Positions 1-64,000 of a stretch of 64,000 nt of DNA are shown in pieces. A model generated the notes under the pieces. It did no database searches, was not told where the DNA came from, and saw only the letters and a list, made by a program, of their open reading frames with translations. How positions within the stretch are numbered: the stretch's first letter is position 1; every line of letters starts with the position of its first letter. The DNA is taken from assembly GCA_964270895.1 (NCBI GenBank), contig OZ185440.1; one strand, written 5' to 3'. Both the position numbers and the translations under genes were made by a program. Source of the stretch: Podarcis filfolensis. Lineage: Eukaryota.

Positions 1-511
1 ACCTCCTAGGAACTAGCAGAAAGGATGAGGAGGAATAAAGAACACACAGCAATTCCTTGGGCAGTTCTACAGAGCCAAGAATTTGGTTCCTTACCAAGGT
101 GTCCAAGTCTTCACAGCCTTGCAGCTTAGAGATTTTTTTCCCCAGCCTCAAATTAAACCTCATGTAATGAAAATACATGCCAATGAGATGGGGTTCCTAC
201 AAACCATCTCAAAGCCACATTATGTACATGTTTTCCTTTAAAGCAGTATGAGTGTGTATACTTGGATTTCATCTACTGCAGTTTCAATAAAGGCAGCTGC
301 AAAGCAATAATTTCATTGCCTTTTGACCCCAATGCTTACAATTTCCCTCCTACACTTGTATACATGCCCACCATATACTCAGGTACTGTACACACACTCT
401 ATATATTCATGTACACATGCTTACCAATTGAGAACAGTGCTTTATTGCATCTAATGAAATGAATCCATTCCACAAAAGCCTTAAACCCTAATAAATTGGT
501 TAAGGCTTGCA

Positions 512-1019
512 TAGGGATGGACACATCTGTCAAATTCAGTTCTCTTAGATTCTCATCTTTCTGAACTAAAATTCAATTCTCCATGACATTTTGCAGCAAT
601 ACGAGAATTATTCTTTTTAAAAAAATCCTCATGGAAATTCAGCAGGATTTTGGTGTGAATTTCTCCTAATAAGCACATTTTTATGTGCAGTTTTCACTAA
701 TATACACATTTTTGCAAGCTGTTTCCCCTAATAGAATGCATTGCTGTGTGCTATTTTTGCCAAAATATTAATTTTTATGCACAATTTTTTAATTTTAATT
801 TGAAAAACCAAATAAAGTTTAGAAAAAATTATGCACACTTTCCCCAAATGCATACATTTTTGTAAGCATTGTTCAGTTGGCAAACTGCATAGCAAAATTT
901 GGATGAGTATGAAATTTGACAGATATCTCTCTTTTGGTTTGCATATTGTTTTGAAAAAAGCGAATGTGATAAATTCAGCTTCAAATGAGACATGAATTCA
1001 ATCCCCTTCCCCATCCCTA
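512..1019. mobile_element. Non-autonomous hAT element (508 bp)
   Basis: TIRs TAGGGATGG...CCATCCCTA; degenerate 8-bp TSD ggcttgca/gtcttgaa. Confidence 0.75.
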
Positions 1020-2138
1020 GTCTTGAAGGTGCCATAAGAATCATCATAGTTTTTGCAACCACAGACTTAATGTGAATTCCCCTTTGGAAACTGTACAAGT
1101 GTTTTTTCAACCCTGCTTCAGAAGAACTCAGGTTGAGTTCAGCTACGAGGAAAGCCTCACTGATCCAAATGGGTCAACTGATTAGACCCACAGACAAGAT
1201 TCAATCAAGAGTAATGCAGTGCATGAAACATACTACATTCAGCCCCAGCAGAGCTACATGGCAGTGAAACAGATACCATCAAGGAAGGAAACTGAGCCTT
1301 CCAGCCATTTGACAATCTCTTCATCTTTCAAATTAGAAGTTTACGTAAGGAAGCCTGAATTTTGTTACTTGCATTATAGCAGTGGTCAAAAGTTAAGCAA
1401 CCTACGAGATTATATTGTTTACTCGGGCACTGAAAAACCAAGAAAAAATTAGCTTCACTTTGCTTGTATACAAGAAATTTTTGCAATAGTAAGAGAAACC
1501 ACAGGCACTTAAGACTGTTAACATACAATACTCCGGAAAAGAGCTCTGCACTGTGCTATTTATGCCCATCATCACAATATTTAAAACAGCAAATGTAAAT
1601 AAAATGGAGCTTCTAGCCAAAATCTGAGGTGCATTATAGGTACCTCATGTGTGAAAAATACCTTAAAATACTGCTGATAAGCAGGCTTTGTGTAAATGTC
1701 TACAATGAGGGGCTGCAGCATTCAAAATTAAAAACTCAAATGCAGCAGCCAGAGAAGTCAACTGAGCAACAGCTGTAGGAAAGTGCATACTTGATTCTGG
1801 GAAGAAGATCTGAAATTTTGCTGATTTAGAAATTTGGCAGAGAACAGGCTGGATAAGCAAGAAGAAAATGAGGAATTTTTGCATGAATCACTGGCACAGG
1901 AGAAGTGGAGTCAATGAGGCAGAAAGGGAGGAAGGGGCAAGAATGAGGTCCTAATCTCTAGCTGCTGGAAAACAGCACTCACACCTCTTGTTTCTGCCCA
2001 CAAGCACGGCAGCAGCAACTTGTCCTTTAAGTGGAAGCTTCCAGGCTCTTATGAAGGTGTTGTCTTAACATGGTAGACAGCTGCATCCGGCTACTTATTG
2101 CATCATAGAGGCTATTCAGATTTCTGGCCCTTGCCTGT

Positions 2139-2480
2139 CATTTATTTATTTTATTTAAAGCATGTACAGCCCACTTGTCCAGCTCATGAGCCTTTCGACT
2201 ACCATGAGATACAAGGATCAACAGCAGCAACTTGAAAACAACTAATAACAACACCACAGCAAATAAAACAATTTGAAGGAGGAGAGAAACCCAAAGGAAA
2301 GAAGACAAATCTGGCAGTGAGGCCACAGGCTTGCAGAAAATTTAAACGGTATTTAGGTGGTGTCTGAATGCAGTCAGTGAAGGAGCCAAGCGGATTTCCT
2401 TAGGCAGGAAGTTCCATGATGTTGGAAGAAGCCCCTTGTTTGCATCAGCCCAACTTCTTATGGCAGGGGAAATGGAGAAG
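2139..2480 (-). mobile_element. Old L2-like LINE 3' fragment
   Basis: (TTTA)n tail followed by sequence weakly similar to the 3' end of the L2 at 61646-62859. Confidence 0.4.
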
Positions 2481-5134
2481 GCTCTGCTCCCAATCACCTG
2501 ACTAGATGGGCAAGTTTAGGTAGGATGAAGTGAACCTGTAAGAATCCTGGTTATGAGCCACAGAGGATAAAGGCCTTAAACAGGTCTGGAAAAAGACTGG
2601 AGCCAGCAATGGATACAGACAGTAATAGAGTCACATGCTCCACAAGAACTAGCTCTAGCAAAACCTCCAACTGCTGCCCTCTGCACCATCTGAAGTTTGC
2701 TTACACTCTTCAAAGGCAACTCCATGTAAAGTGTGTCACAGGAAGCCAAACCAGATGCAGCTAGGGTGGTGGCAACTATGTATTCTACAGAATGCCCTTC
2801 AAGGCTACTTTATCCAACTATGTTTGCTTTATTTAAAGTATTTACATATCTAGGGGACCAGGCAGCTTGAGCTTCTATCAAAACATGAGAAATGTTTCAG
2901 ATTTTAAAACAAATACTGTGCTGTGTCTTAAGGACAATCTCTCCTTAAACATCATGCTAGAATATGCCTTGATCATAGAACAGACATTACCAGTGATCAA
3001 GGGCTTGCCACCTTTATAGACAGATGTACAACTGCATTTCGCTCTAAACTGACTGCTTTGTGAGTATGTCCTAAAGCTGCTAACCATTAGGTTAGACTTG
3101 TAACAGAATACAGCAGTCAGAAATAAGCTGGGCTGCGTTAAACACATGGTAAGAAAGAAGAACCTTATCAAACCACTGTACTGATCCAATTATTCAAACA
3201 TCTCCATATTCTGTCCTGCTGTCTGTCACATTTTCTGAAGATTTGTAGAATGACAAAGGATATATAAGCATCAAAAAGCATGATATACTGTAAACCGCCC
3301 GGTGATCCCCAGATGAAGAGAGGTATATACATTTAATCACTATTTAAATGTATTTTATTTTATTAATTAATGAGCACCTAGAACACATCACTATCCAATG
3401 TGTCTTAGCTGACCACTAGGCACAGAATATACCAATGTTGACATGTGGAATACTAACGCTGAGGCTCAGGGGAGTTAAAGTTTAATAATACCTGCTCTTA
3501 ACTATCCATGCAGCTTTCTTGAAAAGACTCTTTCTCAACCTGTTTCAGAGTGCTCTACCAACAATCCCTCAAAGCTATTGCTTAGCAGTACAATCTCCTT
3601 TTGATCATGTTCCCCCCACCCCAAAACACACACACACACACAATATATTATGCACTAGCTTCTGAAAGGAGAACGGCACCACCCATTATCACAGAATTTA
3701 AACAAAGCAAAACTGCTGGTCCCTATATAAAGTTTTCCTACAGAAAAGGGAGGGGTATGTGGAGAGGAGTATCACATGTGGAAAAAGCACAGCAATTCCA
3801 TGCGCACCACACAAAGGGGTGCTGATGTGGCAGCATGCCTGAGCTTCCTTTGCATTCATCATCAATGAATTTGTCCCTGAGAGTGTGTTAGGAACCAGGA
3901 ACCAGGAACCACAGCCCTTACTCAGGCTACTGAGGTTTCCATGAGTTTCTGTACTTCACACAGAAGAGGAAGAACTGCAAAGAAAAGTTTTACGAGGGAG
4001 TCAAATAGAACATCAGCACACTGGTTCTGAGTTGAACGTGTAAGCTTACTCATTACTCAAATATTTGCACTTTCCATCATCATTGCACTAAACTACTGCT
4101 CTGTGCTTGCGTTAGCAGGTGCGCCGTATCTCATATAATCCTAACTAAAACACTAGGGTTATATCCCATCCTGTCATAAAGGCTTAGTGCTACTTAGAAT
4201 CCATTACTCAGGCTCCCCAAAGCTAGAAAAAGAAGGAAATTAAGGCAATAGCTTTTACTGGATTAGCTTCGGCTGATACTGAAGAGTGCAAACTTGATTT
4301 ACACAGCGGCATTCTACAGGCAAAGGTGAAAAAAGGAGCACAGAAATTGCAAAAGCTTGTGATACTAAATAAAAAGTGAACAGATGAATTATTCCTTATT
4401 CTCTATAGTCAATAGCTGTTCTGTTTCAAAAAGACAGAGAACGGTTGCTTACTCATTGCCTATGGGAACACAAGTTATGTCAAGATAAGAGTTTGATTAA
4501 CTATTAGGAAAAGGATCTTAACAGCGGGACAAGTTGCATAATCTGAGCTACGTGTTGTCTGTCTGTGGCACAAACATGATGAAATCCTCCCAGGAGTTTT
4601 GTGTTTGACAGAGAAACATGGGTAATCAACTAGAGAAATAGTCAACAGCCAATTCCCATTGTGTGGCAATCTTTTGCCTGGCAGGATGTGCTCAGACCTT
4701 GACTTTGTAAAGAAAAAAGTGAGGTGGGGTTCCTCCTCAGCCAACATGTGTTCCTCGTGATTCAAGGGTCCTTTCCTGTCCTTGCACCCCCCACCCTGGA
4801 GATGGGTGCCTTGCACAAGGCATGTTCAGATTCCATTCACAGTTCCAAAGCTGCTTTCAAACAGTTTCCAAAAGCGCAGTGGGGAAACACGGCCCAAAAT
4901 AGTAAGTGATGTTACTTCAGTTATACACAGCACTGGTGCCAGCACCTGGCATCTTTGGCCCGCTGCTGGGGGCCCAGCACCCTAGAATCAAAGTTGGAGG
5001 GGACCCCAACTCCTTGCAATGCAGGAATCTGTGGCAAGGCCCACTACTGACACCTACCTTCCTCCCACTTGGGGGGGGGGGCGGATATCAGTTCAGTGCT
5101 TCAAGCAGCACACTAGATGGTAGGCTCCAGCTGC

Positions 5135-5314
5135 CAGGGGTGCCAACTTGAATAAAATATTGAGGGGGGCAGGTAAGCCCCACCCAGCATAATCGATCAC
5201 AAGACACAGCGAGCGCACACCATTTGAATGGTAAGGCTCATTAACTTGGGGGGCACCCCCTCAGATATTTTATTGGGGGGGGAGGACCTCAGCCCCTTAG
5301 ACTTGGCTCCAACA
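5135..5314. mobile_element. hAT MITE (180 bp)
   Basis: Starts CAGGGGTGCCAAC; internal inverted AATAAAATAT..GAGGGG / CCCCTC..ATATTTTATT; TSD ccagctgc/ctagctgc; right TIR decayed. Confidence 0.6.
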
Positions 5315-5849
5315 CTAGCTGCCATTTAAATTTCCCATAGTTCTTCTGACATAAAGTCGCTCTGGAAAATTTAAACCACCAGCTGCCCAGCACTGCCTGG
5401 TGTCCATCAATTGTTGGGGGGCCAAGGGCCCCCCGAATCCTACCATTGTGTTGCTACCCATTCTGCACCCAGAAACCCTAACAGCATCACCAATGTTGCG
5501 CAGTAGGGAGTAAGGGACATGCTGCCAAAGAATGAAGGATCTGTACTCTCTCCCTTGACACATGCCAAGCTTCTTAAAAGCGTGGTGTTTGGACTATACG
5601 GGACAGCCGGCAACTGGATTGTATCAACTCATGGCTCTCTCAAGCGACGAGCGGCCCTATATCTCCCGGGATAACTCATTCCACAAGCCGGACTTCTTGT
5701 TTAGAGAAGTCGATCCGACGGCAGCGCACGTGCTCCAGAAAGGCTGGGAGACTTGGGAGGATGAAGTTCGCTTGTTGATCCGCTTATCCGGGGCAGGCGG
5801 GGGTCCCTTGGCCAGCCAGCAGCCCGGCTCTTATTAAGCAGTCAAAGAG

Positions 5850-6900
5850 CAAGGCAGGCACCGGCAACATCCCCATCGCCCCCCCCCCCGCTGGGCCGAG
5901 GCGCCCTGATTCAGCCCCACCTGCTCCAGGTTAAAGGCAACCAGGAAATCGGAGCAGCCGAGCAGGGAATCTTTGACGCGTCCGTCACCAGGGAAAGCTG
6001 CTGCGAGTTCAACCAAAATAAACACCCGGCGGTTCAGTGCGTGACTCACGCCTCCTCCCCCACCGCCCCCATCTCAACTTTTCCGGAGACGAAGATTTCC
6101 CAAAAGAGAGATCCGGCATGATCGCGCCCAAGAACCTGGCGGGCTTCTTGCAGAGCAGGCGCTGCGTGCCTTGGGCCGCCTTGGGCTCCCGGGCCGAGCC
6201 GGCTGCTCCTCTCCCGGCGCGCCCTCCAAGCAGCCGCCCGCCCACAGCGGAGGACACGCGGAGCGCCTGCCTGCAGCCGCCCCGTCCCGCCAAACTCCGG
6301 AGAAGCGCCGGCCGGGAGGGGCCGCCGGGCTCCCCTTCTGCACTCGCCCCCCCCCCTGCAAGGAGCATCCCCGGGGATTTCCACCTCCCCCCCCCCGGCT
6401 CCAATTCATGGGCAAAGACAACTCTCTACTTCTGGAGGAGATGCTTTGCAGTCTTTAAAAGTGGCGGGGAGTGCCCACGGACATGCAGGAGGGGGCTCGG
6501 CCCAGACAGGCGCACGTGCTCCTCGCGTACCTGGCATAGAAGCAGCAGCGCCGCCGCCAGCATGTCTCCTTCCCCGGCGAAGCCGCCTCTCCGCTTCGGC
6601 CCCCTCCGCGCCGGGATTTGTGCAGAGGCGCTCAATACCCGCCAGTGTCTCGCTCTGCCGCCTTTTAAATTGGCCAGCCGCAGGGCGCATGCGCCGAGGC
6701 CGCCGGGGTGGAGTGAGGTTGGCTTTGGTCGGGTTCGGCAGAAGGGCTTCTCCCGACCCCGAGGCATCGTCGAGGGGGCGGGGCGGGGGCTTCTCCTCCG
6801 GTCCTACCGGCTCTGCGCTTCCAGGCGGCGATTGGAAGAGACTCGGCGACCGAAGAGCGCAGACGGCGATGTTTTCTGGAGGGAAGGAAGGGAAGGGTAG
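5850..6900 (-). promoter_or_regulatory. CpG-island promoter of a minus-strand gene that continues beyond the left window edge (possibly SLC45A3 by synteny; not proven)
   Basis: Minus-strand order: CCAAT (6835-6831), GC boxes GGGGCGGGGCGGGGG (6775-6789), NRF1 palindrome GCGCATGCGC (6685-6694), CCAAT (6673-6669), TATA-like TTTAAAA (6669-6663), then a donor CAG|GTACGC at 6531/6530. Confidence 0.8.
6531..6640 (-). other. Probable first exon of the left gene; contains an ATG reading MLAAALLLLCQ up to the donor
   Basis: About 25-30 nt downstream of the TATA-like box; ends ...CTATGCCAG|gtacgc. The TSS position is inferred. Confidence 0.55.
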
Positions 6901-7770
6901 ACCGAGATTATACGCACACACATCTGTCGAGGGAAACGTAGGAAGTTTCCACTCGTTTCAGTGAAGTCTATTTTGCAGTAAACAGCCCTGTCCCGAGCAC
7001 ACGCTGCGAGGCAAGCGTTATGATGGTCAACTAAGTTATACTCCGAGTAGACCCACTGGAATCAGTGAAGCAGAGTTAGCCACACCCATTCATTTCGATG
7101 GGTCTAGGTAGGATGAGTGTGCGATGCAATCCCTAGCTTCACTTAACATGATATTTAAGGATATTATGTTGGGCTTAATGTTTTGCTGTTAGCCTGGTGG
7201 TTGCCAGCATTTGATTATTCCTTTTGGGGGTGATTCTGGAAGCTGCGTTGAGAGGGTTTGACCCAGAACGATGACCTTCAAATATTAGTTGTTAAAGGGG
7301 ACTGCAACAACAGCCACCCAGTTCTACTCTGTGAGAAAAGTGTGAAAGATTTCCTTGATGGAAAGGCAGAGGGGAAAAGCTAAGGTTGATTTCAGTGGAA
7401 CTTACTTGCACAAATGGGGGTGGGGGAGCAATTTCTCCACTTTTTTCACTCTGCCCAATACCTAGATGAAAATAGACAGAATTACCTAATAGAAAATGTA
7501 TGTCATTTATTTTAAAAACACCACTGGATTCAAAATTTCACCTGGATTAAGTGGATCTCAAATGGCCTTCTCTCACAGGCTAAACTATTGCCTCAAAACA
7601 CACATGATGTTGATTATTTATTACTTGCAAATCACTCGACCTTTGGATGTTCAGGTATTGAAGGAGAAAGTAAAGAGAGCTGCTGCACTACAAACATTTC
7701 TGTCCTTCCCTCCTTTGGAATCTACAATCAGCAAATGGCCTCTCTTACTTAATAACTCAATGGACTGAGT

Positions 7771-7906
7771 CAGGCATCCCCAACCTTCGGCCCTCCAAAT
7801 GTTTTGGACTACAATTCCCATCATCCCTGACCACTGGTCCTGTTAGCTAGGGATCATGGGAGTTGTAGGCCAAAAGATCTGAAGGGCCGCAGGTTGGGGA
7901 TGCCTA
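7771..7906. mobile_element. Palindromic hAT-type MITE (136 bp)
   Basis: CAGGCATCCCCAAC...GTTGGGGATGCCTA with an internal fold-back ACTACAATTCCCAT/ATGGGAGTTGTAG. Confidence 0.8.
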
Positions 7907-9927
7907 TACTGTAGAGAAAGAACTTTCTAACCTAGCTATATCAGTGGAAATTCCTTGTATCTTACCTCCATTTTAAGCCTGTTCTAGTAGAGGGGGGGTC
8001 AGGAGAGTAATACTATGCACATTTACCTCTGAGTAAGGCCCACTGAGCATAGGGTTTCTCTCTCTGTGATGCCCATGGCCTTTCCTGCATAGGATGTTGC
8101 CCATGGCACTGGTGTCACAAAGTTACTTTGGGCAGCCAAATGAAATGCTGTTAGCTAGATAGGATGTCATCACCATTTTGGCTAAACATTGGAAGAAATT
8201 TCCTTGTGCTAAGAGCTGCTCAAGCGTTCAGCAGACCGCCTTGGGAGGTGGCAAGCAGCCTGTTCAGCAATATCATCTTTGAATGGAGCAATGCCCTGTG
8301 AATCTTCTGCCACTCATGCATCATTTGTGGATGCTACAAGGGCAATTTGTTTTAACTCCGTGTAAATTTGCATAGAAATTGATTTCACGCTCTGGTCCAT
8401 TTAGAACTTCATGCAGCATGAGGTTGTGACAACTCTTCAGCCATACATGAATGTGGACATTCCCTGAACATATGTGTGGCCAAATAGATGTTTGCCCAAA
8501 AGCTTGCAAACAGAGGCACAGACGCATTTGGGGGGTGGGGTGACATCTGTTCTCCAATTAGACAAGCACTTACAGATACAGTATACAATTCAGTGGAGCT
8601 GAGCCAATTTATTCTCACTCGTGACTGGGCCAGGACTTTAGCCAAATGTAGTACCCACTAAACGAAGGCCAGTTAAAATATTGCAACTGCCAGATATCAT
8701 TGCCTCCTCTTCTTCACTTACCATCTCATCCCTTGCACTTTTAATTTAATTTTGGATTGACTGCACAACAGTCGCCTTGTTTTCCATGCCGGACAGCTGT
8801 TCCATCCAAATTGCTTGCAGACTGGAACCCGCACTGCATGGGAAAAAGCATGTGGAACACCTGCACTCAGAGTCACTTGAACCAATGGGAACAAATCCAT
8901 TGGCATGGCTCTTGAAGGCAACTGAAGGGTGCAAAAAGACAGCACTGTTTCCTTTAGAAGCTCCAAGTGCTTCCCAGCTCCTGCTCATTGTGCAATTGTA
9001 AAAAAAACAAAAACAAAAAAAACCACAATTCTATTTATATTTGTAAAAATAACAGGAGTTCAAAACTGATGTGGAGAGATTTCTAACCAGGAAGCATCAT
9101 TTATTTTGTGTGAGAGAAAAGTAGTTAGGTAAATGTTGATGTCGGTTGCTTTTCCTGCATTTTGAGTTCCAGATGGAGTTTGCATTTTTTCAGTGATCCA
9201 AGTCTAAAAATGCCCACCTGCAGGGAATTACTAACATGAACATATTCTCACAAGGGTGAGAGAGTTAGGGACAGAATGGAAATAAGAATGAGTAGAAACT
9301 TAAGCTGTAAAACTTTAAGGGCTGCTGCTATTGAATGATTGTCTTCCTTTTCAGTTGTTACTAAACCAGTTAAAATAAGATTCTAAAGACAGTCTACAGG
9401 CCATACATTAGATTTTCCCAGCTATACTCTACTAAAAAAATACCCACCACCCTTTCTAATAACAAACTGAGGTGGTAAGTGCCCATAGGAATGGTGTTCC
9501 TAAAAAATAGAGCCACTGAGAAACATGGACGAGGTATTAGCAAAAAACCCAACCCCTCCAAGAAACCAGCTCAGTGATAACTGAGCATGCCCAGTACTCA
9601 TGGAATGTTGGGAAAGGGGCAGGAGGAACAGAATGGAATATCCTGAAGGAGGGACATGGTTGGCTGGAAACCCTGAGCGCTGCTGTTAGGAGTTTCCACT
9701 TGACAACAGTGAAGGTCTCATATTCCATATTGTTAATGGCCTGAGATACATTTTAACCACTTGCTTCAAGCCTAATGGCCATAGCCCAGTGCCATGTTGC
9801 ATGTGCACAAGTCACACTGAAATCAAGCTTATGCAAGCTTGAATCATTACACTGGATCATTCATAGCCACTGACATCCAAGCTCAATCAGCACAGAGTGT
9901 TTTCCATTGCATGGATAATTATTAGCT

Positions 9928-10000
9928 GTGATTCCTGCATTGCAAGGGGTTGGACTGGATGGTCCTTGGGGTCCCTTTAAACCCTACAATTCTATGATTC
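9928..10000 (+). mobile_element. CR1 LINE 3' tail
   Basis: GTGATTCCTGCATTGC..GGGTTGGACT...ATTCTATGATTC, the CR1 terminal octamer; the reverse-oriented sister copy is at 21630-21690. Confidence 0.7.
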
Positions 10001-10379
10001 AACATTTAAGTCTCCATTTGAAGTTTTGTGTTTGCTGACTTTCATATTCTAAGCATAATACAGCAGAAATATTGTGCTTATCGTGTATACGTTTATGGAA
10101 AATGCCGTTCCAGTGGTCAGAAACAATACAGTTGTAACTGCCTAAGAAGTCAAGGAAGAGGAAGTGTAACGGTCACATCAGTTGCCTCATCTGATCAGAT
10201 GTCTTCACATAGTTACCCTATTATCTAACAATGACATGCCCCAGCAAGCTGCAGTCACCAAACTGCCATAATGTGGTCCCTTTCTTTGTGATAAACAGAT
10301 TTCAGACACAGAAACATACCGGTAGGGTTTTTTTTTTTTACCAGAAATGTACAGAGGTGTTATGCTATTCACAACTAAC

Positions 10380-10804
10380 TGTTACTATTAGCATATAAAG
10401 CCCTTAACAACTTGGGACCGGTTTACCTACAAGAGGGCCTTATTCCTCATGTGCCCACTCAACCGCTTTGATTGGCAGAACTGGCACTACTGCAGATGCC
10501 ACATAATACCCGTTCCATATTTGTAAGAACTCAGATCGTTTAGTGTGGCAGCATCTGCCTATTGAGATCAAGCAGGAACCTTCACTGAACTCTTTTTGGC
10601 GCCTGCTGAAAACATTCTTCTTTAGGAAAGCCTTCCCAGATGCTTGGAAGGTTGGGGGAATTTTAATCTGTTTTAATATTTTGTATGTTCTAAAGTATGG
10701 TTGTGAATTATTCTTGATTTTATTATCTTTTTGTAAACTGCTTTGAGGTCATTAACAATCAAGCGGTGTATAAATCTTATGAAATCAATCAATCAATCAA
10801 TCAA
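10380..10804 (+). mobile_element. L2 LINE 3' fragment with (TCAA)n tail
   Basis: Decayed RT C-terminus (YKALNNLGPVYL..., LPIEIKQEPSLNSFWRLLKTFFFRKAF), homologous to the L2 at 61.6-62.9 kb; tandem-repeat tail. Confidence 0.8.
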
Positions 10805-10806
10805 GA

Positions 10807-10933
10807 ACATCTGAAGAAGTGTGCACACAAAAGCTCATACCAATAACTTAGTTGGTCTCTAAGGTGCTACTGGAAGGAATTTTTTTTATTTTGTTTCGAC
10901 TACAGCAGACCAACACGGCTACCTACCTGTAAC
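10807..10933 (+). mobile_element. Penelope-like element terminus with a decayed minimal hammerhead ribozyme
   Basis: CTGAAGA-a-GTGTGC..ACAC-aAAA-GCTC-ATACC followed by TTAGTTGGTCTCTAAGGTGCTAC...GCTACCTACCTGTAAC. Confidence 0.7.
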
Positions 10934-11582
10934 TATAATCAAGAACTGAGTATGACTTAAGTCAGCTACCACCCAGTGAACACAATATTCTGGCTTGCAT
11001 TTACTCTGGATCCCTAGTTGGTTTCTAGTAAATATTGGAAAGCAAAATAATGACAGTGGTTCAGAATTGCTGTGCATTGTAACATCTTAAAAGATTAGAA
11101 TGCCCCCAGAACTTAGACAGCCGGGTCCTTGACATTGTCAATGCATGTGTCTCTTGGACTTAACTTCCCTTCCTCTCCAAACAAAAAGCGTAGTCTCAGT
11201 TCAAACATCCCACCCATAAAATGAGTAATCAGGAGACAATAATACTCCAAAATCAAGGGAGGACTAATACTGAACTCCCATCTCCTCCAAAAGTAGAAAA
11301 ATCTACAGGCTACTAATCAAGTCAATGAAGATTGTTGGGTGCTATGAAAAATTAGGGCACTGATTCAGGAGCCTAAGTATGTGTTTGGAAGTCTATTTTT
11401 AGACATCAGTGCTTCATTACCAAAGGTTATAACCAAGACTGAAGCACTGTTATTATGCTAGTTTAACCTCCCTCTTCCCAGATTTACTAACTAGAGAACT
11501 TTCAAGGGCCTTTTTCAAGTACTGAGAACCCAAAAGGCAAGCCTTATTTCCACTGCTAAATCTAGGCGCCGTCCTTCACCCA

Positions 11583-11672
11583 CAGTGCCAGCCTGTGCAT
11601 GTTTACTCAGGAGTAAGTCCCACAGTATTCAGTGGGACTTGCTCCCAGGTAAATGTGCACAGAACTGCAGCC
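11583..11672. repeat. Short (about 90 bp) imperfect-palindrome MITE family; other copies at about 37685-37774, 47700-47789, 55383-55450, 57950-58035 and 58708-58830
   Basis: Shared core GGCTGCAATCCT..CACTTAC(C/T)TGGGAGTAAG(C/T)CCCA(C/T)TGAA...GACTTAC; superfamily not determined. Confidence 0.7.
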
Positions 11673-11800
11673 CCAAACATCAAAGACAGAGGTGTGTCAG
11701 TGTGTCAGCAATGAGACCCAAGAAGCAATGGTGATCAGAAATAGCAGAGAAGCTTGCTATACAAATGCTGACCAAGGAGTAAGAAAGCCAGAAGAAATTA

Positions 11801-12059
11801 CCGTATTTTTCGCTCTATAGGATGCACCAGACGATAAGACGCACCTAGTTTTTGGAGGAGGAAAACAAGAAAAATAATATTCTGAATCCCAGAAGCCAGA
11901 ACAGCAAGAGGGATCGCTGCGCAGTGAAAGCAGCAATCCCTCTTGCTGTTCTGGCTTCTGGGATAGCTGCGCAGCCTGCATTCACTCCATAAGACGCACA
12001 CACACTTCCCCTTACTTTTTAGGAGGGAAAAAGTGAGTCTTATAGAGCAAAAAATACGG
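11801..12059. mobile_element. Tc1/mariner-pogo (Tigger-like) MITE (259 bp) with a 34-bp internal hairpin
   Basis: TA|CCGTATTTTTCGCTCTATA...TATAGAGCAAAAAATACGG|TA; TA target duplication. Confidence 0.9.
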
Positions 12060-12175
12060 TAAGTCTCTTGGTCAAGGTCAGCCAGCAAATCAATTAGCAG
12101 GCTTTTTTAGAAAATGAAACAAAACTCAAGGCCCACTGACCCTTCTCCTGAAGTTTAGCCCACTAGGCTCTAGAT

Positions 12176-12317
12176 CAGGGATGAGAAAGGACCTGTGGCC
12201 CTTCAGATGTTGTAAAGACTCCAAATCCCATCAGCCCCAGCCAGCAGGGGCAACAGTCAGGGATGAAGGGAGTTGTAGTCCAGCAACGCCTGGACGACCA
12301 CATGTTCCTCACCCCAA
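12176..12317. mobile_element. Palindromic hAT-type MITE, related to 7771-7906
   Basis: CAGGGATGAG...CCTCACCCC; shared ACTCCAAATCCCATCA/GATGAAGGGAGTTGTAGT core; left flank CTCTAGAT. Confidence 0.65.
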
Positions 12318-13132
12318 TGAAGATCCTTCGTAAATTGCAGTATATGGTTTTGCAGCAGTCATACACGATGAGTGAAGACCAATGTAATATTTCAAAGTAC
12401 CTTTTCTACCCTCAAAACTCATATGTATCTTTGGAGCAAGTTTGGCGGGGGGCGGGGAATGAATCTGCAAGCTTTTGGTTGGTTTCAAGTTGAGCAGAAG
12501 AAAAAAGCTATCCCTCTGTGGGTGCCTAGTTGTCAGTGCCCAACAAGCACACCCATCCCCAGAGAAATTAGAAAGAAATTTGAAACAGGAAATATATTTT
12601 GAAACAGGAAATAAATATATATAATTTCTCTGGGGATTGGGTGTGGCAAGAATGGGCACTGACAAATACACACACACATATACATCATAGGCAGAAACAC
12701 ATGTGCCTCTTAACTAAAGTCTACTTGCTGTAAGAAGGAAGGAGCAAGTCTAAGGACTGACACACTCATTGATGCAGCATGTGATGTACTGACATGTACA
12801 CAAGGCCGGCTCAAGACACTTCACTTGGCAAAGAACAAAATGGCACAAACGCACACCCATGCCACACAAAGTCAACCGAACTGGCTGCTGAATCCTACTA
12901 TAGGGCAAACCCTGAGGGAGATCAGTAGGGTAGTTATAAAGGTGGAAGGCATGACACACAGCTCTCTTCCCCAACAGAATGGTATAGTCAGGGTGCTCAG
13001 GAGAGAGGGAGCTGAGGGGCACCACCACCTCTCAACATATGCCGCCTGAGGCAGTCGTTTCATTCTGCCTAATGGTAGGGCCAGCTGCAGAAGCAGGTTT
13101 ACCCTGCAGGGCAACTCAGAACAACTTGCAGC

Positions 13133-13193
<61 letters not shown>
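13133..13193. repeat. (TAA)n microsatellite
   Basis: About 20 perfect units; it produces the poly-Ile and poly-Leu ORFs in the track. Confidence 0.98.
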
Positions 13194-13194
<1 letters not shown>

Positions 13195-13214
13195 GAAACA
13201 AAAAAAAACCAGTA

Positions 13215-13456
13215 CAGTGGTACCTCGGGTTAAGTACTTAATTCGTTTTGGAGGTCCGTACTTAACCTGAAACTGTTCTTAACCTGAAGCACCACTTTAG
13301 CTAATGGGGCCTCCTGCTGCTGCCACACCGCCGGAGCACGATTTCTGTTCTCATCCTGAAGCAAAGTTCTGAACCCGAGGTACTATTTCTGGGTTAGCAG
13401 GGTCTGTAACCTGAAGTGTATGTAACCTGAAGCATATGAAACCCAAGGTACCACTG
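13215..13456. mobile_element. Tc1/mariner-Tigger-like MITE (242 bp)
   Basis: TA|CAGTGGTACCTCGGGTT...AACCCAAGGTACCACTG|TA. Confidence 0.9.
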
Positions 13457-15762
13457 TAGTAGTAAAAGTAAGACTTTTTATACTGCCCCCCACATCAGTC
13501 TCAATTCAAAGCAGTATACAAAAGATTAAAAATTAAATATATGCTTTGCAGCAATGGGAATCTCCCAGCAGAACTAGTCAGTCATTTTTTTAAAGCTGGG
13601 TTTTTTTCATATGCTGTCTTTCAATGCAAACCGATCTGCGAATGGAGAGAAGAAAAACGAAGGTGACGGGAGAGAAAAGACTAGCGTTGGAACAGCAAGC
13701 CACACCCTGACAGTGAGGAAAAAAGCTGTTTCCTGAAATAACTTCTGCCTCTGTGTCAGTAGAGAGGCATGGGAGCCAGAAAGGCACTTGGAGCTAGTGA
13801 GTGTGGCCACTCCATTCTTATACATCTGCAGAAGAGGACAGCAGCAAGCCCAGATGAAGGAACTCAGAGCCAAATTCACGTAAACAATTATTTAATGTTG
13901 AAATCCGTCGTGCCGAAAACAACGGCACCTTCCTTGGAGACGGGGACCCCTATAAGCAGCGCAGGATGGCAATTCCACTTGTCCTCTGAAGGAATGGAAG
14001 TGGTTTGGGTGGAACAAGGATCACATCGTGCAAGTTGCCTTTGCTGTGGGGGCACTTAGGGTGTGCTTGGGTCTGACTACTGTACACCATGCATATTCTG
14101 TGCACATGCTTCAGTAGGTCAGATAAGGTATGCACATATATACAAGGCAGGAGCCAGCATGGCCAGTGGTCAGAGGTGGTGGGGGTCGTAGTCCAACAAT
14201 ATCCGGAGAGCTAGGGAGGGTGGGGTTGCAGTCTGTCATCTCCTTCATCAAAAGACAATTCATCTCGGGGGCTGTTTTTAAGGATTTGCACCTCCCGTTG
14301 AGCATTCTGTTTCTTCTTGAGTACATGACGTTGTAGAATACACCAACTCTCACACAAAAAATGTTGTTGCTTTTTAAAAGCCAGTCTGGAAGGCCCACAA
14401 AACTCTTAACCTCTGTGCAGCAATGACTCTAAAATTGGCACATACCCATAAGGTAACTGAGGGCAAGAGGGAAAAGCCCACAAGACCACAACTCATTTGC
14501 ACACAATTCATTGAAAATGTACAGACTAGACTGGGGCAGAGCTAGAAAAACAGCCAAGAGGCAAAAAATAAGCAACACTTTAAAAACAGTTAGGCCTCTA
14601 TTACACTAGCCACATGGCAACCACTTATATGCCCCAGCCTATCATTATTGCTGTGAATCACAAGGATCTCGGAGAATGGAGGCAAGTTACATCACCCTCT
14701 GGAAAAGGACTGCCAGATCCCAAATCTCCAGATATGGGGACTTTATGTGCGCTCTCTGCACATATTTGCATGCCATCAATGTGGCATTTGTTTAAATGGC
14801 TCACTGACTAGTTCTTCCAGATTTTCTAAAGGCATGGGAGAATAAATGTCAGGAGAAACCTTACACTCACCTCTTCTCTATGTACTGTACTGCTTTATTG
14901 ACGACACCACGTAACCTACAAATTTGGTTCTCAGAAGGGCTGCAAATAAAAATACTTGGGGGTGGGGAATAAAACATTAAATTTGAAGTAGACTCCCAAT
15001 GACTCATTTTGGAGTAGTTGTGTTTGCTTTTTAAATCCCTTTATCTTGTGTTCTTCCTGAAACACAATGCAGGGCAGAGGAGGCTACACAAGAAAGGGTT
15101 GAGGGTGCAAAGGCTGATGCCCTCCTGTAACTTTCCAACAGCTTCCCTTCACCCCCAAAGGCTCAGTCTTCCATTCTCTACCGAGACAGACAGAAGGGTG
15201 CCAACAACAACAGTAAGAGCCGGAAAGTCACTTTTTCAAATCTCACTTGAACCATGAACTGATTTACAAGATTGTTGTGAAGATTGCTAAAAATGTATGT
15301 GAAGGGTTTTAATCCCTTCAAAGTGTTATACTACCCAAATGCTAAGGACAGCCCTTTTGGTGTTTTCCTTTCTGAGGCACCATTAGGGAGCAAGGACTGC
15401 ACCCAGATGAGAAACCCCAGAACAGCATGCAGGGGAAGCAGAGAGAAGATTGTTTCACCAGGCAAACAAAAATGCTTGTGAAGATTGAGCAATCCCCTTT
15501 GTGCTAATTTGAATTCCTCCCTATGGGTGGCAGTCATCTAAGTTCCATCCGGAGTAGGCCCACTGTAATTACCGGTAATGGTCCTAACTTCGTTGTGTTT
15601 ATTAATTTCAATGAGTCTACTCTGATTAAAACTTAGTTGAATACCACCCTACATTTCCAGAAAAGCCAACTACCTTGAGAATTAATTGAGAGCTTTTTTG
15701 GCAGTACATATCCATTCAGTGAAAGAAGGTTAAGCACCTAAAAGCAGAGTTACATACATACT

Positions 15763-15920
15763 ATACCTCGAAAGCACATTTCCCCCCTCAAAGAATTCTG
15801 GACACTGCAGTTTGCTCAGGGATGCTGGGAATTGTAACTCTGTGAGGAGTAAGCTACAGGGCCCAGAATTCTTTGAGGGAAAGAAAGTGCTTCAAATGTG
15901 CTTTAAAGATACAGTATGTA
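15763..15920. repeat. Palindromic MITE-like family (about 160 bp); other copies at about 24465-24570, 29935-30090 and 63355-63476
   Basis: Shared AAAGCACAT..AAAGAATTCTGG / CCAGAATTCTTT..GTGCTT fold-back and CTCTGTGAGG core. Confidence 0.65.
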
Positions 15921-16020
15921 AACACCTCTCCTGCAGTTATCAGGCCACGTCCTAGAATTATGGAAAAATGGAAGAACCCATCATGACTTTACTAGCTCCT
16001 ATGTGAAGTTTCTTCACATA

Positions 16021-16276
16021 GGGAGCCGGTGTGGTGTAGTGGTTAAGAGTGGTAGTCTCGTAATCTGGTGAACCGGGTTCGTGTCTCTGCTCCTCCACAT
16101 GCAGCTGCTGGGTGACCTTGGGCCAGTCATACTTCTCTGAAGTCTCTCAGCCCCACTCACCTCACAGAGTGTTTGTTGTGGGAGAGGAAGGGAAAGGAGA
16201 ATGTTAGCCGCTTTGAGACTCCTTAGTGTAGTGATAAAGTGGGATATCAAATCCAAACTCCTCTTCTTCTTCTTCT
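16021..16276 (+). mobile_element. tRNA-derived squamate SINE (Squam3-like), full length
   Basis: A box TGGTGTAGTGG and B box GGTTCGTGTC; CORE-like middle; L2-like tail with (CTT)n; near-identical to the minus-strand copy at 35089-35337. Confidence 0.85.
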
Positions 16277-18004
16277 GACACAGAAGGATGCAAATCGCAC
16301 TGCAGTCATCAGCATGCCTAGTGCCCTTTAAACCCTAGACTGGCACCGGGCCAAGCAGAACTGGGGAGACCTCCAGGGAACCACAGAAATGCAACTGTGG
16401 GCACTTATTGTCAAGGGAAAGGCTAGAGCTGAGCTTTTCCTGGGAGGCAAATTAACTGCTGCTGGATCACTGCCAGGCTGAAAAATGCCTCGTCTTGGAT
16501 GTTTAGGGAGAAACAAAAAAAGGAACACCCCTATGACTTTCTTTTTGTGCGCGCAAATTATGGTGTTCCATTACACCGTGTCTTTATTCATAGCCTTTTG
16601 ATGGCGGAGCCATTTGTACGGAGTTGTTCCCAGCCTGGCTCTGCAGGGACTGCCGCCATATTGAACTGGTCTCAGGGGAAACTTTTCCCTTTCTGGGTCA
16701 TTGCAAATGCTTCCAATCTCAGGACTCTGCCCTCATTGTCTCTCACCTTCAGCATGTTAACAAGTATCCGCTTATTCTTCTTCCAAGAGAATTTGACTCC
16801 CTTTGACTCCCACTCTGTAAGGGAGTTCACTCCGGAAAATTCTTTACATTGTAACGTAAATACATCCCTATGGGTCTCCTTCGGTTTGATTATTATTATT
16901 TAATCATTTTTTAAAATCATTGGTTAACAAAAGGGCTAATTAAAGATGATTGGATCTTATCGGATCAGCTCTAGCTGGCGAAAAAGATTCAGAGGAAGGG
17001 GGAAAGTAAATGCGGGCTGAGGTTTCTCACCTGATTGCTCAAAGAACAAAGAAGGTCTCTGCCGGCTAGACTTTGTTAATTGGATTACGGTTCAGATTCG
17101 GCGTTGCCCAGAGGGAGAGGGCGGACGGCTCCGATTTCAAGCTATTCATTAATAATGCGGGGGCATTCTACTTCCTTTGCAACTCATGTTTAATAGACCA
17201 GAGTTGGCCCCGTCAAAGATCTCCTCTTTTATCTTTCTCACAATACGATCCCAAACTAGTTTTGCTTCGAAGTAAGCTCTGTTCTGTTCAACGGGGATAG
17301 CACCCCCCTCAGTAAATGCCTTTAGAACTGCAGCCTTACCGTGTAGGAATAATAGGACTGTCGATCAGCATGCGAAAAAGGCACAATGCTCCCCTTCCCC
17401 ACCCCCCAAAATCTGCTAGAGATCATTTGGGATGCTTCACTATTTGGGGGTGAAATTCAATCACGTGCTGAACAATGCAGGTTTGCGGTGTTAGTTGATT
17501 GAGAGGGCTTGCCTAACAAACACTCATCTACACAATTTAACACTTGCTTAAGGCAACATTACCTAGTCTCCCTGCAAACAAATCAGAGTGAAAGCTCAAT
17601 AAACAGGTCATCTGGAAACACCCATAATGCAATCAATTGGTGCAACTGAGGTGGCATATTTTGAGACAGGGGAGTGGGTAGGAGATGGAGGGCCACTCTA
17701 AGCAGATGAGTGAAACTGAAGAACTGAGCAGAGCAAGATGAAAAGGACTGGTAGTTCTTAAAACCTAAACTCTGTGGCAGAGTGAATCTCTGCTTTTCCA
17801 TTATAAACAGTGTTCACATTGATACATACATGTAGGCAGAGCTGGACCAAGACATTTTGGCACCTGAGGCGAACCACAAAATGGTGCCCACCCACCCCCA
17901 GCCAGGGAAGAAGGGGTGAGTGAAGATTTGGAAGGGGGTGTGTCAAATCATCCTTACATGACAGCTGAAATGGGAATCAAAGGGAGGGGCCGCTCTGAAT
18001 CATA

Positions 18005-18150
18005 CAGGGTGGGTGCAAAGCCTAGTCACCACCTCTTAGCCTAACCTACCTCACAGGGTTGTTGTGAGGATGAAATGGGGAGGAATAAGAACCATGTACA
18101 CCACCTTGAGATCCTTGGAAGAGAAAGGTGGTATATAAATTTAATTAATA
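18005..18150 (+). mobile_element. Older tRNA/CORE-type SINE 3' part (related copy at about 59030-59150)
   Basis: CTACCTCACAGGGTTGTTGTGAGGA core with an L2-like tail GGTATATAAAT. Confidence 0.6.
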
Positions 18151-21100
18151 CCAATGGTGTGAGGGTTTTGTACATGTTCAAAAAGTGACCTACACCTTGG
18201 GCAGAACACCTTGCAGTAAAACCAAAGATCCGTGTGTGTCATGGAGTAACTTGGGTCAATTAAATTCAAAGGGAAAAAAAACACCACGTCCCCAAAACAA
18301 CAGAGTTTTGTGGCACTGTTGTTATTATGCTAAAAGCTTTCATTGACTACAGTCCGCTTCATGCAATGGAAATTGTTACTAAAGCATTTCTCACCCTTAT
18401 TTATCATGATGTAGATACAGGTTTTCAGCTCGGAATACCAACTGCTGAACTTGGATCATAGGAGGGAGGTCAGAATGGCTCTCTAATATGGAAACAGGTC
18501 CACTGCTTGTTTTGCCTCCTGCTTGCTGTCTGCTCAGACATGGTAAGCCCCACATAATCAAGGGGAACCTGCGTTCCCAAACACACCAAGGGGCTGGATG
18601 GGCAGCACTGGGAAAGGCTGCTTTCTTTTTAGATTTCTAAGGGCCTACTATAAACTTTCACAAAACGCCAAGCAACCATTTCATGAAGGACAAACATGGA
18701 TTGACCAGAGCTGAGCTGAGCTGAGCTGACCTCCCATATGTCTCTGGCCATAAAAAGTGCTCCAGCAGAACTCTCCTCAGTGAGGATGGAAGGAGCTATA
18801 GTCATCACCATGACCCAAGAGCACTAGAATACATGGTCCTCAGAAGCTGTGGAGGAAATATTAAAAGGTCAATCACGGGACTCTGAAAAGCCATTTCTGT
18901 TCAGGAAAAAGAATCCTGCAACTCAAACACGGAAGTGGCAGACGTTTGCTTTTGAACAGAGATGGGATTGTTGCATAAGTCCCAGACCTTTATCAGGCAC
19001 TCAAGTAAAGCTGCTCCCCTGGCTAACATGTTATTGATTCTGGAAAGATGCCTAGCACCTCTGCATAGAGTTGTGGAAGAAAGAAAAGCTGCTTGTGGGA
19101 TTTACCTTCGCCTCATGGGAGATCAGGCCTTTAGCTTTTCAGCACTGCACACCCCCCAACTGCATTCTTAACCTCCCCCTCCTGCCTGCCTTTTTTATTT
19201 TAACGGAGCAATCACATGCCTTGCATCATGCACACGTCGTTCCCTGCCAGCAGTGTTGCAATGGGTGAAATATGTCTGCCATACCCAAACAGATCTAATC
19301 TTTGCTCTGTTCATAGAGGAACAGACAGGTGAAAAGGCTGGGTTTTAATGCGAGAATTGTTTAAGCTTTAAAGGTTTTCTAGTCTCTGTGTCTGCACTGA
19401 GGGTTAATTAGACCCAAAACCACCCCTGGCAGAGGCTTATCCAATCTATTTTTAAAAATGCAAATGATGGTGCCTTGATTCTGTCTGACGAACTCAGCTC
19501 TTGAGCCTTGGTATACCTGGTAGAACTTGAGCTGCTAGATTCAAATCTCATCATTTACAAGATCAGAGGTCTTGCCTGAGCAAATCTAATCACCAATATA
19601 AGAGACATGCAGATATGCCTCGAGAAGGCCGTGCAGGTTTGCTGAACTTGAAATGGAAGAGCAGCACAATATCCCATAACAAGAGGCACTACCCTGCGTC
19701 TTTTGTTTTGCATGCAAACTACAAGTCAGTGTCAGGAGAGGGAGAAAAAAATCATAAATAGTCAATCAGTAATAGTTGATAAGATCTCTGGTGTCAGGAT
19801 TATGACAGGATTATGGGCTGTGGTGTGAATGCCCCAGGTGGGGAAAATGTGTGCTATCACAACCCCACACAAGACAGTAGGCTGTAGCTCCCAGGGTCCT
19901 ATGGCTGAAAAAAATTGAGATGATTGCACATAAGGCTGCCAAGCTGATACAGATGCTGTCAGAGCTGCAAAGCTGGTTGAGACCTCTAGCTATGCTTTCT
20001 TCCAGCTGTTAATCTGTGGTTTCTCTGGTGCCTTGTGTAAATAAGCTGTATGGAATGTTTTTGAGTTTTGCAGTAAGAGACAGAGACTTTTTGTAACATT
20101 CAAAATCAATTTAAAAACACACATCTGATCAGATCTGACCATTACAACACAACCTAATGTCCCACTATGCTTGGTGAGATTGATAGCATAGTGGGACATT
20201 AGGTTGTGTTGTGTTGTAATGGTGTACTTCCAGTTTGACTAAAGCAGTCATATGTTTTGATTTATGGATAAGATATTTTCAGCACTGAAGGAGATAACAT
20301 TCTTGCCAGATCTACTTTGATGATAATTTGATCACATTTGCTGAGTTCACTCAAAGCAGCATTTTTCAAATTGCACATTAAAGGCTGTGTACGCACATCT
20401 TATTACAGAATCAATGGAGACTACGTCCCTGCTTTCTCTATGCAGTCCACACCCAATCTCGATCTACTGCATATTTCTTTGCCCCTGAAAAGCAGCTCTT
20501 GAGAAACTGGTTTCATCCTGAAAATTAAAAAACAAAACCTCATTGCAGATTGATTCTTTATTAGCCTGTCCAAAGATAAAGCAATGGCATCTGCCTAATA
20601 TTAAAAGAGTGGATGCTGCCACACAGGATCAACTTTCCCCCAAGTGCAGGATGAACTTTACATGCTTGCAACAATGCCATTTTCACAGATCTGAGTGGAC
20701 ACATACAAGGTAAGGTTGCCTTTCACATAAACTAGTCCCAAGCTTTTGAGGGCTTTATATGCGAATATTATCACCATGAACTTGACAAAGTAACAAATCA
20801 GCTGCCAGTGCAGATCTGCTGACAGGTTCCCCCAACCCTCTGGAGCAGATTTGGTGATAATATAGGGCACATGAGGGGAAAGGACAGAGGGGAAATCCCC
20901 TTGCACTAAATTCCAATCCTTGTGCTAGCAAGGGTGAATACCACCCTTAATATTTGTATAAATCACTTTTATTTTAAAAGAGATGAAAGACGTGATGAGG
21001 AAAAGATGAAACAATAGCTGCTTGTTTCAATGAGACAAGTGGTGCTTTGCACACACTCATGTCCTTTTTACCTAGTGGGGCTGACACCTGGGTTGTTGAT

Positions 21101-22449
21101 ACCCAAGTAGAAATGGTGTTAGAAGTGCCCTTAAAACTATAAGCACAATCTGGCAGTCCCTGTGGTCTGCTGATGTCTCTTCTCAGTTGGGTGCGCTGCT
21201 GCTCTCCAGTGAAAATATATTTTTATTGATACTGGAAAGTCTCCCAGCATGAAACTAGAATGTTCTTTGGCCTGAGGACCTTGTCTTCTTGACTCATCTT
21301 GGCCTGCTGTTTGATCCCATTATTTTTCTCAGAATTTTCCTATTGTTAGTTTTGAGGAATACTCAGAAGTAATCCAGCAGCAGAGCACCATCTCTTTGCA
21401 GACATAATGCTTACTCTTTAAACCAGCTTCTGATCTCTGCACTTGATTAAAAATTGTACAAGAATGTGGCATTTGTGCATTCCAGAAGGAATGATGCTGG
21501 AGAGAGAGAGAGAGAGAAACCTTTCTCCTAGATATTTGGGATGAGGAATAAATATTATGTCAGGGCCCTGTTGGAGAAGCCAAAGATCTAATCTAGTCCA
21601 GTAGTCTTGTTTCCCATAGTGGTTTTCCAAATCATAGAGTTGGAAGAGACCCTGAGGATCATTTAGTCCAACCCACTGCAATGCAGGAATATGTATGCTT
21701 GGCAGTGTTTAAACCACTAGACTTCATTTCCCATCCTGCAAGAGGAGAAAATGCCTATTCTCTTCAATGGCTGACTGCATGTCAGGAAGAAGCTGCTCAC
21801 GATCTCCAGTATAAGGAGAGGCAATATTGCAAACACCAATCTCTCCCCTTTGAGATGTACAGCTCCATGCCTATCAGCCGGCTTCCTTGAATTCTCCTGT
21901 GAGCCTCTATGGGACTATAGAGACTAGGTCAAAGTGACTTCTAGCTGCTTTGCACCAGCCTGGGCCTTGGGCCAATCCGATGGGACAGAGTTCATACTGC
22001 TGCACGGCTCTGCCCTTCCTTAAAGGCTTCTCGCATAGCAGCTGCACACAGCAGGAGACAAAAACAAGAGTTGCTGAAAGGGAAAACATGCTGCAGAGCT
22101 TGTGGTTTATTTGGTACCATGCATCTCGTTGGGACCCCTTTGAAGTGAACATCTGAAAGAGAGTCTGAGTGCAGCAGGAAGAGCAGCGACGCAGAGGACC
22201 ACCCCAGACGGTGACATTGATAAATGGAGAGACCCACCCACCCAGTCAGCTCTGCCAGCTGTTCCTGCACTCAAAAGAAACTTGACTGACAGTCTAACAT
22301 GCTGACACAGGGGTGGCCAACTGCAACATCCATGCCACAGATGGCAAGCTATGTGACATGTCCAGGCAGGAGTGGGAGGAACAGGTTACGGCTCACACTG
22401 GGGTGGGCAACCTGTGCTCTCCAGATGTTGCTGGAGATTGCAAAGGTAG

Positions 22450-23045
22450 AAGAAGAGCCTGCTGAATCAGGCCAATGGCCCATCTGCTCCAGCATCCTGT
22501 TCTCACAGTGGCCATCCCACAAGCAAGACCCGAGCAAAAGAGCCCTCTTTCCTCCTGTGGTTTCCAGCAACTGGTATTCAGAAGCCTTGCTGCCTCCAGC
22601 TATGGCTAGTAGCCTTCAGTAGCCCTCTTCTCCGTAAATTTGTCTAATCCTCTTTTAAAGTCATCTAGATTGGTCACCATTGTTGCCTCCTGTGGGAGAG
22701 AGAGTTCCGTATTTTAACTATGTTCTGTGTGAAGAATGTTTTTTTTTTCTGTTATCTGTCCTAAATTTTACAACATTCAGTTCTAGTGTTATGAGCGGTG
22801 GGGCAGGGCAAAAAACTTTGTTCTCTCCACTTTCTCCCTGCCATGCATAATTTTAAATACTTTTATACATCATCTTACTTGCTTTTTTTCCTAAACTGAA
22901 GTCTCAAACTCTGCAACCTTTCCTCATGGGGAATTGCTCTACCCCCTAGATAATTTCCAGTTCTACAGTATTCTTTTTGAGGTAACCAGAACTGTACACA
23001 GTATTCCAAATGCAGGCACACGACAGATTTACGGTATATAATGGT
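22450..23045 (-). mobile_element. CR1 LINE 3' fragment
   Basis: AGAAGAGCCTGCTG..CAGGCCAATGGCCCATCT...CCAGAACTGTACACAGTATTCCAAATG, typical reverse-strand CR1 RT C-terminus and UTR; related tails at 29062-29137 and 32372-32580. Confidence 0.75.
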
Positions 23046-23901
23046 ATCAGTAAGGCTTCATCTATGAGAAGACTTTTACTTCACGATTTCACTTCAAGAG
23101 CACAGATTCAAGGAGAGTCAAAACATTGGAAGACGTCAACTTTGTTTAGGACTGATAGGGAAGCTATCTGTCCACTAACTGGGCATGCATAAGATTTGTT
23201 TCCAAAAGATCTGTTGCAGCCTTCCAGAATCCAAGCATTAGTTCACTGTCTGAGAAAGGAATCTCTGAAATGGTGCCCTGGGCCACCTCCTGTTTAGAAA
23301 TCAGAGCCTACTAGTTGTCTGTAGAGTCACGTAGCTATCTCATTCAAAAGCCAGGGAGAGGTAGCAAACAAGGAACATTTTGCTGAAGCTACTCACAAAG
23401 GGGGGCTTTTTGGAGGAGCAAATATTTTAATGGTCAAACAAGGCAGACTGGATCCATATTTCTAATTCTGATCCATCTGTTCCATCATCTTGATTCTTGT
23501 ACAGATGGCTCACAGGCAGAGATACAATGTTTACTTCAGGTAAACATCATGGGCCTGTTTATTGGATGCAGAGCAAATATTCCCCAGCGTGTTTATTCAG
23601 AAAGAGCTACACCGTATGAGCAGGAAGTGACTGCAGAAGAGAAAGCAGCCCAGCTATGATCATTATCAACATGTTGACTCAAAGCAGCACACAAAATCCT
23701 TGGACAACGAGAGGTCAATGTCAAAGTATTCCTGGGACCTTTTAAGAGTACAGAAGAGACTGCAGACTCTTTCCCCCTTTCAGAAGCAACACTTCTGTTG
23801 GCGAACTATCAACATACCTTCTCAATGAAGAAACAAGAGGGAGGCTGCTTGGCAAGAGTGTTAGTTCAGCACTCAACCCCCCCAAACTTATTAGTTAGGA
23901 A

Positions 23902-24052
23902 AGGACCATAGCTTGGTAGTAGAGCAAGACATATTTTGCATGGAGAAGGTCCTAATTCAACCTCCTAGCCTCTCAATGTTAAAGATGAAGTAGCAGGTGA
24001 TGTAACTGAGCTCTCTGCAATCCTGGAGTACTGCTGCTAGTCAGGGTAGTCA
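23902..24052 (+). mobile_element. tRNA-derived SINE 5' part (second family; head also at 27183-27270 on the minus strand)
   Basis: GGACCATAGCT..GGTAGAGCA...GCATG.AGAAGGTCC..TTCAA: tRNA-like head with no acceptor stem. Confidence 0.65.
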
Positions 24053-24289
24053 ATAAAGTCCGGAATCTGTTCCGGAGGTCTGTTCGACTTCCCAAACATT
24101 CGGAAACCAAAGCGTGTCTTCTGATTGGCTGCAGGAAGCTCCTGCAGCCAATCAGAAGCCACAGAAGCCCCGTCAGACCTTCGGCTTCCAAAAGAATGTT
24201 CGAAAACCAGAACACTCACTTCCGGGTTTCAATCGTTCGGGAGCCGATTTGTTTGGGAGCCAAGGCGTTTGAGATCTAAGGTATGACTG
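24053..24289. mobile_element. Tigger-like MITE lacking its left end
   Basis: Ends AAGGTATGACTG|TA, as does 36350-36583; perfect internal 18-bp hairpin at 24119-24157. Confidence 0.75.
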
Positions 24290-25301
24290 TATTAGGCGAG
24301 ATGGGCCATGGGGCTGACTTGGTGTAAAGCAGTTCATTATGGAGCTTATGGAGGATCCACTACAGATCACCTCTTATCACAGACAAGCCTTGCAGTCCCT
24401 ACACAAAAGACAAATAATACCAAGGGGAAATGACTAAAACGCTTGCACTAATAGAGTCAAACCAAGGCTGTGTTCACACCATACGTTTAAAGCACCGATC
24501 TCCCCTTTCCAAAGAATCCTGGATACTGTAATTTGCCCCTCATAGAACTACAATTCCCAGTAAAGTACTTCATTCCATTCACACACACATCCAACTTAGT
24601 GCTATGTTGAATGACACCCTTGGCTGTCACATAGTTACAAGAGTGCAGTTTTACATTTAGTGGCTTGAATATTTTTATTTTTGCAGTACATATGTAATAC
24701 AGCCTTTTGCCTTAATTCCATTTTGAGCCCTGCCATCTGCTGCCCAAAGCATTTGTTTCACTCTGCTTAAGAGCCATCCCAGCACACCCCAAAGGTAAAT
24801 TTACAATAAGACCTTTAATAGGAAACCTGCCATGTAAAGCCAAAATACTTGGATTTGAGGTGCCTCGGTTACAGCTCAAGTCAAGAGGATGAAAGTGGGC
24901 TCAATCCAAAAATGAGTTTGTAGACTACAGTTTTAATAATCTTTAAAACAAATATTTAACCATACCTCTGGAATCTTCCCCCCCCCACCTTTTCAAGCAC
25001 TTCTCAGCATTGTTGTATTTACTCTTTGAACACTTCATTGTTGGGCAATGTCCTGATGATATCTTTGCTGTATAATTAGGAACTTCCACGCATAAGCAAT
25101 GTACAGGCCTAGCCCAAGTCTAAAGGCATAAAATAAAATGAAGGTCAGTCACGAGATCCCATGCAGCTGCATCATGCAATATGACGACTAGACAGGCCGT
25201 CTTCATTTTTCTCAAGCAACTCAGTAAATATATCTTGAAGAGAAGCGGGTGCCTCCTGATCTAGCAAGCATGCAGCTCACTACAGAATTTGCCTGCAACT
25301 G

Positions 25302-25912
25302 GGTTAGGAGCAGGTGCCAGGAGCAGGTCAGTAACAACTCACACAGTGTCAGTGAAGTTAACTCTTTATTCATAGGAACAAGACAACTCAGGAGCCCAGG
25401 CCCAGAGATCACAGCAACTCTTCCCAGTAGGTCTTGCCCCAATGAGGCATTTGCAAGGACTAAACTACCCTGTCTTCTCACAGCTCCCTAAGTTTCCTCC
25501 TCCCCTGGTTCCTTCCCAAGCAATCTGAGGCTCCTTCATTTTGTCTGTCTTTGCTCCGCCCTCTTCATACTTCACTGGGTTCTGGGAGACCAGGAGAGAG
25601 GGCAGCTGGTCACTGCAGGAGGGGGAGACAGCTTAGCTTCCTCACCAGCCTGACTCATTGCTGCCTCTTGGCTCCTCTCCTCTCTAGCCTCTGCTTCTGC
25701 CTCTGAGTCTAAACTGCTCTCTGCCCCAGCATCTCCCTGTTCACTAAACCCTGTTACCTCTTCAGCTTCCGACACATCCTCCTCCCATTCTGTTCCTTCT
25801 TCTCCCTCTGACCATGTCCCACCACCAAGCCCCTGGCTCCGAGTCTTCTTCCCTTGAGGGTTCCCCAGCCGGTACCTCCCACCAATCCTCTGCATCCAGC
25901 TGGTCCATGAGA
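25302..25912 (-). mobile_element. Solo LTR (611 bp) of an LTR retrotransposon, with a decayed acidic ORF in U3
   Basis: Minus strand starts T(C)TCATGG and ends CTCCTAACC (decayed TG..CA); AATAAA at 25370-25365; 5-bp TSD aactg/aacta; motifs homologous to the LTR at 43218. Confidence 0.72.
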
Positions 25913-28900
25913 AACTAGTAATATAAAGGAATTCAGCACATCTTCTGTTAATTCATTCACATGTTCCAGGGTTGAGTTCTGGCAGAGTTCATTCAAAATA
26001 AGCCTTGTCAAGAAATGAATACGGCACACTTAGATACATGATGCAACACATGCCTACACTGCTGGCCTTAGTTTGACATTGCTTGTTGGGCTGAAAACGC
26101 AGCACCCTCTGTCCACATCAGGGATCATAGCCTTTTGAGTGATCATCTGCTTATCAGAGAATAGGCAGCCCTGAGACTGGTGAAGAATCACAAACATCTG
26201 CCTATGACCTGCAAACCTCATGAGGATTCCCTCCATCTGGAGAACATCCAAGTCACACAATAGGGTCTATCAAAATGAGGTCATGAATTGCTTCAGAAGA
26301 TAGCAGCAAGGAGCAAATGTAGCCCACATCACGAGCAGAATTATTTGCAAATGAAGCTGGCTATAATATAGCTTTTTCTTTTTTTAAATAAATAAATAAA
26401 TAATTGCAATCCATCCTAATTTTTAGAACATTTGCTGGGATTTCCCCGGGGGGGGGGGGGCAGGACACTAGATACTGTCTTATACCACTAGTCCATTTAG
26501 CTTGGGTGTCGTCCGCACTAGCAGTGGAGAACTGGATTTGTGCGGAGCCAGATTCTGACGTCCCCAACTACCAGGGGCCACTTCGACAGGTGGATGGGAT
26601 GACAGGTGGGAGGGTCACTTTGACAGGTGGGCAGGACTATGTCAAATGAAATGTTTTGCTTTGCCCACACAGTTTGATTTCAATCTATGCAGACGAAGAA
26701 AGTCTTTCCCTGCGGAGCGAACTGTAAGCGACCGTCAGCTAATCAGTGCTTACAGCAAATCCCACTTTCAGAAGGGATTAGCTGCACTAAGGAGCTCCCA
26801 GTTGGGAACATTCTGCATGCGAAGCAGATGCTCTGCTGCCGATAGGGAAATCTGTAGTGCAGCTGATCCCTGCATGACTTGCTTGGGGTGCCAACCAGAT
26901 GATCAGTGCTTAACAGCAAGCCTCGCTTTGCCAAGGAGCAATTGGGAGCACACTTTAAGGCTCCCCACTGTTTATTTGCAGCTGCATCTTTACCTGCTCC
27001 ACACCTGATATCACATGTGAACATCACGTGTGGAGCAGATGGACATGGTTCGGAAAGAACAGCCTTACAGGCCCAATTGGGATTCCCTGTTGGGCTTAAT
27101 TTGAGCTGTGGAATAGAGGTCTCCCACTGCTGATCTGCATGGAATGGCAGTGGCTTTTCAGGATTTCAGACACAAATCTCTCCTAGCCTTAACCTGGAGA
27201 TGCCAATAATTGAACCTGGAAGTTTCTGCATGCCAAGCAGATACTCTGCCATTGAGCTATGCCCGTTCCCTGAAGTTTGCTTGCTCTAAAAGTTAAGACT
27301 GCAAGGTACTGATACATTTCCTTTACTGTGTTAGAAAAATGCAGAGGGAAAAGAGCCAAACAGTGTGCCTGAAAGGGCACATGCAACAATTAATGACACA
27401 AACCTCATTCTTTTAATATCTTCAGCCATTTTTCTACACGTTTTAATAGGAACCTTAACATCAAAACAAGTCCTGCTTTCTGCAGGACTTGTCTTCATGC
27501 TTGACAAATGTTTGAAGGAGCTCAAGAGTTTGCTCACACCACTGGTCTCTGAAGCCATATACTCACAAGGTTAGCCACAATCCACATCAATCCTGTCGTT
27601 TCTTGAGACATAGTGTGGTTTGATGAATTTCTCCCAGTGGCGGCACCAGAAAGATAAAAAAGGTGGGTGGTGGTGGGTGGAGAGAGAATGGAAACAGAAG
27701 TGCAAGGCTTGTTTGTGATTAGAGGTATTCCATAGTGAATCACCAACAGAGCCAGCCCACCAATGAGGCACAGGGAACCATCCGCCTCAGGCAGCAGAAG
27801 CACAAGAGGCATCGCCCTGCCTGCCCCACTGGTGCCGCTACCGCTAGAATGTCTTCTGCTGCCCCCCGTCCCCACCCCACCCTATTTTGCATGTAGTCCA
27901 CCCATCTCCAGTCCATCATTGATTCCTTTGCTTATGGCAGAGGCAGCGACAGTGATGGAGAGAAAAGATGGTGTGAGAGGAACATGCAGTGGGGCAGAGC
28001 ACTGTAGATGCCTGTATGGTTTCTCAGAGCATACCTGATGTGGGGCAGGCTCCATTTGCCACCATGAGCGGCTTGACAAGGGGCAGTGGGGCAGTTGCTG
28101 ATGGCCCTCCATAAGCAGCCAATTACAAGGCTTATATAACAAACGTCCTTCTTTGCCCGTTCTTTGTACACCGGACACTTAATCCCAAGGGGTTTTCAGC
28201 CAGTGTTGTGGCCTGTGGTTTAGCATTCAGGATCTTGCATTTCATTGAGAGGTATTACGTGTGCGCATGGATTATCAGACAAATATGACAACCTACCCCC
28301 AGGGCACTCTCGTGTGCCAAAGCATTTAGTCAGTTCTTGCTTAGCTCAGAGCCTATCAATTATGTAAGAATATATTCCAGACCTTGAATAGAAACCTCAT
28401 TGTCCGCTGGTTGTACCATAAAGAGGGCTCCTGAGTCAGACGTAGCTTTTGGCATGCCAGGTGGAGAGAACGGAGCCAGCATTGAGATTTGCACCATTTC
28501 ATAACCATCCCCGTCGCATGCTGAGCTCCCCACACTGCACTTTCCTGTTGCAGCTCTTGAAGTGCTTTTTAAAAAGAGACAAGCATCAAAGCAATTGTGG
28601 GATTTAAAGCACGGAGAGGTGATATGATTTTTCTCATGAGTATTCGCTAGATTGGTCGTAATAGAATCCCAAAGGCTGTACGGTACATTTTCTTGAATTC
28701 CCCAGTGTCTTTTTTTTTTTTAAAAAAAGCTGTGCGACTTTAGATGGTGATGTGAGGGGGGCAGAAGTGGAGCGCACACACACTACAATATTTTCTAGCA
28801 AACCTTTCCATTCCTTGTGTAACTAAGGCCGCATCCATCCAAACACTAATGCTTCAGTGCGTTTTTAAAATCCCACTTTCTTTCACAGAGCACGTGCCAG

Positions 28901-29137
28901 GGATTCTTGGGGTGATGGTAGGTGGAGCTCAAGAACTTGTGGAGGGTCAGTTTCCCCGTTCCTAGTTTACATGCACAGATGGGAACCTGTGACCCTCCAG
29001 ACGTTGGCCTCCACCTCCCATCAGTCCCAGCCACCATAGCCGTTGGTCAGGAATGATGGCAACATAAGAGCAACATAACAGCCCTGCTGGATCAGGCCAA
29101 AGGCCCAGGTCGTCCAATATCCTGTTGCCACAGTGAA

Positions 29138-29182
29138 CATACCCTCCAACATTTCTCCAAAGAAAATAGGGACACCCTATTC

Positions 29183-29228
<46 letters not shown>

Positions 29229-29501
29229 TCCCACCCATCTGACTGTGTTGCCTTAGTCACTCAGGGCAGATTCCAACATATATAAAACATAATAAAACAT
29301 TAAACATTAAAAAACTTTGCTATACATATGTCTTCTAAAGGTTGCATAGTTACTTATCTCCTTGGCTCAGGGGTTGCATAACTCCATACCCTCCAACATT
29401 TCTCCTATGAAAATAGGGACATCTGAAGGAAAATCAGAAATGAGGACAACTTGTTTAAATTCAGGACTGTCCCTGGAAAATAGGGACACTTAGAGGGTCT
29501 G
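29138..29501. mobile_element. Composite hAT-type MITE with a duplicated left end enclosing an L2 3' tail and (AAT)n
   Basis: CATACCCTCCAACATTTCTCC..GAAAATAGGGACA at 29138 and 29385; right end GGGACACTTAGAGGGTCTG; middle homologous to 61698-61810. Confidence 0.7.
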
Positions 29502-30707
29502 CAGGTGTCAATGGAATGGCCTCCAGCAGGACCCAAGGCAGACAGTGCTCTCCTCACCTGTAATCCTCTCTTAAAAACCGAAAAGGCAACACAGGAGATA
29601 CTGCACACAGCACTCTGGGATACTGCCATGTGATTTACTTTTTACAGACCTTTATCCTATATGATGAGGAGGAGAGGATGTGCTTTTGTACATAAAAAGC
29701 AAGCGGGCATTCCAGAAGGGGCTGCCTAATGCAATTTTGCCTTTCCCCGTGTGAAGGCAGGGTTAAGAAACCTGATTATTGTTGTCTTATGCGTATCCAT
29801 CCCTCTCTAGGTCAACTGATTATTTGATGAAGGCCAAAACATGTGAAGACTGCACTGCTTCATCACAGACATTGACTGGTCCGAACAAAAATCCTCTAAT
29901 ACTGCCCCCTGGAGTACAGATTTTACTATGACATGTAGAGATTACATTCAAAGCACATTCAACACACGTTTAAAGCAAACTCCTGGGAACTGTTTGCTAA
30001 GGAGAATGATAGCTCTGTGAGGGGAAAACTACAGTTCCCAGAATTCTTGTGGGATGGGGAGTAATGTGCTTTAAATGTGCATTCAATGTTCCCCTGAGAC
30101 ATGAAAGAGCTCACTGAACTCTCCGTGACCTAACGTATGCAAAACTTTTATCAAGTAACCCATCCTTGGGACTGGTAGTTCTAAACAGCTGCTGGAGACG
30201 ATCCTCAGTAAAATTAAGTATTAAAAAACCAAAAAAAAATCAAAACACCGTGATGACACAGGGACTACTAGGGTAATTATAGGGTTGGGCAGCTGTCATA
30301 ACTTCCTTACTAAGCTTGATTTTACTTGCCCAGCCCAGGTACAATCCCAGGTTGTACGTCTGCATATTGCAAAGGGTTTTCTAAGAACTATTACTTTCAA
30401 GAACTTATATAATACAGGCATGAACTGGTTCTGTTAGATCAAAATCTCACATAGGATTCTGCTTAGCTTCCTCTTTAAATTAAAGTTCATATTAATCTCA
30501 CAGGACTAAGACAAAAGCTGTCTCCTGTTTTGGGGTCTTTGATGGCAGACCCAGAAAGGACACAGCAACACGGTCAAGGCTAGCCCACAAAAATTAGGCA
30601 AGAGCAGTTCTCGTGACCCACAATGCTCTCATTCATCAAAAATATCTGGGGATGGGGAGGGAATGCAAGTTGCACAGGGCAGACCGGTGCTGGCAGAAGC
30701 CCTTTGG

Positions 30708-31081
30708 CAGTGGTCAGCAAGCTTACCATGCCTCAGGCTGGTGTCTCCAGTGCCAATCGTGCGGCGGGCCAGAGGACAGCGGAGCGCATGCCCATACACG
30801 TGCGCACATGCTATTTCCAGCACACTTCCAGGTCGGAGGAGCACCGGAAATAGCTTGTGCGCATGTGCACGGGCCTCATCCAACCCAGATGTGCACCAGA
30901 AATAACGCTTGCGCATGCGCACAAGCTATTTCCAGTGCTCCTCTGACCCAGAAGTGGGCAGCCGCGCAGCACAGCGCCGGTAAGAGCAGGCGTGGCAGTG
31001 AGCGGTGAGGTTCGTTGCGGGTCGGATAAATGAGTCCCTCGGGCCTTATCCGGCCCGCGGACCTTACTTTGGGGACCCCTG
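30708..31081. mobile_element. hAT MITE (374 bp), CpG-rich
   Basis: CAGTGGTCAGCAA...TTTGGGGACCCCTG; TSD ccctttgg/cccttagg. Confidence 0.8.
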
Positions 31082-32226
31082 CCCTTAGGTCTCCAACCAA
31101 AGCCAGACATCAGTTCAGAGGGGGTGGGGAGGTAAAGCAGACTAAAATGACAAAAGGAATCAATGATTGCTTAAATCTGAGTCTCCTGTAAACACAAATG
31201 CTGTTGTCTTTCAACCTGAAAGACAGCAGGATTATTTGAAACCAAGATGCCAGAAACTTACTTCTATAAAAAAACCAAAAATTTGCATTTAAGCACTTTT
31301 AACCCCCACCCACCCTTTGCAGAATCCTAGGTTTAATTCCATCTCCCCCACCCCCTAGTTTAACTGTATCTCATATCCAGACAGAGGGACAAACTTGCCC
31401 TCAGCAGGAAGTTGCAAAGACATATGTGAATTTGGCTTGAGATTCACAAACCAGGGCCTGTTTGTTTTAAAAAGATCATTGATCTCTCTTGTCCCAAGTG
31501 GCCATAATTGGGCAGTAGATTCCAGAAAGCTGAGAGGGATGAATGGCCTCAGAGTTGTCACTTCTGTACACATAAAGATAAATGCAAGGTTTTCCATCTG
31601 GCCTTGTGCTTGGTCTGGCAATTTGTCACCCAGCATCAGCAGCCACTGGGATATCTCACGCATTTGGTGACACCCCCAAATCATCTCCATTCCACTTTTC
31701 TTCAACTTATACCCTTCAATAGCTGTGGTGTAGAATTTTAAAGAAGGAACTTTGTTTCATACCCGGCAAAAGTCTGCTAAACTTAGCAAGCAAATAGCCT
31801 AGATTAAAGGACTATGACAATTTTATCTGCAAAATACATCTATAAAGAACACACCCATTATATTTGATTATTTGATAAAGTATTAGAGCAGGATTGATGT
31901 AATATTCTTATTGTCAGTGTTGGCTGCCAAGGAGTTTTTGTTGTGTTGTTATTCGTTTTTGCTCCTTTTCATTTCAATTTCAAATATTAAAAATTGTTGT
32001 TTTTAAGTATTGAAGCAGGAAATCTGGTACTGGAGCCAAACAGAGGTCCGCTCTGTTAGCAGGTACTATTTTGGAGTGCAAAATATTGATACCATTAACA
32101 TGCAATGATCTTTCCTCCTTGCAATCCGGCTAGCAAATGAACACCAAGTGATGACTTGCATGGGAAGGTACATTTGCACATATTAACCCCACAGGTTGAT
32201 GTTTCAGCTCATCTAGGGTCTTAAAC

Positions 32227-32341
32227 CATGGGCGAGGAACCTGAAGACCTCCAGATATTGTGGGACTCCAACTTCCATCAGCTCCAGCCAGCATGGTCAA
32301 TGGTCAAGAATTATGGGAGGGTCACATGTTCCTCACCCTTG
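32227..32341. mobile_element. Internally deleted palindromic hAT MITE (115 bp)
   Basis: Perfect 8-bp TSD tcttaaac on both sides; same family as 12176. Confidence 0.8.
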
Positions 32342-32639
32342 TCTTAAACAGACCACTTGCACTGTCTGCCAAGTCATAAAAACTTAAGAAGAGCCCAGCT
32401 GTATGAGACCAAAGGACTGTGTAAGCCAAGTTCCCACAGTGGCCAACCAGATACATATCGGAAACCCAAAGCCAGATATGAGCACAATAGCTGTTTCCCA
32501 CTGGTATTCAGAGGCACATCGCCTCTAATCCTTGAGACAAGATACAACCATTGTGACCATTGGCAGCCTTATTTCCATGACTCATCAAGTATATATTCTG
32601 TCCTCTTATCTACACAGGCAACAGTATTCCAGGACTTCA

Positions 32640-33165
32640 TGGCATCAACAGCTGAGCCACTGGAGGTCATGCATCTGCTCAATCCGCAACACAATATATA
32701 TGCCGTTAATTTGCCAACAGTGCCTGCAAAGGACTAACAAGGCAAGAATAAATGGATGTTCAAATGTGGCTGAATGAAGTCACTCCTCTTCAACATAGAA
32801 ACTTCAAAGGGAGAGTTCAACCTGAAATTGCGGAACTAGAATTTATCAGCAAGCTTGACAGTATTTGTTTAGGACTCAGGCTCTTCTACTACAGGTTTTA
32901 AATTAGCAGGACACAGTTAGAAATACAGTGTTATCACCAAATGCTGTTGTTATGGATTGTAGCTGTGCTTATCTTGTATACATTTCAGCTTTGCATGGAA
33001 GTACCACATGCTTTCTCTCTTGTATTTCATGGCCTTTTAGCCTCATTGTTTACATTCCCCCCTCTAAACCCATTTACGTGTATGTATCCTTGTATATGGG
33101 CATATATAATCTGCTAACTCAGGATAAGACTTCATGCGTCTGATGACGTGGACATGAAGGCCACA
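32640..33165 (+). mobile_element. Penelope-like element 3' fragment (GIY-YIG endonuclease remnant plus terminal region)
   Basis: Decayed peptides C..NTIY..ICQQC...ARING and LQHRNFKGRVQPEIAELEFISKLDSICLGL; CTGATGA-c-GTGGAC...GCCAC hammerhead relic at 33140. Confidence 0.7.
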
Positions 33166-34007
33166 ATGATTCCACCCCCCTTATTCCGTTCAGTTTACGA
33201 GCCTCCTATAAAAAAGCTGGCAAAATTAAAACAAACTTGGTAACACCATAAATCAATAAAGCCAGCCTCACAATAAATAAAACCCAGTCACAAAATACAA
33301 CACAGCCACAAGTCAAAACCCAAGCAAGCATACAAAACCCAGCTCAATTGCCATTATGTCGCAGAGAATAAAATTATCATCATCAGCGATGCTAAAGGCA
33401 ATTAAGAGATGTTAAAAGACCTGGGAGAACAAGAGGGGGCTTACCTGGCTGGCACTGAAAAGTAGGTATTTCACAGGCAAGCAAGAAGCATGAAAGGGGC
33501 TGGGGAAAACATTCCAGCTAAGCCTGTAAAAGGGGGGGGGGTGGTCTGGAGAGTCCCAAGGGCCAAACAGAGATCTCCAGAAAGCCACATTTCTCCCCAG
33601 GCTTAACTTTATAGCCATAAAAAATTGATGCTTAATTTTTTTAAGCTCTCCCTACCCCCACACTTTGTATGCTTAAGTTTGCAGCTAGTATCAAAGTGCT
33701 TCCAGAGCGAGGCTGCACTCACAACTGGACTGTCGTTCATCATCATCTGGAAAGGCTCCATTTAGTTTTAGACGAAAGAGCAGCTCTCCTGCAAAGCAGG
33801 ATTTGGCATATTTTACACCACTCATTCTCCTGTTTTATTATTTCCAGCAGCAGGTGACAGCACGCCCTTCGTTACAGTCACTCACCCCATGTGCAAATAG
33901 GCACTCCTATTCAACAAAACAATGCCAAAGCTGTCCCAAGTGGCACAGCTTGTACTAGAACAAGGCACAGGTTTAAGAACAGCCAATAAGGACCTACTAG
34001 GGCTGCA

Positions 34008-34360
34008 GGGACGCGGGTGGCGCTGTGGGTAAAACCTCAGTGCCTAGGACTTGCTGATCGCAAGGTCGGCGTTTCGAATCCCCGTGGCGGGGTGAGCTCC
34101 CGTCTTTCGGTCCCAGCTCCTGCCCACCTAGCAGTTCAAAAGCACCCCTAAGCGCAAGTAGATAAATAGGTACCGCTTTATAGTGGGAAGGTAAACAGCG
34201 TTTCCGTGTGCTGCGCTGGTGCTGGCTCGCCAGAGCAGCTTCGTCACGCTGGCCACGTGACCCGGAAGTGTCTCCGGACAGCGCTGGCCCCCAGCCTCTT
34301 AAGTGAGATGGGCGCACAACCCTAGAGTCGGACACGACTGGCCCGTACGGGCAGGGTACC
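34008..34360 (+). mobile_element. Sauria SINE (Squam1-type), full length
   Basis: GGGACGCGGGTGGCGCTGTGG head, B box GTTTCGAATCC, BovB-like tail GAGTCGGACACGACTG; TSD CTAGGGCTG(C/G)A. Confidence 0.92.
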
Positions 34361-34940
34361 TAGGGCTGGAGTCACAAGGACAGCAAGGGGAAGGGAAGGA
34401 TAACATTTCAAACTGGATTACAGAGGGACAACATGTATAGACTGAAATCATGCTGCACAAATGTGGGATTTGGTATTGGGCATAGCATTCAGTTTTAACA
34501 ACAGGCTTTCCATTTGTGTGAAGCTTGTAAAGATGTGAACAGTTTCGGGTGAAATGTCATTTGCAAGATTGGACCAGGCAGGCTTTCCAATGTTAGCTGT
34601 GCGAAAGATGCCCCATTGCGCAACCCACGCATGTCAAACACAAACCGAGAATCGAGCAAGCAAAAAACCATTACAGAGATTTCAAGAATTTACATTTATG
34701 ACTTCGGCCTCCAAATTAGTATTATGCACACACATTCTTGACCACACCGTACTGTTTATGGCAAGCTGTATTCTGTGGCTATCCATCAAAATAAATCCGT
34801 TATGCACGCAAAAGAAAATATTGAGCTATGCAGTGGCAAGAGGGGACGGCAAGGCAGTCAAAACCTTATTCATGTGGACTAGGACTTGAAACAGACGTGG
34901 AGAAGTGGAGATGGTTGCTGCAAAAGTAGGATAAGGAGGT

Positions 34941-35400
34941 AACCAGTGTGATGTAGTGGTTAGAGTGTCAGACTAGGACCTGGAAGACCAGGGTTCAAAT
35001 TCCCATTTGGCCAAGTAGTTCACTGGGCGGCTTTGCAGCAATCACCACCTCTCAGCCTAATTTACCTCACAGGGTTGTAGTGAGGATTGAAGAAGAGGAG
35101 GAGGAGTTTGGTCTTGATATCCCGCTTTATCACTACCCTAAGCAGTCTCAAAGTGGCTAACATTCTCCTTTCCCTTCCTCCCCCACAACAAACACTCTGT
35201 GAGGTGAGTGGGGCTGAGAGACTTCAGAGAAGTGTGACTGGCCCAAGGTCACCCAGCAGCTGCAGGTGGAGGAGCGGAGACACGAACCCGGTTCACTAGA
35301 TTACGAGACTACCGCTCTTAACCACTACACCATACTGAAGAGGGGGAGAAGCATAAGCTCCTTGGAGAAAATAGTAGCATATAAATACAATATATAAAAA
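34941..35400 (+). mobile_element. Older tRNA/CORE SINE interrupted by a younger SINE
   Basis: Head CCAGTGTGATGTAGTGGTTAGAG..GGGTTCAAATTCCC and core TACCTCACAGGGTTGTAGTGAGG; the tail resumes after 35337. Confidence 0.65.
35089..35337 (-). mobile_element. Squam3-like SINE nested in the older SINE
   Basis: Reverse complement of 16021-16276 with few differences. Confidence 0.85.
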
Positions 35401-36349
35401 TATATAACAACAACAATCGGGCATGACAAGGCAGGCAAGGATTAAATGAATACCAACAAAGCAGCTACTGCTATCTTTCTACACTCTTCTAAAGTATTTT
35501 GCCTGATCTCTTGTTCAACCAGTGATATTAGCTGCATAGATGAGCAATGGTGACCAGCTTGTTGTGCTTAAGAACCTAATGAAGTCACTGAAAGCTTTGC
35601 TACAGCAGGATTGTAAACACGGAAAGAAGATTGATCTACACCTAACATCTGTGTTAAAGGTCCTTCATTCCCCAACTTGTTTCAGTTATTGAGCCAAGAA
35701 TGAACGGCATTAGCTTAGTACCCAAGCACTGGGGGAAAAGATGGAAAGACTCATAAAAGGAGTCACAACCACAGGTGCACTTTCATCAAAATTACTTTCA
35801 CACATTCAATACTCCTGGATCAGTTCCTTAAACCAAACTAATGGGATACAATTTTAAGGTTTCTTCCCTCTGGTGGTTTTCGATGCATTGGGTCATACTT
35901 CTGTCTCCATTTGTGCTCAAGTGATTTATTTGGCCCATAAATTAGTGAGCTTCAATGTTACTACGACTGCCAAAAAAAGTTAATTTGCATGAACAAACAT
36001 TAACCCAAACTGCAAAAGCAGTAATGCAGAAAGCTCAAAAAGCCAAGATGCTCCTTCGTACAGAAACAAGCAATTCAGAGGTTGAGGTACGCCCTCTGCT
36101 GCTTTAGATTATGTATACAGCTACGGATGTAAACTCTTCACCCTGCATTGAGTAACATTTGGCTATATGCTCCTTCTGCTAATATTAACAGGGACATTTA
36201 GAATTAACTATAGTCTTGTTTCCCACAGACGAGAATTGTTTTGCAAAAAGCCAAAAACTGTCTAAAGCAGATACCCAAGTATATTTTGAAGCAGAAGTGG
36301 AAAGCCATGTACAATTTTGCCTGATTTGCTAGGCAAACCATGTTCTGTA

Positions 36350-36583
36350 CAGTGGTACCTCGGGATGTGAACGAGATCCATTCCAGAGCCCCGTTCGCAT
36401 CCTGAAGCGAACATAACAAGCGACGGCGCGTCTGCGCGTGTTGCCGCTTCCGCGCATGACATCATTTTGAGCGTCTGCGCATGCGGCAAAACCCGGAAGT
36501 AATGCACTCCATTATTCCGGGTAGCCGCGGAGCACAACTCGAACGCACTCAACCCGAAGCACATTCAACCAGAGGTATGACTG
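36350..36583. mobile_element. Tigger-like MITE (234 bp), CpG-rich
   Basis: TA|CAGTGGTACCTCGG...CAGAGGTATGACTG|TA. Confidence 0.88.
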
Positions 36584-37159
36584 TATTGACTGTGAACTGA
36601 GCAAGTGGACACATAACCATGTTGCGGCAGTGTGCTCCTCTTCAGTGCCAGCTTCTATGGTACTTCATTCCATTCCCATATTTTTCAGTCCACCTGCCTG
36701 TGCTCTCTGGGCTACCAAGAAATTGTCCTTATTGGCCTATTCTGCAGTCCCCCTAGTCCCCCCAGGATTGTGTTATTGCATACCTTGGGGTTAACCAAAG
36801 CCTTTTGATACCTCTCTTGTGCATGGGCGGAACCATTTTGGCTACATAAGCCATGGGACTTGTACTGGAATTGGCTGCAGTTCCCTCCCCGCTTCCTGGT
36901 CAGTCAGCTGTCCAGTTCTCATTAGCCTGTTTTGGGTCTCCTTCTATGGACATACCTCTGCCCACTGCATTTAATTTCTTCACTGATGGGCAGCTTACTG
37001 CCCCATCCCTAGGGATGTTTAAAAATAGCTTCTAGAATCTGAGATTATCCATTTATAACATCATATTCCAGCCACTCTATTCCCTGCTCATCCCATTGTC
37101 AGGTTTCCCATTTCCCACTTAACATTCCATATTATGTGATTGGGACAAAAACACCCCCC

Positions 37160-37160
<1 letters not shown>

Positions 37161-37192
<32 letters not shown>
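37161..37192. repeat. (AC)n microsatellite
   Basis: About 16 units. Confidence 0.95.
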
Positions 37193-37196
<4 letters not shown>

Positions 37197-37929
37197 TGCT
37201 TTTCCAAGTTTCTTTGCTTGCTTGTATCTTGCTATTACCCCCCCCCAAGTCTGCTGCTACCATCAGTAATAGCATATACTGTAGTTAATTATCTCACTTG
37301 TAAATCAAAGATAGTATTTTAAACTCATTTGCTTTGCTAGCATTACTATAAAGTTCTAAGGATGACATAGTAAGTTCTTAGTTTGTAGCCAACATTGTTC
37401 TGCTCGTGTAGAATTCTGCTTGTGTACAAGATTGGATGTAGTATCCATTGTGTCCTGCATATCTACTGAAAACTTCAAATTCACAGCAGTGCCATAACTA
37501 TGAAGGATAAATCACTGCGATTTGCATATGGTTGTAGTTTCAAAGGTATCTCAAATTATTTCACCCTCAGGATGCAATCATAAACACACTAACAAAGCAA
37601 GGAGTAAGACCCACTGAACAAAGCTTCTGAGTAAAGTGTGTGTAGGAATACACTGCTGAAGTAGTTATGTACATTAGAGACTTAGACTGCAGTCCTAACC
37701 CCACTTACCTGGGAGTACGCCCCACTGAATTAAAAAGGACTTACTTCAGAGTGGATATCATTAGCATTACACTGTTAAAGAATAGCTGCACCCTGAACAT
37801 GAATCCTCGGGACAGAAGGTAAGTGGTCTTAACACAGAATTTCTAGGTTTACTTGCAGACTATTAATGATTTTTAAAAAAGCAAATGCAGAACTGATGCT
37901 AGGCATTATACAATAAAGAGTGGAAAAAC

Positions 37930-40900
37930 CACAGAAGGCATATTTATGGGTTATAAAAGCCCTTTTATAAAGCCATTTTTAAACAAAACCAAGAAGTTTA
38001 CAAAAGAAAATAAGATACAGAAGAATAAGTTGCTTAATATATTCCCAAAAAAAGAGAAAAAAATGAGGGGGACACAAATCCAACATGCTGAACAATAAAG
38101 GGTTCTTTTCCATGTTCTCTTTTAATACAAAATACAAGCCAAGGATACACATACTTAAAACAGAGCTCAGGAGCAGATATGCAGTCCTGGGAACCCTTCA
38201 ATAAAAAGCAAAGCAAGGTTTGTTAATTTTTTTTTAATTGCAAGTACATACAGAGACTGGAATATGTAAAATTAAGTAGCACAAAAGACCATCACACAAT
38301 TCTACCAATGCATGTTGCATCTATAATTCACGAACATGGTCAACAACGTCATGTTCACTTCAACCCCCCTTTCTTTAAAAAAATGCATTTTTTAAATAAA
38401 GCATTAATGTTACATTCAAACTGAACTTCTAGTACCATGCTGCAGATTTCATTGTCAAGGGAATGACAACCCTATTGGCTATTAATAGGACTGGTGACTG
38501 TGGCATCCTGTCTAGCAATATTCCTTCAGATAATTGACCAGCTGAAGTGCCATATTTTAGTCAGCAGCCTGTCTTTCAAGGCCATGAAAAAAATCCAGGG
38601 GAGACCAAGAACTCAACAGGGTAGTGAACACCAAAGACAAATATCCACTGCATTCCATTTCATCAACCTGTAGCTGATGCCAAGGGCAGCTGCCCCACTT
38701 GGAGTCTTTCTTTTTACCTCTTTACATTTGAGAATAGTTCAGGGTTTTACTGTGACATGTTCCTGGTAAACAAATTATGTAATTCTCTTATATACAACTT
38801 TTGTAATAACTGTTTCTGCGGGAAAAGTAAAGTTCACAAATTTCTAACACACATTAAGTTGTCAGACGGACACCCACACATGCACGCTTACACGCACACC
38901 CACTCCCATTCACACAAGATACTTGAAGGGGTTTTCATGTTATTGTGGCTTAAAGCAAGTTTGCGTATTGTTTTGCCCCAAACCCCTATAAAAAATCCCT
39001 CCCCAGATATACAAAGCATATGCACAATGGTATCTTGCAGTCACACCAAGCATGCTCAAACTGATGGAACCATTCCATTTTCTACAGTTTTGTACAGGGG
39101 CAGGTGGGGCAACAGGTACTCTCAACAGTGGTCAACACAGCATATAGTGAATGCTTTGATAGACTTGAAAGGCAAAAGCTCTGCTTCAAGGGATAGAAAA
39201 GTTTCATGAAGAAAAACCAAGTGTGAGCTACCCAGTGAAGCAAACTGAAATGAGAATGGGGGGAAAGGAGGAATACCAATGGCAACTGTCAGCTTAGTGA
39301 ATTATGGGTCCTTAAATTATTACAAGTATACCCCATGCCCAAGAGGAGATTTGCTATCCAGTTTCCATTTGGGCCCAAGATTCCACAAGTTGTTTGTTCC
39401 AAATGCAACTCGAAAAGGAGGGGGGAGAGAAGAGGGAAGGGTTGTTGGGTTTCAGTAACAGGTGGACCCAAGCCCCACACAGAGCCTATTCAATGAATAT
39501 TTGGAGGGAAGGGGGGAAACAGTCAAATTCCTCCACGAAGCACTAATGTAACTTTCCAAATAGCTAAAATCATAGGAATCAATTTCCTTTTATTTTATAA
39601 AACAATGTGCCAACATTATGATTTGTTTTAAAAAAATAAACACTCCACAGAAAAATTACATAAAGCAAAAGCACCAATTTCTACAGCTCATAAGCTTCCA
39701 GCATGTTATAGCTCTTGTCCTGCCCCACCTCCACTCATTAGTTTAGCTGTTTGTTGTACTTGGGAGTCATGCTTTAAAATTAAGTTTTAAAAAGTATTTT
39801 CAATCCACATAATTAAACGTTTCCGTACTTGGTGCAGGCATATCACAATTGAGTATATTCAGTATCTGCATCACACCTTCCCTACTAACAATTCCAGAAG
39901 GGTTTACAGACCACCTGAATGTATATACATTTCCCCATCTCTCCCAATATATTTATACACGATTCGTACGTTAGATTAAACTGAGCACTAAGCCCCTTGA
40001 TTTAAGTTTTATTGATTTGCCCTAAAACATTAGATTGAAAAGTAAAAGCCATCCTATACTTGGATATTCACCTTTAAGGTGTGCAGGCTGTTTCTTCAGC
40101 ACCATGGCAACCACTATCTTGTCAAGTCCCCAAGGTAAGCTGCAAAAACCCTTTCAAACCCCTACTAAAATTCTGTTTATACCCTTACTGCTTTCACAGT
40201 TGCTTGCAAAGCTAAAACTTATGATACACTGAAAATATCTGCTTTTGGTTTTTCAGCAAATTTGTAGTAAATCTTAGTAAATAACCTGCCACTCCCAGGA
40301 AGCAATCGATGTACAGTAACACACACTGAAGTATACCGATTTGTTTCTCTGGCAATACTTGTTCCAAGGGACAAACTAGTGAACTGATACGGCTATCACA
40401 TCCCTAGAATACTGCACTCAGAAGCCATATACACTGGGGCAGAGAAAACTGATTTTGCAAACTAGAATTACAAGTTTAAAATATTGACATTATTTTGCTA
40501 GTGTTACATGGACTGCAGGAGGGAAACACTTTCCTTCCATCTCTGGACTATAAAGAATGGTGAGAGAAAGCAGTTAAATGTTTTCACTCACAATATTCTA
40601 AATATTTGCTTCCAGGGAGACATATGCAGAACCCAGTAAAATCATAGCATATAGTTTGGGTTTTCACAGATTCAACATAAAATAGCCTGCTCTCCATCAT
40701 GTACAATATCTGATACACAAAAGTGTTTTTAAAAATTCAAGGGGGTAATGGGTTCAAATAAACGAAGAAGAAAAAAACAGGAGTCTTGATGACTTCCTTA
40801 TGCATCCTATACACGGTTGAATGTGTTAAAGAAAGGATGCCAAGAAAAAAAAAGACACACATTTTTCAAAATAAGTGAATCAGCAGCAGAAACATATTCA

Positions 40901-42834
40901 GACAGCAATAAGCAGTTGGCTGATCATAATGGCTAGAGCTAAGCTCTCAAAAATGTGTACATTTGGAGCAGCCAAATAGACTAGGTCACCAAGTGCTTCA
41001 TTTGCAGTATAGGATAAGTTTACCACTTTGAACTCAACACTCTGAAAGAAGCAATACAGTCTTCATGCCCGTAGTACCCAGATCACACAGCCAATTAAGC
41101 TTTGGCTAAATTGGCAAATGTGAGTCAAGCTGGACTGGCTTCTGTCCACGGAGGATCTCAAGATATTTTTGCTCTCTAGTTATTGTTCAAAAACACATAT
41201 GCTAACATCAAAACTGTTACTCCAACCCAGGAGGAATTTGTGTTCTTTCACTAAACCCCAAAGCAGATGTAAAGTGGAAGTCATGTAGACACAAGTAGAG
41301 CTATTATAAACAGCAGAAGTCTGAAGAAGCCAAGGTTTAAAAGCACATACCTACGCCATGTGTGTGTATGCATGTGTGAGAGAAAGAACCTACATGGTAT
41401 TTCACTGCTTTTATATTCTTTGCATGGTCTTACAATACTAGTCAAGAAGACCTTGTCCTTGAAGAGGATGCTTGTGAATAGCATTCTCTATACTTTTAAC
41501 CATCTTAGCACAGATGACAAAGGATCTGGCTTCAGAACACTGATACTCAAAATCAATTTGCAAAGAGATTATGGTTGAAAGTGTTATTGCAACTGTACAA
41601 AATGGAAGATGTAAAGCAGATGGCACTCCAACTCACTCTTAATACTGCAGTTCCTTTACCTGGGACTGAAAAGCAAAATCTGTCTTGTGTCTAAATTGGC
41701 AATACTGATACATCAGTGAAAACTTGTTTTGCGCACTGGAAAGATATCCTGATTTTGAGATGCACTATTTCTGCTGCATCATGTCTTCCAGTTCACACTC
41801 TGTTCCTCACTTATCCTAGGTATATGGCCTCTGCTAACTAGAGAATAAGTAAGATCTAGCAATGGAGAAAGCAGAAAGCAGGGGAAACTAAACTAAGCAA
41901 GGAAATGATGGTTCAGGATAAATTAAACCCCTTGTTGGTGGAAGCTGTGTAGTCTGACTTTTGAGGATCTCAGGGAAAGGAGTACTTAAGCCATGACTCT
42001 TGGATTGAAAAAGACACTGTGCCAATATATATAATACCTCTCTCAGCCTCCCATCCCAACTTTTCAAAACAGTTGTTCCAGCTTCCAAAAATCTCCCTGA
42101 AACCAAGCTTTAAATTTTATGCAAAGCTTCAAAGCAGCATAAAAAGATGGACATTTCAAAACGAATGAGTCAGGAAAAAAATGAATGCAGTTCTGCCAAC
42201 TGGAATCCTATCCTTATCAATAAGCAGCAATAGTATCTACGGCATGAACAGGTAGGGTCTTTCAGAAGACTGAAAAATAGAACAGACCAAATGGTCATTA
42301 AAACAAGACTGTGGAACCCCAAACATTCAGAGTATTGGAACTTAAAACCCATGATGGATTTCAAACTAATTCATATACTAATTATGTCAAAGGAAATGCA
42401 ATGTGCAATAATATATTTGTTTTGGATTCAATTAAGCAACAGTTGCCTTAGAAGAATTTCTGCAGCTTTGGAAAACCTATACCATTAGTTAACTATGATT
42501 TCCAAGTATCAGCCTCATCCTTATTGCTTTACAACTGCAGTAAGCCTTCAAAAAAATATCTTTAGTATGCTGTTAATTTAAATCTAAATGGCTTTCAAAT
42601 TTGGTTGGGGAGAACGGAATGGCCAGTAGAGACTGTGATGTCAAATCATTATTGTGTAAAGGTTCTCTTAAAAAAAGAAGAAAGTACTGTACTATTAAAA
42701 CAGCTAAAGTAAAGGTGGCATTCACAGCCCATGAGTCAAGCCACAACCAAAACCATGTTCTACCCCCTAAGTATATTCTCTTTTCCTTACTCTCTCTCGC
42801 TCTCTCAAAAAAAGTTTCTCTCCCACACCACCAT
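37930..42834 (-). other. NUCKS1: Probable long NUCKS1 3' UTR (about 4.9 kb; distal end approximate)
   Basis: Follows the stop codon. AT/U-rich with no recognisable transposon, unlike its flanks. AATAAA on the minus strand at 39589-39594; variant signals (TATAAA/CATAAA) followed by a GU-rich tract near 37.92-37.97 kb. The end point is inferred. Confidence 0.5.
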
Positions 42835-43034
42835 TTAATCTTCACCAGAGGGGACGTCATCTTCAGACCCTTCATCCCCAGATTTGTCTGGAGGAGGACT
42901 AACTGATTTCTTCTTTCCTGGAGGACTTTCAGGCTCTTCGTCATCATCTTTTGGGGATGGGGTCTTTTCTTTTGATGTCTTTGAAGCTGTGGGACGGCCT
43001 CCCTTCCCTTTGCCCTTCACTGGACTAGGTGTAA
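42835..43034 (-). CDS. NUCKS1: NUCKS1 exon 8 coding part ([19 protein letters not shown]...SGED*)
   Basis: ttttcttccttcag|TTACACCT...GAAGATTAA, 200 nt to the stop codon; contained in track ORF 42835..43065. Confidence 0.97.
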
Positions 43035-46000
43035 CTGAAGGAAGAAAAGCATCAAAATGTAACAAAGAATCTTACAATTAGTGCTTTTTTTAAAAAAATA
43101 GCTTCTGAGCACATTTTAAAATATGTTTTTCCTTTCTTAACTTTTCAATCTGGTAACGTAGGAATGAAAACGTATTAGTACTATTGAACATAGCTTAAAT
43201 TCCTACAAGATGATGCTTGTCAGGGCCCTGAGAAGTGTGTGGCAGAGGCCCCCTGAGGCTGATCCAGGGGGTGGGGTCAGTGATTTATGGGCTTTTGTGC
43301 CACCTGTGAGGCAGGAGCTTGGTCTGGACCAAGTGTCTGAACAGTCAGAGACAGTGGAAGGGGTGCAGGATGCGTCAGGAGCAGAGGAAGAAACTGTTGA
43401 GAGGGGCAGGCTGGTAGAATCCCCTCCGTCACTTTCCCTGTTGTCTCCCAGGACGGGTTTGAAGAGACAGGCACAGCAGCGATTTCAGTGTAGAAGTCAC
43501 AGCTTGTTTGTGTGTACCCTGTCAGGGAAGGGAACTTAAGTGTGGGTGGAGGCAGGGTCATGTGGACGCAACAGTCCAGCTCAGAGCACAAGCCCGGGGA
43601 AAGAGTACCAGTTATTCAGTTGCCATAAGAGTGTGTGTGTTTGGTGCACCTTAGGAGCTACTCTAGTGCATGCTGTCAGTAAAGAATTAAGCTACTGGCT
43701 GTTTGTCTTCCTTGGGCTTGGTGTGCTCAGGTCAATGCCCAATTCCTCCTAATAAGAACCATATTTTTTAAAATTATTTAAAAGACTTATGAGAGCCTGC
43801 TATTGTGTCAGCAATAAAATGTGCCAGCAGTGAGGCACCCTCTCCCACATCCTTCTTAAAGGTGCCATTAAAACTTTCTTAGAACTGATGCTCACCATCT
43901 TTCTCTTCTGCAAGGGTAAGCAGCCAGTTATGATAAAAGCAAATTTGAAACAGAATGACTTTCACTAAAATACGAAGGCATCACAGGGTTAGTGTAATGT
44001 AAGCTGGGCATGTGGCAATTACATGGTTGTACATACTCCTAAATAATGCACAGCATTTCAAGTGTTGTAACTGATTTTAGGCTGAAAACACAGCCAGCGT
44101 GAATGCATTTATTCTAAAATTCTCCTTCAGTATAGCAACTAAAGGTTGGGAGCACCATCTCTTCCTTTCTCCTAGAATCATGATACATTTGATATTTAAA
44201 GGAACATAACAGTTGGGCATACCCGTTATCCAAGTAATTGTTTAGATAATTTAATCCAAGCCTCCAAAAAAATTTCCACCCACACTGTGCTTACACTTTT
44301 CTTAAGACAAGGTTTAACCAAATGAGTATTTATGCTTTCAGGATGTATGTAGCTTTGGGTACACCTGGAACTGTGCTAAGATTCACCATATTATTTTCAC
44401 GCCTAATGGAAGAAAGGGAATTTATTAGGATTGGTAGGCACGAACATCACCTGTTTTAATCAGCACTGGCAAGTGGTCTGAACACAATACCGGTAACCAA
44501 GAAGTCATAAGAATCCCATCCTGATACAGCCACTAGCTTCTTTGAAATCAGGAGCAATCCATACAAGAACTTTCCAGCAATCAGCTCTACCACATTATAC
44601 AGACTGCCATGTATGTTAATAGGGATAAATTGCTAGTTGAAAATTGATTGCTTCCTATCCTTTCAAGCACAAGAGGTGAAGAGCTGAGAAAACATAAGCA
44701 CTTGCAAGCAAATTTCCATTATGTTATTCCTAACAGGTGCAAAGGGGAAGCAAGCTGAGCTCACCTGTAGCCTTTAGCCTTGGTTTAGGCATTTTCTTTT
44801 CTTTCCTTTCTGGTTTGGATTTCTTAGCCACTTTTTTGTTCTTCTTTTTTGAACTGCCATAGTCACTATCATCATCATCTTCCACAAGGAAGTCTTCATC
44901 GCTGCCAGACTCTTCTGTGCAGAGAGAGAGGAATGAAATGTCTCTAAGAAGGGCTGTCCTTGTTCACTTGGAAGAGAGACAGAATGGGGGAGAAAGTCTG
45001 GTAGGTTGATCAAGGGATAGAAGTCAGCATTCTTGGCTTCTATATCCTGTAACATACTTGCTAGAACTTGGAGAAATCAGGACTTCTGCGCCTCAGTATT
45101 TCCTCATGTAAATCTGCTTTATGACTGGTGACAAGCAGCACAATTATTTAAAACAGCAGTGGCATAGGCATAGTTCTCCTTCCCTCAAGAGCAATTACAT
45201 GGAGGCTCATCCTGACCATTTCCTATGCCAGCTGCTGTAGGTTCTATATGAATTCCCTTCCCAGCCTATGTCTGTTCTCTTGTTCAATATGGTCTTCCAT
45301 CTTGTAGCAAGCTGTAGAAGTGCCCTCGGAAGCAAACACCAGTAACTTATTATATATGGAATAGCAGTAGCTTACTGCTTCCTATAACAGACTTCCAGGT
45401 TTTGAATCCAGATGTCCATGATTCTAGTTCATCAGCTCACTGGGTTTCTCTTGTTTATTTGCACACACTCACAGCAAATATCAAACGGGTCCCCACTTTT
45501 CATCATTTAGAGCAAGGGTATGTCAATTTGCACAACAGACAAGCAAGAAAGCAAAATCTGAGGTGCAGGCATTTTACCACATATTGATTTTTAATTGCTA
45601 ACCATGTACACAAGGGGATTTGAGGCCCTTTACTGTCTCCTGAAGCCAGATAGGATGGTATTTGTAATCAAAGTGGCCTGTTCAGTTTGTTGTCCAGTGC
45701 TGAAGATAAAACAGTGACGAATATGGCAAGTTTGTATCTTACTAATAGAAATATTGACTAAAAGCTCTCCACAAGTCCAAAAAGATTTGGACCCTGAACT
45801 TGAGGGACAGCATTGTTTTCCCTTCCCTCTTTGTTGTCAACAGCCAAGCTGGACACTAAGTACATTAACAATGAAGTGCATTCAATACTCAAGAAGCAGA
45901 AATGTCAAGTTTGCCTACCTTGGCAGCTTAGCCTGGATAGATCAAGCATGGATGTAATTTGTCGAACCCACTCCTATTCTACATTGTGTGTGCCGTTCAG

Positions 46001-49000
46001 TGCCACTTACTTTCCTGAAACGATGCCTCCTCCTCTTCCTGGTCTTCCTCCTCACTGCCCACATCATCCATGAGCATTTCTCGCTGCTTGGAAGCAGCTT
46101 TGGATGCTGCCTGTCGCTGCTGGCGCACATTTTTCTGATCTTCTTTCTCATCCTCACTGTCCTCTGTTATAAAGTCACCAAAGAACACTGAAGATGGACA
46201 GTACAGCACACATTTCCAACTGGGGTAGGGAAGAAACTAGGGGGAAATAAAGGCTTATCTATTCATGACATAATTCAGATTTGCTGAACACGAAACTTAT
46301 CTGAAAGCTTCTAATTTTCAATCATTCTGAAGTTGTCTCCATGCAAAATACCCATCTGTAATGGTAAATAATGGAACACCGAGCACTGGTTAACCTGCTG
46401 CTCTCTACACTGGAAATGGAACTCAGTAGAAGCAGGGCTCAGAAGTGCCTGGCGTGCTCTGGTCCATGGGGTCACAAAGAGTCGGACACGATAAACGACT
46501 AAACAACAACAAGAAGCAGGGCTAGTTTTTACATAACATACTTTTCATTTCCCTTCTCTGGCTCTCTCATCTGAGAAAAGGTAGCAAAGCTTTGTGGATA
46601 AACATCGATTCTTTCTTTCTTTTAAAAAGGGAAGTATAATCAAAATCAGAACCAAGATGCTAATCAAATGAGGACAGAAAAGGATGGATAGAGCCAGGGC
46701 CAGCTCACCCAGGAGGCAAAGTGATGTGACCATGTCAGGCAGCTGGATCCACAGGGGCAGCAGATCCCCATGTAGATCATCATTTACTTGTTATACCTGA
46801 TGTAGATCTTCACTCACCCCTTCTTCCCTGGCGGGGAGGGGCTGCCATTTTATGGTTCACCTCAGGTGCCAAAATGTCTTTGGCTGCCTGGCCCAGGGTA
46901 AAACAATCCCAACCGTCACCAGGCAGCAAGGCACGAGTTGAGCAGCTGATTGGGCATGAGGCTGCCAAGTGATAGTGGTGGGACTGGCTCAGGATCCGCC
47001 ACCACCCCCCAAAAGCATTCTGTTCTGGAGATTTTTGTGGGCACTTCAGCAGGCAGAACACGGAGTTCACCCTTGGAAGAGTGACTTTGCCATAACTCTG
47101 CGATCAGAGGTCTTTTTGAGCTCAGAGGGGGAAGCCTTCCCCAGTACAGCAGATTGTAGGTTTGTGTTGTGGCCTAAGAACAGTTACTGATGAATGTTTT
47201 TTGTTTTAAAAAAATTATTAACTATTTTCACATAACAAATTATTCCAACAATTGTATTTTCCCCCAATTCCCCCCCCCCACGACTTCCCTCAGTTCCTCT
47301 TTCTGGTTTGTTAACATATATTGTTCTTTACATATTATAAAAATGTAAAAATCTCTAAATTATCCATCTATTGTGTTAACAAATTTGTGTATGTTTATTC
47401 AAAACTGATGAATGTTTTAATGTACATCCTTTGGCTGAAGGGACTGTGCTAAGCAGCACAGGCTACAAAAAGCTTTGAAGCAAGTCCAGTGAGGAAGCAG
47501 AATGTGGAATAATATTTATTCTTCAACAAGTTTAGGTATAACTTGACCAGTCTTCCATTCACACACCTAATATGTATGGTTGCTTAGATATGCCAAGTTG
47601 GCTAAATTAAGTAAGAAATGGGTCCTCCCTCAGTTTTCTGAAACAGAATTACCTGAAATTGTCTATGTAAGATGTTATGCTGGTTATGACATGTATTAAG
47701 GCTGCAATCCTAACACCACTTATCTGGGAATAAGCCCTGCTGAATTTGCTCTGACTTACTTATCAGTAGACATGGCTAAGCTTGCACTGATAGGCATTAA
47801 CTGAATCCATAGATACAAATATATTGCAGGAAGCTGAAGTTTAATGTAGGCCAGGTTGCACATATCATTACCTACTGCTTCATGCACAGGGACATCTTTA
47901 GCTTGAGGTCACATCGGAATGGGTCAAATGCCAGTGATGGGTGGAGATTAAAGGCAAAAGTGAGTGGAGCAATGGATATTACTCTTATAGTGGGCTACAT
48001 TTCAGGCAAGCAAAAGCCAGAGGTTTCTATTCCTTCTCCCATACCTCTCCATCCTCTAACATGGAAGCAAGAAGCATCATCACAGTTCAAGGACGTATTC
48101 CACTCAAGAAAGTAGAGTAGAACCAATGAGGGTTGTAGCCTGGGGACAGATTTTGGTCTAGAGAGTGTCTTGAGGGCTAGATAAAGAAGCTCGGAGGGCC
48201 ACATTTGTCCCCAGCACCTGAGGTTCTCCATCCCTGGCTTAATGTGAATGTGCAGGGCACTTCTGCACACTGCTGAAAACACACTTTGTTCCTCCCTTGC
48301 TTCTACTAGGAAACAAACTATGGGCTCACTAGTTACGTCATGTGAATCATACGTCCCTGGTTTTTCTCCAAACACACCATAAATGGTAAACCAAGAACAA
48401 ACTTTGGCTTCTGTTCATGGTTTCTTTGGAGAGGAACAAACCACGAGCCAATACAACAAGCCACAGCACAGCTTGTTTCCCGGAAACATGGCAGAAGCAG
48501 GAGAGGAGAGGAGAAAAGTGAAGTGCCCATGATTTCAGTAGCGTGCACCCAGCACAATGCTCATTCCCACTGAACCATGATTTTAACTATGGCTGAACAT
48601 GACATGCAAACCAAGTCATAGTGAGTTACTTGATTTACACAGCCTTTACCTGCAGCCCTTTTCCTGGATTTGGAAGTTGCTCTTTTGTTCTTGTCAGGTT
48701 TCACTTTTTTCCCTTTTTTGTTCTTCTGAGAACTCTCATAGTCACTATCAGCTTTGCCATCATCTGCTCCTAAGTCATCCTCACTGCCAAAATCTTCATC
48801 TGAGGAAAAAATTGTGATAAAAGTTATTCTTAGCCTTCTACTGCAGGGGAGCACAATCAGAAATGGTAGACTATTCCAGGCTTTAATGCTAAAGACCAGT
48901 GAGCAAGCGCAGAACAAAGGAAAGTGCATTTGATACTGTTACAGACAATTTAGAGAAGAACACAGTCAACATTTCTGAGAGAAGCAATGGCAGGGAAAAG

Positions 49001-52000
49001 AACTCCAGCTGGTTATCTATATATTAAGATGCATAACTTACCCGCTGAGTGAGAATCATCTCTCTTTGTCTTCATATCTTTTTCTGAGTCTTCACTGTGA
49101 AAAGGAAAATTACAACCATGAAGATTATTTTATTATTAGTGCATTCTGAGGTAAAGGAGGAAAGCAGCTAGGTTGTTTCATCTGAACAAAAAGACCTGAC
49201 TGAATTTATTAATTCTATTCAGTTTATTATCTACTCCAGGAATAAAAAGATATCTACTAAAGTACTTTTATACTGCATCATTCTAAATATAGCTTTCAGA
49301 CAACAAGCCATTTTGCTTAATTGCTGAAGCAACTCTTGTGCTTCCCAAGTTGCACGGAGGGAAAATTCTGAAGGAAACAATACAATTTTTAACTATAAAA
49401 TCTGCATAGCAATGGTATTTATCTTTGAAGTTTGCAACAATCCCCTACTACTCTACCAGCTTATAAAAAATCCAAAATCCATTTCAGAGGAAAGGCAAGA
49501 AGTCCAGAATAAAAGAACCACAATTTATTTGAAAAAAGCTGAAGTGCTTTTATTGAAACACACAGTATAGGGCATTATATTTGTCATTTTCTGTGTATAT
49601 GTAAAAAATCCTTTTTCCTAGTCATCCAAACTAAGTTGGAAAAGTGTATAGGTCCTCAAGTTAAAGCCACCTATATAACAAACTTAAGTAGTAGGGATCT
49701 TGCTTACCTATCCTCCTGAGAATTCTTTCCAGACCGCCTCTTATTTTTTGCTTCCCTTGGTGATGAACGAATTTTCTTGGCTGGAGGGGCTGAATCTCTG
49801 CCATATTCTTCATCTATATTGTAAGTGGGATAAAACAGGTGTTGTGGATGATTACAGGTTTGCCAGTTAGCATAATTAAATGGTATAACCATGAAAGATT
49901 AGTACTAAGCACAGCATCCTGCTAAAATGCCATGAAACAACTGAAAATTGGGGGTGCTGAAAACCTAAGTAGTCTTTTAGATTGGATTTGATGATTCTCT
50001 GCAACTATTATGGTTCATTTTAAGTTGGCTGTATTTTAATTAGTTTGGATATGGAATGCAAGTAATGCCTATTAAACAGCAATTTATGAGGTTTTTAAAA
50101 TAAACTCATACTTAAAGGAAATTAACACTCAAGAGAATATTTAAAAGCCCCAGTAAAAAAACATGGCAGTTTTGTTGTACATTTCTTCAAAGGCACTGCC
50201 AGGATGTAGGGTATAAATTTGGAAATGGGAGAGTACACTTGAGTTTCTGGTCAGTCAGATTTAGCATGAAAGCTAAATCTTGCTTTTTAGAAGTCAGATA
50301 AAGGCTCAAAGACATAGCCAACAGGATCATCAAGATTTGTTCAACAGAAAGAAGTATGCACTTATGAAAGGATTAGGAGATGTCCTTTTGAATACAGATC
50401 TCCTTAACTTCTCAATTTCTCTGTCTGGCAGACCACAGCAGACTATCTGGTTTATATCCAAATAGCAGTGAGCAGTTGTCAATTGTTTTTACAACTGCTT
50501 TTATACACAGGTGAACAGTAGCGTCACACAATAAGGATTTCTCAAATTATCAGGGTTTCATGTGAAGAATAATGATGGACGCACCACAGTATTTTGCCCA
50601 CTGCTCCCAATCCACTGCAACTTGAAGCCACAGTGGACCCCTGGATGTGGTGTGCTCTAAGGCACAATCAGTTCATATAAAGTTTCCTGGAGGAGGAACA
50701 ATATACAATACTTAATATTTGGCTGCAATACTGAGAGCTGCCCTAGGAACCTGTTGAGTGATGGTGCATAAAGCATATCAATTAATAAAAAGGAAGGTAG
50801 AAACTGAAATACAGGTTTCACAACAATACTGCACTTATGCCTACTGCCACAGTCTGCCTGTCATGATGAATTTTATTGGGGTATGTTTTTGGTTTTTTTT
50901 AAAAAATAAAGATGGTAAATGGTTAAGGGTTGTATCCAATGCTAGTCCTAGTCAGAGTAAATCCACTGGAGTTAATGGACATGAATAATTTACGTTCATT
51001 AATTTCAATGGGTCTACTGTGAGCAGAATTAGCATTGGATAAGCCAAACTACAATAGTTAAGAGCTCGACAGACACACAAACAGCTGGTTGGCTTTAAAT
51101 GCCTTGGTAAGTTCTTGTTGTTTCTTGATTGGTGAAGATCTTGCACAAGTTATAACTGAATAGCCAACAAAACAAAATTAGAAACAACATAGGATAGCAC
51201 CATATTTTGTTTTCATTAATTACCACCATAGCAGCTTCATTCATCAGACAGTAACAGCATATGTGCTTTCCAAGAAAGGAAGAAAATAATCCTGTAGAGG
51301 TTCCAGAAACATTAATATAATTCACTTGCAGTACTCCAAGAAGGAAGAGAGCCTCAGAGGAATGGAAATTAAAAAGCCACATGCTTAAACAACGTGTTGA
51401 CCAAACTAGCAACTCTCAAATACCTATTCAAGATAGCACATCTGCATCACCCCTTGCTAAAACATTATGCTTACTGTTTGGCTGAATAAAACTACACAGC
51501 TTAGAAGCACCCTTGCTCTTTAAAACATGCAGTGCCCACCACTTTAAGTAGCTGCCAAAGACTGTCAACAGATTTAAACTTACCTGCATCATCTGACTCC
51601 TGAAACTGTGAATAGTCCACCACTTTTCTGTTCCTAGAAGGGCAGAAATACAGAAGTTTAAGCAGACTGAAATGTTATAGCATCTACAATTAATGTTAAT
51701 AACAAAGACTCCTTCACCAACATACTGCTTTCCTAGACTAGATTTCAATCCGTCAAACCGCTTTAAAGAGGCATCCAAATGACACAGATGGGATGCTCTT
51801 TGGTTCCTGAAGGAAGCAAGAAACTTCAGGCAGCAACCGTTGCTACTGATGACTGTATACACCCATTTTTAGAGATGACTGAAGTTATAGGAAATGGCCG
51901 GTGGAAGAGGCTTTGCATGCTGCTAAGTGTGCCCACAATACTTCCAGATTAGACAACATGAGGCCTCAGCTTTCCTCTTCCCCCACATAGCTCCTAAGTT

Positions 52001-55000
52001 GTTGACAGTTCAAACCTTAATCACCTGGCCATAGCCTTAGTTTGGGGGATGGTTGTTCAGGACTGGTAACATAGGAAGCTGCTCAGCCAGCCCCTAACCT
52101 GGACTGCAATGCAAAGGGGAAAGGGAGGGGGAAAGAGAGGGTGTGTGTGTGATTGTGCATGCACACGCACATGCTCACACACAGCATCCATCCAGGGTCT
52201 CCCTCCCCTTTTGAAGGATGGACAGGAAATTGGTTCCACTGTGATCTATTTATATCCTGCTACTCCATGGGCTCAGAATGATTTACAGCAGTTTTTCTAA
52301 ACGCCCAGGGGTTCCCACCTATCTCTTGCTTTCTGGTCTACTGAAGCTTTAAACAATTTCTAGTTTTCTATTCATACAACATAGTTTAAGTAGATTTCTG
52401 GAAAAGGGAAATAGAAAATACATCAATGAGAATTTTGGAATTAAAAAATATTGATAAGAAATAGGCTATGTTGAAAAATTAACTCAAGCTATTGATGTGT
52501 ACTACTTTAAAAGAAAAGTGGCATACAGCTGATACTTCACCATTCTAAAACTAAATGAAAAGAATCTTTGATGTTGGAAATGTGCATCTTCTGATGAAAA
52601 TGTTCCTATCTGCCAGGGATGCTCTAAATGCAGACACACCCAATTTAATTTTATGCAGTCAATTCACAACTTAAGCACATCTATCTTGCACGAATTTAGC
52701 TTTACATGCTTAGCTGATATAACATTGAAATTAAGGCGGGGGGAGCTGGCAACCCTACCCACCATTTCACTCACCTTGGGAGAGCAAGTTTGGACTATAT
52801 GTGATTTTGGCTTTATGTACTATCCCCAGAACATAATCCTAGCATGTTGAGAGTTGACTGTATTACAGTACTTGTTCATATAATTGTAATGGTAATATTT
52901 GATGAATATGAAAACTGGACATGGTAAAGAAAATGAAGTTAAAAATATGTATATTACACCCACTTGCCCCATACTTGATGTCATGTGTAGGGCAGGTAGA
53001 TGCAGTTGGATTGGCTGTGCAACCTAGTTCCCTGTGGAGAACTTGATCACAAAACTAATCCCTGAGAAAAGAAGAGCTGAAGTCACTGACCATCAGCTTC
53101 AGGCATGCTGGAGTTCAAGCCTGCAGGATCAGTTGGGTAACTGAGTTTCCCATGGGAAACTCAAATCACACCGCTAATTTCTGTAGAAAGCTTCTTGTGC
53201 TGCAGTTTCCAAGCAGCTGGCCACCAGTTGGCTGTCAAGCCCTTGGGAAGTGCTGCGCAAAGGGCTTTGACAAGTGGGCGTGACAGCCCACCTACCATTC
53301 ATTTGAGAACATGTTTTTGACAGATGGATTGTCCTACCCACCTGTCAAGTTGGTCCACAGTGAAGGGGACCAATAAGGGTTTGGCCCAACAGGACAAATA
53401 GTTCCCCACTCTTGACCTAGCCTTATTATGCAAGACTTTGGAGTATGTTTTAAGCAGTAGGCACCTGTTGCAGAAAATCATGCAAGCCTTAAAAAATGAA
53501 TTAACTAACTCAAGTGAATTGAGAAGACCTCTACAAAATTACTACTGTACTTCACTTACAATGATGTTGCCAAGCACTCTTTACTCACTTTATGCTTTGT
53601 ATCACTACAATGAAAAAAGCTAATTTGGGAATAAAACTGAGGAGTCAATTCTAGGAAAACAGCAAAATAAGTATCAGAATGACCCAGATAATTTAATGTA
53701 TTTGGTGTGTTCATACCTCACATCAGCTTATTTCTTAAACTTATTAGGCCTGTTCAAACCTAACATCAGCTGTTAAAGTTACTATCTGCATAATTATTAC
53801 TGAGCTAGGAAAGGCATGCTTTCTTCCTCTAAGGCAGGCATGTCGAAAGTCCATTTTGGGGGCCTAATCCAGCTCACCAGTCGGTTTAATCTGGCCCATG
53901 TGGCAGTTGATTTCCTGAGGAAAAATCCTAAAAAACCCCTCAGCAACTTCAATCCTAAAAAAAAGTTTAACAACTTTGGTCGGCCCTTTACTTCATCAAA
54001 TCTGGTCCTCTTGAAAAAAGTTTGGACACCACTGCTCTAAGGGTTTTTAATCTGTATAATGCAGAAGCCAAAGATGTGAATATACAAAATGAATCAAAAT
54101 ATTTTTAAATAAAAAAATAAATTCAATTTTCATAATTAAAAGCCCTACATTTCTTAAATATTTAATAGTTTAGATGTAATCAAGTTACCCACTGCAGTTA
54201 CTCTCTAAGCTGAATCAATGCTACTATCTGATACAATGAGTTGAAAGAAGCTTTTCCAAGCAAATGGAGATTCAATCTGACACTTTCTCAAATATGAGTA
54301 TTTACACTTTGCCTGCCAAATATAGGCGTTTCATTTACACCAAATGAAACTGCTCTAGTCTGCCCAGTAACTTTCTACCTGTTAGTCATTTGCATTTCAT
54401 TTTTGTTTGCTACTTCATTCTTACGACAGTTGAGTTCGACCAAGGCAAAGTGAACTTAAAATGGTTTCAAAGTAGAAATGTTCCTTTGATTTCAAACAGT
54501 GTGGGGCTTACTGTAACTGCTGATCAGCTGATCGGGAACTCAACAGCACAGCTGCCGGGCTCGCTATAAAGCTGACAATCCTTGCTTGTATGCAAAGGAA
54601 CAACCCTTAGTAATCTAGATTGTACATTTCAAGGTGCACCTTTGCCTGCCCCATACTTCATATCACATATATTAGATGCAAGGCAGATGGATATGGTTTT
54701 GGGGAAATGGTCTCAAAAGCCACATTAGGACCCCTTCTGGGCTTAGTTTGGCTTATAGGATGGTGATTCCCTTGCACTGTCATTTGGAGATATTTTAAAG
54801 GCATTCCCTCTATAGGTGAAAGCATGCAAAACGTACAGTGTGACAAAGATGAAATGTCTGGTTGTAAGAATGAATCCGGTGTAACTAATGCATGTTGATC
54901 TTGAATACGGCAAATATCAGAATTATTTTCCCATGCTGCACTATTTCTTACATTAAAAAAACTGAAAAGCATTCTAAAATAGAAATCTTTCGTAAGAGTA

Positions 55001-58000
55001 TATTCTTTTTTTAAAAAACAACTACTTCCACCGCCCGCTGCCTTCACATCTCTATGTGATTTATACTACCTTTATACTATGTGATTGACTACCTTTAGAA
55101 CATCCGGTGGCATCCAGTGGTGTGACTCTGTGGCAGAACAGTGAAGGAGGCAGTATTCAGCTATCTCCCTTCCCCCTGGAGCTCTCTGCAACCCCTCTAA
55201 ATCTACCTCAGATGTAGCATATTTAAGGAATGACATGAGGGGAATTGAGAAATACCTGCTGATGGGATTCCTTCCACCAATGGTGGATCACTATTTGATA
55301 CCACCTATAAACTATATTACATGTTTCTTTGCAAAACTGTACTGCTGGCCTTGATGAAATTTCCTTTAAAAAGCCTATGGCTTCAATCCTGCACACTTGC
55401 CTGGGAGTAAATCCTACTGAACTCAATGAGGTTCACCTTATAGGCTTGCACAATCAACAATACTTACAAATACTGTTAGAATGAAGTGGCATGTACCCCA
55501 AGCTGCACAAGCATATTTAAATTTTCCCAGTACAACTATAGGAAAGATATTAAATAAGAGAGGAACTGAAAAATAATCAACATTGTAACAAATGAAAGCT
55601 GTTATTATTGGAATAAGAAACAATCTTTTCTCACACTCAGCCAAAAACAAAAATACAAAAGCATGTTTACCAGAAAGATCAGGGGGATGTGTACAAACCA
55701 CAAGTGATTGCCCCTCTTTCAAACTGTTTCCAATCCTCTGAAGTAAGAAACAAACTAGTATCTGCTCCAGGCTAACAGGTCACTGTATTAAGGACAGTGA
55801 ATTAAATATGTACTGAACCTTTAGAAGTCTTATCAGTTCCACCACAACAGTAACTGAGGATTAAATTAGCAACTAGAAACCTATGTGTTATTTAACCAGT
55901 GCTATCATACTGAAGTTTCTTTTGCTAATAAAAATCAATTTCTGAAAAAGCAATAGCTTCCAATTATGGACTTAATTTTTATATCCTTGAACTGAATATT
56001 TGCACAAATTAAAACAAGCTTCTCTGCTCATTTACACGTTAGCTCGTTTCTAAGGGTTTGCGTGTATATTCCAAACACAGATCAACTTCTTTCCCATACT
56101 ACAGGGGAATTAATGAGTCTGGAGCAGGCAAGACAATCAAACAGCTACAAATGAATAAAATATACACACTAAAATAGTATCTATATCCTAGAACAGGGTG
56201 GTTCAACATGCAACTCGCATGCGACCCTTGAGGCCTTTTTGGCAGCACTTGCTAAGCACCAAAGAACTGTTGGGAATCCCAACATCTGAGATCTCTCCCC
56301 CACTTCAGTCAACTACCTGCAGCAGCAGCAGCAGCAGGGAATTGTTACGCTCCAGTGTCATTGAAGTCCTGGTCCCCCACTTCCCCAGCCACAGGCATAC
56401 CAGGTGACTAGACAGCGGCCAGATGTTTGGTAGTGGGGGTTGATTGGCTATGGTGTGCCACTGTGTATTACAAACTGCCCCTCTGCTCTTCTTGTACATG
56501 GCTGAGTCCAGAGGGCAGGAGGCTAATGCCCAGTGGCAGGGCTCTCAGGGCAGATATTCTGCCGTGGCCTTGTTGCCTTCCCCTTCGGGACTTGAAACTC
56601 CCAGCCTCCTGCTTCCCCCAACCCAGGACACTGAGCAGGCAGTCCCTGAATCTGCTGCACTGCTGCCAGTAGCTGCCTTCTGCCAATCCAAACCATATTC
56701 CCTTCTCTTTTGGGGGGGGGCTCACAACTCCCAAACCAGGGGTGCTCCTGCCTTGGACAGGTTCTCCTTCTCTGCCTTCCAGCGTTTTGCTTAGAAACAG
56801 GACCCATGGATGCCAGGAGAGTACCTGAGTGCTGCTAGGGTGGGGGGAGTGGGCAATGCTGGGGGTGCTGGAGGACAGGGACACAACTGTGGGCTCATCC
56901 TGAGCTTAGTGCTGTAATACGAGGGAGGGGCAAATCATACTGGGTCCATGTTGCTCAGGAGGCTAGTCCATGCAGCGCTGTGGCAACCAGCTGGCAGGTT
57001 AGGATGAGGCAGCCGTTGAACACCCCACACCTTCTTCTTTGGCTGCATTTATTTACTTGCTTCACAAGAGGCTTCAATCTTTTTTACTAGAAGACTTCTA
57101 AAATAATTATTTTATTATTATTTATATCCCGCCTTTTATCCTGACAGGGACTCAATGTCTCCGTTGTTAACGAAAGCACATACATGTTTGTGTACTAAAT
57201 TTTGTTTAATAAGTAAACATATTAAATCTATTGTGTATTTAAATAACATTAACTATGTTACAAATACTTTAATTTATGATATGGAAATTTAATTCAGTGT
57301 GTGGCCTGCAGGTTTTGTGTCAAAGTACTCTTGCAACCCACTTGAGAGGTTGGACCGCTCTGTTCTAGAAGATCATGGGCAGGATCCTGACTTATTAAAC
57401 AAAATAAATGTTGGCTACATCCACCCATTTTAAACTGACATCACAAATGGCAAACAACTTAATATAAGCATAACAAAAGTCATTAACCTTAGCAAGAATG
57501 CACATATAAGCAAACCACCAAGACTACTTGTGTTTTTGGATGCAGCAAAGGCATTTGACATGGTAGAATGGAAGGATTTTGTAGGAAAACTTTATTTTCA
57601 ACCTAGACTAAAGCTATTTATATATTCCTTACGGTCAGCATGATAGAAAATGAGATTTGCTAAGTAATTCACTTCTTAAAAAATGCACAAAGGGTGCACT
57701 TTATCCTCACTGCTATTTGCACTTGCACACTTGCGATTGAAACACTTTACAATGCAGTTCACTCCATTTGCAAAATAAGTGGCAGTCAGGCATACTAATC
57801 TCAAATCAAAATGTGGTTACATTCTCATGATGTAATGTTATTCATGGAGAAACTTTGTGAGCGCTTGCCTGTATCATTCCAATTAATAACTAAATAAATA
57901 CACTTTATTTTTGTAGCTGAAAATCAACCCACAAAAGTCTGACTCAGGCTTCCAACTCTAACCCCACTTACCCAGGAGTAAGGTTCACTGAATCCAAAGG

Positions 58001-59983
58001 ATTTACATTTGAGTAGACATGGTTAGGACTGTGCTGTTAATCATAATCAGTTCATCGATGTTGGACAATGTCTATACAGCATCAAAGTATAGGCTCTAAT
58101 AATCCTATGAGGTATCTGGGAAGTAATTAATAATATAATAAGCAGGAGTCCACTGGTTTTGACTGGCCTTAGTAGTGAAGCCAGAAGGTATGGACACCTT
58201 TATCTGCCTATTGTGGTGCTCTACAGCTGAGACAGCCCCCTGACACTCTCCTTCAGGAAAAGGGGGCAGAAAGCATGCTGGCCGGACTGCTGCTTTTGCT
58301 GAGGCACATCCTCATGGAAGCAAGACAGTGGCACCAGAGGCCGTGTATCAAGACATGCCTCAAGCAGTGCACTACAGAAGCAAGGCCCTGAAAGAGATGA
58401 GTACTAGACCAGTCACTTGCTGATGTGTGCACTCATTCATCAGTGTGTGTCTATGTCAGAAAGCAAGCAGAAGAGGGCAGCATCAACAGCAGGGTAGCAA
58501 ACTACTTACCTGCAAGCAGATACATTATGTTTTTTAAAGAAACAAAAACATTTCCTATGTCTTGGCCCAAGTATCCACATGTCATGAATTTTAAACCCTT
58601 ATTATATGGTAATATTTGTGAAGTCACCAAATGGCTTGAAAACTGCACTAAGATTTCTAGAGCCTTACTGGTTAATATTAACAATGTGTAAGCTTCTACT
58701 CAGATGTAAGCCCCACTGAGTTCAATGGGACTCGCTCCCAGAAATGTGTGTATAAGATTGCAACCTAACAGCATAACATGTGTCCACTCAGAAGCCTGTC
58801 CCATTCAGTTCAATGGACCTTGCTCCCTAGTAACTACCACATAAGCGTAACTAGACAAAAAACAATGCAGTAATTTTATAAGTATCTATCATATTGGGTT
58901 GAGGGGGACAAGTATCCCACTGATATCCTGCTGCCCAAGGGTCCACAAAACCCTGGAGCCAGCCCTGCTCCTGCATTATTGCATCCCCATGGATAGAATG
59001 GGGCTCCAATCCCCTGTAAACTATCGTGCTCATTGGGCCTGTCACTCACTTTTAATCCAACCAAGCTCACAGGGTTGTTGTGAGAATATAGGGACACAAA
59101 TGCATGCCAAACTCAGCTCCTTGGGGGAAGAATGGGGTATAAATGCCACAGATACTGACATTCAAAGACGCAATTAAACACACAAGTTCTTCTTTTCCAA
59201 GCTTGCTAAAGTCCAAAAGAAGCGCAGCAGGCGTCTAAAAACGGCGTTTCTTGTCTACTTAAATGAAGCCACTGCTGCAAGAAGCATCATTTCCAGCCCC
59301 TCACGAAATGCACTGATTGCAAACACGCCCGCCTCCCCACTAGGGAGCACTCCCTTGGCTCTACGAACCCTGTCCTCTGGCGAGCGAGCTCCCGCCCCCA
59401 CGCCGATGTGCTAGCCATACTGTACAAAAAGACACAGAAAAAAGCACGTCGCCCCTGCAAGTTGCAGCTCGGAACACGGAGGCGCAGCAAAGGGCTGTGC
59501 CGCTCCGCCACCAGATTCCTCCGGAGGAAGCGCGCAAGTGGCTCTCCGAAGCCAGCGGCGCGCGTGAGAGGCATGCCTCCCGTCCACGCTTTCGCGGGCG
59601 ACGTGCACGAAGCAAGCCTCGGGCGCAGCCACCCCTCCTTCCCCCGCAGAGACGTGGACTTTGCTTGCGCTAACCTTCAGGGGCAGCATTGCATCCTGTA
59701 GGGAAGGGACCTGCAGGGCGGCGGCAGCGGCGTGCGATAGCCTCCCGCCCCCCCTCCACCGCCGAGCAGCAGCAGCACGCTGCATGCCTGCACACGCCCC
59801 TCCCCTCTCTCCCGCCATACCCGACTCCAGGCCGCCTCCCCTCCCCTCGCGTGGGACCAGGCCCGGGGCATTCGCTCCTCCGCCGAAGGGCCGTGGGTGG
59901 CCTGCGGGAGCGAGGGCCGCCAGAGCCAGGCCCACAGGCCTCACGCCGCTCGCGAAGGAGACTCACCTGACGGGCCTAGACAT
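42835..59983 (-). CDS. NUCKS1: NUCKS1 (nuclear casein kinase and CDK substrate 1), spliced CDS join(59983-59967,51633-51584,49813-49708,49094-49042,48799-48650,46163-46011,44914-44765,43034-42835), 292 aa
   Basis: Manual splicing gives [60 protein letters not shown]...[18 protein letters not shown]...[29 protein letters not shown]...SGED*, recognisable as NUCKS1. Exon lengths 17+50+106+53+150+153+150+200 = 879 nt; every intron is GT..AG and the frame is continuous. Confidence 0.97.
43218..43734 (+). mobile_element. Solo LTR (517 bp) in the last NUCKS1 intron, antisense to the gene, with an open acidic frame in U3
   Basis: TGTCAGG...GGTCA (TG..CA); TSD atgct/atgcc; AGTAAA at about 43678; stop-free frame 43219-43539. 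Confidence 0.8.
44765..44914 (-). CDS. NUCKS1: NUCKS1 exon 7 ([50 protein letters not shown])
   Basis: ctctctctgcacag|AAGAGTCT...GCTACAG|gtgagc, 150 nt. Confidence 0.96.
46011..46163 (-). CDS. NUCKS1: NUCKS1 exon 6 ([51 protein letters not shown])
   Basis: ataacag|AGGACAGT...CAGGAAA|gtaagt, 153 nt; contained in track ORF 45997..46209. Confidence 0.97.
46440..46511 (+). mobile_element. Extremely 5'-truncated BovB (RTE) insertion, 72 bp
   Basis: CCATGGGGTCACAAAGAGTCGGACACGA..AAACGACTAAACAACAAC; perfect 12-bp TSD AGAAGCAGGGCT (46428-46439 / 46512-46523). Confidence 0.9.
47201..47403 (-). mobile_element. Retroposed 3'-end fragment, probably L1 3' UTR, in NUCKS1 intron 5
   Basis: Perfect 15-bp TSD ACTGATGAATGTTTT (47186-47200 / 47404-47418); T-rich end on the left; G-tract typical of L1 3' UTRs. 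Confidence 0.7.
48650..48799 (-). CDS. NUCKS1: NUCKS1 exon 5, additional relative to the human protein ([50 protein letters not shown])
   Basis: ttttttcctcag|ATGAAGAT...GCTGCAG|gtaaag, 150 nt, phase 1-1, open frame, acidic then Lys-rich like the rest of NUCKS1. Confidence 0.88.
49042..49094 (-). CDS. NUCKS1: NUCKS1 exon 4 ([18 protein letters not shown])
   Basis: ttttcacag|TGAAGAC...TCAGCGG|gtaagt, 53 nt. Confidence 0.94.
49708..49813 (-). CDS. NUCKS1: NUCKS1 exon 3 ([35 protein letters not shown])
   Basis: tatag|ATGAAGAA...GGATAG|gtaagc, 106 nt; contained in track ORF 49704..49892. Confidence 0.97.
51584..51633 (-). CDS. NUCKS1: NUCKS1 exon 2 ([16 protein letters not shown])
   Basis: ttctag|GAACAGAAAAGTGGTGGACTAT...GATGCAG|gtaagt, 50 nt. 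Confidence 0.96.
53835..54034. mobile_element. hAT MITE (200 bp)
   Basis: CAGGCATGTCGAAA...TTTGGACACCACTG; perfect TSD ctctaagg. Confidence 0.85.
56194..57362. mobile_element. Non-autonomous hAT element (1169 bp) in NUCKS1 intron 1
   Basis: CAGGGTGGTTCAAC...GTTGGACCGCTCTG; TSD tcctagaa/ttctagaa; no transposase ORF. Confidence 0.7.
57400..57870 (+). mobile_element. Old L1-clade reverse transcriptase fragment
   Basis: Decayed motifs [16 protein letters not shown] (cf. DAEKAFD.VEW) and [16 protein letters not shown] (cf. QGCPLSPLLF). Confidence 0.7.
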
Positions 59984-60760
59984 CTTGGCGGGTTAAACGG
60001 AGGCCCTGAGGCGGGCACGGGTGCCTAAGGAGACGAAAGAACCGAGCCCGGTCGGCGCCGTTCTCGCTCGCCCTCCCGGGGGCCGTCAGTCCCCGGGTCC
60101 AGCGACTCAGGCCGCCGCCCCGCACCCCAGATCTGGCTCCTGTGCGCCGTCAATCGCCACCACTCGCCTCTCCCCCCTGCAAAATGGTCGCACTTCGTCC
60201 AGTAGAGGGGATGCGCCGAGCTGAGAGGGCGGTGCAACCTATTCGGCTGGCATCTCCGCCCTACGCTTCTCGTTGGCTGCCTCGCAGCGTCGCCGCGCCC
60301 CATTGGCCTGTTCGAACGATCACGGAAGCGCTGCCCCGCCTCCTTCCCTGCGAGCGGGAGGAGTGAAGGCGGTGGAGGGGAGCTCCTTGCTAAAGCTGAT
60401 ATGAGAGCGGACAGGCAACAACAGCCAGAAAAAACCGCCGGGGTTTCACAATGGCAGATTCGGCAGCAGCTTGCTTGGATTCCGACCCTATATTCAACAG
60501 CCCAGTCCCCTTTCGTGCACGAGAAAATTCGCTTTCATTCGTATTTATTTTTCTTATGGGAAACAATAGGCTCCAGGCCAAACAGCAGATTCGATAAGAA
60601 AGGCTGGGCTACGTTTTTGGAGGGAAAGGAGAATCAGATTCAGCCCCTCCCTACGAATTTGTGACACTTATCGCGATACTTTCATAATTAATGGTTATGC
60701 GCCCGCGAGCCTTGGAATTGTCGGAAGGCCGGGACGAGACGATGTGCTCCCCTTTCTCCC
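59280..60760 (-). promoter_or_regulatory. CpG-island promoter / exon 1 / proximal intron 1 of NUCKS1
   Basis: High GC and CpG density around the ATG at 59983; CCAAT on the minus strand at 60302-60306; ETS-like CGGAAG near 60323; YY1-like AAAATGG at about 60181. Confidence 0.9.
59967..59983 (-). CDS. NUCKS1: NUCKS1 exon 1 coding part (MSRPV-R)
   Basis: Minus strand reads ccgccaagATGTCTAGGCCCGTCAG|gtgagt, within the CpG island. Confidence 0.95.
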
Positions 60761-60971
60761 TCTTCTTCCCTTGTACTACTCTTCACTGCTGTTAGAGACG
60801 GTGCTTTGTGCATCCCTCGCTGCATTACACCCTTCTCCCCTGGCTGATCATCTCTGTTGGCCAGAAATATAGGTGAAATTGAATAATTACAAGCAAAATG
60901 GAATCAGGTCTCAGCCCTAGAATGTGCAGAGTGCATACTCCTCAACATTGCCCATCTTCAAACCTCTAGAA

Positions 60972-61218
60972 CAGGGGTAGGCAACCTAAGGTCTGGGGGC
61001 CAGATGCGGCCCAATCGCTTTCTCAATCTGGCCCGCGGATGGTCCGGGAACCAGCATGTTTTTACATTAGAATGTGTGCTTTTATTTAAAATGCATCTCT
61101 GGGTTATTTGTGGGGCATAGGAATTCGTTCATTATTTTTTTCAAAATATAGTCCGGCCCACCACATGGTCTGAGGGATGGTGGACTGGCCCCCTGCTGAA
61201 AAAGTTTGCTGACCCCTG
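60972..61218. mobile_element. hAT MITE (247 bp)
   Basis: CAGGGGTAGGCAAC...GTTTGCTGACCCCTG; perfect TSD ctctagaa. Confidence 0.92.
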
Positions 61219-61314
61219 CTCTAGAATGAAGCAGAACTTCTTGATAATAAAAAGTAGCAACTCCCACTGAGCACAACAGGGCTTGCACCCAACTCAGAAG
61301 TGCTTAAGATTGCT

Positions 61315-61606
61315 TTGTTGTTTAGTCGTTTAGTCGTGTCTGACTCTTTGTGACCCCATGGAGCAGAGCACGCCAGCCCTCCTGTCTTCCACTGCCTCTC
61401 GCAGTTTGGTCAAACTCATGCTGGTAGCTTCGAGAACACTGTCCAACCATCTCGTCCTCTGTTGTCCCCTTCTCCTTGTGCCCTCCATCTTTCCCAGCAT
61501 CAGGGTCTTTTCCAGGGAGTCTTCTCTTCTCATGAGGTGGCCAAAGTATTGGAGCCTCAGCTTCAGGATCTGTCCTTCCAGTGAGCACTCAGGGCTGATT
61601 GCCTTC
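61315..61606 (-). mobile_element. BovB (RTE) LINE 3' fragment
   Basis: Track ORF 61330..61629 reads ISPECSLEGQILKLRLQYFGHLMRREDSLEKTLMLGKMEGTRRRGQQRTRWLD..., the BovB RT C-terminus; (CAA)n tail. Confidence 0.92.
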
Positions 61607-61645
61607 ATTGGAAACAGCAGTGCTGTCAAATTCGGGTGGCATCTA

Positions 61646-61686
<41 letters not shown>

Positions 61687-62859
61687 TTATTATTTGTACC
61701 CCACCCATCTGGCTGGGTTTCCCCAGCCACTCTGGGCGGCTTCCAACAAAGATGAAAAATACACTAAAATGTCACATATTAAAAACTTCCCTGAACAGGG
61801 CTGCCTTCAGATGTCTTCTGAATGTCAGGTAGTTGTTTATCGCTTTGACATCTGATGGGAGGGCGTTCCACAGGGCGGGCGCCACTACCGAGAAGGCCCT
61901 CTGCCTGGTTCCCTGTAACTTGGCCTCTCGCAGTGAGGGAACCGCCAGAAGGCCCTCGGAGCTGGACCTCAGTGTCCGGGCAGAACGATGGGGGAGGAGA
62001 TGCTCCTTCAGATATACTGGACCGAGGCCGTTTAGGGCTTTAAAGGTCAGCACCAACACTTTGAATTGTCTCGGAAACGTACTGTGAGCCAATGTAGGTC
62101 TTTCAAGACCGGTGTTATATGGTCTCGGCGGCCACTCCCAGTCACCAGTCTAGCTGCCGCGTTCTGGATTAGTTGTAGTTTCCGGGTCACCTTCAAAGGT
62201 AGCCCCACGTAGAGCGCATTGCAGTAGTCCAAGCGGGAGATAACCAGAGCATGCACCACTCTGGCGAGACAGTCTGCAGGCAGATAGGGTCTCAGCCTAC
62301 GTACCAGATGGAGTTGGTAAACAGCTGCCCTGGATACAGATTTGACCTGTGCCTCCATGGACAGCTGTGAGTCCAAAATGACTCCCAGGCTGCGCACCTG
62401 GTCCTTCAGGGGCACAGTTACCCCATTCAGGACCAGGGAATCCTCCACACCTGCCCGCCTCCTGTCCCCCAAAAACAGTACTTCTGTCTTGTCAGGATTC
62501 AACCTCAATCTGTTAGCCGCCATCCATCCTCCAACCGCCTCCAGACACTCACACAGGACCTTCACCGCCTTCACTGGTTCTGATTTAAAAGAGAGGTAGA
62601 GCTGGGTATCATCCGCATACTGATGAACACCCAGCCCAAACCTCCTGATGATCTCTCCCAGTGGCTGCATGTAAATGTTGAAAAGCATGGGGGAGAGGAC
62701 TGAACCCTGAGGCACCCCACAAGTGAGAGCCCAGGGGTCTGAACATTCATCCCCCACCACCACTTTCTGAACACGGCCCAGGAGGAAGGAGCGGAACCAC
62801 TGTATGACAGTGCCCCCAGCTCCCAGCCCCTCAAGACGGTCCAGAAGGATGTTATGGTC
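61646..62859 (-). mobile_element. 5'-truncated L2-clade LINE (RT C-terminal half), young but frameshifted
   Basis: GVPQGSVLSPMLFNIY...YADDTQLY...SRLDYCNALY...HWL (ORF 62047..62763) continues after a 1-bp deletion near 62075 as FKVLVLTFKAL...REVFNM* (ORF 61772..62092); (AAT)n tail at 61646-61690. Confidence 0.95.
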
Positions 62860-63510
62860 TAAACTGCACTAGGCCCCCTGGACCATATATCTGTTCTACT
62901 GCTTTTGCCTTTGCAACCTTTATTGTTCTGTTCTGTCCCAGTCTCCCACATATACATTAAACAGCAGCAGGATACAGATTTTACTTTAAAAATATGTTGG
63001 GCATGCTGTGCAGCACAGCACCCGCTAAATATCCACTGTGCCCCCCTACCCCCTTCTTCATTTTTGTCACGCCGATGACACTGGGGAAATGAAGATGGTT
63101 TTCCTGTCAGCCTGTGCTTTGCTGCAGAACATAGCCCACATGTTTCAGCCACAGAAAAAGGCAGTGTGGGAAGGGAGAGGAGTGGCTGAAGGGCAGAGCC
63201 TACCCCTGGATACATTTCATCAAGCTCCACTCGCTGGTGTGGATAGCAAGCAGTGGAATAGCCATGAATTGCCATGAGTAAAAGCCACCACACTATGTGA
63301 AAGTGAGTCCACTATGTATACAGAGAAATCGAACCACACCATACATATACAGCACATAGCTTCCCATGAAGAGTTCTGGGAAGTGTAGTTCACTCCTCAC
63401 AGAGTTATAATTTCCAGAATGCTTAACAAACTATTGCTCCCAGGATTCTTTTCAGTTAAGGCAATGTGCTTGTTACTTACCATGTGGCTGGATGAAACAT
63501 TATCACTATA

Positions 63511-64000
63511 CGGTGGTACCTTGGTTCTCAAACTTAATTTGTTCCGGAAGTCCATTCCAAAACCAAAGCATTCCAAAACCAAGGCACACTTTCCCATAAA
63601 AAGTAATGCAAAATGGATTAATTCATTCCAGACTTTTAAAAACAGTCCCTAAAACAGCAATTTAACATGAATTTTACTATCTAATGAGACCATTCATCCA
63701 TAAAATGAAAGCAATAAACAATGTACTGCAGTCACACAATCAATCATTCAATCAGTAGCTGAACTGGGTTCCACACAGTCACAAAAACAGAACAAAAAGA
63801 GCCCCAAAAACAAAAACACAAAATAAATAGCAAAAACAGACATCAGTGTAACACTCAAAACGGAAGTGTGGCACTCAAAACGGAATTGTAACACTTAAAA
63901 CTGAGCACATTCGGCTTCTGAAAAAAGTTCACAAACGAGCTTCCGGGTTTGCAGTGTTTGGGTTCCAAGTTGTTTGAGTACCAAGACGTTTGAGAACCAA
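63511..64000. mobile_element. Tigger-like non-autonomous element running off the window end
   Basis: TA|CGGTGGTACCTTGG, the same TIR class as 13215 and 36350; subterminal repeats CACTCAAAACGGAA; tail similar to 24053-24289. Confidence 0.75.

Follow-up and report, generated by a model that had tools for sequence, protein, structure and literature searches.

HIV Nef and MMTV Sag are retroviral proteins encoded in U3, with frames that overlap the PPT and U3 of the 3' LTR. Both are separate genes on spliced retroviral RNAs, whereas the lizard gypsy frame described here is mostly continuous with Pol, and searches of Pfam and of a protein library found no sequence likeness between its product and Nef or Sag. 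Closer parallels exist in plants. In chromoviruses of CRM group A, coding sequence continues beyond the PPT into the 3' LTR, and the targeting CR motif lies in this part (PMC3059260). The Reina-clade elements Bingo1–4 and 7 have their chromodomain upstream of the PPT and an ORF that extends into the LTR (PMC3605345), a layout identical to that of the lizard sister families presented below. These plant elements belong to another clade and another host, and the lizard tail comes on top of a canonical chromodomain. Tf1/sushi elements, which take the 5' end of the element RNA as primer (bioRxiv 10.1101/2022.12.06.519325), resemble the lizard elements in their LTR end motifs, in an LTR related to ours that stands behind an integrase, a Tf2-type SH3 and a chromodomain, and perhaps in self-priming, for which complements of 8–11 nt are present in some sister families. 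They differ in that here Pol continues for about 80–140 codons into U3 as an acidic-then-basic tail. A Pol running into the 3' LTR is known from plant chromoviruses. The openly accessible literature searched contained no description of such a tail in vertebrate chromoviruses; it may be noted in subscription papers or repeat databases.

The window, which is the whole 64,000-nt stretch of DNA analysed, contains at 25302–25912 (minus strand) a solo LTR of a lizard LTR retrotransposon, as the earlier note had proposed. From the family ends and a related LTR in another locus (L339, see below), we assign it to an old, high-copy Ty3/gypsy family, likely of a Tf1/sushi chromovirus. It is framed on the same strand by a 5' target-site duplication TAGTT (25913–25917) and a 3' duplication CAGTT (25297–25301) with one mismatch, belongs to a family with TG..CA inverted ends and lacks an internal region. 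An AATAAA polyadenylation signal (25365–25370, minus strand) lies 3' of the frame, about 65 nt from the LTR's 3' end. The termini of the window copy are themselves mutated, while those of the family are clear.

A decayed frame of 143 codons (25488–25908, minus strand) runs from an ATG at 25908 to a final stop at 25490–25488, with a change of frame at about 25815; the coordinates given in the earlier note were right. Its product is acidic and Trp-rich, then Ser/Pro-rich, then basic, and likely represents a U3-encoded C-terminal tail of Pol/integrase. Alignment of 38 copies showed that the frame is broken by an 8-nt deletion private to the window copy (25814–25816), that an internal stop at 25572–25574 is present in 1 of 37 copies, and that another at 25536–25538, at the start of the basic motif, is present in 13 of 36 (all on the minus strand). 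The basic tail (25491–25571, minus strand) has an RS-x-RL motif, for which comparison with HMGN would suggest a role as nucleosome or DNA anchor. The RRSLRL previously read there is not in the window sequence as written, since a stop stands at its first place.

A contig of run X1, which may be the source sample itself, spans 25786–26300 with zero differences to the window. Contigs of two other organisms (B and C) bridge the junctions of the window LTR (at its 3' side in X3 and X5, at its 5' side in X4), so that this common insertion is older than their split. The window copy is a dead solo LTR, and the locus itself is ordinary junk.

A second solo LTR, of a different family, lies at 43218–43734 on the plus strand. 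Read by eye, it starts with TGTCA and is flanked by an ATGCT/ATGCC duplication; it has a similar acidic-then-basic frame. A search of the genome returned 167 candidates for it, 40 of which were scored; it has no DNA match to the window LTR, and the parent element of its family was looked for and not found. This LTR sits between Lys/Asp/Glu/Ser-rich exons (about 42870–43050 and 48560–48800, minus strand), which have no Pfam match and which we take to resemble NUCKS1; the window LTR is located about 17 kb past the last coding exon. A LINE reverse-transcriptase fragment at 61775–62868 (minus strand; RVT_1, E 4e-19) was the only thing found when Pfam was run on 69 of the 120 window frames of at least 85 codons.

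The window LTR was used for a DNA search of the 1.5-Gb host genome, which returned 4874 first-look candidates. Among the 40 that were scored, the 39 copies other than the window copy are 76–80% identical to the window LTR, and the mean pairwise identity within the family is 0.78. Copies start with TGTCA and finish with TGACA, and a 5-bp duplication with 0–1 mismatch flanks 12 of the first 30 loci according to an automatic end-caller that was wrong on several LTR ends, including those of the window copy. These ends, the frequent 5-bp duplication and the level of identity identify the window LTR as a solo LTR of an old and abundant family. The ends also fit the Sushi motifs TGTYANR .. CNTNACA (Table 3 of PMC3601003). 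Some copies lie in repeated or duplicated sequence. C10:71.4–75.3 Mb and C39 contain a unit repeated more than 30 times, every repeat with a window-family LTR behind the same flank. Copy L144 (C2:5.41 Mb) and its neighbours L105, L107, L108, L111 and L118 sit in duplicated genes whose exons, judging by their translation, appear to resemble MHC class I.

To describe the frame at the level of the family, we aligned 38 copies picked by DNA likeness or end patterns (39 were given and one was dropped as short). From ATG to final stop, the alignment counts 429 bases, that is 143 codons in phase, with no codon that is a stop in half of the copies. Such codons number 4 and 5 in the other two sense frames and 4 and 2 in two antisense frames; the third antisense frame is open as well. 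The nt-5 ATG of the LTR is kept in 22 of 31 copies and the final stop in 29 of the 35 readable ones. Fixed stops in a consensus had been named beforehand as a refutation of coding; none occurs in the 38 copies, the internal stops being the minority variants described above and the frameshift being private to the window copy. The same holds for the composition argument. The region is about 67% G+A, and a first-order Markov model of the family composition opens a given sense frame in 82 of 20000 runs (0.4%), at least one sense frame in 231 and at least one antisense frame in 2854; composition therefore accounts for the open antisense frame and not for the 143-codon sense frame, which is real and family-wide.

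Databases of known proteins gave little. Pfam has no match for the tail, and a profile search of 1.84 billion protein representatives gave 15 matches, every one a fragment of the window LTR family with no Pol part attached. When longer proteins carrying the tail were looked for, none turned up among 898 candidates, which is weak evidence.

We then compared variants shared between copies with those private to few of them. Outside CpG columns, 29 of the variants shared by at least 5 copies are silent and 43 replacing, while the variants present in 1–2 copies comprise 73 silent and 320 replacing ones, a comparison in which recurrent mutation can imitate sharing. For transitions, the ratio is 27:25 among shared non-CpG variants versus 39:125 among rare ones (p=0.0002); transversions show no such signal (2:18, p=0.75), so that the excess comes from transitions only, and it is not significant when sharing is set at 7 copies. 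The silent excess is confined to the phase of the 143-codon frame and is absent from the other two phases. Private indels look neutral (21 of 62 in frame), 3 of the 5 shared indel clusters are in frame, and only 2 of the 38 copies are free of frameshifts. Taken at sequence level, this pattern indicates that the frame was under purifying selection in the source elements and decayed neutrally after insertion.

The parent of the family was sought among gypsy elements of the same genome. Locus L064 contains a gypsy element with Ty3-type gag, RNase H and Tf2-type SH3, and its LTR has a similar acidic-then-basic frame; a search with its integrase returned 2612 candidates. Screening of 60 further chromodomain loci yielded L339 (also L328), where integrase, SH3, chromodomain and PPT are directly followed by an LTR related to the window family. 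This LTR matches the DNA profile of the 38 copies over positions 1–201 (E 1e-15) and 443–605 (E 5.5e-4), is matched by 23 of the 38 copies in blastn, and has a frame scoring 33.6 bits against the family's protein profile. L339 belongs to a decayed sister subfamily, about 70–75% identical to the window family over the first 130 nt, in which several shifts make the phase unreadable. Since a related LTR adjoins integrase, chromodomain and PPT in this locus, the parent of the window LTR family is likely a Tf1/sushi chromovirus of the Ty3/gypsy group.

The exact window family was never seen attached to an internal region (0 of 66, 0 of 10, 0 of 20 and 0 of 30 flanks, some loci being repeated). Patterns combining PPT and LTR start returned 6 solos and 5 matches of other sequence, a 3'-end pattern returned 10 solos, and 20 copies with long open frames were all solos. 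A pattern combining chromodomain end and LTR start gave 78 matches, and none of the 30 screened had a gypsy protein. An apparent LTR pair on C16 turned out to be a tandem duplication. Ty1/copia was rejected as parent: the copia gag next to second-family copies belongs to a nested insertion, which has a 260-bp LTR pair of its own. Chromodomain gypsy elements cluster on the 43-Mb contig C19, possibly a non-recombining sex chromosome, together with nested copia and LINE insertions.

Sister families allowed the relation between Pol and the LTR to be read. In all 4 elements with two intact-ended LTRs, each with 5-bp duplications, the Pol frame continues past the PPT into the 3' LTR and is there in phase with the window frame; its open codons number 341, 904, 1305 and 80 upstream of the LTR and 108, 109, 102 and 57 inside it, respectively. 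One frame of 1407 residues comprises RT, RNase H, integrase, SH3_Tf2-1 and Chromo before the LTR part, and its tail shifts frame midway. The full-length elements that the earlier note had asked for exist in sister families, where Pol lies upstream in phase; for the exact window family, that part of the check came back empty.

From 120 loci, 108 had a chromodomain end and 76 a chromodomain end, a PPT and an LTR start. Among these 76, where LTR starts had been mis-called by eye in L085, L086, L091, L292, L301, L306 and L309, 35 junctions are in phase and 16 and 25 are in the two other phases. When the young family q3 is left out, 27 of 48 are in phase against 8 and 13, counts in which some in-phase loci are duplicates and old singletons show mixed phases. 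Five sister families with linkers of about 40–290 nt are mostly in phase (5/7, 5/6, 3/5, 3/3 and 2/4). L077, L080 and L081 start with TGTCATGG like the window family, and their nt-5 Met is inside Pol and in phase; L319 and L329 start with a D-W-x-E-E-E-W-W motif, again in phase with Pol. The in-phase tails share the layout of the window family, about 20% D/E followed by 30–39% K/R, and three of them have RRSxRL. Their sequences cannot be aligned between families: the protein profile of the window family gave no significant match to other families' tails beyond local shuffles.

The place of the frame within the LTR was estimated from self-priming. A complement to the bases that follow the 5' LTR measures 8–11 nt in L138, L142, L064 and L248, and 0 and 6 nt in L135 and L143. 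In four elements, it is found at LTR nt 287–429, which would make the 143-codon frame nearly all U3. The promoter of a solo LTR would consequently not transcribe the nt-5 ATG, which in sister families would lie some 300–400 nt upstream of the transcript start.

The young high-copy family q3 (for example L179, L182, L189, L208–L237 and L246–L278) gave 2582 candidates with 86–92% identity and a nearly unbroken acidic frame. Its LTR starts with TGTGATG, where the window family has TGTCATG. Its 28 junctions with a chromodomain fall 8:8:12 into the three phases, depending on how long the PPT G-run is, and the 12 junctions of the largest class have a Pol stop that overlaps the nt-5 ATG. The selection test based on silent excess gave no signal in q3. 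The acidic frame ends in RRSARL, exact in 28 of 55 copies. At L238 (C16:27.43 Mb), a q3 LTR is duplicated with its flanks beside an exon that we take to resemble an immunoglobulin light-chain V segment.

According to our analysis, the frame is with good probability the C-terminal tail of Pol/integrase; reading would have gone on from the chromodomain across the PPT and into the 3' LTR. We infer that the window family itself was in phase with Pol, and its nt-5 ATG, placed in U3 that would not be transcribed, is probably an internal Met. The earlier note had placed first a separate accessory protein started at this ATG. That reading loses its leading place, since sister-family Pol reads in phase into the LTR and the ATG is an internal Met in the families that start with TGTCATGG. 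A small protein could still be translated separately if Pol stopped at the LTR border and translation restarted at the nt-5 ATG by stop-start coupling, or if a spliced RNA were used. Termination-reinitiation does occur at overlapping stop-start codons, and such an overlap is present in the largest q3 class; Pol stops at the border in L079 and L083, and most window-family copies have kept the ATG. However, this ATG overlaps the conserved integrase-recognition end, which alone could preserve it, and TGTCATG provides no overlapping stop in the window family. Families with other linkers are mostly in phase, and many families carry the same kind of tail without any ATG at nt 5. The occurrence of all three phases in q3, set by a variable G-run, fits slippage, which is a simpler reading than stop-start coupling. 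Because of the 12 overlaps among 28 q3 junctions, we keep separate translation on the list as an unlikely explanation.

It is less probable still, and in our view improbable, that the frame results from the purine richness of U3 DNA, or that it is a relic of former coding sequence without further importance for the protein. The G+A content, the open antisense frame, the many out-of-phase q3 junctions, the missing selection signal in q3 and the tails that do not align between families would all agree with it. They have to be set against the rarity with which simulations open this sense frame, a silent excess limited to its phase, and the recurrence of the same phase and layout across unrelated LTR families. 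Least of all do we expect the host to have recruited the window copy as a small gene or an exon, for which the chances appear close to nil: organisms B and C do have the insertion in common, but the copy has one frameshift and two stops, frameshift-free copies are rare in the family, and a probably orthologous piece of organism C (1 difference in 78) has no extra letters at the deletion site and a further 9-nt gap. Overall, the observation of the earlier note is confirmed and its interpretation partly supported.

If the frame is the tail of Pol/integrase, the genomic RNA, which ends with U3-R of the 3' LTR, would let Pol extend into U3, giving an integrase whose chromodomain is followed by an acidic spacer, then a Ser/Pro hinge and finally a basic end. 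Such a tail might act as a disordered integrase extension, its basic end serving nuclear import and the anchoring to nucleosomes or DNA beside the chromodomain at integration; by analogy with CRM group A (PMC3059260) and Bingo (PMC3605345), a role in nuclear import and chromatin contact would be the most likely one. In its 5' LTR every copy would acquire the tail a second time, in silent form, and LTR-LTR recombination would leave solos like the window copy.

The nature of the chromatin contact can be approached through the basic motif. Binding to the acidic patch relies on RRSARL in HMGN and on RRSSRL in Dsup, with the R after S-x as arginine anchor (PMC12487698). The tail resembles them by an R-R-S-x-R-L stretch in a disordered-looking protein, and the arginine-anchor position is mostly kept in the window family, where S-x-R-L is found in 27 of 38 copies. 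When the 38 copies are read in register, RRSLRL occurs in 1, xRSLRL in 10 and RRSARL in none; the HMGN core RRSARLSA is absent from the window family, which differs from HMGN by an L at the fourth place and has no other likeness to it. No link between a retrotransposon integrase and the HMGN motif was found in the literature searched. In L067 (4697–6445, plus strand), a copia integrase tail has an acidic stretch followed by RRSQR, the same layout in an unrelated superfamily. By analogy, the basic end might be an anchor for the nucleosome acidic patch, a proposal that we make tentatively and put at somewhat below an even chance. An activation-domain role, also raised in the earlier note, is without support beyond composition. 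A more speculative and rather doubtful model is that, in lizard sushi-type chromoviruses, a U3-coded, HMGN-like acidic-patch anchor on an acidic spacer behind the chromodomain could give the integrase two chromatin grips, while the PPT G-run of at least one young family could act as a switch that decides whether the tail is made fused or as a separate stop-start product.

The lead with most promise is the young family q3 and not the window locus. For annotation, thousands of lizard solo LTRs with a gene-like acidic frame are a trap, as they lead to calls of orphan proteins such as the 15 fragments matched in the protein library. For the elements themselves, our results suggest that annotation of the internal region alone overlooks a long, selected integrase tail of vertebrate chromoviruses. 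If its basic end does bind the acidic patch, this would be a retrotransposon using an HMGN-like anchor for target choice, in parallel to the CR motif of plants.

Follow-up and report, generated by a model that had tools for sequence, protein, structure and literature searches.

A long open frame in a lizard solo LTR as the probable relic of a chromodomain-Gypsy Pol tail

The window analysed here, a stretch of 64,000 nucleotides of Podarcis filfolensis DNA (contig OZ185440.1; C6:59706001-59770000 of a 1.5-Gb genome), contains a solo LTR, LTR 2, that reads open for 106 codons from its second nucleotide. The sequence-only reading had taken this frame, and a homologous one in a second LTR of the window (LTR 1), for a real LTR-encoded protein. 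Does such a locus hold a gene, the remains of one, or neither? Our preferred answer, to which we assign a probability of roughly 80%, is that LTR 2 is an old solo LTR whose frame is what remains of the C-terminal tail of a chromodomain-Gypsy Pol, now decayed, and no gene by itself. The following features enter the argument:

25302..25912, minus strand: LTR 1, a solo LTR of a sister family, in the same phase as LTR 2, with in-frame stops
43035..44764, minus strand: last intron of a host gene, with LTR 2 inside it in antisense (from spliced reads and exon translation)
43213..43217, plus strand: left target-site duplication, ATGCT (from the sequence)
43218..43734, plus strand: LTR 2, a solo LTR of an old dispersed Gypsy family, likely a chromovirus (from copy comparison and CpG o/e)
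43219..43539, plus strand: 106 sense codons and TAA, likely a relic of the Pol C-terminal tail (integrase, past the chromodomain)
43225..43254, plus strand: codons 3-12, outside the family frame, flanked by deletions of 10 nt and ~5 nt
43420..43506, plus strand: SPP...SPRT..LKR...RS..L block, the best-conserved part of the tail (from the copy alignment)
43678..43683, plus strand: decayed polyadenylation signal AGTAAA, which is AATAAA in many copies
43735..43739, plus strand: right target-site duplication, ATGCC (from the sequence)

The segment at 43218-43734 has the organization of a solo LTR, namely TG...CA ends with a short inverted repeat and a duplication in the range of 4-6 bp. It starts with TGTCAGG and ends with GGTCA (GGACA in other copies and in the likely orthologues), and the flanking ATGCT and ATGCC represent a 5-bp target-site duplication with one mismatch. 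Duplications of 5 bp likewise surround the family copies and a young full-length element described below. The CpG o/e of LTR 2 is 0.17, compared with 0.60 for the LTR of that young family.

Translation of 43219-43539 confirmed the 106 sense codons from LTR nt 2: 43219-43536 gives 106 residues, TAA occupies 43537-43539, and the frame contains no ATG. Base shuffling of LTR nt 1-330 (5000 replicates) left a given frame open over 106 codons in 0.5% of cases, and among 27 other copies, 4 read without a stop for at least 95 codons from nt 2, so that the trait is uncommon, not unique. Most copies begin with 10 nt more than the window copy (for example, VRDWQGSEECVAEA in L003); the window copy lacks these 10 nt and, near 43250, a further ~5 nt, which restores the phase. 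Profile and alignment comparisons bear out the proposed homology and common phase with the LTR 1 frame, except that codons 3-12 fall outside the family frame. Overall, six deletions within the frame (10+5, 6, 3, 6 and 3 nt) add up to a net in-frame change, and two Arg-type codons after PRT are missing. The shorter start recurs in two other copies, back in phase by codon ~17 (3/3 pattern matches), where the restored phase may be inherited from a frame-keeping source lineage. In a related organism (organism F), a 98%-identical copy carries C>T at 43480, turning codon 88 into a stop, and in another (organism C) a 94%-identical copy has a 2-nt insertion after 43477, at codon 87 (one contig at depth 4.7, a possible error). 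We take both copies as orthologues because paralogues reach at most 76% identity over such lengths.

LTR 2 lies in antisense in the last intron of a gene which, from its exon translation, we take to be NUCKS1-like. Spliced reads with CT..AC borders link 43034 to 44765 in 4/4 RNA runs, which carry the label of a related species. As for the host exon at 44765-44914 (minus strand), reads at 43034 run on with the same sequence as those at 44914, and this exon appears to be skipped in some transcripts; run X23 has 17 such reads and 35 spliced to 44765.

It is extremely unlikely that the host has retained the window copy as a small protein gene or exon. The 106 open codons and the six deletions summing to an in-frame change would fit retention, but the frame lacks an ATG and lies antisense within an intron, RNA depth over the LTR never exceeds 0.64, against about 10-90 for the main exon bins (the four runs labelled as a related species), and the copies in organisms F and C are interrupted as described. 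Maintenance of the frame is not supported, since part of it is frameshifted, its likely orthologues are broken, the region is spliced out and reads are almost nil. The window copy looks dead and decaying, its open state owing to inheritance and luck, and the locus is likely inert.

The copies of both families in the genome are old solo LTRs. Of 167 candidates from a DNA search with LTR 2, 40 were scored and gave 53 matches, with 65-76% identity in the long ones, and a protein search gave at least 150; for the LTR 1 family there were 4872 candidates, of which the 40 scored are 76-80% identical. Family copies have TG..CA ends (CCTGACA at the 3' end in LTR 1 copies, CAGGACA in LTR 2 copies), 5-bp duplications and unrelated flanks, and a tblastn search of 60 + 32 loci, some of them duplicates, detected no gag or pol even with 1.5 kb of flank on either side. 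The two LTRs had been described as very divergent in DNA; however, the LTR 2 DNA profile matches LTR 1 copies with E values down to 3e-17 over profile nt ~110-420, beyond the stop codon, and they therefore represent sister families rather than unrelated DNA. Of the two window LTRs, LTR 2 is open, but LTR 1 has two in-frame TGA codons within the 23 codons examined. The proposed common terminal stop holds at the family level, where AACTTA supplies an in-phase stop in both families, but the window LTR 1 reads AAACTTAG instead of GAACT-TAR.

Several candidate internal regions were rejected. The upstream flanks that LTR 2 copies have in common proved to be duplications and LINE pieces, and a pattern combining a purine tract with the LTR 2 start had two matches, neither with gag or pol. 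An upstream block common to L135, L138, L147, L160 and L161 showed no gag/pol similarity; these five places hold duplicates of one 1.5-3-kb block, about 89% identical, with an LTR-1-type fragment embedded in it. A single element at L027 (C10:3232567-3235836) matches LTR 1 nt 21-524 and LTR 2 nt 251-517 and is possibly an intermediate or recombinant of the two families.

The family alignments, built blind to codons, allowed us to examine the frame beyond the window copy. A stop was counted as shared when at least half of the copies had it in the same column. No shared stop occurs in the T|GTC phase over 117 codons in 27 LTR-2-type copies (2 and 4 in the other sense frames) or over 143 codons in 25 LTR-1-type copies (4 and 5), although a single antisense frame in the LTR 1 family is free of them too. 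The 14 LTR 2 copies recovered by DNA search have 0 for T|GTC versus 3 and 6.

Column identity at the three codon positions, computed with the first-four-codon block (the degenerate-pattern anchor) left out, is 0.71/0.66/0.60 in the 27 LTR 2 copies (0/10000 permutations), a biased set in that about half of it came from the protein search. The 14 DNA-found copies give 0.73/0.73/0.69 (p 0.036), the comparison across the two families 0.54/0.55/0.45 (p 0.049), and a 15-codon block in unbiased copies p 0.079. Equal conservation of third positions had been named as the outcome that would speak for cis-elements; they are less conserved, weakly so once protein-found copies are set aside (p 0.036, 0.049). 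No codon periodicity was found after the stop (p 0.12; p 0.6). In-frame indels make up 16/36 inside the frame versus 4/28 after it in the LTR 2 family, and 15/54 versus 3/31 in the LTR 1 family, a test confounded by the slippage of GAG/GAA-rich DNA by threes. The signal is consistent and modest, and suggests that coding constraint probably acted on the frame in the source elements. To this extent, the claim of a real, once-coding frame stands, with no shared stops and more variable third positions.

The same data bear on the idea that the shared motifs are promoter or other U3 cis-elements and that the frame is open simply because the sequence is purine-rich. LTR 1 and LTR 2 DNA do remain homologous beyond the stop, the third-position effect in unbiased copies is small, and GGGAACTTAG sits 3' of the stop in the young LTR, so that the stop motif may also act in cis. 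We nevertheless consider this explanation very unlikely, given that a single sense frame is free of shared stops in both families, that periodicity is absent past the stop, and that the phase is identical to the Pol phase in relatives.

These relatives include a young chromodomain Gypsy family. Its full-length element at L035:3359-8846 has identical 408-bp LTRs, a TTACG 5-bp duplication, gag, and Pfam matches to PR-RT-RNaseH-IN, SH3_Tf2-1 and Chromo. The pol frame crosses the polypurine tract (..G-G-D|V-R..) and reads GAT|GTC|AGG at the LTR boundary, in the phase of LTR 2, and continues through an acidic stretch, TPTPRR and a basic cluster, mostly for 100 codons inside the LTR. At least 150 copies are 98-100% identical at the integrase end, and in many of them pol is open over 1374 codons. 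The 30 loci compared are top-ranked, near-identical copies of this one family; pol is in phase with the LTR frame in 28 of them and terminates at LTR nt 302 in 27. The 11 nt directly behind the 5' LTR can pair with LTR nt 280-290, a pairing that presumably resembles Tf1-type self-priming; if priming is indeed Tf1-like, the RNA would start near the end of the tail.

Older pol-attached ends were reached through a purine-tract and LTR 1 start pattern, which gave 37 overlapping matches, with a chromodomain only at L170. Here, a decayed chromodomain is followed by an LTR that agrees with the usual LTR 2 start at 16/17 first nt and belongs to a third solo family with the layout of LTR 1 and LTR 2. 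A query from this region recovered 73 older 3' ends, with a detectable LTR start in 56. The LTR frame is in phase with the chromodomain in 26/56, with 15 and 15 in the other two phases (binomial p 0.028, the copies being non-independent); a count by key motifs scored 38/73 ends, 19 of them in phase. D-W-type starts (V-R/M-D-W, as in LTR 1 and LTR 2) are in phase in 5/12 (L207, L229, L234, L261 and L303) and broken in 7/12, mostly within or near G runs. A query containing the junction, and hence biased to in-phase ends, yielded five more (L316, L318, L323, L326 and L332) and one new out-of-phase end. D-W-type remnants have the PR-RT-RNaseH-IN order in L280 and L281 and Chromo in L229, L256 and L205. 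A sizeable fraction of the listed internal chromovirus remnants is on contig C19, which we guess to be a repeat-rich sex chromosome.

The link to LTR 1 is provided by L211, where SH3_Tf2-1 (E 9e-16), a chromodomain-like region and a purine tract precede an LTR matching the LTR 1 DNA profile (E 1e-16 and 7e-6; reversed controls without matches). In L211 and L205, the LTR frame is out of phase with its own chromodomain as sequenced. For LTR 2, its DNA profile found no convincing LTR behind pol in 70 chromodomain-downstream regions (best E 3e-4), and no pol-attached LTR 2 type was found in 7 long regions or in two further 30-locus sets that overlap these regions; L234 has the first 14 nt alone in common with LTR 2, followed by an insertion. 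Matches of the LTR-ORF protein profile to pol-linked tails are weak (best E 4e-4; reversed control best 0.055).

A further family, with the start TGTGATGG and an ATG at LTR nt 5, has 6/18 ends in phase and 7 and 5 out. Its tail (in L223, L225, L230, L239, L242 and others) contains RRSARL-type motifs, which we take to be like HMGN nucleosome-binding cores. The out-of-phase ends could point to a separate accessory protein of Nef-like or superantigen-like layout, spanning the purine tract and U3, which at least some families would make from a spliced RNA or from a dedicated ATG. LTR 1 and the third D-W family likewise have ATG at LTR nt 5, 12/18 TGTGATGG ends are out of phase with pol, and the post-chromodomain reading of L205 ends at the LTR boundary. 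Such a protein is nevertheless quite unlikely, as LTR 2 has AGG at the ATG site, the out-of-phase ends are spread over both wrong phases with breaks mostly in G runs, and the young family is in phase at nearly every locus. A small separate protein is possible in some families, because of the 6/18 count for TGTGATGG, the out-of-phase L205 and L211, and the weak profile matches.

The sequence-only reading had proposed that the frame begins upstream of the 3' LTR, as Nef does, and that a frame closed just upstream would count against it. The upstream start is supported, the frame being open there in relatives (28/30 young and 26/56 older ends); the comparison to Nef as a separate gene is not, because, where upstream sequence is readable, the integrase chromodomain most often runs on into the frame without a break.

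The decayed-Pol-tail explanation can be put as a sequence of steps. In the related elements, pol continues past SH3 and the chromodomain, crosses the polypurine tract and enters the 3' LTR in the T|GTC phase, ending about 100 codons inside. The source elements of LTR 2 probably read pol into the 3' LTR likewise, which we infer from the homology chain connecting LTR 2 to LTR 1 and LTR 1 to a pol-attached LTR. The tail would therefore be present in every LTR copy, and recombination between LTRs would leave solo copies without a start codon. Translation of the tail would occur from full-length RNA only; since it lies mostly in U3, upstream of the LTR transcription start, a solo LTR would not be expected to express it.

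What the tail did in the source elements is a matter of analogy. The chances are about even that it formed a disordered integrase extension, with an acidic stretch, an S/T-P-R site and a basic cluster, serving nuclear localisation or tethering to chromatin; the tether idea draws on the plant CR motif, on the targeting regions of Ty1 and Ty5, and on Arg anchors that bind the acidic patch of H2A/H2B. In a more far-reaching version, lizard chromoviruses might possess a second, LTR-encoded integrase module behind the chromodomain (acidic, with an S/T-P-R switch and a basic RRS-x-R-L-type anchor) tethering the integration complex to nucleosomes or nuclear import factors, convergent with the plant CR motif and, in some families with ATG at nt 5, uncoupled from pol as a free small protein; we regard this larger proposal as rather unlikely.

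A profile search of 1.84 billion proteins returned 32 matches at E<=0.001, all of 42-184 aa; the 8 inspected contain no chromodomain and look like solo-LTR gene calls. No longer relatives of the LTR frame were found among 7984 scored candidates and no chromodomain-tail fusion in the protein databases, both weak tests, and no Pfam family corresponds to the frame. Two other frames were seen in passing: an intronless 251-codon frame in L037 (about 6600-7360, minus strand) with SIM-like repeats and a C-terminal RING, presumably like an RNF4 retrocopy, and a 273-codon reverse-transcriptase-like frame in the window (62047-62868, minus strand), presumably a LINE remnant.

These results account for the resemblance to small genes of very common lizard solo LTRs, from which gene callers already produce short proteins; such frames should not be annotated as genes. 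Across many families of one genome, the phase and the acidic-then-basic layout of the tail have been kept despite sequence turnover, and the role of a post-chromodomain integrase tail in vertebrates is therefore testable.

Among known systems, HIV/SIV nef and MMTV sag are separate Retroviridae genes expressed from spliced RNA that overlap the U3 of the 3' LTR. The lizard frame resembles them in overlapping U3 but differs in that it probably forms the terminus of a Gypsy pol; LTR 2 has no ATG, and the frame is continuous with pol in 28/30 young and 26/56 older ends. The integrase C-terminal targeting domains of Ty1 and Ty5 are not known to be LTR-encoded. As functional models for the lizard tail, these Copia elements are nonetheless instructive, since short modular regions of the integrase tail can steer integration (PMC11054761). 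Vertebrate chromoviruses of the Sushi clade have the LTR motifs TGTYANR ... CNTNACA (PMC3601003): TGTCAGG fits the 5' motif, the LTR 1 end CCTGACA fits the 3' motif, and the attached pol contains SH3_Tf2-1 and Chromo, whereas the LTR 2 end CAGGACA is one letter off the 3' motif.

A search for reports of a reptile chromovirus pol running into the LTR returned none in the literature outside Repbase/Dfam and subscription journals. In plants, the pol frame of CRM group A elements runs into the 3' LTR, so that each LTR contains the integrase C-terminus, a proposed targeting domain (PMC3059260). The lizard elements share this pol extension, but in group A the CR motif replaces the chromodomain; the relatives studied here have no such replacement 3' of the purine tract, keeping Pfam Chromo upstream of the tract with the tail added after it. 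We take LTR 2 for a real coding relic in a solo LTR that looks dead, with an already known layout of pol continuing into the 3' LTR. In plant elements, that layout is identical in the chromoviruses Bingo1-4 and Bingo7 of Beta vulgaris, in which the chromodomain lies upstream of the purine tract and the frame extends into the flanking LTR (PMC3605345).
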